Positions 1 through 50,611 of a stretch of 50,611 nt of DNA are shown piece by piece (position 1 is the stretch's first letter; every line of letters begins with the position of its first letter). Origin of the DNA: a virus (lineage: Duplodnaviria > Caudoviricetes). A program made the position numbers and the translations under genes. Location of the stretch: the IMG/VR virus record IMGVR_UViG_3300036466_000252, positions 1 through 50,611 of that record. The stretch is one strand, 5' to 3'. The notes beneath the pieces are model-generated. The model made no database searches, was not told the DNA's origin, and saw only the letters and a list, made by a program, of their open reading frames with translations.

Positions 1-12
1 GCTTCAATTACC
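1..12. repeat. 12-bp terminal direct repeat GCTTCAATTACC (copy 1), putative cos cohesive end
   Basis: Identical to 50600-50611. On the minus strand it reads AGGTACT-24 nt-GGTAATTGAAGC, resembling lambda cosQ (GGGTCCT) followed at similar spacing by the 12-nt cohesive end. The terminase is lambda gpA-type. Confidence 0.85.
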
Positions 13-36
13 CATCGGCAGGGGGTGGCTGTCCCA

Positions 37-43
37 AGTACCT
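37..43 (-). promoter_or_regulatory. cosQ-like packaging termination element (AGGTACT)
   Basis: 5/7 match to lambda cosQ GGGTCCT, 24 nt before the 12-nt end on the packaging strand. Confidence 0.55.
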
Positions 44-149
44 TCCCCGGGGGTGGGCCTGTGCGCCCGCTGACGCCACGTTCGCCCCCTATCCCCGGCC
101 TACGTACCGGATTGAGTATTGCGCCCCGTGTGCGCGCTTGTGCGCCGAT

Positions 150-815
150 CTAGCGTTGCGTGGTCAGTGCCTCCTCAAGCGCTGCCCTGAGCTGCTTGTC
201 CAGCTCCTTGCCTGCCACTGTGGCCGCCGTGCCCTTGAAGTCGTAGCGCTGCCGGTATTGCGGCGCACCCTGCACGAACAGGAAGGCGGGCTGCACCTTG
301 CTGCCCTTGCGCTGCCAGATACCCTCCTGCCCACCTGTGCCCGGTCGGCCTATGCGCCCAGCAAAGTAATCACCCCCCGGCCTTAGCCCGTCCACCACCT
401 TGGCCAGTGCAGCCCGGCTCACGTTGCCATGGCTATCCAGCCGCATACCGCTGGCAGGCACCGCATAGCTGCCAGCAGGCATCAGGCCGCGACCACGCAG
501 CATCCCTTCAGCAGCCTTGCCCCCACGCTTGGTGCCCTCCACTTGCGGCAGCAGGCGTTGTGCTGACTCGTCCCCGATGAAGACCACAGCGCTAGGCGTC
601 GGATCGCTTTTCTTGGCTGGCTGCACCCTGACGCTGTTGAGCGTCCACTTGGTCGGCCTGTCCAGTGACCGCTTCATGGTTTCCTGCTGCGCTTCCCGGA
701 TTTTCTGGGCGGTGCGTGTCAGCCCCAGCGCGGTGGCATACGGCGCTTGCTTGGCAGGCAGCTCGGACAGCTGCCCCATGACTTTGGCGATGTTGCTCTG
801 CACGTCGAATTTCAT
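150..815 (-). CDS. Putative gpZ/HK97-gp10-like tail completion protein, cos-proximal
   Basis: Basic 221-aa ORF with an 'ATALGLTRTAQKIREA...DRPTKWTLNS' N-terminus resembling proteins often found before cos in lambda-head prophages. No gpZ is evident in the tail cluster. Confidence 0.5.
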   Translation of the reverse strand: MKFDVQSNIAKVMGQLSELPAKQAPYATALGLTRTAQKIREAQQETMKRSLDRPTKWTLNSVRVQPAKKSDPTPSAVVFIGDESAQRLLPQVEGTKRGGKAAEGMLRGRGLMPAGSYAVPASGMRLDSHGNVSRAALAKVVDGLRPGGDYFAGRIGRPGTGGQEGIWQRKGSKVQPAFLFVQGAPQYRQRYDFKGTAATVAGKELDKQLRAALEEALTTQR

Positions 816-911
816 GTCCTACCCCTGTCGTGTGGTGTCCGGCCATTGTACTGCACCCGAGCGCCCCGATTATCCAGACGCCAGCAAGCTGTGGACGCCT
901 CCCCGAAATCC

Positions 912-1230
912 TGTTGGCGTCTCAAAGCCCCGTACCATGCGGGTTTCAGGCTAGGCGCAAGCGGACGATGGACGGCAGCCGCCTACGGTGAAAGTTGCCG
1001 TAAGTGACTGAAACCAAAGGACTTTCCCCTATAATAATAATAATAATGTATTGTATTGATATATATATAGACGTCGTATGGTTGGGACGTCTTATACAGG
1101 TTTCCTTGTCTACTAGGTTCCTTGTACCGTCTGTTTTTCTCCCTATGGGTCTTCTTTCTGAAAAATCTTGCTGACGCCCCCCTAAAATCGACCCGAAACC
1201 CAGCAACCATGCGGGCTTGAGACGCCAACA
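912..1230. other. Putative replication origin: AT-rich core flanked by ~36-bp imperfect inverted repeats
   Basis: TGTTGGCGTCTCAAAGCCC...GGGTTTC (912-947) is inverted as GAAACCC...GGGCTTGAGACGCCAACA (1195-1230). Between them lie ATA and TA runs at ~1030-1070 in an otherwise GC-rich, apparently non-coding stretch. Confidence 0.55.
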
Positions 1231-1311
1231 AGGGCCGCCACACTTTTTGCGGACAGCGTTGGCGCTTACAAGCCTGTCTGCCCTAAATTACAGGCATTCA
1301 TGCCGCAGGCG

Positions 1312-1341
1312 TTGCAAGGATGCACGGGCAAGAAGTACAAT
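1312..1341 (+). promoter_or_regulatory. sigma70-like promoter TTGCAA-18-TACAAT
   Basis: Hexamers lie 40 nt upstream of the 1382 ATG. Confidence 0.55.
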
Positions 1342-1381
1342 AGGCCAAGCAGCACACCACTCAATTGCATAGGGTTACATC

Positions 1382-2023
1382 ATGAGCGCACCGGCAATAG
1401 CACGATTGTATGAACGCCATATAAAAGGTCAGCAATCCTTCACTGTCGCGGCGCTGGCGGTCGTTTGCCAGTCCGTGGCGGACCCATCCAGCAAGATGAC
1501 CGGCCCTCGCGTCTGTGCCCTGCTGGATTGCAGCAAGCAGACGGCATATTCCCACCTGCAGCGGCTGGCCAGCATGGGCCTCATTGTGGATGGCTGGGCG
1601 ACGGATAAGGCCCGGGAGATGCTGGCGGACGATGGCGCTGAAGTGGTGTCCAGTTGGGAAAGCGGTGGTGACACCTACACGGTGACGCGCATCCGGTCAG
1701 GTGCTGCGCCTGTCGCTGGTAACGTGGAGGCCAAGCCGGTTGCCCCGTCCACCGTGGTGCCCATGCCGCGACCGCCTGCCCCTGTCGTGCCGGTCATTAC
1801 CCCGGAGCCGGAAGGCAAGCACGGCCAGTACGCGCGGGAAGAGGACAAGTGGGCTAAGCCGGGCATGTATAGCGGCGACGATGAGCCGGGCGAGCTGCTC
1901 TGGTGGGTCGATGGCGTGGAAGCCTATGTCGTGCGCCGGGCGGACTGGCCGACACTTGAGGCGGGTGCACGCAGCCCTGACAGCATCGAAGACCAGCTGC
2001 GCGAAGATGGGAGGATTGATTGA
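1382..2023 (+). CDS. Winged-HTH domain protein (N-terminal wHTH, Pro-rich linker)
   Basis: 'GPRVCALLDCSKQTAYSHLQRLASMGLI' HTH pattern; coupled to the next ORF. Confidence 0.7.
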   Translation: MSAPAIARLYERHIKGQQSFTVAALAVVCQSVADPSSKMTGPRVCALLDCSKQTAYSHLQRLASMGLIVDGWATDKAREMLADDGAEVVSSWESGGDTYTVTRIRSGAAPVAGNVEAKPVAPSTVVPMPRPPAPVVPVITPEPEGKHGQYAREEDKWAKPGMYSGDDEPGELLWWVDGVEAYVVRRADWPTLEAGARSPDSIEDQLREDGRID

Positions 2024-2805
2024 TGGTCGCCAATGTCTACCACAGCGCCCTTGAGGACGTTGCGGGCCGTATGGGCTACCCGGCTTGCGAAAAAGGCACC
2101 TTGACCAAGCTGGACCGGCACCTCAAGGCGGTTGGCCTGCGGCGTGAAGCTGGCGGTCGCTATTTCGACTGCACCCGGCTAAGGGCGGAGGTAGCCGCTT
2201 TCATGAGCGGCGAGGGGGTAGATGTTGACCCGCTGCGGGCTGACCCGGCGCACCCTTGCCCGCCTTCGATTGACAATGGCAGTGCCCGCCAGTCGTTGGC
2301 AGTGTTCGGCCAGCGGCTTGGCTATACCCGGGATTACTTGCGGTGCCATGGCCGCGAGATACAGGCATTGGGCTACATCGCGAAGGTGCTCCGGATTGCA
2401 GGTATTGAGCCGGCCGTGGTCAAGTACAGCGGTCGCAATCTTTACGACCATTGCCCGGCCGTAGACGATGCCATCCGCACGGCCATGGACCATCTGGCCG
2501 TGCCCCGTCCGCCAGCACCGCAGGAGCCGCTCGAGCAGCCAGCAGCTGACCTGCTGGACCCGCTGGACCCGGCCCGCATGTACCGCCTGCTGGTGCGGCT
2601 GGGCAACGAAAAGCTCCCGGCGTCAAGCGTCATGCTGCTGTGCCATATGGCCGCCAATCCGGGCGAGCATTACAGCACCGTCAAGGCGGGCGAAGTATTG
2701 GGCAGCACGCAGGCGACCGGCAGCAAGGCGCTCAAGGCGTTGCGGGTTGCCGGGTACGCTTATGACAGCAAGGTGACGGCCAAGGGCTTGGCGCTGTTCA
2801 CGTAG
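2020..2805 (+). CDS. Protein with C-terminal winged-HTH, paralogous to the N-terminus of 1382..2023
   Basis: 'TVKAGEVLGSTQATGSKALKALRVAGY' HTH pattern; start overlaps the upstream stop; followed by a terminator. Confidence 0.7.
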   Translation: MMVANVYHSALEDVAGRMGYPACEKGTLTKLDRHLKAVGLRREAGGRYFDCTRLRAEVAAFMSGEGVDVDPLRADPAHPCPPSIDNGSARQSLAVFGQRLGYTRDYLRCHGREIQALGYIAKVLRIAGIEPAVVKYSGRNLYDHCPAVDDAIRTAMDHLAVPRPPAPQEPLEQPAADLLDPLDPARMYRLLVRLGNEKLPASSVMLLCHMAANPGEHYSTVKAGEVLGSTQATGSKALKALRVAGYAYDSKVTAKGLALFT

Positions 2806-2828
2806 CCCGCCACCACGTAGCAGGACTG

Positions 2829-2854
2829 GCCCCGGCATTGCGCTGGGGCTTTTT
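2829..2854 (+). terminator. Intrinsic terminator
   Basis: GCCCCGGC-ATTGC-GCTGGGGC stem followed by TTTTT. Confidence 0.8.
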
Positions 2855-2874
2855 GTTGGGCGTATGGCAGGCGC

Positions 2875-2899
2875 AAAAAAGCCCGCGCGGGGCGGGCTT
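2875..2899 (-). terminator. Intrinsic terminator 3' of the tRNA
   Basis: Minus strand AAGCCCGC...GCGGGC followed by TTTTTT. Confidence 0.8.
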
Positions 2900-2906
2900 G
2901 GGTATC

Positions 2907-2993
2907 TGGTGGGCCGGACTGGATTCGAACCAGCGATGGGGTTTCCCCGGGCGGTTATGAGCCGCATGCACTCGACCGCTATGCGACCGGCCC
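2907..2993 (-). tRNA. tRNA with CAU anticodon (Ile2 or Met identity), long variable arm, encoded CCA
   Basis: Minus strand folds as acceptor GGGCCGG/CCGGCCC, A73, CCA; D stem GCAT/GTGC; anticodon arm GCGG-CTCATAA-CCGC; variable hairpin GGGG-AAA-CCCC; T arm GCTGG-TTCGAAT-CCAGT. Confidence 0.92.
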
Positions 2994-3002
2994 CGACGAC
3001 GC

Positions 3003-3029
3003 AAAAAAGCCGCCCCATGACAGGGCGGC
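3003..3029 (-). terminator. Intrinsic terminator immediately upstream of the tRNA
   Basis: Minus strand GCCGCCC-TGTCATG-GGGCGGC followed by TTTTTT. Confidence 0.7.
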
Positions 3030-3066
3030 CAGTGACAATGCCTCCAATGACAGGGCAGATTGTGCC

Positions 3067-3402
3067 TCAGCCTGCAGCGTCCTTGCAATCTGTTTTCGCG
3101 CCGCCCCGCTTTTCGGTAATTGACTGGACGGTATCGCCCATGATCCGCCCGATTGTGCGGCGGGCGTCCTCGCTGCCACTTGCCGCGCATTCCAGCAGAA
3201 ACGACATTTCAGATATTCCGCTGCCCGGCGTTATCACCCGGCTTACACTCGAGAAGCTGGCGGTGGTGTAGAACAGGGCGAAGTGGTCGCCGTGTTCCGG
3301 GTGCTTGCTAGGGATCATGGCGACGGAAAAGCCGTCACAGTCAAACATGGCCCCGGCGTCGGTTATGGTGGCGCGGTCAGCGATAAGGCTATGGATGCTC
3401 AT
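3067..3402 (-). CDS. Hypothetical protein
   Basis: ATGA overlap with the upstream ORF; part of a minus-strand gene run. Confidence 0.7.
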   Translation of the reverse strand: MSIHSLIADRATITDAGAMFDCDGFSVAMIPSKHPEHGDHFALFYTTASFSSVSRVITPGSGISEMSFLLECAASGSEDARRTIGRIMGDTVQSITEKRGGAKTDCKDAAG

Positions 3403-3689
3403 TGGGCGCGGTCCTTGTTCGGTAAGGTGTAATTGCCATCACTACGCGGGCGCAGGTGCGTCATTGCCGCCAGCAGGCTTTCCGGGAAGGTTACGCTAAG
3501 GCTGCCAGCCGTCACGCATTCCCGCATATCGACGCCGTAAAGGTCCGCCAGCTTCCGGGCGCTGAAATAATGCCACTGCCCATCATTGGCGCTGATCAGG
3601 TGGCCCGGGTGCAGGACATACAGCGGCCACGGTCCGAACTCGTCATGCACCGTGACTACCGGGAAGCGGTTTTTGCGGTGGTCATCCAT
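3399..3689 (-). CDS. Hypothetical protein (start MDDHRK)
   Basis: Start overlaps the stop of 3682..4122 with a purine-rich RBS. Confidence 0.65.
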   Translation of the reverse strand: MDDHRKNRFPVVTVHDEFGPWPLYVLHPGHLISANDGQWHYFSARKLADLYGVDMRECVTAGSLSVTFPESLLAAMTHLRPRSDGNYTLPNKDRAQ

Positions 3690-4122
3690 GGCCGTTTCCC
3701 CCTGCCAGTTCGTCGGGCACGTCCACGGTGCCGCCCATGCTGGCGAAGACCAGCGCACGCATCGCGGCCTCTAGTGGCGTGGCACCCCGCCACCAGCCTT
3801 TCGACGAGGCGGCGGTCGCCTCCCAGCCGCTTGGCGTGCTTTCCAGCGCAATGCGGTGTTGCGTGATAAGCGGCCCGCCCTGCGACCATAGCGACGATGG
3901 CGAATATGGATCAATGCCAGCGCTTTTCAGGCGCAACCGCTTAATGATGCTCGTACCCCTTGACAGGAAGACGCACGGCTCAGTCTTTCCTTCCTCGACC
4001 TCGCCCACGCCCATCATCACGCCATCGACTATGCGCCATGCCAGCCCCTTGCAGTTCCTATCAGCCTGCGCCGCAGCCCAATCCAGCGCCGGACCTGTCA
4101 GCTGTATGATGTCCCGTTTCAT
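3682..4122 (-). CDS. NinX/DUF2591-family phage protein
   Basis: Motifs LTGPALDWAAAQA, YSPSSLWSQGGPLI and GATPLEAAMRA. Confidence 0.8.
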   Translation of the reverse strand: MKRDIIQLTGPALDWAAAQADRNCKGLAWRIVDGVMMGVGEVEEGKTEPCVFLSRGTSIIKRLRLKSAGIDPYSPSSLWSQGGPLITQHRIALESTPSGWEATAASSKGWWRGATPLEAAMRALVFASMGGTVDVPDELAGGNGHG

Positions 4123-4598
4123 GCCCCACCCCCGTGTGTCTTGCAGAAACTACATTCAGCCTCGGTCGCCAGTCGCACGCACAGGCACCTATCGCACGAC
4201 ACTACATCCGGCCCGGATTCGTCCTGCAGCTGGCGGATTGCCGTCACCACGTCCGCCAGCTTGTCGGTGCCGACCAGCTCGCGCATCGCCGCTTCCCAAG
4301 CCAGCGTTTCCTCCTTGGCCTGACGGGCCTCGCGGCGGTACTTGGCAATCAGGCTGCCCGGCCCCCGGCTGGTGTCCTGCACGCCTGACGGTGGCAGCAT
4401 CTGCCCGCAGCAGCTGCACGCGGCCCGGGCGTGGTTGATGGTCCGGCACGATGGGCACTTGACGCCCGGCACTTCCTTGAAGTCTTTGACCGCACCCACG
4501 CCGCAGTTCGGGCAGGTGCAGTGATACATGGCGTGGCGGACGCCCGGCCCGATCAGGTAGGCGCAGGCAGTGCATTCATACTTCACGTATTCACTCAT
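4119..4598 (-). CDS. Multi-zinc-ribbon protein
   Basis: Six CxxC pairs (CTAC, CPNC, CPSC, CSCC, CDRC, CSFC); start MSEYVK. Confidence 0.7.
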   Translation of the reverse strand: MSEYVKYECTACAYLIGPGVRHAMYHCTCPNCGVGAVKDFKEVPGVKCPSCRTINHARAACSCCGQMLPPSGVQDTSRGPGSLIAKYRREARQAKEETLAWEAAMRELVGTDKLADVVTAIRQLQDESGPDVVSCDRCLCVRLATEAECSFCKTHGGGA

Positions 4599-4743
4599 GG
4601 TCGTCTCGCTCGTTGGTGTATTGGTCGTCTTCCATCGCGTCATCAGCATTGCGGGCCGCCAGCACCGCGACCCATATCAGGGCCACTATGCCCACTGGGG
4701 GTGAAGTCCACAGCAGGCATATCAGCGTAGCGAGCAGCAGCAT
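4591..4743 (-). CDS. 50-aa small membrane protein (not in the ORF track)
   Basis: MLLLATLICLLWTSPPVGIVALIWVAVLAARNADDAMEDDQYTNERDDHE; TAATG coupling upstream and an overlap with the next start. Confidence 0.65.
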   Translation of the reverse strand: MLLLATLICLLWTSPPVGIVALIWVAVLAARNADDAMEDDQYTNERDDHE

Positions 4744-4991
4744 TACAGGGCGATGGCTTGGGCTGCGTGGCGGAGGAAGTGCTGCACGTTGCCAGCCTTG
4801 AAGTCTATCTGCACCAACGTGCGCTTGATGGCCTCTTGGTCGGCCGGGCTGGCCTGATGTTTCATGGCCTCGACTACATGCCCGTAGGTCATGTGGTTGG
4901 TGCCGCTGCGGCCTTCCACGGTCAGGGGCGCTTCAAGGTCGACACCCTTTTCCGCCATGAAAGTGTCAATCCACTGTTTGAAGTTGGTCAT
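4743..4991 (-). CDS. Hypothetical phage protein
   Basis: 82 aa, tightly packed in the operon, RBS GGAG. Confidence 0.75.
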   Translation of the reverse strand: MTNFKQWIDTFMAEKGVDLEAPLTVEGRSGTNHMTYGHVVEAMKHQASPADQEAIKRTLVQIDFKAGNVQHFLRHAAQAIAL

Positions 4992-4993
4992 GG

Positions 4994-5200
4994 TTACATG
5001 TCTCCGAATTGGTCGAGGTAGTCTTCAAGCTCGCTGGCGCACATCACCGGCTGCGGCTGGCTCCCTGCATCGTCGGTCAGCCAGTACGGGGCGGCGCTGT
5101 AGCCGTCACCCATGCTGCCGGCTGATTGCAGGTAGATGCTGTTGCCGACTTCCACCTTGCCTTCACGCGCTGCGCGGACGAGGGTGCTCACTGCTGCCAT
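4994..5200 (-). CDS. Hypothetical protein, first gene after cassette promoter A (start MAAVST)
   Basis: GGAG RBS upstream; lies downstream of the promoter at 5253-5284. Confidence 0.65.
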   Translation of the reverse strand: MAAVSTLVRAAREGKVEVGNSIYLQSAGSMGDGYSAAPYWLTDDAGSQPQPVMCASELEDYLDQFGDM

Positions 5201-5250
5201 GGTGCTGCTCCGGTAATGGCGGGCGGGCCGCATGCCCTGCCCCATGTCGT

Positions 5251-5331
5251 TTACTATACCCGCATCATTACCAGTTGTGTAATACCAATAAGTAATAAAA
5301 AGCCCCACCGGTTAGGGCGGGGCGTTATAAG
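5251..5331 (-). repeat. Terminator-operator-promoter cassette, copy A
   Basis: Minus strand TATAAC-hairpin-TTTTTATT...GGTATTACACAACTGGTAATG...GGTATAGT; homologous to 6901-6983, 12195-12277 and 22695-22775. Confidence 0.85.
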
Positions 5332-5348
5332 CGGTTACGCTGGCCGTA

Positions 5349-5513
5349 TTACCTTATGCGCTTGTTGCGCCCGCCAGACGTCTGGCATCGCTTGCAGCGC
5401 TCAAGGACTATGTGCCGCCCCGTTGACGGGTCGAAATACTTCATCTCGCCTTCGCCCCGCCAGTCGCTGCACCCATGGCACCAGTGCAGCCCGTTTCCCC
5501 GTCTATCACTCAT
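5349..5513 (-). CDS. Small Zn-finger-like protein (start MSDRRG)
   Basis: CHGC...CKRC; start overlaps the stop of 5506..5907. Confidence 0.6.
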   Translation of the reverse strand: MSDRRGNGLHWCHGCSDWRGEGEMKYFDPSTGRHIVLERCKRCQTSGGRNKRIR

Positions 5514-5907
5514 TTCCGCTTCCCTTGTGCTGCGCTCGTTTCTGTCGTCTTTTGCCGCCCTGCGCCCACTGGTCGCGCAGCCCCTGCCGCTCGATGGATC
5601 GCCCGCACCATGACGGTGACACCTTGAAGCCCATCTCATGGGACAGTGCCCCGGCAGTCTCCCGCAGGCTCATATCGGCCGCCACGCATTGTGCCACCTT
5701 GGCATCGGCCTTGGCGCGCGTGTCCTTGGTTATGCGCCCCTCGCTGCTCAGGCCCATGGAGCTGGCCTTGCTGCGCACCCCGTCTTCCGTCCGCTCGAGG
5801 GCTGTAGCAATCTTGGCCAGCGTCCAACCTTTCTGGCGGTGGGTGGCCAGCAAGAATGCCTCGTCTGTCTGGTCCCACCGCACGTATTTGCAATTCGGCT
5901 TGGCCAT
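5506..5907 (-). CDS. HTH/Myb-like DNA-binding protein
   Basis: 'WDQTDEAFL...WTLAKIATALERTEDGVRSKA' plus a second HTH-like segment. Confidence 0.7.
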   Translation of the reverse strand: MAKPNCKYVRWDQTDEAFLLATHRQKGWTLAKIATALERTEDGVRSKASSMGLSSEGRITKDTRAKADAKVAQCVAADMSLRETAGALSHEMGFKVSPSWCGRSIERQGLRDQWAQGGKRRQKRAQHKGSGNE

Positions 5908-6287
5908 CAGACCGGCTCCACATCAAGGCCGGCAAAGCGGCGGTGCAGGTCATCCATCTGCTCGCGTGACAGGCTGCCAAGGTTGCGGTGCAGGCCGCGG
6001 ATGGTATTGCGCACCTTGGCATCCTTCTTCTGCTGGGCGTACTGCTCGGCAAGCTCGGCGGTGTGCGGGTGGATGCTTGGCGGGTGGAAGGTAGACGCGC
6101 CGCGCAATAGCCCGGTGCTGCGCATGTAGGCATCACCGTTCTCGATAATGATCTGCGTGGCCGTCACGCGCTTGATGGTGGTGCTGGTCAGCGAGACGCT
6201 CGCCATGCCCACGCGCTTGATGAAGACCCGCTCGCCTGCCTGTACTTCCTTGCGCCATTCGCGCTCTTGTTCCGGTGTCATGTACAT
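5907..6287 (-). CDS. Hypothetical protein
   Basis: AGGAG RBS; TGATG coupling to the next gene. Confidence 0.75.
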   Translation of the reverse strand: MYMTPEQEREWRKEVQAGERVFIKRVGMASVSLTSTTIKRVTATQIIIENGDAYMRSTGLLRGASTFHPPSIHPHTAELAEQYAQQKKDAKVRNTIRGLHRNLGSLSREQMDDLHRRFAGLDVEPV

Positions 6288-6333
6288 ATCTCCTGTCGGG
6301 GCAGGCCGCCCGGTGGCGGCCCGTGGTGTTGGT

Positions 6334-6558
6334 TTACTGGCTGCGGCGCTGCTGGTGGTCCTGCTTGATTGCCCGGGCCTGTTCGACCCACTGCTCTAGG
6401 GTCAGGTCGCCAAGGCGCGGGACGAAAACGCTGGCAGTATCGGCGCTTTCAGTGTCAGGCCCGATGAAGTAGATGTAGCCGTCGCCCTTGACCGCCTCGG
6501 CCTTAATTCCGGCCGCCTGCACTGCCTTGGTGATCGCCTTGCACGTCAATTTTGCCAT
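6334..6558 (-). CDS. Hypothetical protein (start MAKLTC)
   Basis: GGGAG RBS after an intergenic hairpin. Confidence 0.7.
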   Translation of the reverse strand: MAKLTCKAITKAVQAAGIKAEAVKGDGYIYFIGPDTESADTASVFVPRLGDLTLEQWVEQARAIKQDHQQRRSQ

Positions 6559-6601
6559 GCTGCTGCTCCCGGTGGCCCCGGCTTCCCGGGGCGTTGTTGG
6601 T

Positions 6602-6871
6602 TTACTGGTCGGCCAGCTTGCCGGCTGCTTCATAGGCGCGGGCAAAAGCCATGCGGCGGGCTTGCGCGGTGCGCCAGACTTCAGCGCGGGCATGCTGGCC
6701 TTGGCCAGCGGCCAATTCTGCACGGGTGCGGGCGGTGTTGGCGTCCACGCGCCAATTGTGGGCGGTGCGCTCGCATTCCTTCTTGTCCATCTGGGCGGCC
6801 TTGCACTCAGCCATCACGGCCTCGGCAATCTGGTCAAGCGGCTTGCCGAAGGTGGTATCGGTCGGGGTCAT
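6602..6871 (-). CDS. Hypothetical protein (start MTPTDT), first gene after cassette promoter B
   Basis: GAGGA RBS; downstream of the promoter at 6905-6936. Confidence 0.65.
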   Translation of the reverse strand: MTPTDTTFGKPLDQIAEAVMAECKAAQMDKKECERTAHNWRVDANTARTRAELAAGQGQHARAEVWRTAQARRMAFARAYEAAGKLADQ

Positions 6872-6900
6872 TGCGGCGGTCCTCATGTCCTTGGGTGTGG

Positions 6901-6983
6901 TGTAACTATACCCCGGACATTGCATGATGTGTAATACCGAATGGCAATAAAAAGCCCGACCGTTAGGCCGGGCAGTTATTAGC
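6901..6983 (-). repeat. Terminator-operator-promoter cassette, copy B
   Basis: Hairpin GCCCGGCC/GGTCGGGC plus T-tract, operator 6918-6936, -10 TATAGT at 6905-6910. Confidence 0.85.
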
Positions 6984-7003
6984 GGCTGGCGGCTGGGCGT
7001 CTA

Positions 7004-7783
7004 TCAGCGGCCGGCACGCTCCATAAGCATGGCTTCCACCTGCGCCATTTCCGGGTCAGTCAGGTTCTTGCTGAACGCCACTGCAGCAGCGATGCCGCAA
7101 TCGGGCCGGACTATGGCGCTTGCGCCGTCAGGATTCAGTATTCCGAAGCCAAGGCCGTTGACGACTTCCCGGTCTGATAGGTCGTATTCAAGCGCGACAT
7201 ACTCGGCACCATTGACCCGGAAGACCACCCGGTTATTGATCTTATCGATGTTGACGATAAGGACGTTCAGTGAGCCGGCGTCCAGCTTTGGCCCGACATA
7301 CGCGGAGGCGTTCCCTGTCGTCACGCCAGCGAAGACAAGCTGAAGCCCGTCTTCTGAGCCTGTCGGACCGTTACTCATGTACCATGCGCGCTGGGCTGAC
7401 TCCGTGTTGGTGTTCGCTTCGAAAGAACCGAATGACACACCTTGAGTGCAGACAATGCCGACAGTGATGGAGCCTGACGCATCGAACCCCGGAATGGTCA
7501 GCGCAGCCGCTGGCGTGGTGGGCATGTAGATCAGGTTCCCATCAGGCCCGGGCGACATGTGGTCGCTGACTTTCTCGGCACCATACAGCAGGTATTCTTC
7601 GTCAGAAATGCGGTCTAAAAACCGGTCATCTGACGCCTGCATATCCCACTCCTCGACGCCCGGCCACGCGGCAAGGCTGTCAATGTTGGCCACCGCGATT
7701 TCGTTTGAGGTGACGTCTAGCGTCGGATACCCGGCGATTGACTCAGACCCCGGGAAAAAGATGCCTTTACGTACTGCTTCCAT
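7004..7783 (-). CDS. Beta-rich (LamG/ConA-like?) protein accompanying the tailspike
   Basis: Acidic and beta-strand-rich, ending 'AAAVAFSKNLTDPEMAQV' as LamG-like domains do; directly downstream of the esterase spike. Confidence 0.5.
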   Translation of the reverse strand: MEAVRKGIFFPGSESIAGYPTLDVTSNEIAVANIDSLAAWPGVEEWDMQASDDRFLDRISDEEYLLYGAEKVSDHMSPGPDGNLIYMPTTPAAALTIPGFDASGSITVGIVCTQGVSFGSFEANTNTESAQRAWYMSNGPTGSEDGLQLVFAGVTTGNASAYVGPKLDAGSLNVLIVNIDKINNRVVFRVNGAEYVALEYDLSDREVVNGLGFGILNPDGASAIVRPDCGIAAAVAFSKNLTDPEMAQVEAMLMERAGR

Positions 7784-7794
7784 GGTGTTGCCCC

Positions 7795-10224
7795 TTAGTT
7801 CAGTGTGATTTGGTCGCGGAAGGCTACTAGCCAATTGTATACCGGCTTCCCGTCATAGCGTGAAACGTCGCGGTAATCCTGATCTCTGATATTGCCCCGC
7901 GCTCCGTTGCTTGGCTGCGTGAACCCCGCAACCTGCATGGCGTAAGAAATGTAATCGCCTGCAGCGATGTTTTCGGCGGCAGTGATAATGATTTTCGTGC
8001 CGGTGTAGTCCACTTCAATTCCGGTAATTGTCCCACTTTCCAGTGTGAAACCATAGTCGCCCGGGTCGCTTATGGTGTCCGTGTCAATGACCAGCCTTCC
8101 GACCGGCCCCGGCGTGCGGTCATGCCCGCTCGGTGTGTTGTTCATTTGCAGGGTGATGGTGTTGCCGCTGGCGGTTATTGACAGCGGCATAAGAGGGTCC
8201 CAGCCGTACCCCATCAGCGCCAGACGCTCGACGCGACAATCAAGCTCGCCTGTCTTGACGTAGCCCTCTGCCAGCATGTGGTATCGGTCGAAATAGGGGT
8301 ACTGGTATTTTGGGCCGGTCAAGTAGAGGTCGCCATGTGCCTTATGGCAAATGAGCTGCCCCTGCGGGATAGCCGGAATGGTGCCGTCCTCACCAGTATT
8401 GGTCTGCGAGAAAAGCCCCACAGGGGGCACTGCCTGCCCGGTAACGGCCGGAATGTCCACCTGATAATCAGACACCCATTCACGCAGGATGGCCGCATAC
8501 TCCGCATCGGTTGTGGCCTTTTGGTTTTCCCCGTGAACGATCGACACCGACCCTACAAAATGCTGCCAGCCTTCTGCATCGCACAGTGTCTTCACGTTGG
8601 TGACGTTGCGCATGCCGTTGGTGTAGACCGTGCTTCCCTTTTTAAGAAGGGCGTAGGCTGCGCCACCAAAGCCTGATATTGACCCTAGCACCCTCGGATT
8701 GAAGCCTGTCTCCTGATCCGCCCAGCCGCGAAACTTAAAGCCCCAGCCTGAGACAATCGTTTCGCCCAATATTGAGGATGTCGGGTGTGGGCCTTCACGC
8801 ATGGGGATAAAGGTTGTGCTTCCTTCCGGGCTAGCAGGGCGCGGCCCGCCCTCGAGGGTAAGGCAGTATTCAGCGAGATCGCCGGTTTGGTCTTGGGTGA
8901 ACACGTAGCCGTGGCGGCCGTTCTCTATCTCATGATCTGCACTTTCGTCGAGCACAAACCCGCGCGAGCCGATGGATAGTGACTGGCCCGTAACATACTT
9001 GTGGTACAGGACTGCCGACTCGCGCAGCATCTGGCCGGCGGGGGTCAGGGAGACGGCCTCAACCGAAGTTCCATCATCACGCACGCAACGCAGTATCCCG
9101 GATGGCGTCTCGGCTGCTGCCGGCCAGCTGTAACCGTCCGGGGTAATCTGCACTTCAGTGCCAGCCTCCACGGCGAACACATGGTCTTCGGTCCCGGTGT
9201 TCATCACCTTCAGGATGCGCCGGCTGTTGGGGCGGTATTGCGGGTACGTGGCCCGCTCAGGCACAGACAGTTCCGGCTCCGGCTCTGGTGTGGGTACCGT
9301 GCCCCCGTCACGCGAGAAGTCTGTGATAACACTGTCGCCCATTATCATAAGAACGCCGCCAAACCCTTTCGGCCCGCGCGGCAGCACGGTGGAGGCGGTG
9401 ACGTCCTTTTCGCTGTCACGCGAGAAGTCCGTGATAACGCTGTCGCCCATGACAATAAGGACGCCATCGAACTTTCTGTATCCGCGCGGGATGTTGACTG
9501 GCGAATCGAAACCGTAAGGCTCTTTGGTGACCGGCTGCTCGATAACGCTGTCGCCAACAACCAGCACAGCGCCCGAATACCCGGCTGGACCCCGGGGCAA
9601 TGCGCGCACAGTCTCTTCCGTGCTTATATCGCGCGAAAGCCCATCAACGATGCTGTGCCCCGCCACCAACAGTAGGCCCGGGTTATAGAGGTTGCGGCCG
9701 CGCGGCAGTACGCGAAAGCTGGCGAGGTTGAAATTGCTTCCCGCCACCGACGTGAAGAAAGTCTGGTCGCCTGTCTTGCGGGTTCGCGGAAACTTTTTCA
9801 GCCCCGTTGACTTTGCAGCAGCGGCCACGCTGGCAGTGTATTCAGCTGACTCTATTGCGACTTGCGCACTGGCTTGGGCGGCATCGCTGCGCTCGAGCGC
9901 AATAACGGCAGACTCAGAAGCAGAGGCGCTACTTGCGCTAGCTTGCTGCGCCGCAGAAATAGCAGCGTCCAGATCAAGCACCTGAATGCGAGTCGTAAAC
10001 GACAGCGCGCCTTTTTCTGCGCGGAAGTCATAGTTACCGGTAGGGGCTACGAATTGCACCTGACCGTTTTCATCAGTGCTCATGGGGTTCGCCAGCGGGT
10101 TGCCGGCAATGTCCGTCAAGCCTCCGACTAAATCTGTCGTGCCCGCCGCATAAAGGAATACAGCGGCACTCGGAACGATGTTGCCATCGGCATCCTGAAT
10201 GAAACGCGAAATTACTTGCATCAA
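7795..10224 (-). CDS. Tailspike/virion protein with SGNH (SASA-like) esterase domain
   Basis: Virion-attachment-like N-terminus (NPMSTDENGQVQFVAPTGNY), Ala/Ser coiled linker, ~40-aa repeats, then SGNH blocks GQSLS, GFGGAAY, IVHGE and DRYH. Confidence 0.75.
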   Translation of the reverse strand: MMQVISRFIQDADGNIVPSAAVFLYAAGTTDLVGGLTDIAGNPLANPMSTDENGQVQFVAPTGNYDFRAEKGALSFTTRIQVLDLDAAISAAQQASASSASASESAVIALERSDAAQASAQVAIESAEYTASVAAAAKSTGLKKFPRTRKTGDQTFFTSVAGSNFNLASFRVLPRGRNLYNPGLLLVAGHSIVDGLSRDISTEETVRALPRGPAGYSGAVLVVGDSVIEQPVTKEPYGFDSPVNIPRGYRKFDGVLIVMGDSVITDFSRDSEKDVTASTVLPRGPKGFGGVLMIMGDSVITDFSRDGGTVPTPEPEPELSVPERATYPQYRPNSRRILKVMNTGTEDHVFAVEAGTEVQITPDGYSWPAAAETPSGILRCVRDDGTSVEAVSLTPAGQMLRESAVLYHKYVTGQSLSIGSRGFVLDESADHEIENGRHGYVFTQDQTGDLAEYCLTLEGGPRPASPEGSTTFIPMREGPHPTSSILGETIVSGWGFKFRGWADQETGFNPRVLGSISGFGGAAYALLKKGSTVYTNGMRNVTNVKTLCDAEGWQHFVGSVSIVHGENQKATTDAEYAAILREWVSDYQVDIPAVTGQAVPPVGLFSQTNTGEDGTIPAIPQGQLICHKAHGDLYLTGPKYQYPYFDRYHMLAEGYVKTGELDCRVERLALMGYGWDPLMPLSITASGNTITLQMNNTPSGHDRTPGPVGRLVIDTDTISDPGDYGFTLESGTITGIEVDYTGTKIIITAAENIAAGDYISYAMQVAGFTQPSNGARGNIRDQDYRDVSRYDGKPVYNWLVAFRDQITLN

Positions 10225-10349
10225 TCGGCCCTCGGGAGTGGCGGCCGGTTAGGCCGCTGGTCGTGTTGTACCGCGAAGATAATATCCGCGCGGGCACTTA
10301 TCATCACCAGTTTATCAGGGTGCAGGCGGGATGCCTTGACTACAGGGAC

Positions 10350-10375
10350 AAAAACCCCGGCGCGATGGCCGGGGT
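10350..10375 (-). terminator. Intrinsic terminator
   Basis: Minus strand ACCCCGGC...GCCGGGG followed by TTTTT. Confidence 0.75.
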
Positions 10376-10395
10376 CGGTGGCGGTTGTGCCGGCG

Positions 10396-10683
10396 CTATG
10401 GGCTTCCCAGCTGGAAGCGGCGGTTGGCTATCTGCAGGCACTGGTTTATGGCCATTTCGTCCGCGACCAGCCCTAGCTCGCCCCACGTCTTCGCCGCCTG
10501 TTCCTCATGCTCATCGACCGCTACGCGCCCGGGGTCAGTCATGCGGATCATCTGACGGCTGTGCTCGTAGTCGTGCAGGTGGCGGCGCAGCCGGGGCGCT
10601 ATCTGGTCGCGCATCACCTGCCGGGTGCCGGCGTCATTCGGATTGCCGTGGATGCAGGCGGCCATCATGTCATTCATTTCCAT
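10396..10683 (-). CDS. Hypothetical protein (start MEMNDM)
   Basis: AAGGAG RBS; followed by a terminator. Confidence 0.65.
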   Translation of the reverse strand: MEMNDMMAACIHGNPNDAGTRQVMRDQIAPRLRRHLHDYEHSRQMIRMTDPGRVAVDEHEEQAAKTWGELGLVADEMAINQCLQIANRRFQLGSP

Positions 10684-10846
10684 GGTGTTGCTCCTTCTCA
10701 TCATTGGCGGGTGCCACGCTGGCCACCCTGTCAGCGCCGAACTTGCTGTCGGCAATGGCTTGGGCTTCGTCCCGGGTGGCACCGCCCGTGCTCAGCATGG
10801 TCAGGGCGGTGCCGTCGCGCATGGTCACGCGGTAAACCTGCATCAT
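10670..10846 (-). CDS. 58-aa hypothetical protein (not in the ORF track)
   Basis: MMQVYRVTMRDGTALTMLSTGGATRDEAQAIADSKFGADRVASVAPANDEKEQHHGNE; ATGA overlap with the upstream stop fills the gap exactly. Confidence 0.65.
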   Translation of the reverse strand: MMQVYRVTMRDGTALTMLSTGGATRDEAQAIADSKFGADRVASVAPANDEKEQHHGNE

Positions 10847-12165
10847 GGGGCGCAGGCCATCAGGGCTTTGCGCAGGGCAATGGCTTCAGCGAAGCACTCC
10901 TTGCTGCGCAGCGCCTTGATTGCGTCCTCGGCCGCCGCATACAGGTCGGGCAGGCCGCTGGGGGCGTCTTCCTGCTCGTCCTCGGGTGCTTGCACGAGTT
11001 CGCTGCTGTGCCACCAGCGCAGCCCCTGCAGGGGCGACATAAGCAGGCAGCCGCCGTTGTGCATCACCTCCGCCACCATGGCGCGCTCTGACTGGTCATT
11101 GTGCAGGGTGACCATCTGGCCCGGTTCGATGGGGTCAGGCTGGTGCTGTTCGGCGGCCGTAAACTTCAGCTCGACGGCTTCGATAGAGGTCTTGCCTTCA
11201 CCTGTGGGCAGCACCAGCGGGGCGACTTTCATCTCGCCTTCGCCCTGCACCAGCGCGGCCTCGTCGTAATGCTGGCCGTCATTGCCGTTCTGGCCGATGG
11301 CCTCGATGCGTGCGTCGGTGGCGTCCACCCACTGCTCGAGTTCAATGGTGCGCCCGCTCATGCTGACCAGATACCACTCTGCATCTGACCCGATAGCCCA
11401 CATCCAGCCGGTCAGGGCTTCCGGGACTTTCGCCACGCTGCCCGCACCGCCGTTTTCAGGCCAGATTTCAACCGCGTCGGCAACAATGGCCAGCGCTTCT
11501 TCGCGCGGCGTGGCGTCGGCCATGGCGGCCCGGTCCGGCAGGTCATCGTAATCAGCGGCGGTGACGACTTCGGCCGGGTTGTTGATGCGCTGCAGGGTCC
11601 AAACGCCTTCCGTGCAGCCCCACATCCAGCCATTGATGCTGACCGGCTCGGCAGCCATGCGCTTGCCGGCGCGGCCCTCGGTCGGCCACTTGGGCATGGC
11701 GTTGCGCAGCACTTCTATGACCTCTTCGCGCGGCGTAGTGGTGTCGACTTCTGACCGCTCGAAGATGGCCTGACGCATGCTCAACGCGCCCAGCTCCTGC
11801 ACGATTTCATCGTCGGTTGCGTCTTCGCTAAGGCCGGCATCATCCGCCAGCTCGGTGCGCAGCTTCGCCTTCATGCCGGGCGACAGGGTGCGCTCGACGT
11901 CAATGAACTTGACCGTATGATGCAGCGGGTTGTTCTCGGTGGTTTCGTAGCTGTCGGTCATGCCGTTGAAGGTGCCGGCTTTGAACTTGCTGACCACCGC
12001 CGCCACGTCTGCTTCACGCGGGCCGTCTGTCCAGCGGATATTCACGCTGTCGCCGCCTGCATAGGTTTCGCTGGTCACGCTGAATTTCACGTCGCTGAAG
12101 CGGTCCTTGAGTTCTGCGCGTACTGCCTTGGCGGTCATTGCTGCGTTGCTCGGGGTGCGGGCCAT
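10843..12165 (-). CDS. LPD29-like (large polyvalent protein domain) multidomain protein
   Basis: N-terminus 'AKAVRAELKDRFSDVKFSVTSETYAGGDSVNIRWTDGP...FNGMTDSYE'; internal duplicated TPREE...WP...GWMW unit; GAGGA RBS. Confidence 0.7.
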   Translation of the reverse strand: MARTPSNAAMTAKAVRAELKDRFSDVKFSVTSETYAGGDSVNIRWTDGPREADVAAVVSKFKAGTFNGMTDSYETTENNPLHHTVKFIDVERTLSPGMKAKLRTELADDAGLSEDATDDEIVQELGALSMRQAIFERSEVDTTTPREEVIEVLRNAMPKWPTEGRAGKRMAAEPVSINGWMWGCTEGVWTLQRINNPAEVVTAADYDDLPDRAAMADATPREEALAIVADAVEIWPENGGAGSVAKVPEALTGWMWAIGSDAEWYLVSMSGRTIELEQWVDATDARIEAIGQNGNDGQHYDEAALVQGEGEMKVAPLVLPTGEGKTSIEAVELKFTAAEQHQPDPIEPGQMVTLHNDQSERAMVAEVMHNGGCLLMSPLQGLRWWHSSELVQAPEDEQEDAPSGLPDLYAAAEDAIKALRSKECFAEAIALRKALMACAP

Positions 12166-12194
12166 GTCGTCAATCCTCATTGCGTTGGTGTGGG

Positions 12195-12277
12195 GTAACT
12201 ATACCGCGCATCATTACCAGTTGTGTAATACCGTTTGGCAATAAAAACCCGGCTTTTTAGGGCCGGGTCGTTATAAG
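12195..12277 (-). repeat. Terminator-operator-promoter cassette, copy C
   Basis: Shares CGCATCATTACCAGTTGTGTAATACC with copy A; hairpin plus T-tract at 12243-12267; -10 at 12198-12203. Confidence 0.85.
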
Positions 12278-12290
12278 GCGGGCAGGGTGG

Positions 12291-13079
12291 TTACAGGCGG
12301 CCATCCAGCAGCAGGACTTCAGGCAGCTGCTCGGCAAACGCCTTGCGCATGTGGTTGAAAGCGTCCTCGGCAATCACTTCCGGGTTGACCAGATCGACGC
12401 GCATTTTCAGTTGACCATCAGCGACGCGGTGACGAAGACGGGCCTGCATGGCGTAAGCCGCATCGCCACGGTAGACCGGGATCGTGACGGTCAGTTCGCT
12501 GGGCAGCTCGACGGTGCCCTTCTGGTTCTCTTCGCTGTACTGCAGGGAGAATTCGCCGTTGGCAAGGTTCTTGGCAGCGCCAAAGGTGGCCTTCTTGATC
12601 GACTTGAAGTTCAGCGCCATTTGCAGCAGCTCGCCGCCTGTCGGCTTGGTCACGTCGCCGCAGCGATCCTCAAGGAAGAGCGCGAATTGCTCCTGCCCCA
12701 TCCAGCTGCCATCGGCCTCCTTCCACGCCTGCCATTCGCGGGACAACGGGCACGCGTAGCTGGCGGCGTGGGTGCTGCGTGTCGGCAGGCCCGGGGCTTC
12801 GTGGTAGTCGAGGTGCGCGATAAAGGTGCTGCGGTCAGCGTCAGCCGCCACGATAGCGGCGTCAGTGGCAAAGCGCTTGACGTAGGCCACGAAGCTTTCG
12901 GCGGTCAGCATCTTGACGCTGGCCTCGATGCGGTACGGACGCTCCTGCAGGTGCTCAAGGTCGTGCAGGGTGTAGCGGTCAGACAGGGCCATGGCCGGGC
13001 GATCAACTGCGTCTTTGTCCTTGATGACAATGCCCGGCGTTTGCACGTCTGCTGCGGTGATGCTGGTCTGGTTGCTCAT
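12291..13079 (-). CDS. DUF2303 (YfdQ-like) family protein
   Basis: 'ESFVAYVKR...AHLDYH...SREWQAW...QEQFALFLED' pattern. Confidence 0.8.
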   Translation of the reverse strand: MSNQTSITAADVQTPGIVIKDKDAVDRPAMALSDRYTLHDLEHLQERPYRIEASVKMLTAESFVAYVKRFATDAAIVAADADRSTFIAHLDYHEAPGLPTRSTHAASYACPLSREWQAWKEADGSWMGQEQFALFLEDRCGDVTKPTGGELLQMALNFKSIKKATFGAAKNLANGEFSLQYSEENQKGTVELPSELTVTIPVYRGDAAYAMQARLRHRVADGQLKMRVDLVNPEVIAEDAFNHMRKAFAEQLPEVLLLDGRL

Positions 13080-13109
13080 AGTCTGGTCGTCTCGTCGGTG
13101 GGCGGGTGG

Positions 13110-13487
13110 TTATGCGTTGCGCACGATGCGCGGGGTGTCAGTCACGGCGCGGGCGTCCTGCTCGTTGCGCGTCTCCACTTCGCGCAGATCGAGGGCGCGC
13201 TGGTCCGGGTCGTTGCGCAGCAGGTCGCCATCGGCAGTAGACCACATGATCGCCTCGGCACGGTCGGCCTCCGGGGCTTTGTGCGTGATGGTCGGGGTGA
13301 TCTTCATGGTGTTCTCATCAGCGCGGTTCAGCATGCCGATCTTCAGGTTGAGGCTTACGGTACCCTGCTTGCCGGTTTCGCGGACGGCGCGCACAACTTC
13401 CGCCAGCACTTCGGTCAATTCGTCGTCAAGCATGCCCTTGGACATGAAGGCAATCTGCTGGCTGAATGGGGTCTTTTCTGCGGACAT
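13110..13487 (-). CDS. DUF2303-associated small protein
   Basis: 'LAEVVRAVRETGKQGTVSLNLKI...GDLLRNDPDQ' pattern typical of the partner gene upstream of DUF2303. Confidence 0.75.
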   Translation of the reverse strand: MSAEKTPFSQQIAFMSKGMLDDELTEVLAEVVRAVRETGKQGTVSLNLKIGMLNRADENTMKITPTITHKAPEADRAEAIMWSTADGDLLRNDPDQRALDLREVETRNEQDARAVTDTPRIVRNA

Positions 13488-13568
13488 GTCGTTACACCTT
13501 ATGTAAACGGATGGCCTGCATTTCTGGGCGGCAGGCCGTGCGCCCTAGGGGTTCAATATTACCGTAGG

Positions 13569-13587
13569 CATTACGCGCAGCGCAATG
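13569..13587. promoter_or_regulatory. Palindromic operator CATTAC-N7-GCAATG overlapping a leftward promoter
   Basis: Extended palindrome AGGCATT...AATGCCT; minus strand TTGCGC-18-TAATAT. Confidence 0.65.
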
Positions 13588-13595
13588 CCTTGCCG

Positions 13596-16409
13596 TTAAA
13601 AAGGCGGCTCATCTCCGACGGCGGCATCAGGCGCGCATATCTGTGCGGCCGGGATGACCACTGCCCGTGACTTGGTGCCAGCAAAGCGCGCGGAGGTGCG
13701 ACGGTCAGCCCCCGGCAGGCGTGCCAGCATGACCGCCCAGCCCGCCGCCCATGGCGAGTTCTCGAGCGTCTTGGCCAGCCACGTGTGATTGTCCGACACG
13801 ACAAGCAGCCCGCCCGTGACGCCCAGACCATGACGGCGCAAGCTCTGGTCAGCAACGGCCGCCGTCAGGTTGCTATCGTCCGGGTCTTTCTCGTAGTTCG
13901 CCGCCACCTGTACCAGCTCGCCCACGGTCCTGCTGTGCGTGGTGGCACGCCCGGTGCCCGGCTCCGGCACGTCAACACGGATAGACGCCTGCATGATGCG
14001 GTTGAGGCAGCGCCATTCGTCCTCGTCTTCCTGCTGCAGACCTGACCCCTCGTCCCACTGGTAGCCGTTGACGATGGCCCGTGCGCCGTCAAGGTCGATG
14101 GTGTCGTCGTCGTCTGCCTGCATGGCCCACACGCAGGCCAGCAGCGTGCCGTACTGGTCACCGTCGCGGCGCTTGCCAAACTTCTCGGCGCAAGCCCGGG
14201 CGAAGGTGTCCTGCACGTCGCGGATCATGGCCACCCGGCTGGCGGCCCGCGCACGGAAAGCACCGCAAAATTCTGGCGTGAACATCTCGGCCCATTCGCG
14301 TTTTATCTGGTCGAACTGTTCGCCCGCATCCGGGTCGTTGTTGCGGCGCAGGTGCAGGATTGACAGGCGCGACACGTCAGCGGCTTGGCTGGCGGTGGCG
14401 TTGATGCTGCTGAAAGCGAAGCAGGACCGGATATGGAAGGACTGGGCTTTGCCGTTGGCGCTGCCCTTCAGGATCGGCGCGCCGCCTTCGCTGGACGCCT
14501 GACGCATCAGCTCAAGCACCTTTTGCATCCGGCTTTGGTCTTCCTTCTTTTCCGCTTCCGCCTCGTCAAAGATCACCGGGCGGCTGTCGCGCCCCAGTGT
14601 CTGGCGCAGGCCGGCTTCCGTGGTGCTGCTTTGCGCAGACAATGCCCAATGCCCCAGCAGCGTGCGCAGGACGTTATCGTATACCCACGATTTGCCCGAG
14701 CCGGACGGGCCGACGATCCAGATATGTGGCCGCCATGGCAGCGCGCCGCAAATGACTGCCCCGGCGATGAAGCCGGTCAGCAGGTCGGCATACACCGGGC
14801 GGACCCATGACAGGCGGCGCACGAAACTTATGAGCTTGTGCATGCCGTCCCGGCCCATGGGTGCCTGTCCGCCAGTCATATCCTCGCGCACGCCGGCTTC
14901 GTAGATGTTTCGGGTGCGGTGGTCTTGCACCTTGGTCGGCACGCCATCAACGAGCAGTTGATCGCCAAGGTGGATGACCGTCTGGCCGTTGTCGTACCAC
15001 GCGCCACGGCCGCGAATGTTGTCCGGGTTGTAGATGCCTGCACGGTGCTGGCGGCGCAGCAGGGCATTGAGCGCCATATCCCAATCGGCCCCACCCTTGG
15101 CCGGCCACATCGCTTCCCACCAGCCAAGGTCGGCAAGCATCATCAGATTGGCCTTGCTGTGCTGGCTGGGCGACAGGCGGCGGACCTTGCCGCCCTCGTT
15201 GTCGAGGTAGCAATAATATTCGCCATCATGCCCCAGCAGGCGGAAAGGCCAGTTGTCGGGGTTGTTCTGGTCGCCCAGCGCGGGCACCTCGTCTTCCGGT
15301 GCCGCCGCAGGCGGCAGCGGTGCCTCCATGGACGGCGGCGGCATGTCGTCTGCTTCCGGCGCGTTGGGCTGCATTGGCTGGCGCAGATTGGTGGTCATGT
15401 ACTGCCACGCCTGCTCCTGCGTCCAGTCCACATCCGCCAAGTCCCACCCCTCGGGCGCATCGCTCGGGGCAGTCATCACGCGCACGTCAGCCGCGCCCGC
15501 CAGCTGGGCGACGCCCGGATGCCAGACGTTGCCCCGGCCGTAGTAGCCTTCCATCGCGCCGATGCCGGTGGCGTCATTGTCCGGCGACAGCACCAGACGG
15601 CGACCCGCCAGCGGTGACCAGTCCACCCGGCTGATGGCCTTGGTGCCGCCCGGCCATGTCACGACGACCAGCGACGGGAACAGCTTGGCAGCTGCTTCGG
15701 CGGTCTTCTCGCCCTCCACCACCATCACATCGGCTTCCGGGTTGTTGGCCAGCGCGTGCAGGTTGAACAGTGGGCGCTTGTCCGCGAAGTTCTTCCAGCC
15801 CCAGCCCCAGCCCTTGCGGTCGTGCTCAATCCAGCGACATACGATGACGTCCTTGCTGTCAGGCTGACCGGGCCGGCTCGGCTGTATGCGGCTGGCGTAG
15901 CCAATCAGGTTGCCGCCCTCGTCGCGGTACGCCCAGCGGGCCACCACGGGCATTTGGTGCCATTGGTCTTCGTGCTTGCGCGGGAAGCTGTCGGGCGGCT
16001 CCGGCGCATCGACCGGCACGGCCACGGTTTCCGGCACGTCCTTGGTCTTGCGCGGCAGGTCATGCGGGCTGACGGGGCGCAGTGGCGGCCGGTCGTCATT
16101 GGCATGCGCGCCCAGCTGCTTGCCCAGCTCGCGTGCTGCGGCGGCTTGGTTGTCGCCGGTAAACAGGTATGCGTAAAGACTGATCGGGTCACTGCCGCTG
16201 GCGTCGTCGGCAAAGTCCATCCAGATGCCAGTGGCGGTGTTGATCTTGAAGCTGCCGAGCGTTTTGTCGCCGCGCACCGGGTTAAGGGCGACCCACTCAT
16301 TCCCCGATTGCTCGCCCTGCGGACACCACTCGCGGACCAACGAGCGAAACTGCGCCAAGGCAATGGCGTTGATGCCTGCAAAGTCTATGCGGTTCTGTGG
16401 CTGGCTCAT
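13596..16409 (-). CDS. DNA primase-helicase (N-terminal domain, TOPRIM, P-loop helicase)
   Basis: TOPRIM motifs VVEGEKTA, PDNDATG and GWDLAD; Walker A GPSGSGKS; Walker B VIFDEAE. Start MSQPQ overlaps the upstream stop. Confidence 0.9.
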   Translation of the reverse strand: MSQPQNRIDFAGINAIALAQFRSLVREWCPQGEQSGNEWVALNPVRGDKTLGSFKINTATGIWMDFADDASGSDPISLYAYLFTGDNQAAAARELGKQLGAHANDDRPPLRPVSPHDLPRKTKDVPETVAVPVDAPEPPDSFPRKHEDQWHQMPVVARWAYRDEGGNLIGYASRIQPSRPGQPDSKDVIVCRWIEHDRKGWGWGWKNFADKRPLFNLHALANNPEADVMVVEGEKTAEAAAKLFPSLVVVTWPGGTKAISRVDWSPLAGRRLVLSPDNDATGIGAMEGYYGRGNVWHPGVAQLAGAADVRVMTAPSDAPEGWDLADVDWTQEQAWQYMTTNLRQPMQPNAPEADDMPPPSMEAPLPPAAAPEDEVPALGDQNNPDNWPFRLLGHDGEYYCYLDNEGGKVRRLSPSQHSKANLMMLADLGWWEAMWPAKGGADWDMALNALLRRQHRAGIYNPDNIRGRGAWYDNGQTVIHLGDQLLVDGVPTKVQDHRTRNIYEAGVREDMTGGQAPMGRDGMHKLISFVRRLSWVRPVYADLLTGFIAGAVICGALPWRPHIWIVGPSGSGKSWVYDNVLRTLLGHWALSAQSSTTEAGLRQTLGRDSRPVIFDEAEAEKKEDQSRMQKVLELMRQASSEGGAPILKGSANGKAQSFHIRSCFAFSSINATASQAADVSRLSILHLRRNNDPDAGEQFDQIKREWAEMFTPEFCGAFRARAASRVAMIRDVQDTFARACAEKFGKRRDGDQYGTLLACVWAMQADDDDTIDLDGARAIVNGYQWDEGSGLQQEDEDEWRCLNRIMQASIRVDVPEPGTGRATTHSRTVGELVQVAANYEKDPDDSNLTAAVADQSLRRHGLGVTGGLLVVSDNHTWLAKTLENSPWAAGWAVMLARLPGADRRTSARFAGTKSRAVVIPAAQICAPDAAVGDEPPF

Positions 16410-16600
16410 GCGGTCACCTTGCGGCTGCATTCCAGTTCCATCAGACGCACAGCGCTGGCCGGCACATTGCGTAGCCCGGCGAGCCAGCAGCGTACCGTTG
16501 ACGGCTTGCGCAGGGTGATGCGCGCCACGTCCGTGGCGGTCAGTTCGTGCTCAGTCATGAGCGACTGTAGTTTCATCAGCTGTTCAGCCTGCGTGGGCAT
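16406..16600 (-). CDS. Small HTH protein (start MPTQAE)
   Basis: 'LTATDVARITLRKPSTVRCWL' HTH; AGGA RBS. Confidence 0.75.
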   Translation of the reverse strand: MPTQAEQLMKLQSLMTEHELTATDVARITLRKPSTVRCWLAGLRNVPASAVRLMELECSRKVTA

Positions 16601-16704
16601 GAGTCCTTTCCTTATGGTGTTGCATTGCAACGGCAATACTACCCGCTGTACCCGGGCGCGCGCAACGCCCGGCAATGCCCGAAAAGTCATTTCTTTTCCG
16701 TTGG

Positions 16705-18336
16705 TTAGCCGTTGACGCTCTTGCGAATACCGAAACCGCTGGGCGGCTGGTTGTCATTGGCGATTTGCTGCTGGCGGAGCGCGTCGATAGCCTGCTGCAG
16801 TTCCTTGGGCTTCATGCGCATTAGACTTGCGGGGTCGATACCTGCCTCGTTGACTTGCTCGGAGTTGCAGGCGGCCAGTTCATCGCGCAGCTGGTCGCGC
16901 AGCCGCTCCTTCGCTTCGCGGGCTTCCAGCACCCTTTCTGCGTGTTCCTTGCTGAAACCTGCGCTCAAGAAGTCCGCCACTGTCTTGCAGCTCTGTTGCT
17001 TCTTCTTCTTGTCCGCGCGCATCTGGGCAATGCGGGCATCGTCCAGTATTTTCAGCTCGGCCTCGACCTGCTTGAGCGTGCGGCCTTGGTGCGGGTAGAC
17101 GAAACCGCAATGCGGGCACGTAGGCTGCGGCTCGTGGGCAAAGAAGCATTCCGGGCACTGGCGCACGTTTATATCCGGCTCGCTTGGCCCGTTGCCGCCC
17201 CGGCCTTTGCGGCCGTCCAGCGTCCATTCGATTTCGTCCGTGATAAGGCCGTGCTTCAGCGTGTTGCCCACGTGGTCCAGAATGATGGCGCTTGACTTGC
17301 CCGGGGCCGGGCGCAACGCCCTGCCGGCCTGCTGGCGGTACAGCCCGAGGCTGTCGGTAGGGCGCAGCATAATGGCGGCCCGGATGGCGGGAATGTCCAG
17401 TCCCTCGCCAATCAGATCGGCGCTGGTCACCACCTGATATTTACCGCTTGCCAGACCGCCCAAGCGCTCCCGGCGCTCGGTATCCGACAGGGTGCCATCC
17501 ACTGACGTGGCGGCCCACCCGGCTGCGCGGAACTGCTCGGCAACGTCCTGCGCCGCCCCTACATCGACACAGAAGGCGACAGCAGGCTCGCCCGGGCACA
17601 GCCGGCCGTAATGGTCCACCGCGCTGCCATAGACGGCCGCACCCATGCGCTCCTTCGCCGCGCCCCGGGTGTAGTCGCCCCCTGACTTCTTCGCGCCGCG
17701 CATGTCGATAACGTCCGGCACGTAGACTTCCGGCTGTGCAAGGTATCCGCCATCAATAAGCTCCTGCACCTGCGGACCCATTACCAGCTGCTGAAAATAG
17801 CCGTCCGCATGCGCGCCCAAGCCTTTTCCATCGAGCCGCTCCGGGGTGGCAGTAAAGCCCACGCCGATGGCCTTGGGGTAGGCGTCGAACACCTTGCCCC
17901 ACGTATTGCCCTTGCTGACGTGGTGGGCCTCATCAATCAGGATTACATCGGGGTCAGGCAGCGCCTCCATGCGGCGGATATAGGTCTGCACGCTGGCCAC
18001 GGTTACCAGCGCCTTAGAATCCACCATGCTGCGGCCAATGGTGCGCCACTGCTGTGACTCGATTTCCTTGGCCTGCTGGCCTGCCACCACCAGCTGATGG
18101 CGAATGCCCAGCTTAGCGAACGTCAATGATGCCTGCGTCACAAGCTCCTGCCGGTGGGCGACGAACAGCACGCGCTTGCCATTGCTGGATGACTGGTGCG
18201 CGATGAAGCCAGCCGTGGGAGTCTTGCCCCCACCTGTCGGCACCACCACCAGTGGCAGGCGCGCCCCCGCCCTGATCGCCTGCCGGACCCCTTCAATTAC
18301 ATTCTTTTGGTAGTAGCGCAGCTGTATCACGGTCAA
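16705..18336 (-). CDS. SF2 DEAH helicase (RadD/YejH-like) with Zn ribbon
   Basis: PTGGGKT, DEAHH, TATP, QQAGRALR, CPEC/CPHC. Confidence 0.93.
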   Translation of the reverse strand: MTVIQLRYYQKNVIEGVRQAIRAGARLPLVVVPTGGGKTPTAGFIAHQSSSNGKRVLFVAHRQELVTQASLTFAKLGIRHQLVVAGQQAKEIESQQWRTIGRSMVDSKALVTVASVQTYIRRMEALPDPDVILIDEAHHVSKGNTWGKVFDAYPKAIGVGFTATPERLDGKGLGAHADGYFQQLVMGPQVQELIDGGYLAQPEVYVPDVIDMRGAKKSGGDYTRGAAKERMGAAVYGSAVDHYGRLCPGEPAVAFCVDVGAAQDVAEQFRAAGWAATSVDGTLSDTERRERLGGLASGKYQVVTSADLIGEGLDIPAIRAAIMLRPTDSLGLYRQQAGRALRPAPGKSSAIILDHVGNTLKHGLITDEIEWTLDGRKGRGGNGPSEPDINVRQCPECFFAHEPQPTCPHCGFVYPHQGRTLKQVEAELKILDDARIAQMRADKKKKQQSCKTVADFLSAGFSKEHAERVLEAREAKERLRDQLRDELAACNSEQVNEAGIDPASLMRMKPKELQQAIDALRQQQIANDNQPPSGFGIRKSVNG

Positions 18337-18525
18337 TCAGACCTCGTAAAAGTCGTTGGCTGTCACGGTTCCCTTAGACCACTTGGCGATCAGTCGCATG
18401 CTCTCGATATCCGGGATAGACTTGCCGGTTTCCCACCGCCAAAGGGTCACAGTTGACGTGCTCAAGTCGCGCGCCGCGTCCTTCGCGCTGATGTTCATGG
18501 CTTCGCGGTATTGCTTCAGTTTCAT
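18337..18525 (-). CDS. Cro-like XRE HTH regulator
   Basis: 62 aa 'AKDAARDLSTSTVTLWRWETGKSIP...GTVTANDFY'; sits at the divergence point. Confidence 0.85.
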   Translation of the reverse strand: MKLKQYREAMNISAKDAARDLSTSTVTLWRWETGKSIPDIESMRLIAKWSKGTVTANDFYEV

Positions 18526-18572
18526 GGCGGGTATGCCCTCGGTGCATTCAGGTTATGGTTGACGCCGCAAAG

Positions 18573-18591
18573 TATTACACATGAGGCAATG
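18573..18591. promoter_or_regulatory. Palindromic operator TATTAC-N7-GCAATG upstream of the Cro-like gene
   Basis: Matches the genome-wide consensus. Confidence 0.7.
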
Positions 18592-18690
18592 CCTTGCATA
18601 GTCTGCCCGGCCTTTCCTGCTTTTCCCGCTTCGCCTGTCGCGCCCACAATAGCGCCCGATTATCAATGTGCCAGTTTTTTAGGCGCTTGC

Positions 18691-18725
18691 TTGCAATGCT
18701 GAAAAACGTTGCGTAAAGTGTAATT
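18691..18725 (+). promoter_or_regulatory. sigma70 promoter TTGCAA-17-TAAAGT overlapped by a degenerate operator (18707-18725)
   Basis: Canonical spacing; upstream of the recombination operon. Confidence 0.65.
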
Positions 18726-18769
18726 GCCTTGCGGTGCTCGCCGTTAGGCAGACTAGGAGATCCCCCCGC

Positions 18770-19723
18770 ATGAATCTTGACAAGTTGCCCGCCATGTTTG
18801 GCGGCGATGAATTGAGCAATGAGGCGTACCACTCAGGCCCGGGCATCAGCAAAAGCCAGCTTGACTATATCGCCAAAGAGCCGGCGCTGCTCCACTGGTC
18901 ACGCAATGCACCGCGCGACACGGAGGCGAAAACGGCCGTGGACCTTGGCGACGCCCTGCACGCCATGCTTCTTGAGCCAGACCGCTTTCACGAAGAATAT
19001 TGCTGTGACTTCGCCCCGCCAGCTGATGCACTGGTGACGACCGACCAGCTCAAGGCCCACCTCGACAAGATCGGGGCGGACTACAAGAAGACCGGCACGA
19101 AGGCCGTGCTTGAAGCCGCATGCCTTGAGGCTGACCCGGATGCACCGATAGCCAGCGTCCTGCGCAAGCGATGGGAGGAAAGCGTCGGCAAGCGGCACAT
19201 TTTCACCGCCGAGGAGTGGCGCAAGCTGCACCTCATGCAAGCCAGCGTGATGGCCCACCCGACAGCGAAGGCGCTGCTTGAAGACGACAGCGGCATAAAC
19301 GAAGCGAGCCTGTACTGGCGCGACGCCGAAACGGGCGTGCTGTGCCGGTGCCGCCCTGACCGTATGGTTCCGCGTTACAAGATGGTGCTCGACGTCAAAA
19401 GCACGGCCGATATCGACAAGTTCGAGCGCAGCTTGATGGACTACCGCTATCACGTGCAGGCACCGTTCTATAACGCCGGATATGAAGCCTACTTTGGCGA
19501 GCCGCCCCGGGCGTTTGTCTTCCTCGTTGTCAGCAGCAGCCGCAGCGCCGGGCGCTACCCGGTGCGCTTGGTCAGCCTGCACCCGGACGATTACGCGCAA
19601 GGGCTGGATGAAATGCGCGGCAATCTCGAGACATACGCCGAGGCTGAGCGCTCCGGCATCTGGTCGGGCATCGGCACCGTCAGGCTGCCCCGTTTCGCCC
19701 GCAGAGAAACCACCACCCGCTAA
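18770..19723 (+). CDS. RecE/exonuclease VIII-like PD-(D/E)XK nuclease (DUF3799-like)
   Basis: 'SNEAYHSGPGISKSQLD', 'CRCRPD...DVKST', 'YHVQAPFY'; AGGAG RBS before MNLDK. Confidence 0.9.
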   Translation: MNLDKLPAMFGGDELSNEAYHSGPGISKSQLDYIAKEPALLHWSRNAPRDTEAKTAVDLGDALHAMLLEPDRFHEEYCCDFAPPADALVTTDQLKAHLDKIGADYKKTGTKAVLEAACLEADPDAPIASVLRKRWEESVGKRHIFTAEEWRKLHLMQASVMAHPTAKALLEDDSGINEASLYWRDAETGVLCRCRPDRMVPRYKMVLDVKSTADIDKFERSLMDYRYHVQAPFYNAGYEAYFGEPPRAFVFLVVSSSRSAGRYPVRLVSLHPDDYAQGLDEMRGNLETYAEAERSGIWSGIGTVRLPRFARRETTTR

Positions 19724-19732
19724 GGAAACGAC

Positions 19733-20740
19733 ATGTCAGTAATCAATATCCGCAAGGCGCAACGTGAAGGCGCACGCATGGTGCTTGGCCTTGCCGGCCA
19801 GTCAGGCGACGGCAAGACACTGACCGCCCTCTATCTGGCGTGGGGCTTGGCCAATTACGACAGCAGCAAGGTGGGCTTCCTCGATACGGAGAACCGGCGC
19901 GGCAGCCTGTATGCCAATAGCCTGCAGGACGCGAATGGCAAGGTGCACGAGTTTCTTATCGGTGACCTGTACCCACCCTTCACGCCGGAGCGCTATTCGG
20001 AAGCAATTCAGGCGTTTGTCGATGCCGGGGTGGAAGTGCTGGTGATCGACAGCGTTACGCATGAGTGGGAAGGCACTGGCGGGTGCGAAGAGATTGCCCG
20101 CAGCACCACGAAGAAGACCGCTGACTGGCTGCAGGCCAAGGCCCGCCATAAAGGTTTCGTGAACCAGTTGCTGCAGTCGCCGCTCGACGTCATTTGCTGC
20201 ATCCGGGCGCGTGAAAAGACGGACTTCACGAACCCGGCGCGGCCGCAATCAATGGGCGTCCAGCCGATACAAGAAAAGAACTTCATGTTCGAGATGACCG
20301 CCAGCCTGATGATGCATGACAAGGGGTGGAACCAGACCATCTTGAAGTGCCCGGAGGAGCTGCTGCCGATCCTTGGCCGCCAGCAAGGCTACATCGGGCC
20401 GCAGGACGGCAAGGCGCTGCGCGAATGGCGCGACGGGGGCAAGAAGGTTGACCAGAAGCTCGCCACCCTGCGCGACCGCCTGCAGCAGCAGACCGAGCAG
20501 GGCGAAAAGCACCTGCACAAGTGCTGGAAAGCCCTGACAGACGCCCAGCGCAACGCCGTGGGCGAAGACTACTACGCGACGCTGACGCAGAGCGCGCGGG
20601 CATACGACGACGCCCGGGAGACGGTGACCGATAGCCAAGTTGACGATTTGAATAGCGAGCTGGGGAGTATTGGCGGGCCAGCAGCGGCCGCCAATACGGA
20701 TGCACCGCCAGCAGCAGACCAGCAGCCCCGGCAGCGGTAG
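19733..20740 (+). CDS. AAA ATPase (Sak4-like recombinase)
   Basis: GQSGDGKT, DTE, VIDSVTHEW; adjacent to the RecE-like nuclease. Confidence 0.8.
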   Translation: MSVINIRKAQREGARMVLGLAGQSGDGKTLTALYLAWGLANYDSSKVGFLDTENRRGSLYANSLQDANGKVHEFLIGDLYPPFTPERYSEAIQAFVDAGVEVLVIDSVTHEWEGTGGCEEIARSTTKKTADWLQAKARHKGFVNQLLQSPLDVICCIRAREKTDFTNPARPQSMGVQPIQEKNFMFEMTASLMMHDKGWNQTILKCPEELLPILGRQQGYIGPQDGKALREWRDGGKKVDQKLATLRDRLQQQTEQGEKHLHKCWKALTDAQRNAVGEDYYATLTQSARAYDDARETVTDSQVDDLNSELGSIGGPAAAANTDAPPAADQQPRQR

Positions 20741-20788
20741 ACCCGGTGACAGGCAAGGCATTCTGAGCAGCAAAAGAAAGGGCAGGAT

Positions 20789-20992
20789 ATGCATAACCAG
20801 CGCACGGATGCGCAGCTGCTGACGAGCGATGAAGTCGTCAGGCGGTACCGCGACCAGATTACAGTGAAAACGCTGTCCAACTGGCGCAGCGCCGGGCAAG
20901 GCCCGGCATACGTGAAGATCGGCGGCCGGGTGCTGTACCCGGTCGCGGACTTAGAGAGATGGGAACAGGAACGCCGTATCAGAACGGCATGA
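20789..20992 (+). CDS. Excisionase-like/AlpA-like HTH protein
   Basis: 'TLSNWRSAGQGPAYVKIGGRVLYPVADLERWE'. Confidence 0.85.
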   Translation: MHNQRTDAQLLTSDEVVRRYRDQITVKTLSNWRSAGQGPAYVKIGGRVLYPVADLERWEQERRIRTA

Positions 20993-21001
20993 GGCCACAA
21001 C

Positions 21002-21391
21002 ATGAGCGAGCAGCAAGCAGCAAATATCAACAGCGCACCCCTCCGGGTGTCGGCAGCGCTGGGCGACTTCTTTACAGCCGCCCGCGACCCCAGCCACCCA
21101 TACCACGAAGTTGCCGATGTACTGGTCAGGGCATACACCCAAGCGGCTGCAGGCAAGGGGCATGACCGCCACGGCAAAGACGACATCCCGTTCCGCGACC
21201 AGCGCATGCAGACCATCGCGCAAGGTCAGGGCCACTCGGGCGGCATGGTCTACCAGATTTGCAAGAAGGCCGAGGAGGCCGAAGGTCTGCCGACACCGGC
21301 AGCCGTGCACGAATACCTCGGGTGCATTATCTACGCATGCGGCACCGTGCTTTTCCGTGAAACCCAAGCGAAGAAGGAGCAGAGCCAGTGA
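21002..21391 (+). CDS. Hypothetical phage protein
   Basis: Operon position; 'QAAAGKGHDRHG...PFRDQ' motif. Confidence 0.75.
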   Translation: MSEQQAANINSAPLRVSAALGDFFTAARDPSHPYHEVADVLVRAYTQAAAGKGHDRHGKDDIPFRDQRMQTIAQGQGHSGGMVYQICKKAEEAEGLPTPAAVHEYLGCIIYACGTVLFRETQAKKEQSQ

Positions 21392-22116
21392 ACCCGACAA
21401 GCTACCAGCAAGCCGCAATGCGCACCAACTCCGACACGGTAGGCACCTACGGCCGGGACAGCATCAACCTTGCGCACGCTGCGCTTGGTCTTTGCGATGA
21501 GGTTGCCGAGCTGCGGCAGGCGCTTGAGCGCCGTCCCTTCAATCCCACCAACTTCGCAGAAGAATGCGGCGACCTGCTGTGGTTTGTCGCCTTGGGGTTC
21601 GAGGGGCTGCATGTCGATTTTTGGGGAACGACTGATTATTACGTTGGCCGCTCTGGCGGGCATACCGCCACGCAGCTGCGCGACCTTGAGTCCCGCGCCA
21701 TGGCATTTGCCGCCACGGTCAAAGGTGCGTTCGCCTACGGCCGAGACGTCAATGACAGCCGGGCAACCATCCAGCTGGCAGAGATTGCCGAACTGGTGGC
21801 TGACATGCTGTCTGATTTCGGGCTGACGACCGAGCTTGCGATGCAGGCGAACATCAACAAACTGCAGGCGCGCTACCCTGAAAAGTTCAGCGCTGACCGG
21901 GCAAACCGCCGCGACTTGGCCGCCGAAGAGGCCGCGCTCGAGCTTGAGCCGGGGGCAATCGTCTGCACTACGCCAGACCATGCCGACATGGCCATCAGCC
22001 GCATGTGCGCTTACGACCAGCAGCCGCAGCGCCGCTTCGACAGCAAGCTCCGCCAGTGGGTCGTATGGCCCACCGCCAACATTGATGCAGACCGCCAGCA
22101 GGAGAAAGGGCAGTGA
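21388..22116 (+). CDS. MazG-like nucleoside triphosphate pyrophosphohydrolase
   Basis: 'ALGLCDEVAEL...EECGDLLWF' and 'NINKLQARYP'. Confidence 0.8.
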   Translation: MNPTSYQQAAMRTNSDTVGTYGRDSINLAHAALGLCDEVAELRQALERRPFNPTNFAEECGDLLWFVALGFEGLHVDFWGTTDYYVGRSGGHTATQLRDLESRAMAFAATVKGAFAYGRDVNDSRATIQLAEIAELVADMLSDFGLTTELAMQANINKLQARYPEKFSADRANRRDLAAEEAALELEPGAIVCTTPDHADMAISRMCAYDQQPQRRFDSKLRQWVVWPTANIDADRQQEKGQ

Positions 22117-22673
22117 ACAAGGGATTTTATACCGGCAACGTGGGCCGCGAGCCGGAAGCGCGCAAGGTGGCGACAGCGAACGGCGAAATGACCGTCCTGA
22201 ATTTCCCGCTGGCGGTCAAGAAGCGCCAGAAGGGAAGTGACGGCAAGCCGCTTACACTTTGGATTGACTGCGCCATCTGGGGCAAGCGCGCGGAAAGCCT
22301 GCAGCGCTACATCCAGAAGGGCGACAAGCTGGCCGTGTCTGGCGAAACTGACGTGCGCGGGTACACCAATAGCAACGGGCAAGCCGTGGGCGTCATGGTG
22401 CTGACCATAGACGACATTGACCTCGATCCGCGCGGGGCCGACCGTGCCCAGCAGGGTGGCCAGCAGGGCTACCAGCAGGGTGGCCAGCAGGGTGGCCAAC
22501 AGCAAGCCCCCGCAGGTCAGGCGCAGCAGCAGCGCCCGGCAACCACCGCCCCATCAGTGCCGGCACAGGGCGCAGCAGTGCCCGGCCAGCCGGCAGGCCA
22601 ACCAACAGGCCCGGCTGTAGGTGCGCCTGCTCCCGGTAGCTTCGATGACTTCGACGACGAAATCCCCTTCTAG
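22113..22673 (+). CDS. ssb: Single-stranded DNA-binding protein
   Basis: OB-fold 'GNVGREPE...IWGKRAE...KGDKLAVSG', Q/G-rich linker and acidic DDEIPF tail. Confidence 0.95.
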   Translation: MNKGFYTGNVGREPEARKVATANGEMTVLNFPLAVKKRQKGSDGKPLTLWIDCAIWGKRAESLQRYIQKGDKLAVSGETDVRGYTNSNGQAVGVMVLTIDDIDLDPRGADRAQQGGQQGYQQGGQQGGQQQAPAGQAQQQRPATTAPSVPAQGAAVPGQPAGQPTGPAVGAPAPGSFDDFDDEIPF

Positions 22674-22674
22674 G

Positions 22675-22693
22675 CATTAAGCTGGCCGTAATG
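22675..22693. promoter_or_regulatory. Palindromic operator-like site CATTAA-N7-GTAATG
   Basis: Extended GGCATTA...TAATGCC immediately after the ssb stop. Confidence 0.5.
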
Positions 22694-22694
22694 C

Positions 22695-22775
22695 CATATA
22701 ATGCCCCGGTCTATCGTCCGGGGTTTTTATTACCATTCGGTATTACACAAAGAGTAATGCTCGCGGTATAGTGTG
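22695..22775 (+). repeat. Terminator-operator-promoter cassette, copy D (inverted relative to A-C)
   Basis: TATAAT-GCCCCGG/CCGGGGT-TTTTATTACCATTCGG-TATTACACAAAGAGTAATG-...-GGTATAGT. Confidence 0.85.
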
Positions 22776-22805
22776 ACCATACCAACACGGAACGGAGCAG
22801 CGACC

Positions 22806-23321
22806 ATGAAACAGTTTGCCTTTGAATTTGAAGCCCAGATGCACGCAGCCGAAGAAGAAGCCACCGCAGCCAAGCACGGCAAGACAGTGACCTTCGAGGG
22901 CGGCCGAATCACCTACACCGTGGATATTTTTGTGCGTGTTGATGGCAGCCTCGCCGGCAAGCGCCGCTCCTTCACTGTCGATGGCAAGTTTGCCCCCAAG
23001 GCCAAGGCTGTGGCGCTTGCCAAGGAACTGGAACTCGAGCGCAAGAACGCCGAGGTGTCCGAGCCGGACACTGCCAGCATTGTTGCCCCGACCATCCAGA
23101 GCGAAGGCACCGTCAAAGGCTACAGCGTCACCAACTATGTTGAAGGCTATGAAGTCCTGATCTTCGAGGACGCCGCTGGCCAGCTTTGGCAGAGCGATAA
23201 GGTGAAGCTTCCGAACCCCAGCTTTGGCCAGAAAAAAGGCGCTGATTGGTCACCTGTGCCGACACTGCCGCGCCGGGCCTGCTTCATTGGCCACTACAGC
23301 ATCGAAAGCATGGCCCTTTAA
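22806..23321 (+). CDS. Hypothetical protein (start MKQFAF), first gene after cassette promoter D
   Basis: GGAG RBS. Confidence 0.75.
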   Translation: MKQFAFEFEAQMHAAEEEATAAKHGKTVTFEGGRITYTVDIFVRVDGSLAGKRRSFTVDGKFAPKAKAVALAKELELERKNAEVSEPDTASIVAPTIQSEGTVKGYSVTNYVEGYEVLIFEDAAGQLWQSDKVKLPNPSFGQKKGADWSPVPTLPRRACFIGHYSIESMAL

Positions 23322-23374
23322 CCAGCCACCGCCCCGGGCAGCCGGGGCACCCCATTACCGCAAGGAGCACCGCA

Positions 23375-23557
23375 ATGACCATCTGGCCCGCCCAAATAGC
23401 CAATTCACTGGTTGAACACTTCGCCCTCCACGGCACCGCATGGCATCCCTTCCTCGGCATGTTTGTGCCCGTCGCGTGGTTTGCCATCACCTGCGGCCCC
23501 TTCATCGGCCTGCTGGTCTGGCACCTTGAACGCAAGGAGGCCCGCCGTGCACAGTGA
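23375..23557 (+). CDS. Small membrane protein
   Basis: AAGGAG RBS; hydrophobic FLGMFVPVAWFAITCGPFIGLLVW segment. Confidence 0.65.
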   Translation: MTIWPAQIANSLVEHFALHGTAWHPFLGMFVPVAWFAITCGPFIGLLVWHLERKEARRAQ

Positions 23558-23717
23558 AGCCCTGATTGCGCTGGTCACCATGGCCCAAGCCCGCGCCAAT
23601 GACTACGGTACGCCAATGGCGATTTTCTGCGAGAATGATGCCTTGGTGGTGCGCCCTTTGCTGGGCGTGCGCGAGGACAGAATGGGCGCAGCGCTTGAGG
23701 TTTGCCACCCGCTATAG
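23547..23717 (+). CDS. Small hypothetical protein (GTG start)
   Basis: AAGGAGG RBS; overlaps the upstream stop. Confidence 0.55.
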   Translation: MHSEALIALVTMAQARANDYGTPMAIFCENDALVVRPLLGVREDRMGAALEVCHPL

Positions 23718-24031
23718 CCCGGCAATGCCGTGGCGCTGCCAGACGACGCGGGGCACTTTGGGACATGGCATTACGACACGCATGGCACGACCATATTGAG
23801 GCGATACTGGCAGGCCGCCAGCGCCTGCAGGACGTGCCAGACGAGCACCACGGGCCAGTAAGCCATCTGCTGAAAGGCCCGATATACCAGCGCGCTGACA
23901 GGCTGTTGACCAGCGCGAACTATCAGCCGCAAGCGATCAAGGACGGACTCGCCACCACGCCGGAAACCATCCGCGACATGGTGCAGGACGAAGCCCGGCG
24001 CTTGTGGCGCTACCGGAGCCAGAACCGATGA
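23702..24031 (+). CDS. Hypothetical protein (start uncertain)
   Basis: ATGA coupling to VRR-NUC. Confidence 0.6.
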   Translation: MPPAIARQCRGAARRRGALWDMALRHAWHDHIEAILAGRQRLQDVPDEHHGPVSHLLKGPIYQRADRLLTSANYQPQAIKDGLATTPETIRDMVQDEARRLWRYRSQNR

Positions 24032-24423
24032 GAGAGCAGAACATACAGCAGGCAATCCGCCTGCACATGAGCCAAGGAGGCATCGGAACGTACTTTCGGG
24101 CCAACGTTGGGACGGCATGGACGGGCGACGTTGAGAAGCTGGGCAAGGGCGATATCTTGATCCGCAACGCCCGGCCGTTTAGCACCGGCCTGCCGCCCGG
24201 GTTTTCGGACTTGGTGGGCGTCACGCCCCTGACAATAACTCCGGACATGGTGGGCAAGACTATCGGCGTTTTCACTGCCGTCGAAGTCAAGACACCGCGC
24301 AACGGGCCATCCAAAGAGCAGGCCCGCTTCATTACGGCCATCCAGCGCGCTGGCGGGCATGCCGGCGTAGCCCGCTCGCCAGATGAGGCAGAGCGTATCG
24401 CCCGTGGCGAGCTACTGCTATAA
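24028..24423 (+). CDS. VRR-NUC domain nuclease
   Basis: 'GFSDL...AVEVKTP...SKEQARF...GGHAGVARS'. Confidence 0.9.
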   Translation: MREQNIQQAIRLHMSQGGIGTYFRANVGTAWTGDVEKLGKGDILIRNARPFSTGLPPGFSDLVGVTPLTITPDMVGKTIGVFTAVEVKTPRNGPSKEQARFITAIQRAGGHAGVARSPDEAERIARGELLL

Positions 24424-24429
24424 TCTGTA

Positions 24430-24610
24430 GCGCGGACATGCCCCAGCCTTGGGGGTCATCCTTGCGGCGCGCCGGGCGTCGTGAATACAGGGCACCCGGC
24501 CACCATCCCCGCATGACCAATCCTTCCCGATCTTCTTGCCACCCCCCCCTGATCTTATCGGGCGTGTAGTCGCGCCTGTCATCCGGGTGCGCGGCCACCC
24601 CAGACAGGCA
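24430..24610 (+). ncRNA. Candidate structured ncRNA
   Basis: Extended -10 TGcTATAAT at 24416-24424 followed by ~180 nt without a credible ORF and with four hairpins. Confidence 0.3.
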
Positions 24611-24611
24611 C

Positions 24612-24635
24612 AAAAAAGCCCCGGGGTTCCGGGGC
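24612..24635 (-). terminator. Intrinsic terminator of the late/lysis operon
   Basis: Minus strand GCCCCGG-AACC-CCGGGGC followed by TTTTTT. Confidence 0.8.
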
Positions 24636-24653
24636 AATCACCACTCCCAAGCG

Positions 24654-24893
24654 TCAGGGCGTCGCGGACTTGTGGCCGCGTATCCAGCCCAATGTTTCGG
24701 CCTTGCCGGCACGTTCGCATTCAATGCCAGCCACCAGCCCCCGGGTCACGTCCTCGCCAGTACGTTTGCCGTAGTCAATCGGGCAGGGCTGCAGCGGACC
24801 TTCGGGCGGGTAGGCGTAAACGTATTCAGTCCGGCAGCCGGTCAATGACAGCATCAGACCAGCGCATAGACATGCAGGCAGCAAAATCCTCAT
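24654..24893 (-). CDS. o-spanin (Rz1-like lipoprotein)
   Basis: Signal peptide with lipobox LTGC; Pro-rich; overlaps the i-spanin 3' end. Confidence 0.85.
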   Translation of the reverse strand: MRILLPACLCAGLMLSLTGCRTEYVYAYPPEGPLQPCPIDYGKRTGEDVTRGLVAGIECERAGKAETLGWIRGHKSATP

Positions 24894-25167
24894 CGGCTTG
24901 TTTCCCCTGTTCGATAGCGTCCGCCAAGTCGCGTGCCCTGTCGGCAGCCTCGGCGGTCCAGTCCGCAGCAGCCTGCTGCGCGGCCGCGGTAGCAGCCTGC
25001 TCGCGCGCCAGCCGGTCGCGCAGCTGGTCAATCTGGCCCTGCGCAGCCGTCAGGTCAGCCCGTGCACCTTGGTAGGCCGACACCAGCCACCACAGCGCCA
25101 CCACGGCAAGAACGGCCGCTATGGCGCGCCAGTACCGGGCAAGCTGCCCCAGCGCCTGCCACGGCAT
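24826..25167 (-). CDS. i-spanin (Rz-like)
   Basis: N-terminal transmembrane segment followed by an Ala/Gln coiled coil. Confidence 0.85.
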   Translation of the reverse strand: MPWQALGQLARYWRAIAAVLAVVALWWLVSAYQGARADLTAAQGQIDQLRDRLAREQAATAAAQQAAADWTAEAADRARDLADAIEQGKQADEDFAACMSMRWSDAVIDRLPD

Positions 25168-25379
25168 TACTCGTCGCCCCTGCGGCCGTTACCGCTGTTC
25201 ACGTAGAACTTGAACCACGCGGCGGACGCGGCCACCGTGCCGGTAGCGAAGGCGGCCTGCTCGGGGCTTGGCGCATCCAGCCCGGCAAACCACTGGACGA
25301 CGAACCACGTCAGGGCGGCGTACAGCGCGCAAAGCAGCCGGGGCACTGGCCGCCACCTGTCGAATTTCTCAGCGGTCAT
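25167..25379 (-). CDS. 2-TM membrane protein, holin candidate
   Basis: Two hydrophobic segments; between endolysin and spanins. Confidence 0.65.
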   Translation of the reverse strand: MTAEKFDRWRPVPRLLCALYAALTWFVVQWFAGLDAPSPEQAAFATGTVAASAAWFKFYVNSGNGRRGDE

Positions 25380-25942
25380 GCCGGCACCTCCGTGCGGTTG
25401 TCGATCCAGCCATAGACGAATGCCTCGTTTTTCTCGCGGGCCTCCGCCAGCTCAATATATCGGGCGGCCTGCAAGTGGTCGCATGCTGCGCGCAGCACCT
25501 GCAGCCCATGCGGACCACGCTGCTCGATGAAGGCGTCCAGCGCATCCAGCGTGCGCCGGCCGATATAGCCGTCCGCCACAATATCGGGGTAGAGCTTGCC
25601 ACGGTTGTTGAAGGCATTTAGGGCGCGCTGCATGAACTTGACGCCCCACACCTGCCCCATATTGACGCCGGTATCGGTCAGCTCCTCCGCCAGCCGCTTA
25701 TCGCGCTGCGCGATCCAGTCGAAGTGCGGCCCCCGGTAGTAATCCTGCAGGTAGATTTCAAACGCCAATTCGCGCGGCAGGTCGCGCATTGCGCCTGCAT
25801 AGCCATAAGCCCGGGCAGTGGCCACGGTGATGCCGAAATTGGTTTCGCCGCCCGCGTCGCGCGGGTCATTAACGTAGCCGCCTTCAACCGCGATTATGTC
25901 GTCGATCATGCGGCGCACCTGCGCCGGTATGGTGGCAGTCAT
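25376..25942 (-). CDS. Endolysin, glycoside hydrolase family 108 with peptidoglycan-binding domain
   Basis: 'EGGYVNDPRDAGGETNFGIT', 'DGYIGRRTL', 'FVYGW'. Confidence 0.95.
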   Translation of the reverse strand: MTATIPAQVRRMIDDIIAVEGGYVNDPRDAGGETNFGITVATARAYGYAGAMRDLPRELAFEIYLQDYYRGPHFDWIAQRDKRLAEELTDTGVNMGQVWGVKFMQRALNAFNNRGKLYPDIVADGYIGRRTLDALDAFIEQRGPHGLQVLRAACDHLQAARYIELAEAREKNEAFVYGWIDNRTEVPA

Positions 25943-26229
25943 TTGTGAAAGCGCCTCCGCAAAGTGTAGGTGTACTGGTGGGCAAGAATGTTGACTAGCA
26001 CGCAGGTGTCGAAAAGGTGCCAGCCGGCTGCGCTGGTGCTGATTGCGAAGTCATAAAGGGGCGGGTTCTGGCGACTGGCAGCGGACAGTGTAAGGAACAC
26101 AACGGATACAACGATGTTCATGATTACCGGCTCAATCCGTCGCCCGGAAGGCAAGCAGCGAAGACCAACTATCCCGGCCAGTATGACCAATACTGCCAAG
26201 GTGGTATTGAGTACGCTGAAGAAAACCAT
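25939..26229 (-). CDS. Multi-TM membrane protein (holin/antiholin candidate)
   Basis: About three hydrophobic segments and a basic C-terminus; coupled to both neighbours. Confidence 0.65.
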   Translation of the reverse strand: MVFFSVLNTTLAVLVILAGIVGLRCLPSGRRIEPVIMNIVVSVVFLTLSAASRQNPPLYDFAISTSAAGWHLFDTCVLVNILAHQYTYTLRRRFHK

Positions 26230-26624
26230 TACTTGCGCCCCTTGTAAATGTCGACTATGACGCGACCGAAGTCGGCAAAGAAGCCTTGCGGGTCGTCCGC
26301 AAACGCCTTGCCCAGCTTGAGCAGCCCTGCCAGAAGGTTATCCGCCTGCAGCACCACCAGCGCCAATATCGGCCCCTTGGCACCCGAAGGCAGGCTTTGT
26401 TCTGGTATGTCGTTCAAGTAGCTCTGCAGCAGGTAGCCAACAAAGAGCGCGACAAAGATATGCCGCAGCCAGTCTTTCCATGACCGCTTAACGCGGACCA
26501 ATGTGGCCTTTAGAAGCACAACACCGATCATTATTGCAATCGGTAGCCCCCACTCTGCCGCCATCTGTTCAAGGTCATTTCGCACGTCGCCGCCCGTGTG
26601 TGTGTGTTGATTAATGGCCATCAA
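26229..26624 (-). CDS. Putative holin (start uncertain)
   Basis: About three TM segments; first gene of the lysis cassette. Confidence 0.65.
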   Translation of the reverse strand: MMAINQHTHTGGDVRNDLEQMAAEWGLPIAIMIGVVLLKATLVRVKRSWKDWLRHIFVALFVGYLLQSYLNDIPEQSLPSGAKGPILALVVLQADNLLAGLLKLGKAFADDPQGFFADFGRVIVDIYKGRK

Positions 26625-26758
26625 AATACCTCTGCTCTGCAGTGGTCTGGCCCTGCGTCGCGCCCAGCTGCGCCGGATCAGTTGTTTGATGCGAGTGTAT
26701 CACCCGGGGAGCATATAATCCCCCCGGGTGCAAGGCTGTTGCGGGCAGGGCCGGGCGC

Positions 26759-27163
26759 TTACTTGGGGTGGCGGGCTTTTATTTCCTGCACGGCGGCTAT
26801 CCAGCGGGCTTTTGCCGCATCAGCGTCAGCACCGCCTGTCTCCTTCAGGAACTGCCATTCGATGTAAAGCGGGTCGGACTCGCCGGCATAAGCGCGACGC
26901 CTTACCTCGTCTACGGTAAGCCCGGTGCCGTCGACAAGGCCAAGCTCAGTGCCGGGCGCATTGTCTTCGCTGCCAGCATCCGCCAGCTGCCAGCCTGACC
27001 CCGTAAACACGGCGACGGCGGTATCGCTTGCCTCGGGCGGCGCTATAGCCGTAGCAAACGCCGGCACAAGCCAGTTCCCCGAAACAACGGGGTCTGCGTC
27101 AGCCGTGTCGCTACCCAAGAGCACGCCGCTGCGGGGGTCGTAATGCCATATCTTCATTCTCAT
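26759..27163 (-). CDS. Tail fibre assembly chaperone
   Basis: 'ADADPVVSGNWLVPAFATAIAPP...W' and 'AYAGESDPLY...IKARHP'; directly after the fibre. Confidence 0.8.
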   Translation of the reverse strand: MRMKIWHYDPRSGVLLGSDTADADPVVSGNWLVPAFATAIAPPEASDTAVAVFTGSGWQLADAGSEDNAPGTELGLVDGTGLTVDEVRRRAYAGESDPLYIEWQFLKETGGADADAAKARWIAAVQEIKARHPK

Positions 27164-27167
27164 GCCC

Positions 27168-29210
27168 TCAGTATTTAATGCAGTAAAGCAGCGCAACGTT
27201 GCGCGGGCGCGACTCGTCACCGCCAGACCCGCCTATCTGTTCCCCAGCGCTATTGGTCAGTGCCCCGGTATACTCGCCGTGGTTGCGCTGCGTGTTGCTG
27301 GAATCCATCGCCAAGCCGCCCGAAGGGTCGGTTTGGTCGTTACCGTCGCCAGTACGGAACGGGTGCCCGTGCAGTTTGTTGGCGCTGTCCTGCCAGCTAC
27401 CGAAGCCCCGGCTGCTATCAACGCCCCGGCCGTCATCCCAGCCGCGCACGAACTCGCCGCGCAGGTCTGGCAACCGGAAGTCGCCGCCGCTCTCGCCAAA
27501 CTGGGTGCCTATGGCCGCGTATAACTGCGGGTATGCGGTCTTGGATACGTATGCGCCGTTAGCCTTTAGCCACCCCACGGGGGCAGAACTGGTAGCAAAC
27601 GATGCCACCATGCCCGCCATGTTGTTGGTGCCCTCGGTATAGACTGAGTGCCATGGACCCCATCCAGACTCGCCGCCGCCAGCGTCGTCATTGCCCCGCA
27701 AGTAGAGGTTGCTGTTGCCGTTAGATGCTATCTGCGTGATCTGCAGCCCGTTAGCCATCTGCAAACAAAGTCCATCGAAGTTGCTGTCAGGGTCAGGGCA
27801 GTTGAGGGTGTCGTCGTGGTAACTGAAAACCTGATTACCGTCGATGCTGTTGAAGTCGGCTACGTGCCCCTCGTTGGCGTTGGCGTGCACATATCTATCG
27901 CTTCCGCGCCCGCCAAGATTGTCCGCGTCAGAGGCCGTGTCCGCATTACCGCTGACGTTGATGCCGTAGGTACCCGACAGCCGGGCGGCAGGCAGGGTGC
28001 CGGCATTCATGTTGCCCGCGTTTCGGTAGTAGCTGCCTGCCTGCCCGCCTAGATTATCAGCATCGGCCGCCGTCGCTGCGTTGCCGCTTATGTTGATGCC
28101 GTAGGTACCCGACAGCCGGGCAGATGGCAGGGTGCCGGCGTTCATGTTGGCGGCATCACGGTAGAATGCCGGCGCTTGACCGCCCAGCTGACTGGCGTTG
28201 CTTGCGGTGCCGCTGATATCAATGTCATAGCCACCCGACAGCCGGGCGCGCGGCAGTGTACCCGCCTCCATATGGTCGGCATTCAGAAACCAGCCCATGT
28301 CGCCGGCACGCACCACATCATCGCCAGTGCCGTTGCGAACCTCTGCTGACGTGGCAAGCTTCACGCCGCCTTCAGTGGTTTCGGTTGCGGCTGGCAGGCG
28401 CTGGTAAGGCAGGGTGCCGGCGTTCATGTTGGCCGCGTTGCGGTAGTAGCTGCCCTCCTGTCCGCCCAGTTTGTCAGCATCGGCCGCCGTCGCTGCGTTG
28501 CCGCCGATATTGATGCTGTAGGTGCCCGACAGGCGGGCGGCGGGCAGGATGCCGGCGTTCATGTTGGCCGCGTTGCGGAAAAATCCCATGTCGCTCGACT
28601 GCACGACTTTATCGCCGCCACTGGCGTTCTGTGTTTCTGGTGAGGTGGCTAGCTCAACCAGCCCCGTGCGGGTGGTCGTTGCGGTGCGGCCGCTAAGGGT
28701 GGCCGGCGTTACCGCAAGGGCTGCGGATTCTCCGCCAATAACCTCGGTCTGCGTCGCTATCTCAATCACGCCGAGCCTGTCCGTGGTGGCCGATGGCATA
28801 ATAAAGTCAGTATCGCCAAACGTCAGGGATTGGGCATCAAGAGTTTCCAGCACAACATCAACCGACAAAAGCATGATTGTCGCGCGGGCCTTATCAAGAA
28901 TAACGTCGGGCTGTGAATAGACGGCAAACAGAGTGCCATCCTCTAGATACAAGCCAAATTCTGACATGGAATATTCGTCGTCAGACTCATCCCGCACGGT
29001 CACATGAATAGTGTCCGCCGCCACCACGTCGCCCGAAAATGTAGTGAGCCTTTTGACCTCGCTATTTAGGCTTGTCTGGCCGGCTGACGGCGTGTAATTA
29101 CTAGTCCCGACGCCAATTTCGGTAACCTTTGTCGGGCTGGTGCCCATGTGTTCAGCTGTAACCAATGCCGCCCTGCCCGCATTGGTTATTTGCATCTTGA
29201 GATTGGCCAT
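27168..29210 (-). CDS. Tail fibre protein (P2 gpH-like N-terminus, repeats, C-terminal collar domain)
   Basis: 'ITNAGRAAL...EFGLYLEDGTLFAVYS'; collar 'PVGWLKANGA...YPQLYAAIG...FRLPDLRGEFVRGWD...RPRNVALLYCIKY'. Confidence 0.92.
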   Translation of the reverse strand: MANLKMQITNAGRAALVTAEHMGTSPTKVTEIGVGTSNYTPSAGQTSLNSEVKRLTTFSGDVVAADTIHVTVRDESDDEYSMSEFGLYLEDGTLFAVYSQPDVILDKARATIMLLSVDVVLETLDAQSLTFGDTDFIMPSATTDRLGVIEIATQTEVIGGESAALAVTPATLSGRTATTTRTGLVELATSPETQNASGGDKVVQSSDMGFFRNAANMNAGILPAARLSGTYSINIGGNAATAADADKLGGQEGSYYRNAANMNAGTLPYQRLPAATETTEGGVKLATSAEVRNGTGDDVVRAGDMGWFLNADHMEAGTLPRARLSGGYDIDISGTASNASQLGGQAPAFYRDAANMNAGTLPSARLSGTYGINISGNAATAADADNLGGQAGSYYRNAGNMNAGTLPAARLSGTYGINVSGNADTASDADNLGGRGSDRYVHANANEGHVADFNSIDGNQVFSYHDDTLNCPDPDSNFDGLCLQMANGLQITQIASNGNSNLYLRGNDDAGGGESGWGPWHSVYTEGTNNMAGMVASFATSSAPVGWLKANGAYVSKTAYPQLYAAIGTQFGESGGDFRLPDLRGEFVRGWDDGRGVDSSRGFGSWQDSANKLHGHPFRTGDGNDQTDPSGGLAMDSSNTQRNHGEYTGALTNSAGEQIGGSGGDESRPRNVALLYCIKY
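27910..28590 (-). repeat. Tandem coding repeats in the tail fibre
   Basis: About five copies of RNAANMNAGTLP(A)ARLSGTY.INI.GNA.TA.DAD.LGG; near-identical DNA GGCAGGGTGCCGGCRTTCATGTTG. Confidence 0.9.
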
Positions 29211-29234
29211 GTTGTCGCCTTGTTCCAGTAATAT

Positions 29235-29879
29235 TTAGAAAATAACGAAGTTGCTTTCTGACGCGACGCCAGTGCGCAAAGCTCCACCTGTCAAATCGCT
29301 TGACCGTATGCGCAAATAGCTCGCCGGGCGGGCGGCCGCCTGAATCCCGACGCCCGTTTCCGCCTTCAGGGACAGGCTCCAATCATACTGCGTGCGCACC
29401 GGCTTAACATCATCAATACGGCGCAGCAAGTCTTCCTGAATCTCTGTGCTGACCAGCTGGCCATCAAGCGTATTTATGTCGAGAACCATGGCGACCGTAT
29501 GCGGCGGCCCTTCAGGCGTTGTCTCCCACCACTCTCGGATGGCGATATTCGACCCATAGCTGCGCACCGCCTTTTCCAGTGCGTACCGGGTTCCCTTCTT
29601 TGCCTGCTCGGTGACCAGCGTTTTTACCGCGCTGCGCTTCAAGTCCAGCGACCAGCTGTCACGCCATGTCGTACTGTTCAGCTGCCACGCCAAGTGGTCG
29701 AGGACGTCGGCCGGGGCTTCGTCGATCCTTGCAAAGATGGAGGGCACCACAGCCAATGCGGTGATCTCGGCAAACTCACCATCAAGAGCCTGCATGGCAG
29801 CCGTCACCGTGGGGTCATCCCGGATGCTTTCGGGCACCAAATCCGCGAAGCTGACCTGTCCTAAATCAAGCATCCTCAA
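29235..29879 (-). CDS. Baseplate wedge protein (P2 gpI-like)
   Basis: 'VLDHLAWQ...KKGTRYAL...IREWWE...PHT'. Confidence 0.9.
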   Translation of the reverse strand: MRMLDLGQVSFADLVPESIRDDPTVTAAMQALDGEFAEITALAVVPSIFARIDEAPADVLDHLAWQLNSTTWRDSWSLDLKRSAVKTLVTEQAKKGTRYALEKAVRSYGSNIAIREWWETTPEGPPHTVAMVLDINTLDGQLVSTEIQEDLLRRIDDVKPVRTQYDWSLSLKAETGVGIQAAARPASYLRIRSSDLTGGALRTGVASESNFVIF

Positions 29880-30999
29880 CCCCCTGATAGTTCGCGGTAA
29901 CGCCAGTCTCCTGCGCCACTTGAGTATCGCTTAGGACGGCGAAAACGGGTGCGCGCACAACAACACGCTTTGCCCCAGCGGCCTTGACGCGCTGCACCAG
30001 CTCATCTGGGTTGATGTCACGGCCGATTGAGCCGCGCTGCCACAGGCGGTAATCCTCTACAGCCGCAGTTACGGCCGCCTGTATGGCGGCCGCCTGCGCG
30101 ACATGCTCGACGCTGACGTAATAATCGAAGTCTATAGCGTAACTGGCTGAGTCCGGGGCCAGCACCACCACCTTATCGGATAGCGGGCGCACCGTGTCGG
30201 CAGACAGGACGCCGTAAACCTGCGCAAGTATGTCGGCATCCGGCAGCACGCCCCCTTCAAGCAGCGGACGCACGTAGACCGTGCCCGGCTCGTCCTTCAG
30301 CCCGTAAACCGAAACATCAGTGATTGACTGGTTTGCTGTGCGCGCCCAGAACACGTAGGCAGCGCGAGGCCCGGCAACACTGAAAGACCCCGGGGCAAGG
30401 CGAATGCGGGTCCGCAGGTTTTCATCGCTTTCGGTGTCGGCACCGCCGCTGGTGGTGGTCGTGTTGGCGACTGCCTGCACATAAGGTAGCGGCTCGACCA
30501 GCGTATCAATCTGGCCCGGCAACAGACCGTTACCCGCAACGCCCGGCTCCTTCGCTTCCACAGTGACTTCCCCGGACAGTTGGCCGGCTGGTATATCGAG
30601 CGTCCCCTGCGTCACGAATATGGTGTCGGATGCTGAAACCTCGGCCCCGGGCGGTATTGTCGTAGCGGCCGGGCGGGCGGCCGACAGGGTGACGCGGACA
30701 GTGGCAAGCGCCGGCTGCGGGTCAAGACGGCCGCTATCCTCGCCAAGCACCAGCTCGCCCAGCGCGTCAAGGAATTCGCCCTGTGCATACGACAGCAAGT
30801 TCATCTTGCCCGCATAGTCGATGATGCCCCGCTGTTGGACGATCAGCGCGGCGATTGACTCGAGAAACAGGCGGCGCGGGTCGCCCGGGAAAAGGGTGGT
30901 GCCGGCCACAGCTTCAAAGCCGGTAATGACGGCCGCCTCAATCTTGGCCGCGTCTGTCTCTGCAAATGTCACATCGGGCAGGTTGTTGTTAGCCATCAA
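29866..30999 (-). CDS. Baseplate J-like protein
   Basis: 'GGADTESDENLRTRI...SVAGPRAAY...PGTVYV'. Confidence 0.93.
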   Translation of the reverse strand: MMANNNLPDVTFAETDAAKIEAAVITGFEAVAGTTLFPGDPRRLFLESIAALIVQQRGIIDYAGKMNLLSYAQGEFLDALGELVLGEDSGRLDPQPALATVRVTLSAARPAATTIPPGAEVSASDTIFVTQGTLDIPAGQLSGEVTVEAKEPGVAGNGLLPGQIDTLVEPLPYVQAVANTTTTSGGADTESDENLRTRIRLAPGSFSVAGPRAAYVFWARTANQSITDVSVYGLKDEPGTVYVRPLLEGGVLPDADILAQVYGVLSADTVRPLSDKVVVLAPDSASYAIDFDYYVSVEHVAQAAAIQAAVTAAVEDYRLWQRGSIGRDINPDELVQRVKAAGAKRVVVRAPVFAVLSDTQVAQETGVTANYQGVEDA

Positions 31000-31306
31000 T
31001 CTTGATCCTTACGGTTGGTTTCATTCGGCCATCACCTGCACCGCTATCCTCTACATCGACCGCCAGCACGACCGCGCGGGGTTCCGCAGTCGCCAGACCG
31101 TCCACGATGCGCTGTGCCAGCTGCGCCCGGGCAATCTGGTAGGGCATGTCCACGATGCCCCAGTCCCAGCCGAACGCCCGATCAAGGGGCACGCTTCCTT
31201 GCCGGGTGGCCAGATAGGTGCGGACGTTTTGCAGCACCTCCGCTTGAACTGTTGATGGGGCGAAATCTATCGGCCCCAGCTGGTCGGTAACAATAAACTC
31301 TGCCAT
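30989..31306 (-). CDS. Baseplate wedge gp25/W-like protein
   Basis: 'QNVRTYLATRQGSVPLDRAFG...EPRA'. Confidence 0.88.
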   Translation of the reverse strand: MAEFIVTDQLGPIDFAPSTVQAEVLQNVRTYLATRQGSVPLDRAFGWDWGIVDMPYQIARAQLAQRIVDGLATAEPRAVVLAVDVEDSGAGDGRMKPTVRIKIDG

Positions 31307-31308
31307 TT

Positions 31309-31695
31309 TTACCCCGCGTATTCCTGCAGTTTGATGGTGACTGTTGACGCCATGACCACGCCGTTATTGCTGACGTGCTCCCAGCTGTCAGACACCGACT
31401 TGACCGCGAAGCGACCCTGCGGAATGCCGCCGATCATCAGGGTGTGGTATTCGCCATTTCGGGCCATGGAGCGCACGCGGCCAGCCTCGTCAGCTGGCAC
31501 GATGCCGAGACTGGCATTGAACGTCATGTCGAACTCGATTTCGTCCAGACCAGCGCCGATGAATTCTAGCTTGGGTTGCGTGTTAACGACGTCATGCACG
31601 CCCCAGCGACCGGCGTGCTCGCGCCGCAGCCCGGCAAACGTGCGCACCTTCTCGCTGCTCGATTCAAACGTTACAGGCCCGAATGTCCCGATCAT
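31309..31695 (-). CDS. P2 GpU-like tail protein
   Basis: 'MIGTFGPVTF...PKLEFIGAGLDEI...LQEY'. Confidence 0.88.
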   Translation of the reverse strand: MIGTFGPVTFESSSEKVRTFAGLRREHAGRWGVHDVVNTQPKLEFIGAGLDEIEFDMTFNASLGIVPADEAGRVRSMARNGEYHTLMIGGIPQGRFAVKSVSDSWEHVSNNGVVMASTVTIKLQEYAG

Positions 31696-31704
31696 GTCAT
31701 TCCC

Positions 31705-32373
31705 TTATACGTTGCCGGGCACTTCGCCCTTATGGTTGTGGGTGCGGACGCTGACCCCACCGGCCGTAATGTCGCCATCGCCAGTCAGCTTGCCAGCTAC
31801 CCGGACGTCGCCTGTGATGGTCGCCTGCGCGCCGCTGCCGCCCGTCACGCTCATGCCGCCCTGCACGGCCACCGCGCCAGTAAAGGTCGTCTGAGGGCAG
31901 TCCACGTCCAGCTGCGGGCATGTCAGCGACACGTTACCGCCTGACGTTATGGTGATGGCGTTAGCGTTGTTGACGACGATTTCGCCCACGCAATCCACAG
32001 TCAAACGGCTGGCCTCTCGGTCGTATTCTATCATCGTCCCATCGGAATAAGTGACGTGATCCACGTCACCGCTACTGGTGGGCGTGTCATCGCTACTGCT
32101 GTAGACCGCGCCCAGCACGAAGCCAGCTTCAGCGCCTACCGGCATGAAAAGGCACAGCACGTGCTCGCCAATATCCGGCAGATGCGCATGCTTGTCCCGG
32201 TGCGTCTTGTCGGCCAGCACCTGCAGATTGTAGCTGACCATGTTATCGCGCTCGGCAAAGGTGACCCGCACGGTATAGCTGCCCGCGTCGCGGCTGGTCA
32301 CCTTGCCCACGCGGATCAACTCTTTGAACTTGGCGGCCAGCTGGCGAAGGTCGCGGCTTTGATTGTCGATCAT
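31705..32373 (-). CDS. Baseplate spike (gpV-like)
   Basis: 'LPDIGEHVLC...YSDGTMIEYD' and a C-terminal HxH motif (THNH). Confidence 0.92.
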   Translation of the reverse strand: MIDNQSRDLRQLAAKFKELIRVGKVTSRDAGSYTVRVTFAERDNMVSYNLQVLADKTHRDKHAHLPDIGEHVLCLFMPVGAEAGFVLGAVYSSSDDTPTSSGDVDHVTYSDGTMIEYDREASRLTVDCVGEIVVNNANAITITSGGNVSLTCPQLDVDCPQTTFTGAVAVQGGMSVTGGSGAQATITGDVRVAGKLTGDGDITAGGVSVRTHNHKGEVPGNV

Positions 32374-32374
32374 C

Positions 32375-33388
32375 TCAATACCCCAGTGTCTTGCGTGCAG
32401 TCAGCTCGGTGGAATACCCGCTGCTGCCGTCATAGGTGTGGCGCGCGCGCTCGATCAGGTAGGGACCGTCCAGCGCGCCGAAGCTGGTCAGCAGTGCCGT
32501 CACGCCGGCCTGCATTGTCGTGTCGCCAGCCATGGTGATGGTGGCCGTCACCTCGTCGCGGTTCTTTTCGCGCAACCGGGCAGCAGCCAATTCCCGGGCG
32601 TCTGCCAGTGATTCGACCCGCTCCTTAACTTCCAGCGTCTGTCCGGTGGCCGGCGCGCCCTCTGGCTCGAACACGTATTCAAGGTCGGCATCGTTCTGGG
32701 CGTCGTGGTAACGCACTCGACACTTGGAGTACTTGTCATTGGACTTGGTGCGCAGCCGGGCGGAAGTCACCCTGCTTGTGTCGGCATCAATGAAGCGCGT
32801 CGGGACCGTAGCCTCGGCGTCCTTCTCGCTGTACACCACCAGCCTGCCCTCGGTGAACTTGACGGACAGCCCGCGCTCCTTCGCCTTGCGCCGCAGAAAC
32901 GCAAGGTTGCTTTCTTCGAACTGGTCCACGCGCTGATAACTGACTTTCGGGCCGTCATAGTAGCTTTCGACGCCGGACTCACTAGCCAGCTGTTCCACGA
33001 TTTCCTGCAGCGTGGTGCCCTCCCACGTGCGCACCTTGACTTCCCGGCGCAGCGCCCCGGGCGCGCTCTCGATAGGCGTGCTGGCGGCCTTTATCGTAAC
33101 CGTGTGGGGCATCAGGTTGACCGTCACATCGTCAATCTCAAACGTCCCGCAAGGCAGCACCTGACCGGTAAAAGCGTCCACTATGGCGGCGGTCAGCACC
33201 GCGCCTTTCTGCGGGAACCACGGGCCTGCCCAGTAGCCGTTCCGATCCTGCAGCGTCACCTGCAGGTCATCGGCCTTGTCGCCGTCATTGTCGGTGTAGC
33301 TGAAAGACAAGAGGTCTTTCGATACATCAGCCGTGATGCTGACATTATTGTAAAGCAGCGTCAGCGACGCCCTGCGCGCGTTGGCCAT
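32375..33388 (-). CDS. Baseplate hub / late control D-like protein
   Basis: 'SFSYTDNDGDKADDLQVTLQD...QFEESNLAFL'. Confidence 0.88.
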   Translation of the reverse strand: MANARRASLTLLYNNVSITADVSKDLLSFSYTDNDGDKADDLQVTLQDRNGYWAGPWFPQKGAVLTAAIVDAFTGQVLPCGTFEIDDVTVNLMPHTVTIKAASTPIESAPGALRREVKVRTWEGTTLQEIVEQLASESGVESYYDGPKVSYQRVDQFEESNLAFLRRKAKERGLSVKFTEGRLVVYSEKDAEATVPTRFIDADTSRVTSARLRTKSNDKYSKCRVRYHDAQNDADLEYVFEPEGAPATGQTLEVKERVESLADARELAAARLREKNRDEVTATITMAGDTTMQAGVTALLTSFGALDGPYLIERARHTYDGSSGYSTELTARKTLGY

Positions 33389-33391
33389 GCG

Positions 33392-33595
33392 TCACCCCCT
33401 CCGCCATGGTGGCAGCTCGACCGTGGCCTCGCTGGCTATGGTGGGCACCGTCAGCACAGTGCCAGCTGGAAAAACCACCCGGAACCGCTGCCCCGGGTTG
33501 GCCTCGATCAATGTGCTCATCTGCTTTTCGTCGCCGTAAACGCGAAAGGCGATGATGTCCCATGTGTCGCCCTGCAGGGTGGTGTAATCAGTCAT
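33392..33595 (-). CDS. Tail protein X (LysM-like)
   Basis: 'YTTLQGDTWDIIAFRVYG...LIEANP...LPPW'. Confidence 0.92.
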   Translation of the reverse strand: MTDYTTLQGDTWDIIAFRVYGDEKQMSTLIEANPGQRFRVVFPAGTVLTVPTIASEATVELPPWRRG

Positions 33596-36050
33596 AGCTC
33601 AAGCGCTCCTCGTCCTCGTACTGCTCGCGCAGCTTCATGAGCAGGTCGTCATGCCCTGCCGTTAGCGCTTGGGTAACGTCCTGCCGGGTTGTGCTGCTGC
33701 CGCCTTGCACGGTTATTTGCGGGCGATAGGTCAGCTGCACCACTTGGCTGCCGCCTGACGCCGGGCCGGAAAGGCTGTCTGCACCGATGGTGCGTGACAG
33801 GGCAGCTTGGGAGTCCTGCAGCACGCCGCCCTGCCCGTATGCGGTGACGGGCACGTGAATGCCTTGCGATGCCACTGCCATGCCTGCGGACAGGCTGGCG
33901 GCCATGCCTGCGGCCATAGGCTTGGCGATAGCGCTGCCGCCCGCCTTGGCCACCCCATCGCCAAGCGTGGTCATGATCCGCTGCCCGCTTAGGGTCAGCT
34001 GACTGAGCGGGCCTTTCTTGGCGTCGGAGAACGGCAGGTATTCGCGCACTTCCGCAAACGCGCCTTCGACCTTGGCGACAAGATCATCTTTCATGGACAG
34101 GATGCCATCGGCCAGCGTGCCCATGATGGCCTTGCCGCTCTCGAAAAGATTGATGCCTTCGATGTAGTCCATGACTGATTGCCACGCGCTGACCATCCAC
34201 TCGACCGGCTCGAAGGTCATCAGGTATTCCACCATGCCATCAACGGCATTGCCGACACTGGCTTTGATGGTACCCCACAGCTCGGACGCCTTGGCTGACA
34301 GGTAATCCCAGTTCTCGTAGATCAGGTAACCAGCCGCTGCCAGCGCCGCGAGGCCGGCGATTATGAGGCCGATTGGGTTTGCCGTCATTGCGGCATTGAG
34401 CAGCCATTGCGCGCCCGCAAGCGCCTTGGTGGCGGCGCTGGCGATAGCGCCAGACTTGGCCAGCAGATAGAGGCCGCGCCCGGTCTGCCATAGTGCCGAC
34501 ACCATGCCCAGCGCTGACGCAATAACCTTGGCGCTGAATACCCCGGCCACGATCAGTGCGAGGTTGTCATAGCCGCCCACCAGCTCCGCGACTTGCGCGG
34601 TAACCTTGGCCATGGTGCCCAGATACGAGCCAATGCCTTTCGCCGCCTCGATTATATGCGGCAGCGCGTCACCCAAGCGGGACTGCAGGACGTTGCCCCA
34701 CTCCTCAATCTGGTCGCGGTTTTCCGCCACCCACTGGCTCATTTCGCGCATGCCTGTGGTTAGCGCCGGGACCAATGCAAGCGCCATGGTATTGCGCACG
34801 CCGATAAGCGCACCTTGCGCCTCCCGCATCGCCTTGGTGTATTCGCGCGCTGACTTGCCGCCCTTGTCGCCCAGCGTGTACCCCAGTTCGTCGGCCCGTT
34901 CTTTCAGGCGCTCAATCTGGTCAGCCGATGCACTGGCCAGCTCGGCCATCTGTTCACCGCCAGTACCGCCGAACAGTTCGTCAACAATGCGCTGCCGGGC
35001 AGCCACGTTTTCGATGCCCCGCAGCTTCTCCGCCACCACGTCGAACAGCTTGGCGGTATCGCCCGACAGGTCCGCCACTTTCTGCTGAGACAGGCCCAAG
35101 CGGCTGAATGCCTCTTCTGCCGGCCCCACCCCGGTGACGGCGAATTCATCCGCCCGCAGTGACAGCTCCTTGATACCGTCAATCATGGCGTCTTGCTGCA
35201 CGCCATACTGCCGCCCCACGTACTCGAGACGGGATAGCTCGCTGACGGTCAGGCCAAGGCGCTCGGCCCATTGCGCGGTTTCGTTGGCGCTTTCAGCAAA
35301 GCCGTGAACCATGAAGGTGGTAGCGCCACCCACGACACCCGCCGCCACGGTAGCGTTCCGCCCAAGGGTGCCCAGCTCGGTGCCGAACTTGCCGGCAGCA
35401 CCCGGCAGGTCGGCACCCACGACACGCCGCCAGCCTTCCGCGCGCCGCTGCGTGCGCAGCAGCTGGCGGGCCAGACGTTCCTGCTCTTCGGTGAGGTTTT
35501 CAGTGGACTGGCCGGCCTCGGCCATCTCCGCGCCCAAGCGGTCCAGCTCTGTGCGCTGCTGGTCGGCTGCGGTGCCCAGCTTGCGGGCGTCGCGGGCGGC
35601 GCGTTCCATTTCGCGGCCAAGGCTGTTTGTTTGGCGCTCGGACGCCCGGAACTCTTTGCGCACCGATGCGGCCCGGTCACGGGCTGCAGCAAGCTGCTGC
35701 ACCATGGCTTCGGTGGGTTCCTCGGTGTTGCGCATTTCATGCGCCAGACGTTGCACTTCGCCTTCGGCATCTTGGAGGGTCCGCGCAAGGGCGCGTGTCG
35801 GCCCCTTGGCGGTTTCAAACTCTTGCGAAAGCCGGGCGGCCTCCGCCTGCGCTTGATCGAACTTCTGCTGCGTCTCGGTCACTTCGCGCTGCAGGTTGTC
35901 AAAGCGGGTCACGCGGTTGCGCTGCGTCTCTAGTTGCTGCGCTCGCTCGTTTAGCTGGCCAAGGTTGTTGCTTGCGGACAGCACCGAGCTATTGAATGAC
36001 CGGGAAACCTTCCCGGCCAATTCGACGGCTATTTGGTATGCGTTTGCCAT
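33588..36050 (-). CDS. Tape measure protein
   Basis: 820 aa with coiled-coil N-terminus, 'ANPIGLII' and hydrophobic segments; follows the chaperones. Confidence 0.92.
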   Translation of the reverse strand: MANAYQIAVELAGKVSRSFNSSVLSASNNLGQLNERAQQLETQRNRVTRFDNLQREVTETQQKFDQAQAEAARLSQEFETAKGPTRALARTLQDAEGEVQRLAHEMRNTEEPTEAMVQQLAAARDRAASVRKEFRASERQTNSLGREMERAARDARKLGTAADQQRTELDRLGAEMAEAGQSTENLTEEQERLARQLLRTQRRAEGWRRVVGADLPGAAGKFGTELGTLGRNATVAAGVVGGATTFMVHGFAESANETAQWAERLGLTVSELSRLEYVGRQYGVQQDAMIDGIKELSLRADEFAVTGVGPAEEAFSRLGLSQQKVADLSGDTAKLFDVVAEKLRGIENVAARQRIVDELFGGTGGEQMAELASASADQIERLKERADELGYTLGDKGGKSAREYTKAMREAQGALIGVRNTMALALVPALTTGMREMSQWVAENRDQIEEWGNVLQSRLGDALPHIIEAAKGIGSYLGTMAKVTAQVAELVGGYDNLALIVAGVFSAKVIASALGMVSALWQTGRGLYLLAKSGAIASAATKALAGAQWLLNAAMTANPIGLIIAGLAALAAAGYLIYENWDYLSAKASELWGTIKASVGNAVDGMVEYLMTFEPVEWMVSAWQSVMDYIEGINLFESGKAIMGTLADGILSMKDDLVAKVEGAFAEVREYLPFSDAKKGPLSQLTLSGQRIMTTLGDGVAKAGGSAIAKPMAAGMAASLSAGMAVASQGIHVPVTAYGQGGVLQDSQAALSRTIGADSLSGPASGGSQVVQLTYRPQITVQGGSSTTRQDVTQALTAGHDDLLMKLREQYEDEERLSYD

Positions 36051-36051
36051 G

Positions 36052-36216
36052 TCATTTCCGCTTGGTTGACTGTTTTACGGCTGCCGTCCAGCCGGACAGT
36101 CTGCGGATCGGAATACTCATCCAGTAGCTGACCGGCGTGCTGCTGACGCCTTGCGACAGATGCAGGGCGGTCACCCGGACTTCATGCGCGGGATTGCGCC
36201 CTAGCCTAGCAAAAAA
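36052..36216 (-). CDS. -1 frameshift extension of the tail assembly chaperone (P2 E+E'/lambda GT type)
   Basis: Slippery TTTTTTG (36210-36216) just before the chaperone stop; the -1 frame stays open to 36052, abutting the tape measure start. Confidence 0.8.
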   Translation of the reverse strand, partial: FFARLGRNPAHEVRVTALHLSQGVSSTPVSYWMSIPIRRLSGWTAAVKQSTKRK

Positions 36217-36512
36217 GCCTGCGCTCTCCGGCACATCTCGGACACGTCAGCGGCGCTCATCTTGCGCGTGGCCTCATAGCTGATGCCACAAGCACGGCAC
36301 GCGATAAGACGCTGGTAGGCAGGTGACAGCGCGGGCACGGATGCAAACTTGCCCAGCGCTGCAAATTCGTCATCGACAGCCTCAAGGTCGTCGCCGGTCA
36401 GCTGGTCGAAGTCGAACGTAATAGTGGCGATTTCCTTTTCGTCGTGCATGACCGGCTTGCGCAGTTTCATGACGTTGGAAACGGGATTGTTGGCGGGTTT
36501 AGCTGCGGCCAT
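36201..36512 (-). CDS. Tail assembly chaperone
   Basis: Between tube and tape measure; 'LRKPV...FDQLTGDDL'. Confidence 0.85.
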   Translation of the reverse strand: MAAAKPANNPVSNVMKLRKPVMHDEKEIATITFDFDQLTGDDLEAVDDEFAALGKFASVPALSPAYQRLIACRACGISYEATRKMSAADVSEMCRRAQAFLLG

Positions 36513-36589
36513 TTCATGGCTCCTTGTGGTGTCAGTCTTTTGGGATTGGTGACGCCCCGGGGTTGCCGGGGCGCTTGCTCATTGTACCG

Positions 36590-37114
36590 TTAATTGAAGC
36601 CCAAATGCTCGCGCACGGAATCCAGAATGTCGGTATCGCCGGTCTTGTCGATATAGTTGAACTTGTCGATCTCGCGCACGGCCGTGCCGTCATACCAGAC
36701 CTTGATACGGCGGACTTCATACTCGCCGCTGGCGTCCATGGTGCTACCCATGGCGACAGAGCCAAGGTCGGTAGACTTGGGCACCACCGTCATGGCAACG
36801 CGCAGCGGTACGCTCTTGATGCCGCCGCCACCTGCGTCCTCGACCTGAATTGACCCGCGCACTTCGATATTGTGGGTGGTGGTTGCCGACAGCTCGATGA
36901 TGCTGCGGGTGACGGTGCGGAAGTTGATGCTGGTCGTCATGCTGCCGTAGTGACCCATAACCGGCTGGTCGACTTCGCCCGCGATGCCTGCACCGGATAC
37001 CGTCTGCGTGATTGCGGCGATGGTCGGCAGCGTGACATCCGCGACGCCCAGCATGTTTTCCGCATCGTTGTATACGCGGAAGTTGATCAGCATTTCCGGG
37101 ATTTGATTAGCCAT
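36590..37114 (-). CDS. Tail tube protein (P2 FII-like)
   Basis: 'LGVADVTLP...SGAGIAGE...EIDKFN'. Confidence 0.92.
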   Translation of the reverse strand: MANQIPEMLINFRVYNDAENMLGVADVTLPTIAAITQTVSGAGIAGEVDQPVMGHYGSMTTSINFRTVTRSIIELSATTTHNIEVRGSIQVEDAGGGGIKSVPLRVAMTVVPKSTDLGSVAMGSTMDASGEYEVRRIKVWYDGTAVREIDKFNYIDKTGDTDILDSVREHLGFN

Positions 37115-37125
37115 TTGCTATGTCC

Positions 37126-38580
37126 TTAGCCGAAAAGGGTTTCGAGGTACTGGGGATCGTATTCAATCACGAAATCCAGTTCGCGCGCCGGGCTGGGCGG
37201 GGTCAAGTAGACGTGGAAACGGGCGATGCCGTCCATCAGGTCAGTGGCCGGGTTTTCGTCAGACTGGAACTCTACGCGGCCGCCAAGCAGGTATTCGCGG
37301 GCGGTCAGGCCGTTGATCCAGATGTTGGCGCTGTCGGTCACCGTCTCGATAAGGCGGCGGCGTAACGGGAAGTCGACGCGCTGCCAGAAGGTGGTCACCA
37401 GCGTATTACCCACCCAACTATTCATGCGACGGATCGGGATGAAGGTGTCCTTGGGGTCAGTGCTGCCCGGGTAAGCGCTGGTGCGGTTGCCCCAGACTTT
37501 CCAGCCGCCGATGAAGTTGAGGCCAGTCACAATGCCCTGGCCGTTCAGGTAATTGGCCATGTCCGGGCCAAGCACCACTTCGCTGCCGTCTGCAAGAACG
37601 AGGCTGTCTGCTTGCAAGTCGAGGTTGCTGGGCGAACGGTACGGGATGCCATCGCTGTCGGCATCGGCCTGCAGGTTGACCGCTGCCACGTGCAGCGACA
37701 TGCGCATGCGACGGCTGCCCAGACCGACGCGCGGCCAGCACGCCACCAGCTTGGGCGCTGTGAAGCCGTTGTCGTTCTTCCACGCGGGTGCCTTGGTGTA
37801 CTGGTCCGCGCCGCTGGCGTCGGTCGGAATGTCCGCCAGAGCCAGTGCGGTGAAATGGTTGTTGATGTTGCCGGCCTTTGCTTCGAGCACAGCGCCCACG
37901 GTGGTATCGGTGCCGAAGCGCGGGGCAAGAATCTGACCCGGGATGATGCGGAACAGCGGGAAAATGCTGTTGACCAGCTCAAGCCCAGTGGCTGCGCCTG
38001 ACGCCACGTCAATGCCGCCCACGACGTCATCAGCCGTCACCGCGCTGGGGTCCAGCGCCGAGTAATCGATCGTCGCTGCGCCTGACAGGCTGCCGCCCGG
38101 CACCTTGGTGATGACGCCGAAACCTTCGTCATTGATGGCGAAGGTGTAATCAGTGCCTTCAACGTAGGTGGTGCCGCCGCCTGACGCCTTGACGACGACA
38201 GTTGAGGCGACCGGGTGCAGGACCGACAAGACAGCCTCATCGTCGCTATCGAAGGTCAGGGTTTCATCTGTTTGATCGGTCTTGTGGGTCGCCGGGTCCA
38301 GTACGTTGATAAGCACCAGCGGGCCTACGTTGTACAGGCTGAAGAACGTGAACAGGGCTTCGGACAGATCGAAGTTTTCGTGGTCGTCGTGGTAGCCCAG
38401 CGCCGCGACTGCCTCGGCGTAGGTGTAGGCCAGTACCGGCTTATTGACGCTGCCAGCGCCATCTGCAGCCATGTGCACCGGGGCACAGCCCACGATAACC
38501 GGCAGACCAGATTCCACCCGGGTGGGCGGCAGGATGGAGGTGGGCACCTCAGAAGAATACGCCCCGTGCTTATACGCCAT
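37126..38580 (-). CDS. Contractile tail sheath protein
   Basis: 'SPSN...ANYLNGQGIVT...WGNRT...FIPIRRM...PPSPA'. Confidence 0.93.
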   Translation of the reverse strand: MAYKHGAYSSEVPTSILPPTRVESGLPVIVGCAPVHMAADGAGSVNKPVLAYTYAEAVAALGYHDDHENFDLSEALFTFFSLYNVGPLVLINVLDPATHKTDQTDETLTFDSDDEAVLSVLHPVASTVVVKASGGGTTYVEGTDYTFAINDEGFGVITKVPGGSLSGAATIDYSALDPSAVTADDVVGGIDVASGAATGLELVNSIFPLFRIIPGQILAPRFGTDTTVGAVLEAKAGNINNHFTALALADIPTDASGADQYTKAPAWKNDNGFTAPKLVACWPRVGLGSRRMRMSLHVAAVNLQADADSDGIPYRSPSNLDLQADSLVLADGSEVVLGPDMANYLNGQGIVTGLNFIGGWKVWGNRTSAYPGSTDPKDTFIPIRRMNSWVGNTLVTTFWQRVDFPLRRRLIETVTDSANIWINGLTAREYLLGGRVEFQSDENPATDLMDGIARFHVYLTPPSPARELDFVIEYDPQYLETLFG

Positions 38581-38583
38581 GCG

Positions 38584-38916
38584 TTACCCCTTGATCTCGT
38601 TCAGTTTGTTTGCGGCGGCTGCAAAGTGCCGCGCTTCGCGTGAGCCACGCTGCGCCAGTCGCTTGCGGGCCTCGGCCAGACCGGAGACTGGCACGAACAG
38701 GTGGTGCAGCTCGGGAACCTGCCCGACCAGCGCATCAATGTGTGCCGGCTTGCCGCCACGGTAGATAGTGAATTGCCGGAGTGCATGGCGCTGCACTGTC
38801 GGGCCAATGTAAATGACGGTGGCAGGTGCCGGCTTTGATGCCGGGGCCGCCGCTGCCTTTGGCGCTGCTTCGTCCTTCGGTGCCGCCTGCTGGGCTTTAC
38901 TCGTATCCCGAGCCAT
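38584..38916 (-). CDS. Hypothetical protein upstream of the sheath
   Basis: 'IYIGPT...LFVPV' pattern; synteny. Confidence 0.7.
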   Translation of the reverse strand: MARDTSKAQQAAPKDEAAPKAAAAPASKPAPATVIYIGPTVQRHALRQFTIYRGGKPAHIDALVGQVPELHHLFVPVSGLAEARKRLAQRGSREARHFAAAANKLNEIKG

Positions 38917-39412
38917 AAAAGTCTGTCTCCATTTTCTCGGCAGTATGTGGCAGCTGCATGGTGATATTCAGCATGGCTATCCACTGGGGGTAAGGCTGTT
39001 CTTCCGGCATTTCCCACGACATGCCCGGCATTACCCGGCAGCGGTCGCCCACCTGCGGGCGGTGGTTCAGGTCGATCATTATGCGCTCGATTACCTGCAG
39101 CGCTTCGCGGTAGCCCGTGGCGTCATCACCGAACGTGCCCACATATATGGAGACGTCCACCGTGTTGCTGCTTTGCCCTGCCGCGCCGCCCTGACCGTTG
39201 CGGCCACCTTCCCGCAGGTGTTCGCCACGCCCGGGCCTGACCATGATGAAAGGGTATTCATTATCGTCAGTCTGTCCGCGCCGCTTGGGCGGTATCCAGC
39301 CATCATAGATGGTCAGATTGCGAAGCTCACCGCCCTGCGTGGGCAGCTGCATTTCGCCCAGCACTTCCCGCAGCCGCTGCCGCAGGTCGTCGGCCATGAG
39401 TAGGATGCTCAT
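38897..39412 (-). CDS. Tail terminator/completion protein (start MSILLM)
   Basis: 'IYDGWIP...YPFIMVR...QPYPQW'; synteny. Confidence 0.7.
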   Translation of the reverse strand: MSILLMADDLRQRLREVLGEMQLPTQGGELRNLTIYDGWIPPKRRGQTDDNEYPFIMVRPGRGEHLREGGRNGQGGAAGQSSNTVDVSIYVGTFGDDATGYREALQVIERIMIDLNHRPQVGDRCRVMPGMSWEMPEEQPYPQWIAMLNITMQLPHTAEKMETDFYGSGYE

Positions 39413-39738
39413 CAGTAATCGTGCGCCTTCATTTCGATGTTCAGAATGTCGCCGTAGTCGTAGGCGTCGGCCACTATGTACACCGAGCCATTGACCTCGA
39501 GGCGCTCGCCCGGCGCGGGCGGGATGCCCCAGTCGGCAGCCCACACGCTTAGTTCCACGACCGTAAGGAAGCTGCCGCCAGTTGGGTCAGCGGCAGCCAT
39601 TTCCTCGCGTCGATCAATGACGCCCGGGAGGGAAAGCGGCGGCTCGCCACCGCCAAACTCAACGGCCACCAGCTCGGCAAACCATTTCATATTGACGCGC
39701 TGCGCCCGTAGGCGCATGGCATCCCAGCGAGCCGCCAT
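39412..39738 (-). CDS. Head-tail joining (FII-like head closure) protein
   Basis: Small beta protein 'GERLEVNGSVYIV'; synteny. Confidence 0.65.
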   Translation of the reverse strand: MAARWDAMRLRAQRVNMKWFAELVAVEFGGGEPPLSLPGVIDRREEMAAADPTGGSFLTVVELSVWAADWGIPPAPGERLEVNGSVYIVADAYDYGDILNIEMKAHDY

Positions 39739-39741
39739 TGG

Positions 39742-39954
39742 TTACTCTCCCGCCTTGGTGTCGGCCTTGGTGTCGGCCTTGGTGGTCTGCGCCTTGGCCG
39801 GGCGACCAGCAACGCCAGACGCCAAGCCCGCCTCTATCAGCTCTTTGGCCAGCGCATCGCCAACTTCATGCGGGTTGCTGGCCGCGCGCAGGGCAACGCG
39901 CTTGCCGCCGTCAACGGCATGCACGCAGCCTTTCACGTTGATTGTCTTAGCCAT
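39742..39954 (-). CDS. Small post-capsid protein (FI-like?)
   Basis: 'AKELIEAGLA' followed by TKAD repeats; directly after the major capsid gene. Confidence 0.6.
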   Translation of the reverse strand: MAKTINVKGCVHAVDGGKRVALRAASNPHEVGDALAKELIEAGLASGVAGRPAKAQTTKADTKADTKAGE

Positions 39955-39978
39955 GGTCCTTCTCCTTGCGTGGGCGGT

Positions 39979-41001
39979 TTAGAGGACGGTCGCGCAGAAC
40001 GCAGCGTCGGGACGGTACGGCACCAGCAGCGGTGCGGACTGCATCAGGAAGATGCGCTCGGACGGGTCTTCGATGGTCCACGACTTGACGAAATACTCGC
40101 GCGGCTGGAAGCCAGCTGCCTCGTCCTTGATCGCGCCGAAGTGACGGACGCCCATAATGTCGCCCACACCCAGCACGGTGCCAGACGGCAGCAGAGCTAC
40201 TTCGGTATTGGTTTCCGGGTCAACGTACCAGTCAGCGACCACCCAATAATCGAAGGTTCCGTCATTGCCCTTGTACTGGACGCCTTCCGGCAGCACGCCC
40301 ACGTTGATGGTGCCGGACTCTACGCGGCGCAGGTCCAGACGCTTTTCGACGTCCACAGAATCACGGAACGCGCGCCATGCGTCCACGTCCATGACGATAG
40401 AGCGAATGGTGGTGCCGGTCTTCTGAAGGCGGTCCATGGCCCAATCTTCGAGATCGGTCTGGGGCTTCACGCCAGTCTGACCCCAGCGAGCGCCGCCAGT
40501 CAGAGTGATGGTGGCGTCAGGGTCGCGCTGGAAGTCGACCACGGCATCAATGCCGTCGCCCTTCACGGTGATCTTGCCGGTGCGTAGGGCTTCCACGGCC
40601 ATGACTTCCATGCGACGGGTCAGCATCTCGGTCTGGTCTTTCAGGTCGCGGCGCACGTTCAGTTGGCGACGCTGCAGCGGGGTCAGCTCTTGACCGGTGC
40701 CGATGGACTCACCTGCAACGCGCTTGAACGGGCGGTCGCTGTCGTGGGTGCGCTTGTCCTTGATGTAGGCCGGCTTGAATGACTTGGTGGTGAAGCCAGC
40801 GCCTTCCACCAGCTTGCCGCCACGCTTGGGGTGAACGAACGGGGCGAGGCGGCGCTTTTCGCCGTTGTGCTCGATGTCGAAGAACACTTCTTCTTTGTCG
40901 CTGGTTTCCACCTGCGGGAAGAAGCGGTTCACGAAGAACGCCTGCGGACGCTTCAGCGTGTCCACGGTGCGGTTCATTTGGGCTGTGCTGTAAAGGCTCA
41001 T
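39979..41001 (-). CDS. Major capsid protein (lambda gpE family)
   Basis: 'RRLAPFVHP...FKPAYIKDK...MQSAPL'. Confidence 0.95.
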   Translation of the reverse strand: MSLYSTAQMNRTVDTLKRPQAFFVNRFFPQVETSDKEEVFFDIEHNGEKRRLAPFVHPKRGGKLVEGAGFTTKSFKPAYIKDKRTHDSDRPFKRVAGESIGTGQELTPLQRRQLNVRRDLKDQTEMLTRRMEVMAVEALRTGKITVKGDGIDAVVDFQRDPDATITLTGGARWGQTGVKPQTDLEDWAMDRLQKTGTTIRSIVMDVDAWRAFRDSVDVEKRLDLRRVESGTINVGVLPEGVQYKGNDGTFDYWVVADWYVDPETNTEVALLPSGTVLGVGDIMGVRHFGAIKDEAAGFQPREYFVKSWTIEDPSERIFLMQSAPLLVPYRPDAAFCATVL

Positions 41002-41016
41002 GCGTCTTGCTCCCGT

Positions 41017-41394
41017 TTAGTAGGCGACTGCCGGTTCGATGAAGATGGACTGGGCGGCCAGCGCGTCGCGCACGCTGTCGGCAGTGTGGCCGGTGCCGAA
41101 GGTCATGGCGTTGCTGTTGAAGTCGCCGGTAATGTAGACGACCGCTTCGACCGCGCCATCGGTAGCATCGGCGTCTTCGGCCAGAATGGCGACCGGCGCT
41201 TCGCTGCCGTCAGCGGCAGCGCTGGCGGACAGGTCGTAATTGCCGTCAGCGGTGATCTTGCCCAGCAGCTCGCCGCGCACATGCGCAGCCCCTGCAGCGA
41301 TGGTGACAACGGCAGTGCGCACCGGGAAATCACCTGCGCGCAGGTGGTCCGGGGTGAAGGTGCCTTCGGTCTGGAAAGTCGGCTTGAAGCTCAT
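41017..41394 (-). CDS. Head decoration protein (lambda gpD family)
   Basis: 'RGELLGKIT...DGSEAPVAILAED...YITGDFN'. Confidence 0.9.
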   Translation of the reverse strand: MSFKPTFQTEGTFTPDHLRAGDFPVRTAVVTIAAGAAHVRGELLGKITADGNYDLSASAAADGSEAPVAILAEDADATDGAVEAVVYITGDFNSNAMTFGTGHTADSVRDALAAQSIFIEPAVAY

Positions 41395-41413
41395 GTGTCG
41401 TTACCCCCTTGGG

Positions 41414-42709
41414 TTAGATGCCGTACTGCTCGCCCAGACGGGCGGATTCGGCGGCGTAGTCGGTTTCAGTTTCCCCAGTGCTTTCCGGGTCCGCGTCAAT
41501 GTCCGGGTTCGGTGCGTCGGCACCCATCAGCGCATCGAAGTTTGCGCCGCCAGTGCGGGCCTCCGGGGCAGCAGCGGCCAGAATGGTGGCAGCGGCTTCA
41601 GCAGTCATGCCAGCCTGACCAGCCAGCGCCATGGCCAGCTTCGGCTTGTCCGCCGCAGCCTCGGCATTCAGGATGCCCATGATACGGCCATGCTCTGCCG
41701 TGGCGGCTTCAGCGCGGGCGTCTTCGACCGCTGACGCTTCAACCATGCCTTCGCGGGCCGAGGCTTCGATCTGGTCGACTAGATCGCCGTGGTCGGCGCG
41801 CAGGGCGGCCATTGTCATTACCGGCTGTGCCGGGGCGTTCGGGTTGCTCATGTTGGCACCTTTGTTTGATTGATACTGCCCGGCTGCGGGCGTGGTATTT
41901 CCGGCACTGCCGGACATTTCAGCAATGACACTTTCCAGCGTGCCCAGCCCATCCGCCATGCCTGCAGCAACTGCAGCTTGACCGATCAACTCGCCACCTT
42001 GCCCGAAATCTGCCATTACCTTTTCGCTGGTGACGCCCCGGAATGCGGCCACGTCATCAATGAAAACTTGCGCCAGCCCGTCGATGGTTGCCTGCACTTG
42101 TGCGCGGCCTTCGTCGGTGCTGGGGTCGCTGCGCTTCTTGGGTGATTGGGTGCTGACAATCTCAAACGAACCATCGTCCGACCTGCCACCCTGCACGCCC
42201 ATAACCGCGCCGATACTGCCGACCATCGCTGATTTGTTCATTACAACACGACCAGCGGCAGCCGTCAGGTAATAACCAGCGCTTGCGCCCAAGCCCCCTA
42301 CATAAGCTGTAACGGGCTTGACGCTGTTTGCGTCACGGATCATGGCGGCCATTTCCGACACGCCATTCACCATGCCGCCCGGGCTGTCGACGTCTAGGAT
42401 TATCCCAGAAACCTGCGGGTTTTTCACCGCTTCATTCAGGTCGCGTGCCAATATTTCATAACTTGTAGCACCACTGATTTCCGTCATGAGGTTGGCGCGC
42501 TTGAACAGTGGTCCCGCCACCGGAATGATCGCCACGCTGCCGCGCAATTCTGCCCGGCGTGTGTTCTCTAGCGCTATGCCTTGCTCCTTTGCCAGCGCCT
42601 TGATGTCGGCATTGTCGCGCTGTGCAACGGCAATAATCGTTTCCAGCATCTGCGGCTGAATAGCCCACTGGGCAGACGTCAGCTGCCCCCAGATTCTCGG
42701 TAATGTCAT
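41414..42709 (-). CDS. S49 prohead protease with C-terminal scaffold (lambda gpC/Nu3 type)
   Basis: 'DVDSPGG', 'ASAGYY', 'VGSIG'; Ala-rich C-terminus with an in-frame internal start at 41851. Confidence 0.93.
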   Translation of the reverse strand: MTLPRIWGQLTSAQWAIQPQMLETIIAVAQRDNADIKALAKEQGIALENTRRAELRGSVAIIPVAGPLFKRANLMTEISGATSYEILARDLNEAVKNPQVSGIILDVDSPGGMVNGVSEMAAMIRDANSVKPVTAYVGGLGASAGYYLTAAAGRVVMNKSAMVGSIGAVMGVQGGRSDDGSFEIVSTQSPKKRSDPSTDEGRAQVQATIDGLAQVFIDDVAAFRGVTSEKVMADFGQGGELIGQAAVAAGMADGLGTLESVIAEMSGSAGNTTPAAGQYQSNKGANMSNPNAPAQPVMTMAALRADHGDLVDQIEASAREGMVEASAVEDARAEAATAEHGRIMGILNAEAAADKPKLAMALAGQAGMTAEAAATILAAAAPEARTGGANFDALMGADAPNPDIDADPESTGETETDYAAESARLGEQYGI

Positions 42710-44295
42710 GCGTCTGCCTCGTCGGGTTCGTTGCCGTTGTCCGGGTCATTGGACGGTAGTTCGTCGCTGTCCGGGTCGGTTACTGCCTGTCCGTTCACGT
42801 CCACGCGCTGCAGGCCAAGCTCGCGCATGTAGTCGTCTTCCGCCGCGCGCTGTTCCAGCATGTCGCGCCAGTCCATTCCGCGTTCCATGGCGACTTCCTG
42901 CAGGGTGGTTTGGTAGCTATCCATTTCCAATTTCTTGGCGGATGCTTCCTTGAGCGGGTCCACATTACCACGACCGTTGCCGATCCATGCGGCGGAGGTA
43001 TAGGCGGCAAAGTTGTCGTAGAAGTCCGGGGCTTCGACTTCACCGCGCTGCACGGCCTCTTCAAGCCACAGCTCGAAACACGGCTGGCACCAATAGCTGG
43101 TGAGCCATGCGCGGCGACCCGAGAAGAAGCGCCATGCTTCCAGCAGGGCAGCCCGGGCGCTGGAATAATTCGTCTTGCTGAAATCCTTCATAATCAGCTC
43201 ATAGGGCAGCCCGTAGCTGACGCCTATTTCGCGCACGATGGTTTCGACGAAATCCTTGTAGACGCCTGACGGGCGGTTCGGGTTGAAGCCCGTCACCTTA
43301 TCGCCCGGGTACAGCGGGATTACCGCGCCGCCCTCGAGGTTCACGTCCCAGCCGTTGCGGTCCTGCATGTAGCGCTTGGCCGCCTTGCCTTCACCCGCAG
43401 CCTCGCCGCCGAACATGTCAAGCAGCTGCTCCGGCCCCATGGGTGACTCGACAAACGCCGCCACCATGCTGCCGACCAGTGCCGACTTCAGCTCGCTGCG
43501 CTGGTACTCGCCCAGCATGCGGAAATTGCCCAGCACGCTGGACATGATCGGCTTGCCGCGTGACTGGCCGGTGCGCTCCTTGTCGTGCAGGTGCAGGACG
43601 CGGCGGCGACCGAAGCGGGTTCGGGCCGGCACGTATTCCCATTCGTCAATGCCAAGGTGCGTGAATGGCACGTCAACCGGGTGGCGCTTGGCGATCCAGT
43701 AGCCCAGCGGCTCCCCGTAGCGGTTCTGCTTGATACCGCTGCGCACGTTGGGGTCAGTAGTCAGTTCGGCCGGCGTGTCCATGCGGTCAGGGTCGACCAG
43801 CTGCAGCGCTGTGCGCCACTTGGCCCCGTTGCGCCGCAGGTAAACCGGCACCGCGAGCGCTTCGCCATTCATCATGCCCGTGCGGAACTGCAGGGCGGTC
43901 AGGCTGGCAAAGTTCATCTGCCGGGCGGCGTCGCATTCGGTGGTGTCCGCCCACGTGCGCCACTTGGCCTCCACGTCGCGTGACCACTCGTCTGCTTGCT
44001 GCTTCGTCCAGCCGAGCACCCGGTGGTTGGGGCGGCTGGACAGCCGGAAGCCGGTGCCCACGACGTTATCAACCAGCGTCTGCACGCTGCCTTGTGCGAT
44101 GCCGTGGTTGCGCACGAGGTCGCGCTGGCGGCCCACAAGCGTTTCCAGCTCGCCCAGCAGGTCAGCATCCGCGGATGCCACGCCGGGCTGCCAGTTGCGC
44201 ATCTCGCGCGACATCATGCTCGCGCCGTGGTGGGCGGAATCATTCAGCGCCATAGGCTGGCCCCGGTGGTCCAATATCTCGACTTTCTGGGCCAT
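42706..44295 (-). CDS. Portal protein (lambda gpB family)
   Basis: 'RDLVRNHG', 'GQSRG', 'NYSSARAALLE', 'VDPLKE'. Confidence 0.95.
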   Translation of the reverse strand: MAQKVEILDHRGQPMALNDSAHHGASMMSREMRNWQPGVASADADLLGELETLVGRQRDLVRNHGIAQGSVQTLVDNVVGTGFRLSSRPNHRVLGWTKQQADEWSRDVEAKWRTWADTTECDAARQMNFASLTALQFRTGMMNGEALAVPVYLRRNGAKWRTALQLVDPDRMDTPAELTTDPNVRSGIKQNRYGEPLGYWIAKRHPVDVPFTHLGIDEWEYVPARTRFGRRRVLHLHDKERTGQSRGKPIMSSVLGNFRMLGEYQRSELKSALVGSMVAAFVESPMGPEQLLDMFGGEAAGEGKAAKRYMQDRNGWDVNLEGGAVIPLYPGDKVTGFNPNRPSGVYKDFVETIVREIGVSYGLPYELIMKDFSKTNYSSARAALLEAWRFFSGRRAWLTSYWCQPCFELWLEEAVQRGEVEAPDFYDNFAAYTSAAWIGNGRGNVDPLKEASAKKLEMDSYQTTLQEVAMERGMDWRDMLEQRAAEDDYMRELGLQRVDVNGQAVTDPDSDELPSNDPDNGNEPDEADA

Positions 44296-44296
44296 G

Positions 44297-44524
44297 TCAG
44301 AACCTCGGGTAGAGTGGCTTTCGGCCGCGCCGGCCTTCAAGGCGGGCTATGTCGGCCTGCAGCTGCGCGATGTACTGCTGCAATCGCGTGTAGCTGGTGG
44401 CCGTGAAGGTCACGCTACGGCCGCTGCCGTGCGTCACCTGTACTTCTTTCTCGCCAAGCATCAGCGCATGCAGGGCTTCATCGGCCTGCACTAGCCGCTG
44501 GCGCAGCGTTTCAAGGTCGGCCAT
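44297..44524 (-). CDS. Head-to-tail joining protein (lambda gpW family)
   Basis: 'ALHALMLG...GRSVTFT...LQQYIAQL'; between TerL and portal. Confidence 0.9.
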   Translation of the reverse strand: MADLETLRQRLVQADEALHALMLGEKEVQVTHGSGRSVTFTATSYTRLQQYIAQLQADIARLEGRRGRKPLYPRF

Positions 44525-44618
44525 GGAATAGGTTTCCTTGGTGGGTTAATTGAATTGTGAATCGTCCCGGGCATTACCGCAACCATGGCAGCGGTAAGCC
44601 CCGGGACTCGTTGGGATT

Positions 44619-46550
44619 TTACAGGTATGCGCTGTCACTTGTGCGGCGTTTCTTTGGCTGCATTGCCGAAAGGCTAAATCCATCGTCTTCGTCGTCGTCA
44701 CTGCTGGCGGCCGGCTTCGTGGCCATGGCCTCAAGCTCCGCGCGACGGTCAGCCCATGCGTCTTCATTCCAGCGGTCAATGCCCACCACGTAGGCCGCTG
44801 CCCGGTTGTAGACGTGGGTATCGAGCGCCTCGTTACGCAGGCGCGTTTGCTCCCACACGTATTTCCGGTATCCCTGCTTATCCACGCGCATGACCAGTTG
44901 TTCGGCAGTCAGCTGCTCGAAATACTCGGCATCGTATTGCGGGAAGTGGCAGTAGCCGTGCGGCACGTCCGCGCTTTCGTCCACTGGCATATCCTGCTTC
45001 AGCCAGCCGTATATTTCAGCCTTGACGTGGTTCGTGCCGATGTTCCATGCCTGCACCCCGCCCTTCACCTTGCGCCCCTTCCGGTTGACGTCCTTGAGGC
45101 GCGGGATGTTGATAACTTGCTGCTGCGTGGCGTTACCCATGACCGGGATGATCGTGCTGCGCGGGTAGCGGCGGCAGAAGTCATAGACCACCTGCGTATT
45201 GAAGCCCGCATCGACGGCCGTTAGCTGAATGCCAAGCTCTGCGCCATTCGCGTGGGTGAACTTCTCCCGCATAAGCGCAGCGAAGGCTTCCCAGCAGCCG
45301 CCCGGCTCATCAAGGGCTGACGTGTCGCCCGGCAGTACCCGGTAATCGACTGACCAATGCTCCATGCCCGGTGCCCACGCCATGACCTCGGCCTCGATGC
45401 GGTCTTTCTGCACGTCCGCCGCCATGGTCAGGATGATGCCGCCGTCTGGCACGGTGCCGATGGTGTAGGTTTCGCGGCGGTCATACAGCCTGCGCCACTC
45501 GGGCGCGTCGCCCTTCTCTGCCCATGTCTCGCCCAGCACGGTGTTCACGAACGCGCGGAGCTTCTCCGGGTTGCCCTGCGCCGCCATGAAGTCATCACGG
45601 GCATCGCTCCAGCTGTACCAGCCCAGCGGGCTGTAAAGGCTGTTCACGTGGAAGCCTACGGTGCCGGGCTTGCGGGCCTTGGCTGTGGCCCTGTATTCGC
45701 CCTTTGCCAGCATGCCGGTCTTCTCGTGCTCGTCTATCAGGACGCCGCATTCCTCGCACATGTACTGGGCGGGCTTGGTGGTGTCGTCCTTGTCATAGAC
45801 CACATTGCCCCAGCGCAAGGGCTGGTAGTGGTTACAGTGCGGGCAGGGCACGTAGTAGTAACGCTTGTCGGACTGCTCGAACCCGGCTTCGATCTTGCTG
45901 CGCCCGTGGAAGGTGGGCGTGCTGACGTAGAACAGCTTCCGGCGCTTGTACGTCCTCGCGCGCGCTCGAGCCAAGTCCAGCGGGTCGCCCTCGCCGTCAA
46001 GGTCGCCCGGGTAGGCGTCCACCTCGTCAAGGAACAGATAGCGGGCCGGCATAGAGCGCAGCCCGGTGGCGCTGTTGGCCCCGGTCAGGATCAGCACGCC
46101 GCCCGGGAAGTCCTTGCTGAATTGACTGTTGCCGCCGTCGCGGCTGCGGGCCGTCGCCACCTTCTCCGCCAGCCGGGGCGTCTCGGTGAGCATGGGGTCG
46201 ATACGGGTGCGCACGTTACGCTTCTGCATGTCCAACGTTGGCTGCACCGCCAGCATGGGGCCGGGGGCATTGTCGATCACGTAGCCGATCCAGTTGTTCC
46301 CGGTTTCAGTCGCGCCGATCTGGGCACCCTTCATGAACCAGACTTCTTGCGTAGGGCTGGTGACGCTCAATTCGTCCATGATCGCGCGCAGATAAGGCGT
46401 GCGGCTGGTCCGCCACTGGCCCGGCTCTGCCGCAGCGCGCTGCGATAACCTGCGGTGCTTATCGGCCCACTCGCTGACCGTCAGGATGGGGTCAGGGCGC
46501 AAGCCGCTGGAAAGCGCATCACCTACCGCTTGCGAGGCTTTCAAAAGCAT
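44619..46550 (-). CDS. terL: Terminase large subunit (lambda gpA family)
   Basis: 'RTPYL', 'KGAQIGATE', 'LFLDEVD', 'STPT', 'AADVQ', 'RNEALD'. Confidence 0.97.
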   Translation of the reverse strand: MLLKASQAVGDALSSGLRPDPILTVSEWADKHRRLSQRAAAEPGQWRTSRTPYLRAIMDELSVTSPTQEVWFMKGAQIGATETGNNWIGYVIDNAPGPMLAVQPTLDMQKRNVRTRIDPMLTETPRLAEKVATARSRDGGNSQFSKDFPGGVLILTGANSATGLRSMPARYLFLDEVDAYPGDLDGEGDPLDLARARARTYKRRKLFYVSTPTFHGRSKIEAGFEQSDKRYYYVPCPHCNHYQPLRWGNVVYDKDDTTKPAQYMCEECGVLIDEHEKTGMLAKGEYRATAKARKPGTVGFHVNSLYSPLGWYSWSDARDDFMAAQGNPEKLRAFVNTVLGETWAEKGDAPEWRRLYDRRETYTIGTVPDGGIILTMAADVQKDRIEAEVMAWAPGMEHWSVDYRVLPGDTSALDEPGGCWEAFAALMREKFTHANGAELGIQLTAVDAGFNTQVVYDFCRRYPRSTIIPVMGNATQQQVINIPRLKDVNRKGRKVKGGVQAWNIGTNHVKAEIYGWLKQDMPVDESADVPHGYCHFPQYDAEYFEQLTAEQLVMRVDKQGYRKYVWEQTRLRNEALDTHVYNRAAAYVVGIDRWNEDAWADRRAELEAMATKPAASSDDDEDDGFSLSAMQPKKRRTSDSAYL

Positions 46551-47139
46551 CAGCTATCTCCTCGAGCGCGTTGGTGATTTCCGTCTGAAGCATGAGCGCC
46601 ACGGCGTGCTGGTCGGTCATGCCCGCCAGCTCGCCCGACAGGCGGTCAGGCAGCTGCCCCAGCCTGTCACGCATGCCACGGGACGCATTGAACAACTCGA
46701 CCCGTAGATCGTCGCGGCGCACCAGCTCGCCGGCCTTTTCTTCGTAGTCCAGCTGCGCCAGCTTGGCCTGATAGGTTTCGCGCACGGTGCGCGCCTTCTG
46801 GTACTGCCCGGCACTGGTGTTGGCTGCGGACTGGTCAAGGCTGGCGGTAGACTCGCCCGCCAGCGCCCCACGCTGGTCATCAACGCCGCCAGTCTTGCCC
46901 CGGGGCGTGCCGATCTTATCCGCGCGCCGCTGGCCCGCTGCATGGTTCTTGCCCTGCATGGTGTTGTCGCGCCAGTGCTTGGCCGCGCGCTCATAATCCA
47001 GAATGACCGGCCGGCCGTTGGTCGGGTGCACCCCCACGCAATCAGCCGGGATGCGCCCGGTATTGATGGCCTTGCGCACGGCTACGCCTGACACGTCCAT
47101 GCGACGCCCCATTTCGCGCAATGAAATACCGTTTTCCAT
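46519..47139 (-). CDS. terS: Terminase small subunit (Nu1-like)
   Basis: N-terminal HTH 'VSGVAVRKAINTGRI' and 'AKLAQLDYEEKAGELV'; overlaps terL. Confidence 0.88.
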   Translation of the reverse strand: MENGISLREMGRRMDVSGVAVRKAINTGRIPADCVGVHPTNGRPVILDYERAAKHWRDNTMQGKNHAAGQRRADKIGTPRGKTGGVDDQRGALAGESTASLDQSAANTSAGQYQKARTVRETYQAKLAQLDYEEKAGELVRRDDLRVELFNASRGMRDRLGQLPDRLSGELAGMTDQHAVALMLQTEITNALEEIADAFESLASGR

Positions 47140-47175
47140 CGTATCGCCCTATGGCTGCGGCTGTGCTACCTTACG

Positions 47176-47194
47176 CATTACACATGACGTAATG
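47176..47194. promoter_or_regulatory. Palindromic operator CATTAC-N7-GTAATG between terS and a divergent gene
   Basis: Perfect arms of the genome-wide consensus. Confidence 0.7.
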
Positions 47195-47205
47195 AGGACA
47201 GCCGC

Positions 47206-47433
47206 ATGCCCGTGAAAAAAATTGACACCCTGCGGGACTACATGAGCGCCGGCCAGTGGCATGAAGCCATCAAGCTGGCGGCCAAGTTCCCGCGCCTTGG
47301 CGAGCACAAAGTCGCCATCACCCGGGCCAAGGATGCCATCGTCAACCCGGGGTTCTGCAGGCAGCTGGGCCGCGACCCTGACGCGCTCATCGTCGCCGGG
47401 ATCGCGGCCCTGCAGGACCGTTATTCTTCTTGA
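47206..47433 (+). CDS. Small hypothetical protein, opposite strand within the late region
   Basis: GAGGA RBS; plausible 75-aa helical protein filling the terS-MTase gap. Confidence 0.7.
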   Translation: MPVKKIDTLRDYMSAGQWHEAIKLAAKFPRLGEHKVAITRAKDAIVNPGFCRQLGRDPDALIVAGIAALQDRYSS

Positions 47434-49661
47434 TCCTCGACGCCATCGACCGCGCCAAACTCGACGGGGCCGATGGCCTGCGTTGCCAGCTTCGCATCGC
47501 CCTTGACAAAAACGAGAATATTCTGATGGGTCTTGCCCATCTTGCGCCCGGCCTCGAACTGCTTGCCTGCACGTAGCGGCAGCGTCCCGGCCGGGGTCAC
47601 CAGAATTGCCTCGTTGTAGTAATGCAGGCCAGCCGCCCGGAAGGCCTCAACCGTGTCGCCCACGAAGTTGTAATAATGCCCCCGCTTATCCCTGACGTCG
47701 CCCACCACAAAGCACGCGAAACGGTTGTCTTTCAGCAAAGTGCACGTTTCGCGGATTATCTCGAAATATGCGTCCTTGAATTCCTCATATCCCAGCGTTG
47801 ACAGGTCGTTCGGGTCGTCGCTGTACACCTCAAGGTCAGCATACGGGGGGCAGCTGAATACCATGTCACCTTCGACGCCTGTTAGCGTTTGGGTAATGAA
47901 ACGGCTATCGGCATTGTGCCATGTCGGCTCGCCCACCGGGGCCGCAACCACCTCGCTGGCCCGGATGCCCACCACCCACAGCAGATCGCCATCCTGCAGG
48001 TGCGGCAGGCACTTCGCCTCATAGATCGGGTCAAGCCGCAGCCCGTGCAGGTCGGTCACCGGGGCGCTGTCGTGGTAGTCCAGTCCGCTTTCCACCAGCG
48101 TGACCATATCGCGCCAGTCAGCCGGGGCGTACTCGTCAAGCCTGCCCACGGGGTCAGCGCCCACCCGGACACCCACCACGGGCACATCAAGCCCGCGCTG
48201 CTTGAGGCCGTGCAGGATGCCCGCCAGTGACATGCCGCTGCCCACCGGGACCACGATGCGCTCAATGTCGTCTGGCAGGTTGGCCACCTGACCGGCAGTC
48301 GCGTGGATGGCAGCGTGGCACTCCATGCCAAATGGGATTTCCCGCCAGCCAGTCTCGGCAGCGTCTTCCCGGGCACGGGCGATGATGACGTTGTTGTAAC
48401 CGGCTTTGTGCTGGACCACCTCAGCGCCGGCCGCTTGGGCCATGCGCACCTCTGGCGACAGTTCGCCCTGCGGGGTGTGGACCCGGCACGGGATGCCCAG
48501 CTTGCGGGCCACCTGCGCCACGATGTTGACTTGCGGGCTTGACCGGCTGCCGGCAGTCACAAGCCCTTGCGCGCCCTGCGCCAGCGTCCAGCAAGTGCGG
48601 ACCTTGCCGCCGCGACCACCGCCCACACAGAACGCATCGTCGCGCTTGACGCGGTACGGGCCGCGATCCTCAACCGGGGTCAGGTCCGGCGTGTTGTCGT
48701 CCGCGAAGTCAGGCAGCGGGATTTCGATGCCGGACTTGTCGCGCATTTCCGCCCACTGCAGCCGGTTGGCCTCGACTTGTTCGGCGCGCAGCTCGCTGCC
48801 GTGGTAGTTGCGCCCCAGCTTGGCCGCCACAACGCCCCGGACACTGCCGCCAGCGAACGGGTCGATAATCGTGCCGCCCAGCGGGCAGAACCAGCGGTAG
48901 GCCAGCTCGGTCATTACCGGGTCAAAGACACTGCCGCCCTCGGCGTTACCCCGGCCGCTGAAATACTCGTACTTGCCTTCGCTGCTGTTGACCGTGGGCG
49001 TTGCCAGTCCGTCACGCCCCAGCTCGCTGCGGATACCCAGCGCCATCCATCCGCGCTTGCGCGCCTGCCACCAGCCATCACGGGCAGACAGGACGGTAAA
49101 CGGCGGCACGCCGAAGCGGTCACGCAGCGCCCCGACCTGCTTGGCCTGTTGCGGCTCTTCGTCGTCTTCGTCGTCTTCGTCTTCGTCGTGGTCACGGTCG
49201 CCCGGCGCGCCCTCGTTGTCGTCCAGTTCGCCCAGCAGGCCATCCAATTCGTCAGCGTCGAAGCCGGTCAGGTCAAGGTCAAAGCCGCTGGACTCGAGCG
49301 CCGCCAGCTCGCTGGCCAGCATTTCTTCATCCCAGCCGCCCAGCTCCGCCAGCTTGTTATTAGCCAGCACGTATGCCCGGCGCTGGTCTTCGGTCATGTG
49401 GGTGAGGGGCACCACCGGCACCTCGTCCATATTCAAGCGCTGCGCCGCCATCAGGCGGCCGTGCCCGGCAATGATTTCGCCGCTGGCCTCGTCCACCAGA
49501 ATCGGATTATTGAAACCCATTTCGGTGATGCTGGCGGCGATCTTCGCCACCTGCACCGCGTCATGGGTCTTCGCGTTGCGGGCGTAGGGCATGAGCCGCT
49601 CAAGCGGCCAGTGTTCAATCTTGTTGGCCATCTGCGGCCGGAATGTGCGGGGTGCGTTCAT
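47421..49661 (-). CDS. ParB/Srx - DNA amino-methyltransferase fusion with an inserted fold-type-II PLP-dependent domain
   Basis: ParB 'PYARNAKTH...GFNNPILVD...IIAGHGRL'; MTase motif I 'IIDPFAGGS' and motif IV 'FSCPPY'; between them PLP motifs 'TPV...VKRDD...GGKVR' and 'VPVGSGMS'. Confidence 0.85.
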   Translation of the reverse strand: MNAPRTFRPQMANKIEHWPLERLMPYARNAKTHDAVQVAKIAASITEMGFNNPILVDEASGEIIAGHGRLMAAQRLNMDEVPVVPLTHMTEDQRRAYVLANNKLAELGGWDEEMLASELAALESSGFDLDLTGFDADELDGLLGELDDNEGAPGDRDHDEDEDDEDDEEPQQAKQVGALRDRFGVPPFTVLSARDGWWQARKRGWMALGIRSELGRDGLATPTVNSSEGKYEYFSGRGNAEGGSVFDPVMTELAYRWFCPLGGTIIDPFAGGSVRGVVAAKLGRNYHGSELRAEQVEANRLQWAEMRDKSGIEIPLPDFADDNTPDLTPVEDRGPYRVKRDDAFCVGGGRGGKVRTCWTLAQGAQGLVTAGSRSSPQVNIVAQVARKLGIPCRVHTPQGELSPEVRMAQAAGAEVVQHKAGYNNVIIARAREDAAETGWREIPFGMECHAAIHATAGQVANLPDDIERIVVPVGSGMSLAGILHGLKQRGLDVPVVGVRVGADPVGRLDEYAPADWRDMVTLVESGLDYHDSAPVTDLHGLRLDPIYEAKCLPHLQDGDLLWVVGIRASEVVAAPVGEPTWHNADSRFITQTLTGVEGDMVFSCPPYADLEVYSDDPNDLSTLGYEEFKDAYFEIIRETCTLLKDNRFACFVVGDVRDKRGHYYNFVGDTVEAFRAAGLHYYNEAILVTPAGTLPLRAGKQFEAGRKMGKTHQNILVFVKGDAKLATQAIGPVEFGAVDGVEDQEE

Positions 49662-49684
49662 GCGGTCGGGTGTCCGTGGTTGTG

Positions 49685-50380
49685 TTATCGGGTGGTGGCG
49701 TTGGCCAGCATGGCGTGTAGGCGGTCGCCGGCTTCCAGTGCGCCGCCTATGCGGTCCAGATCGGCAATCATGCCAGTGCTTGCCGGTTGATCGCGCAGCG
49801 CTTCCATCTGCTGCCGGGCGGCAGACATGGCGAAGGCCAGCAGGGTGTTCGTGTCAGCCAGCATTGTGCGGGCTGTGGCGCGCGACAGGACTGCGGCTGT
49901 CTCCGGGTCAGCGGCGACGCCTGACGGGTGGCGGTTGTCCGGGGTTTGACTGGCCGGCACCTTGCGCGGCGTCCAGCCAGTGCACTCGGCCTGCACTGGC
50001 TTGGGGCGGGGCTTGGGCTTGGCAATGACCGGCTCCGGGGCTGGCGACTCGCACAGGCCCGCATTATCGCTGGGCTGCGCAAGCTCGGAACCCGGCTTCG
50101 TTTCCGGGGCGTCAGCGCCCAGCGCGTAACCCATCATGACGGCCGCCAGCTGTCCATCGGTGGTCAGCCCAAACCGCAGGCCGTACTTCGAGTGGTAGAC
50201 GTGCACGAGGTCGGTCTGGGCGGATGCCATCTGTCGCAGGCGTAGGCCAAGCCAACGGCGGCCGCCACCGCTGTCCTCGTCAATCTCATGGGCAATGTTC
50301 GCCAGACTTGCATCACGGCCGTTGCCCTTAACCAATACTTTGCAAAGCCCGTGAAAGATGCGCTCGTGTTCGCCGGTCAT
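49685..50380 (-). CDS. Putative winged-helix protein, first gene after cos (start may be 50461)
   Basis: 'SLANIAHEI...LRLRQMAS...FGLTTDG' pattern and Pro-rich linker. Confidence 0.6.
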   Translation of the reverse strand: MTGEHERIFHGLCKVLVKGNGRDASLANIAHEIDEDSGGGRRWLGLRLRQMASAQTDLVHVYHSKYGLRFGLTTDGQLAAVMMGYALGADAPETKPGSELAQPSDNAGLCESPAPEPVIAKPKPRPKPVQAECTGWTPRKVPASQTPDNRHPSGVAADPETAAVLSRATARTMLADTNTLLAFAMSAARQQMEALRDQPASTGMIADLDRIGGALEAGDRLHAMLANATTR

Positions 50381-50599
50381 GTGGTTTGCCTTTTGGGTGG
50401 TTACCAATGCCGCAGCCCGCGCGGTTGCGGGGGTGCCGTGGTTTGCAAACCATTCTCCCATAGGTTGCCAAGTTAGCGAAACAAGCGTGCCGGGATTTTT
50501 CGGGCGGTTTATTGGGAAAACTGATAAGCGCCCGGTGATTCATAAGCCGGGCGGATTACGCAAACCCAATATCTGGCCAGACGCTGGCGCTAGCCCGGG

Positions 50600-50611
50600 G
50601 CTTCAATTACC
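50600..50611. repeat. 12-bp terminal direct repeat GCTTCAATTACC (copy 2), putative cosN
   Basis: Identical to 1-12. Confidence 0.85.

What the first reader, a model, noticed from the sequence alone, without database searches (positions are those of the whole stretch)
47421..49661. ParB-methyltransferase with a complete PLP enzyme nested inside the MTase: candidate new DNA-modification chemistry
Seen: the domain order is ParB/Srx (aa ~15-130), acidic linker, MTase N-half with SAM-binding motif I (IIDPFAGGS, ~aa 265), an ~245-aa insert (~47960-48693), then the MTase C-half with motif IV FSCPPY (~aa 600). The insert has fold-type-II PLP hallmarks of the ACC deaminase/D-cysteine desulfhydrase class: TPV...VKRDD...GGK with the putative Schiff-base Lys at 48603-48605, and the VGSGMS phosphate loop. 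Both sets of motifs look intact. Known: ParB-MTase genes often sit beside terminase, and PLP-dependent decarboxylases act on amino-acid-modified bases in ViI/M6-type thymidine hypermodification. I see no dUMP hydroxymethylase, hmU kinase, amino-acid:DNA transferase or DNA polymerase here, so that pathway cannot supply the substrate. Inference: one polypeptide couples SAM-dependent transfer to a base with PLP chemistry, for example aminocarboxypropyl transfer followed by decarboxylation or deamination. ParB may link this to packaging as anti-restriction protection.
Basis: partly seen in the sequence, partly recalled or inferred. Interest (0 to 1): 0.9.

Follow-up and report, generated by a model that had tools for sequence, protein, structure and literature searches.

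The report
Phage ParB-methyltransferase with nested PLP enzyme
A phage gene beside the DNA-packaging genes joins a DNA-methyltransferase-type enzyme to an apparently active vitamin-B6 (PLP) enzyme related to phage enzymes that trim amino acids attached to DNA, so it may make an undescribed DNA modification, but this is untested.

Summary
ORF 47421-49661 (-) encodes 746 aa in this order: ParB-like domain, acidic linker, MTase motif-I half, a 250-aa fold-type-II PLP domain, then the MTase motif-IV half (FSCPPY).

The PLP lysine (K353, codon 48603-48605) and phosphate loop are invariant in 66 aligned homologues. The PLP part is the best conserved stretch.

Nesting is not essential. Among 150 cluster representatives carrying this PLP domain, it lies inside the MTase in 82, at its C-terminus in 21 and at its N-terminus in 5. 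Fifteen are stand-alone proteins of 244-285 aa. In other phage contigs a more divergent PLP gene is translationally coupled to the MTase gene.

The closest characterised relatives of the PLP domain are ViI gp226 and M6 gp52. These are PLP decarboxylases that act on amino-acid-base conjugates in DNA. This complete phage genome has no hydroxymethyl-uracil pathway.

My best reading (about 0.4) is that the MTase-fold domain transfers the aminocarboxypropyl part of SAM to a base and the PLP domain decarboxylates it. Plain methylation with an unrelated PLP role is not excluded.

Seven full-text searches found no description of this architecture. Earlier reports of this scan found it on other genomes.

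The parts
47421..49661 (-). Whole ORF, 746 aa (P0001). The gene call on record starts at M11 (ATG 49629-49631) and gives 736 aa.
49218..49622 (-). ParB/Srx-like N-terminal domain (aa 14-148), with AGHGR at aa 65-69
   Evidence: Pfam ParB_N 23.4 bits, below the 26.3 cut-off. phrog_15396 4.5e-65 and phrog_620 1.9e-56. pLDDT above 90.
49134..49217 (-). Acidic, disordered linker (aa 149-176)
   Evidence: Sequence. pLDDT below 50 for aa 149-176.
48726..49130 (-). MTase-fold N-part (aa 178-312) with SAM motif I TIIDPFAGGS at 48843-48872
   Evidence: Pfam N6_N4_Mtase aa 259-298 matches profile positions 179-218. 2zie alignment. D267, F269, G271 and G272 are invariant in 66 sequences.
47937..48698 (-). 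Fold-type-II PLP domain (aa 322-575). Lys353 codon is 48603-48605, phosphate loop GSGMS is 48228-48242, LDPIYEAK is 48012-48035.
   Evidence: PALP 1.2e-18. phrog_3650 2.8e-39. 1j0a Z 24.6. K353, G474-M477, D544, Y547, E548 and K550 are invariant in 66 sequences.
47457..47933 (-). MTase-fold C-part (aa 577-735) with motif IV FSCPPY at 47841-47858
   Evidence: 2zie alignment of query 577-662. phrog_498 1.1e-137 spans 239-735 and skips the insert. C604, P605, P606 and Y607 are invariant in 66 sequences.
47206..47433 (+). 75-aa gene on the opposite strand between the MTase gene and TerS. It overlaps the MTase stop by 13 bases. Function unknown.
   Evidence: phrog_18237 1.9e-16
46519..47139 (-). 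Terminase small subunit, directly downstream
   Evidence: phrog_57 1.4e-29
44619..46550 (-). Terminase large subunit (lambda gpA type)
   Evidence: GpA_ATPase 2.4e-95 and GpA_nuclease 2.6e-84

Best explanation
The gene encodes a two-step, post-replicative DNA-modifying enzyme of a widespread, uncharacterised phage family. Shown: a SAM-binding amino-methyltransferase-fold domain (motif I DPFAGGS, motif IV CPPY) and a fold-type-II PLP domain that keeps its key residues are fused in this polypeptide. The two are also linked, in several arrangements, in many other phage contigs and metagenome proteins. Shown: the PLP domain's nearest characterised relatives decarboxylate amino-acid-base conjugates in DNA. 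Inferred: the only amino-acid moiety an MTase-fold enzyme has at hand is the 3-amino-3-carboxypropyl (acp) part of SAM. I therefore propose that the MTase-fold domain flips out a base and alkylates it with acp, releasing methylthioadenosine. The PLP domain would then form an aldimine with the acp alpha-amine through K353 and remove CO2, leaving a cationic 3-aminopropyl base. The target atom is unknown. It could be an exocyclic amine, as in (D/N/S)PPY enzymes. It could also be C5 of a pyrimidine if the invariant Cys of CPPY acts as a nucleophile. Inferred: the ParB domain brings the enzyme to phage DNA. Expression next to the terminase genes would time the modification to late infection, and the product would protect the DNA from host nucleases.
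For: 1) PLP residues. K353, the GSGM loop and D544, Y547, E548 and K550 are invariant in 66 aligned homologues, and the PLP part is the best conserved stretch of the protein. Among 150 cluster representatives, 144 keep the Lys motif, 142 the loop and 147 the YE.K motif. 2) Relatives of the PLP domain. phrog_3650 contains ViI gp226 (gp226 scores 2.5e-241) and matches the insert at 2.8e-39, 136 bits. phrog_7093 contains M6 gp52 and matches at 3e-13. BLASTP to gp226 gives 27% identity, E 1e-10, with K353 aligned to K92. hhalign gives 97.5% probability. By contrast, every cellular NCBIfam model scores 29.5 bits or less, against cut-offs of 266 or more. Lee et al. 2021 (PMC8989533, passages read) show gp226 and gp52 are PLP decarboxylases acting on DNA-borne amino acids. 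They name K92 as the likely aldimine lysine, and they report natural fusions of such PLP enzymes with the kinase and the transferase of the same pathway. 3) Coupling to the MTase. Of 150 representatives carrying this PLP domain, 82 are nested, 21 C-terminal and 5 N-terminal to the MTase; 10 more carry only part of the MTase; 32 have no MTase part, and 15 of those are 244-285 aa. Of 80 IMG/VR loci, 25 are fused and 21 have a separate PLP gene in the fetched flank, with start and stop overlapping in at least 8 loci. 4) No alternative source of an amino-acid adduct. The record is rated complete and has no Thymidylat_synt, AADT or 5-hmU kinase match. About 45 ORFs scanned against Pfam or PHROGs show no other modification gene. 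5) The two MTase halves model as one Rossmann domain around the insert.
Against: No result here shows acp transfer. As far as I recall, (D/N/S)PPY-type enzymes are known as methyltransferases only. MTases without PLP are very close relatives. L079 (no PLP gene) and L086 (PLP gene) are nearly identical in the MTase C-part. The window's C-part is 75% identical to that of L070, which has no PLP in 6 kb downstream. The label changes at least 15 times on a poorly resolved tree. The MTase therefore works alone, which fits plain methylation equally well. Identity to gp226 is only 27%, and the phrog_3650 match covers profile positions 19-240 of 392. Reaction type cannot be read from a fold-type-II sequence, and the closest solved folds are lyases/deaminases. 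The single case of a SAM-decarboxylase-family gene beside a PLP-less relative did not recur in 80 loci.
Confidence: 0.4

Rival explanations
1. The MTase domain is an ordinary orphan N6-adenine, N4-cytosine or N2-guanine methyltransferase that protects phage DNA. The PLP domain does an unrelated or auxiliary job on a small molecule. Examples are removing S-adenosylhomocysteine or another sulfur amino acid, or acting as a deaminase/desulfhydrase like its structural neighbours.
For: The protein belongs to phrog_498 'DNA methyltransferase' (1.1e-137) and passes the Pfam N6_N4_Mtase cut-off. Near-identical MTases occur without PLP. The closest solved folds are D-cysteine desulfhydrase and ACC deaminase. 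A ParB-methylase of Bacillus cereus is reported as an adenine methylase with nicking activity (a passage in Iyer et al. 2017, PMC5512222; the primary paper is not held).
Against: A metabolic side-activity does not explain why this PLP subfamily is attached to this MTase in 118 of 150 representatives in three different topologies (108 with both MTase halves). It also does not explain the translational coupling. The PLP domain is closer to DNA-acting decarboxylases than to any cellular enzyme model. Motif IV carries an invariant Cys instead of D/N/S.
Confidence: 0.3
2. PLP acts first. The PLP domain alters SAM itself, for example by decarboxylating it. The MTase-fold domain then transfers the aminopropyl group to a base, as spermidine synthase does to putrescine. 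The end product is the same as in the best explanation.
For: In Croceibacter phage P2559S, a PLP-less family member with SCPPY overlaps a gene that passes the Pfam AdoMet_dc cut-off (70.3 bits against 25). That gene could play the same role there.
Against: This is one case only: 0 of 80 loci have a homologue of that gene. Most of the 142 phage records with a homologue are cyanophages. A 2023 paper, seen as a search listing only (PMC10407285), reports that diverse phages encode homologues that decarboxylate ornithine or arginine instead. The relatives gp226 and gp52 act on DNA-borne substrates. PLP-less MTases would then need dcSAM from the host.
Confidence: 0.1
3. The PLP domain generates an aminoacrylate from serine, cysteine or a similar amino acid and adds it to the flipped base (beta-replacement). 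The MTase-fold domain serves mainly as the base-flipping module.
For: Many fold-type-II relatives listed by structure are beta-replacement enzymes, such as cysteine synthases, tryptophan synthase beta and SbnA (Z 19-20).
Against: The SAM-binding motif I is invariant, which argues that SAM is used. The nearest sequence relatives are decarboxylases, not synthases.
Confidence: 0.07
4. The PLP domain is catalytically dead and serves as a target-recognition or scaffold domain in the place where alpha-class MTases carry their recognition domain.
For: It sits between motif I and motif IV, which is where alpha-class enzymes have the central recognition domain (class definitions in Murray et al. 2018, PMC5778455).
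Against: The Schiff-base Lys, the phosphate loop and YE.K are invariant or kept in 142-147 of 150 representatives. The domain also occurs at either terminus and as a separate protein.
Confidence: 0.03

Closest known systems
Salmonella phage ViI gp226 (YP_004327553) and Pseudomonas phage M6 gp52 (YP_001294560): PLP-dependent decarboxylases of thymidine hypermodification (Lee et al. 2021, PMC8989533)
   Same: Same fold-type-II PLP lineage. phrog_3650 matches at 2.8e-39 and phrog_7093 at 3e-13. The aldimine Lys is aligned (K353 with gp226 K92). The KR(D/E)D, phosphate-loop and YE.K motifs are shared. Both are phage enzymes, and the known ones act on DNA.
   Different: Identity is only 24-27%. There is no 5-hmU kinase, amino-acid:DNA transferase or dUMP hydroxymethylase in this genome. 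Here the partner is a SAM-dependent MTase-fold domain, so the substrate cannot be O-serinyl- or glycinyl-thymidine.
Phage ParB-N6_N4 methyltransferase fusions (phrog_498; noted as phage-enriched in the ParB-fold survey PMC12704722; B. cereus Bce_0392 ParB-methylase as cited in PMC5512222)
   Same: ParB domain plus MTase, with motif I before motif IV, FAGGS and SCPPY, placed next to the terminase. The window's MTase C-part is 75% identical to that of a PLP-less member.
   Different: This member carries a 250-aa PLP enzyme between the halves. The survey's main text has 0 mentions of PLP or pyridoxal (supplements not seen). I could not check whether Bce_0392 is of the same permuted type.
D-cysteine desulfhydrase (4d8t/4d97) and ACC-deaminase homologue (1j0a)
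   Same: Best solved-structure matches of the insert (Z 24.1-24.6; profile E 3.8e-11 with KRDD..GG(N)K..R and DPvY.gK aligned).
   Different: About 22-24% identity, and about 70 residues shorter. NCBIfam models for these enzymes score 14.7-25.1 bits against cut-offs of 289-392. It is not a member of those enzyme families.
aTrm11 / TrmN / Trm14 (m2G RNA methyltransferases)
   Same: Best structural matches of the MTase domain that share its motif order (Z 17.8-18.4, 179-182 residues over model range 180..724).
   Different: 13-18% identity, RNA substrates, and no insert.
SAM-dependent aminocarboxypropyl and aminopropyl transferases (Tyw2, Tsr3, TapT, spermidine synthase)
   Same: The proposed chemistry: the acp or aminopropyl part of SAM or dcSAM is given to a nucleobase or an amine. 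Papers on Tsr3 and TapT were seen as search listings only; the rest is recalled.
   Different: No sequence relation was tested or claimed. All known nucleic-acid substrates are RNA, and none is coupled to a PLP enzyme.

Membership tests
Amino-methyltransferases, Pfam N6_N4_Mtase (PF01555) | Profile match above the curated cut-off | tested here: met
   41.4 bits against 26.7
Amino-methyltransferases, Pfam N6_N4_Mtase (PF01555) | SAM-binding motif I, FxGxG type | tested here: met
   DPFAGGS at aa 267-273, aligned with motif I of 2zie. Invariant in 66 sequences.
Amino-methyltransferases, Pfam N6_N4_Mtase (PF01555) | Catalytic motif IV (D/N/S)PP(Y/F/W) | tested here: not met
   The motif is CPPY. 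Cys604 aligns with the Ser of SPPY in 2zie and is invariant in 66 sequences. PPY is kept.
Amino-methyltransferases, Pfam N6_N4_Mtase (PF01555) | Beta-class order (motif IV, recognition domain, motif I) | tested here: not met
   The order is motif I, insert, motif IV. Class definitions are from PMC5778455.
Amino-methyltransferases, Pfam N6_N4_Mtase (PF01555) | Methyl transfer to an exocyclic amine of DNA | not testable with these tools
   Needs biochemistry.
Fold-type-II PLP enzymes (Pfam PALP, PF00291) | Profile match above the cut-off, and the fold | tested here: met
   67.9 bits against 35. 1j0a Z 24.6 over 252 residues. Foldseek E 3.1e-11.
Fold-type-II PLP enzymes (Pfam PALP, PF00291) | Schiff-base lysine and Gly-rich phosphate loop | tested here: met
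   K353 aligns with gp226 K92 and with the GGNK Lys of 4d8t. GSGMS aligns with the loop of 4d8t and 2rkb. All are invariant.
Fold-type-II PLP enzymes (Pfam PALP, PF00291) | Binds PLP | not testable with these tools
   Needs purified protein.
ViI gp226 / M6 gp52-type DNA amino-acid decarboxylases (phrog_3650, phrog_7093) | Sequence membership | tested here: inconclusive
   phrog_3650 matches at 2.8e-39 but covers only profile positions 19-240 of 392. phrog_7093 matches at 3e-13. Identity is 24-27%. A relative, not clearly a member.
ViI gp226 / M6 gp52-type DNA amino-acid decarboxylases (phrog_3650, phrog_7093) | Co-occurrence with 5-hmU DNA kinase, amino-acid:DNA transferase and dUMP hydroxymethylase | tested here: not met
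   0 matches in a record rated 100% complete.
ViI gp226 / M6 gp52-type DNA amino-acid decarboxylases (phrog_3650, phrog_7093) | Decarboxylation of an amino acid borne on a DNA base | not testable with these tools
   Needs LC-MS of the products.
ACC deaminase / D-cysteine desulfhydrase (TIGR01274, TIGR01275, PRK03910) | Score above the curated cut-off | tested here: not met
   14.7 against 392; 25.1 against 289.4; 23.1 against 469.
ParB/Srx N-terminal domain | Profile match and GxxR box | tested here: met
   Pfam scores 23.4 against 26.3, just below the cut-off. phrog_15396 matches at 4.5e-65 and TIGR00180 at 9.4e-07. AGHGR is at aa 65-69, with G66 invariant.
Chromosomal or plasmid partition ParB | Helix-turn-helix and C-terminal dimerisation domains | tested here: not met
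   The protein continues into the linker and the MTase. Whether a ParA partner is encoded in the window was not searched for.
Phage ParB-MTase, phrog_498 | Profile match over both MTase halves | tested here: met
   1.1e-137. The best stretch, aa 239-735, maps to profile positions 356-611, so the profile lacks the insert.

The most novel reading that the evidence does not exclude
This family performs the first known transfer of the aminocarboxypropyl part of SAM to DNA, followed by on-DNA PLP decarboxylation. The result would be a 3-aminopropyl purine or pyrimidine. That would be a hypermodification route independent of 5-hydroxymethyl-uracil. PLP-less relatives would leave the carboxylated (acp) base, and the invariant Cys of CPPY might direct alkylation to C5 of a pyrimidine.
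Probability: 0.35. Interest if true: 0.9.

Novelty: new variant of a known kind. Interest (0 to 1): 0.72.

Why it matters
The post-replicative amino-acid-derived DNA hypermodifications described in the papers read here all start from 5-hydroxymethyl-uracil and need a kinase and a dedicated transferase. A SAM-plus-PLP route would add a second, compact way to decorate DNA with a charged side chain: one gene, portable between phages.

The family is widespread. 398 clusters at 50% identity match the PLP domain at E 1e-30 or better, and it occurs in cultured phages of cyanobacteria, Erythrobacter and mycobacteria. A new base made by it would therefore affect how phage DNA behaves towards restriction enzymes, CRISPR nucleases, sequencing chemistries and cloning. 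It would also give a new enzyme for site-independent DNA labelling.

If it turns out to be plain methylation, the reason for the persistent PLP partnership is still an open question.

Tried and rejected
1. M.EcoGII as a characterised relative: rejected. The paper (PMC5778455, passages read) describes a canonical beta-class enzyme of 349 aa, and the word ParB does not occur in it. My recollection was wrong.

2. A SAM-decarboxylase neighbour as independent support for aminopropyl transfer. It is a real Pfam AdoMet_dc match in Croceibacter phage P2559S. However, 0 of 80 IMG/VR loci have a homologue by phmmer, and most of the 142 phage records with a homologue are cyanophages. I kept it only as an anecdote.

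3. PLP-linked MTases as one clade. The tree of the 159-column MTase C-part (81 rows, quick method) is poorly resolved: 39 of 73 inner branches are open. The labels are intermixed with at least 15 changes, while well-supported branches force only 1. No conclusion on origins is drawn.

4. Complex prediction on a separate-gene pair (MTase residues 160-476 and the PLP protein of L081, with SAM and PLP riding along) gave 'no answer': median score 0.42, and one control scored 0.47. It counts neither for nor against binding.

5. Distance between the two active sites could not be measured, because model coordinates are not given to the script machine.

6. Foldseek against viral models only returned the same family and ParB proteins.

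7. Literature. Seven searches found no paper on a ParB-MTase-PLP protein or on acp/aminopropyl DNA bases. The search for vB_EliS_R6L did not return the phage's own description. Xu et al. 2012 (PMC3256598) is not held. Supplements were closed and may list such fusions (PMC12704722, PMC8989533).


Full report
**What is there.** The window is a whole virus record of 50,611 bases that CheckV rates 100% complete. ORF 47421..49661 on the minus strand encodes 746 aa. The gene call on record starts ten residues later (P0002, 736 aa).

Pfam finds three families:
- PALP at aa 361-509, E 1.2e-18, 67.9 bits, cut-off 35.
- N6_N4_Mtase at aa 259-298, matching the C-terminal motif-I part of the profile, 41.4 bits, cut-off 26.7.
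- ParB_N at aa 31-92, 23.4 bits, just under the cut-off. ParB PHROGs match at 4.5e-65.

phmmer against solved structures aligns aa 577-662 with the SPPY region (residues 20-106) of the Thermus methylase 2zie. It aligns aa 245-300 with that chain's motif-I region (219-274). The order is therefore motif I, insert, motif IV. This is the reverse of the beta class and like the alpha class, as those classes are defined in Murray et al. 2018.

The gene is followed by a 75-aa opposite-strand gene (phrog_18237), then the terminase small subunit (phrog_57) and the gpA-type large subunit.

**Structure.** An AlphaFold2 model built on 66 homologues has mean pLDDT 87.6 and pTM 0.71. Only the acidic linker (149-176), a loop (221-242) and the ends are disordered.

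VIA-align 2 against 48,161 chains matches aa 322-575 to three structures:
- ACC-deaminase homologue 1j0a: Z 24.6, 252 residues, rmsd 3.0.
- D-cysteine desulfhydrase 4d97: Z 24.1.
- ACC deaminase 1rqx: Z 23.1.

It matches model range 180..720 to the m2G RNA methyltransferases aTrm11 (5e72) and TrmN (3tma), Z 18.4 each with 181-182 residues aligned. The two MTase halves thus close into one Rossmann domain around the insert. Foldseek agrees for the PLP part.

**Conservation.** In 66 nested homologues (50-70% identical) the following residues are invariant:
- K353, R355, S375 and Q377.
- G474-S475-G476-M477.
- D544, Y547, E548 and K550.
- D267, F269, G271 and G272 (motif I).
- C604, P605, P606 and Y607 (motif IV).

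In a 120-row alignment the PLP part is the best conserved stretch. The first residue of motif IV is Cys, not D/N/S, and it aligns with the Ser of SPPY in 2zie.

**How widespread, and in what forms.** The full protein has 3851 hits at E 0.001 or better among 8000 scored candidates. Of P0001 plus the 119 listed homologues, 99 are ParB-MTase(I)-PLP-MTase(IV), 6 are the same without ParB, and 15 carry a contiguous MTase followed by the PLP domain.

The PLP domain alone finds 999 clusters at 50% identity with E 0.001 or better, and 398 at 1e-30 or better. The best 150 divide as follows:
- 82 nested.
- 21 with the PLP domain C-terminal to the MTase.
- 5 with it N-terminal.
- 10 partial.
- 32 PLP only, of which 15 are 244-285 aa.

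Those stand-alone proteins begin and end exactly where the insert does.

Of 80 IMG/VR loci, 25 are fused (one with a divergent insert), 21 have a separate PLP gene and 34 have none in the fetched flank. Six of those 34 have under 1 kb downstream. Most separate PLP genes lie directly downstream, with start and stop overlapping. They form a second, more divergent subfamily that also keeps its Lys and GSG loop.

Cultured phages carrying the fusion include Pseudanabaena phage Pam4, Erythrobacter phages vB_EliS_R6L and ZS04, and Mycobacterium phages Vincenzo and AlanGrant. In the mycobacteriophages the region is annotated as two overlapping genes just before the terminase.

**What the PLP domain is related to.** Cellular enzyme models score far below their cut-offs: 29.5 bits or less against cut-offs of 266 or more. 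The best families are phage ones: phrog_3650 at 2.8e-39 (136 bits) and phrog_7093 at 3e-13.

I fetched ViI gp226 and M6 gp52. They are members of these two PHROGs, at 2.5e-241 and 2.2e-159. BLASTP to gp226 gives 27% identity and E 1e-10, with K353 aligned to K92. hhalign of the stand-alone alignment against gp226 gives 97.5% probability.

Lee et al. 2021 (passages read) show that both proteins are PLP-dependent decarboxylases acting on amino-acid-base conjugates in DNA. They name K92 as the likely aldimine lysine. They note that gp226 threads on 1j0a. They also report natural fusions of such PLP enzymes with the kinase and the transferase of the same pathway.

**What is absent.** The record has no match to Thymidylat_synt (the control rang in 10 of 14 genomes), ViI gp247 or M6 gp54. 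About 45 ORFs scanned against Pfam or PHROGs show replication, recombination, lysis and structural genes but no other modification enzyme.

**Reading.** The repeated joining of this PLP subfamily to this MTase in three topologies, and as coupled genes, argues that the two act in one pathway. The PLP lineage is known to decarboxylate DNA-borne amino acids. The only amino-acid moiety an MTase-fold enzyme holds is the aminocarboxypropyl part of SAM.

I therefore favour acp transfer to a flipped base followed by PLP decarboxylation to a 3-aminopropyl base (confidence 0.4). PLP-less relatives that are nearly identical in the MTase part (L079 against L086; the window against L070 at 75%) show that the MTase works alone and that the PLP step is an add-on. 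This fits tailoring of the MTase product, but it fits plain methylation with an unrelated PLP role equally well (0.3). Other rivals are PLP acting on SAM first (0.1), beta-replacement onto the base (0.07) and a dead scaffold domain (0.03).

The nested position is simply the linker between the motif-III and motif-IV parts. In contiguous relatives, motifs I and IV are about 72 residues apart.

**Novelty.** Seven full-text searches found no description of this architecture or of acp/aminopropyl DNA bases. The 2025 survey of ParB-fold fusions notes phage ParB-N6_N4 MTase fusions, but its main text does not mention PLP. Deposited phage records name the gene generically.

Earlier reports of this scan reached the same reading on other genomes. 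Here I re-tested their key claim about gp226 and gp52. I added the N-terminal and stand-alone forms, the PLP-less near-twins, the invariant Cys of motif IV and the Trm11-like fold.

Noticed in passing
window 47206-47433 (+): A 75-aa gene on the opposite strand between the MTase gene and the small terminase gene. It overlaps the MTase stop by 13 bases and matches phrog_18237 (unknown function, 1.9e-16). An earlier scan note (e1-6095998) describes a 68-aa counter-oriented gene at a related locus.
   Followed up: partly
L003 3512-5153 (Croceibacter phage P2559S): A PLP-less member of the MTase family (SCPPY) overlaps a 106-aa gene that passes the Pfam AdoMet_dc cut-off (70.3 bits). It did not recur in 80 IMG/VR loci.
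   Followed up: yes
L031, L043, L056, L061, L067, L071, L074, L080-L084, L086 (alignment A4): A second, more divergent PLP subfamily of about 234 aa sits downstream of contiguous MTase genes, with overlapping stop and start in most. It has invariant VRDD, GG.K, GSG and PxPS...YD.K.
   Followed up: partly
L025; proteins P0027, P0031, P0065, P0111, P0028, P0034: Some family members carry extra stretches. Examples are about 190-450 aa between the PLP domain and MTase motif IV, additional class-I methyltransferase Pfam domains at the N-terminus (P0111, 1306 aa), and PF11307. These were not examined.
   Followed up: no
L002 1-2275 (Mycobacterium phage Vincenzo): The homologous region is annotated as two overlapping genes, 'ParB-like partition protein' 1-1440 and 'carboxylate deaminase' 1406-2275. 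It matches in three pieces directly upstream of the terminase genes. This could be a true split or a frameshift.
   Followed up: no
L027 1944-4289: A nested insert of about 250 aa matches the PLP profile only weakly (E 1.8e-4). This suggests strongly diverged inserts exist. The Erythrobacter phage inserts are similarly distant, at about 30% identity.
   Followed up: partly
window 21388-22116 (+): A weak MazG-like match (20.7 bits, below the cut-off of 22) lies in the early region next to SSB and a VRR-NUC nuclease.
   Followed up: no
phage records H35, H37, H41-H44: Large phages carry stand-alone relatives of the PLP domain at 27-34% identity: Staphylococcus Alsa_1, Pseudomonas Cygsa01, Vibrio 207E48.1 and Aeromonas phiA8-29. 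Their gene contexts were not inspected.
   Followed up: no
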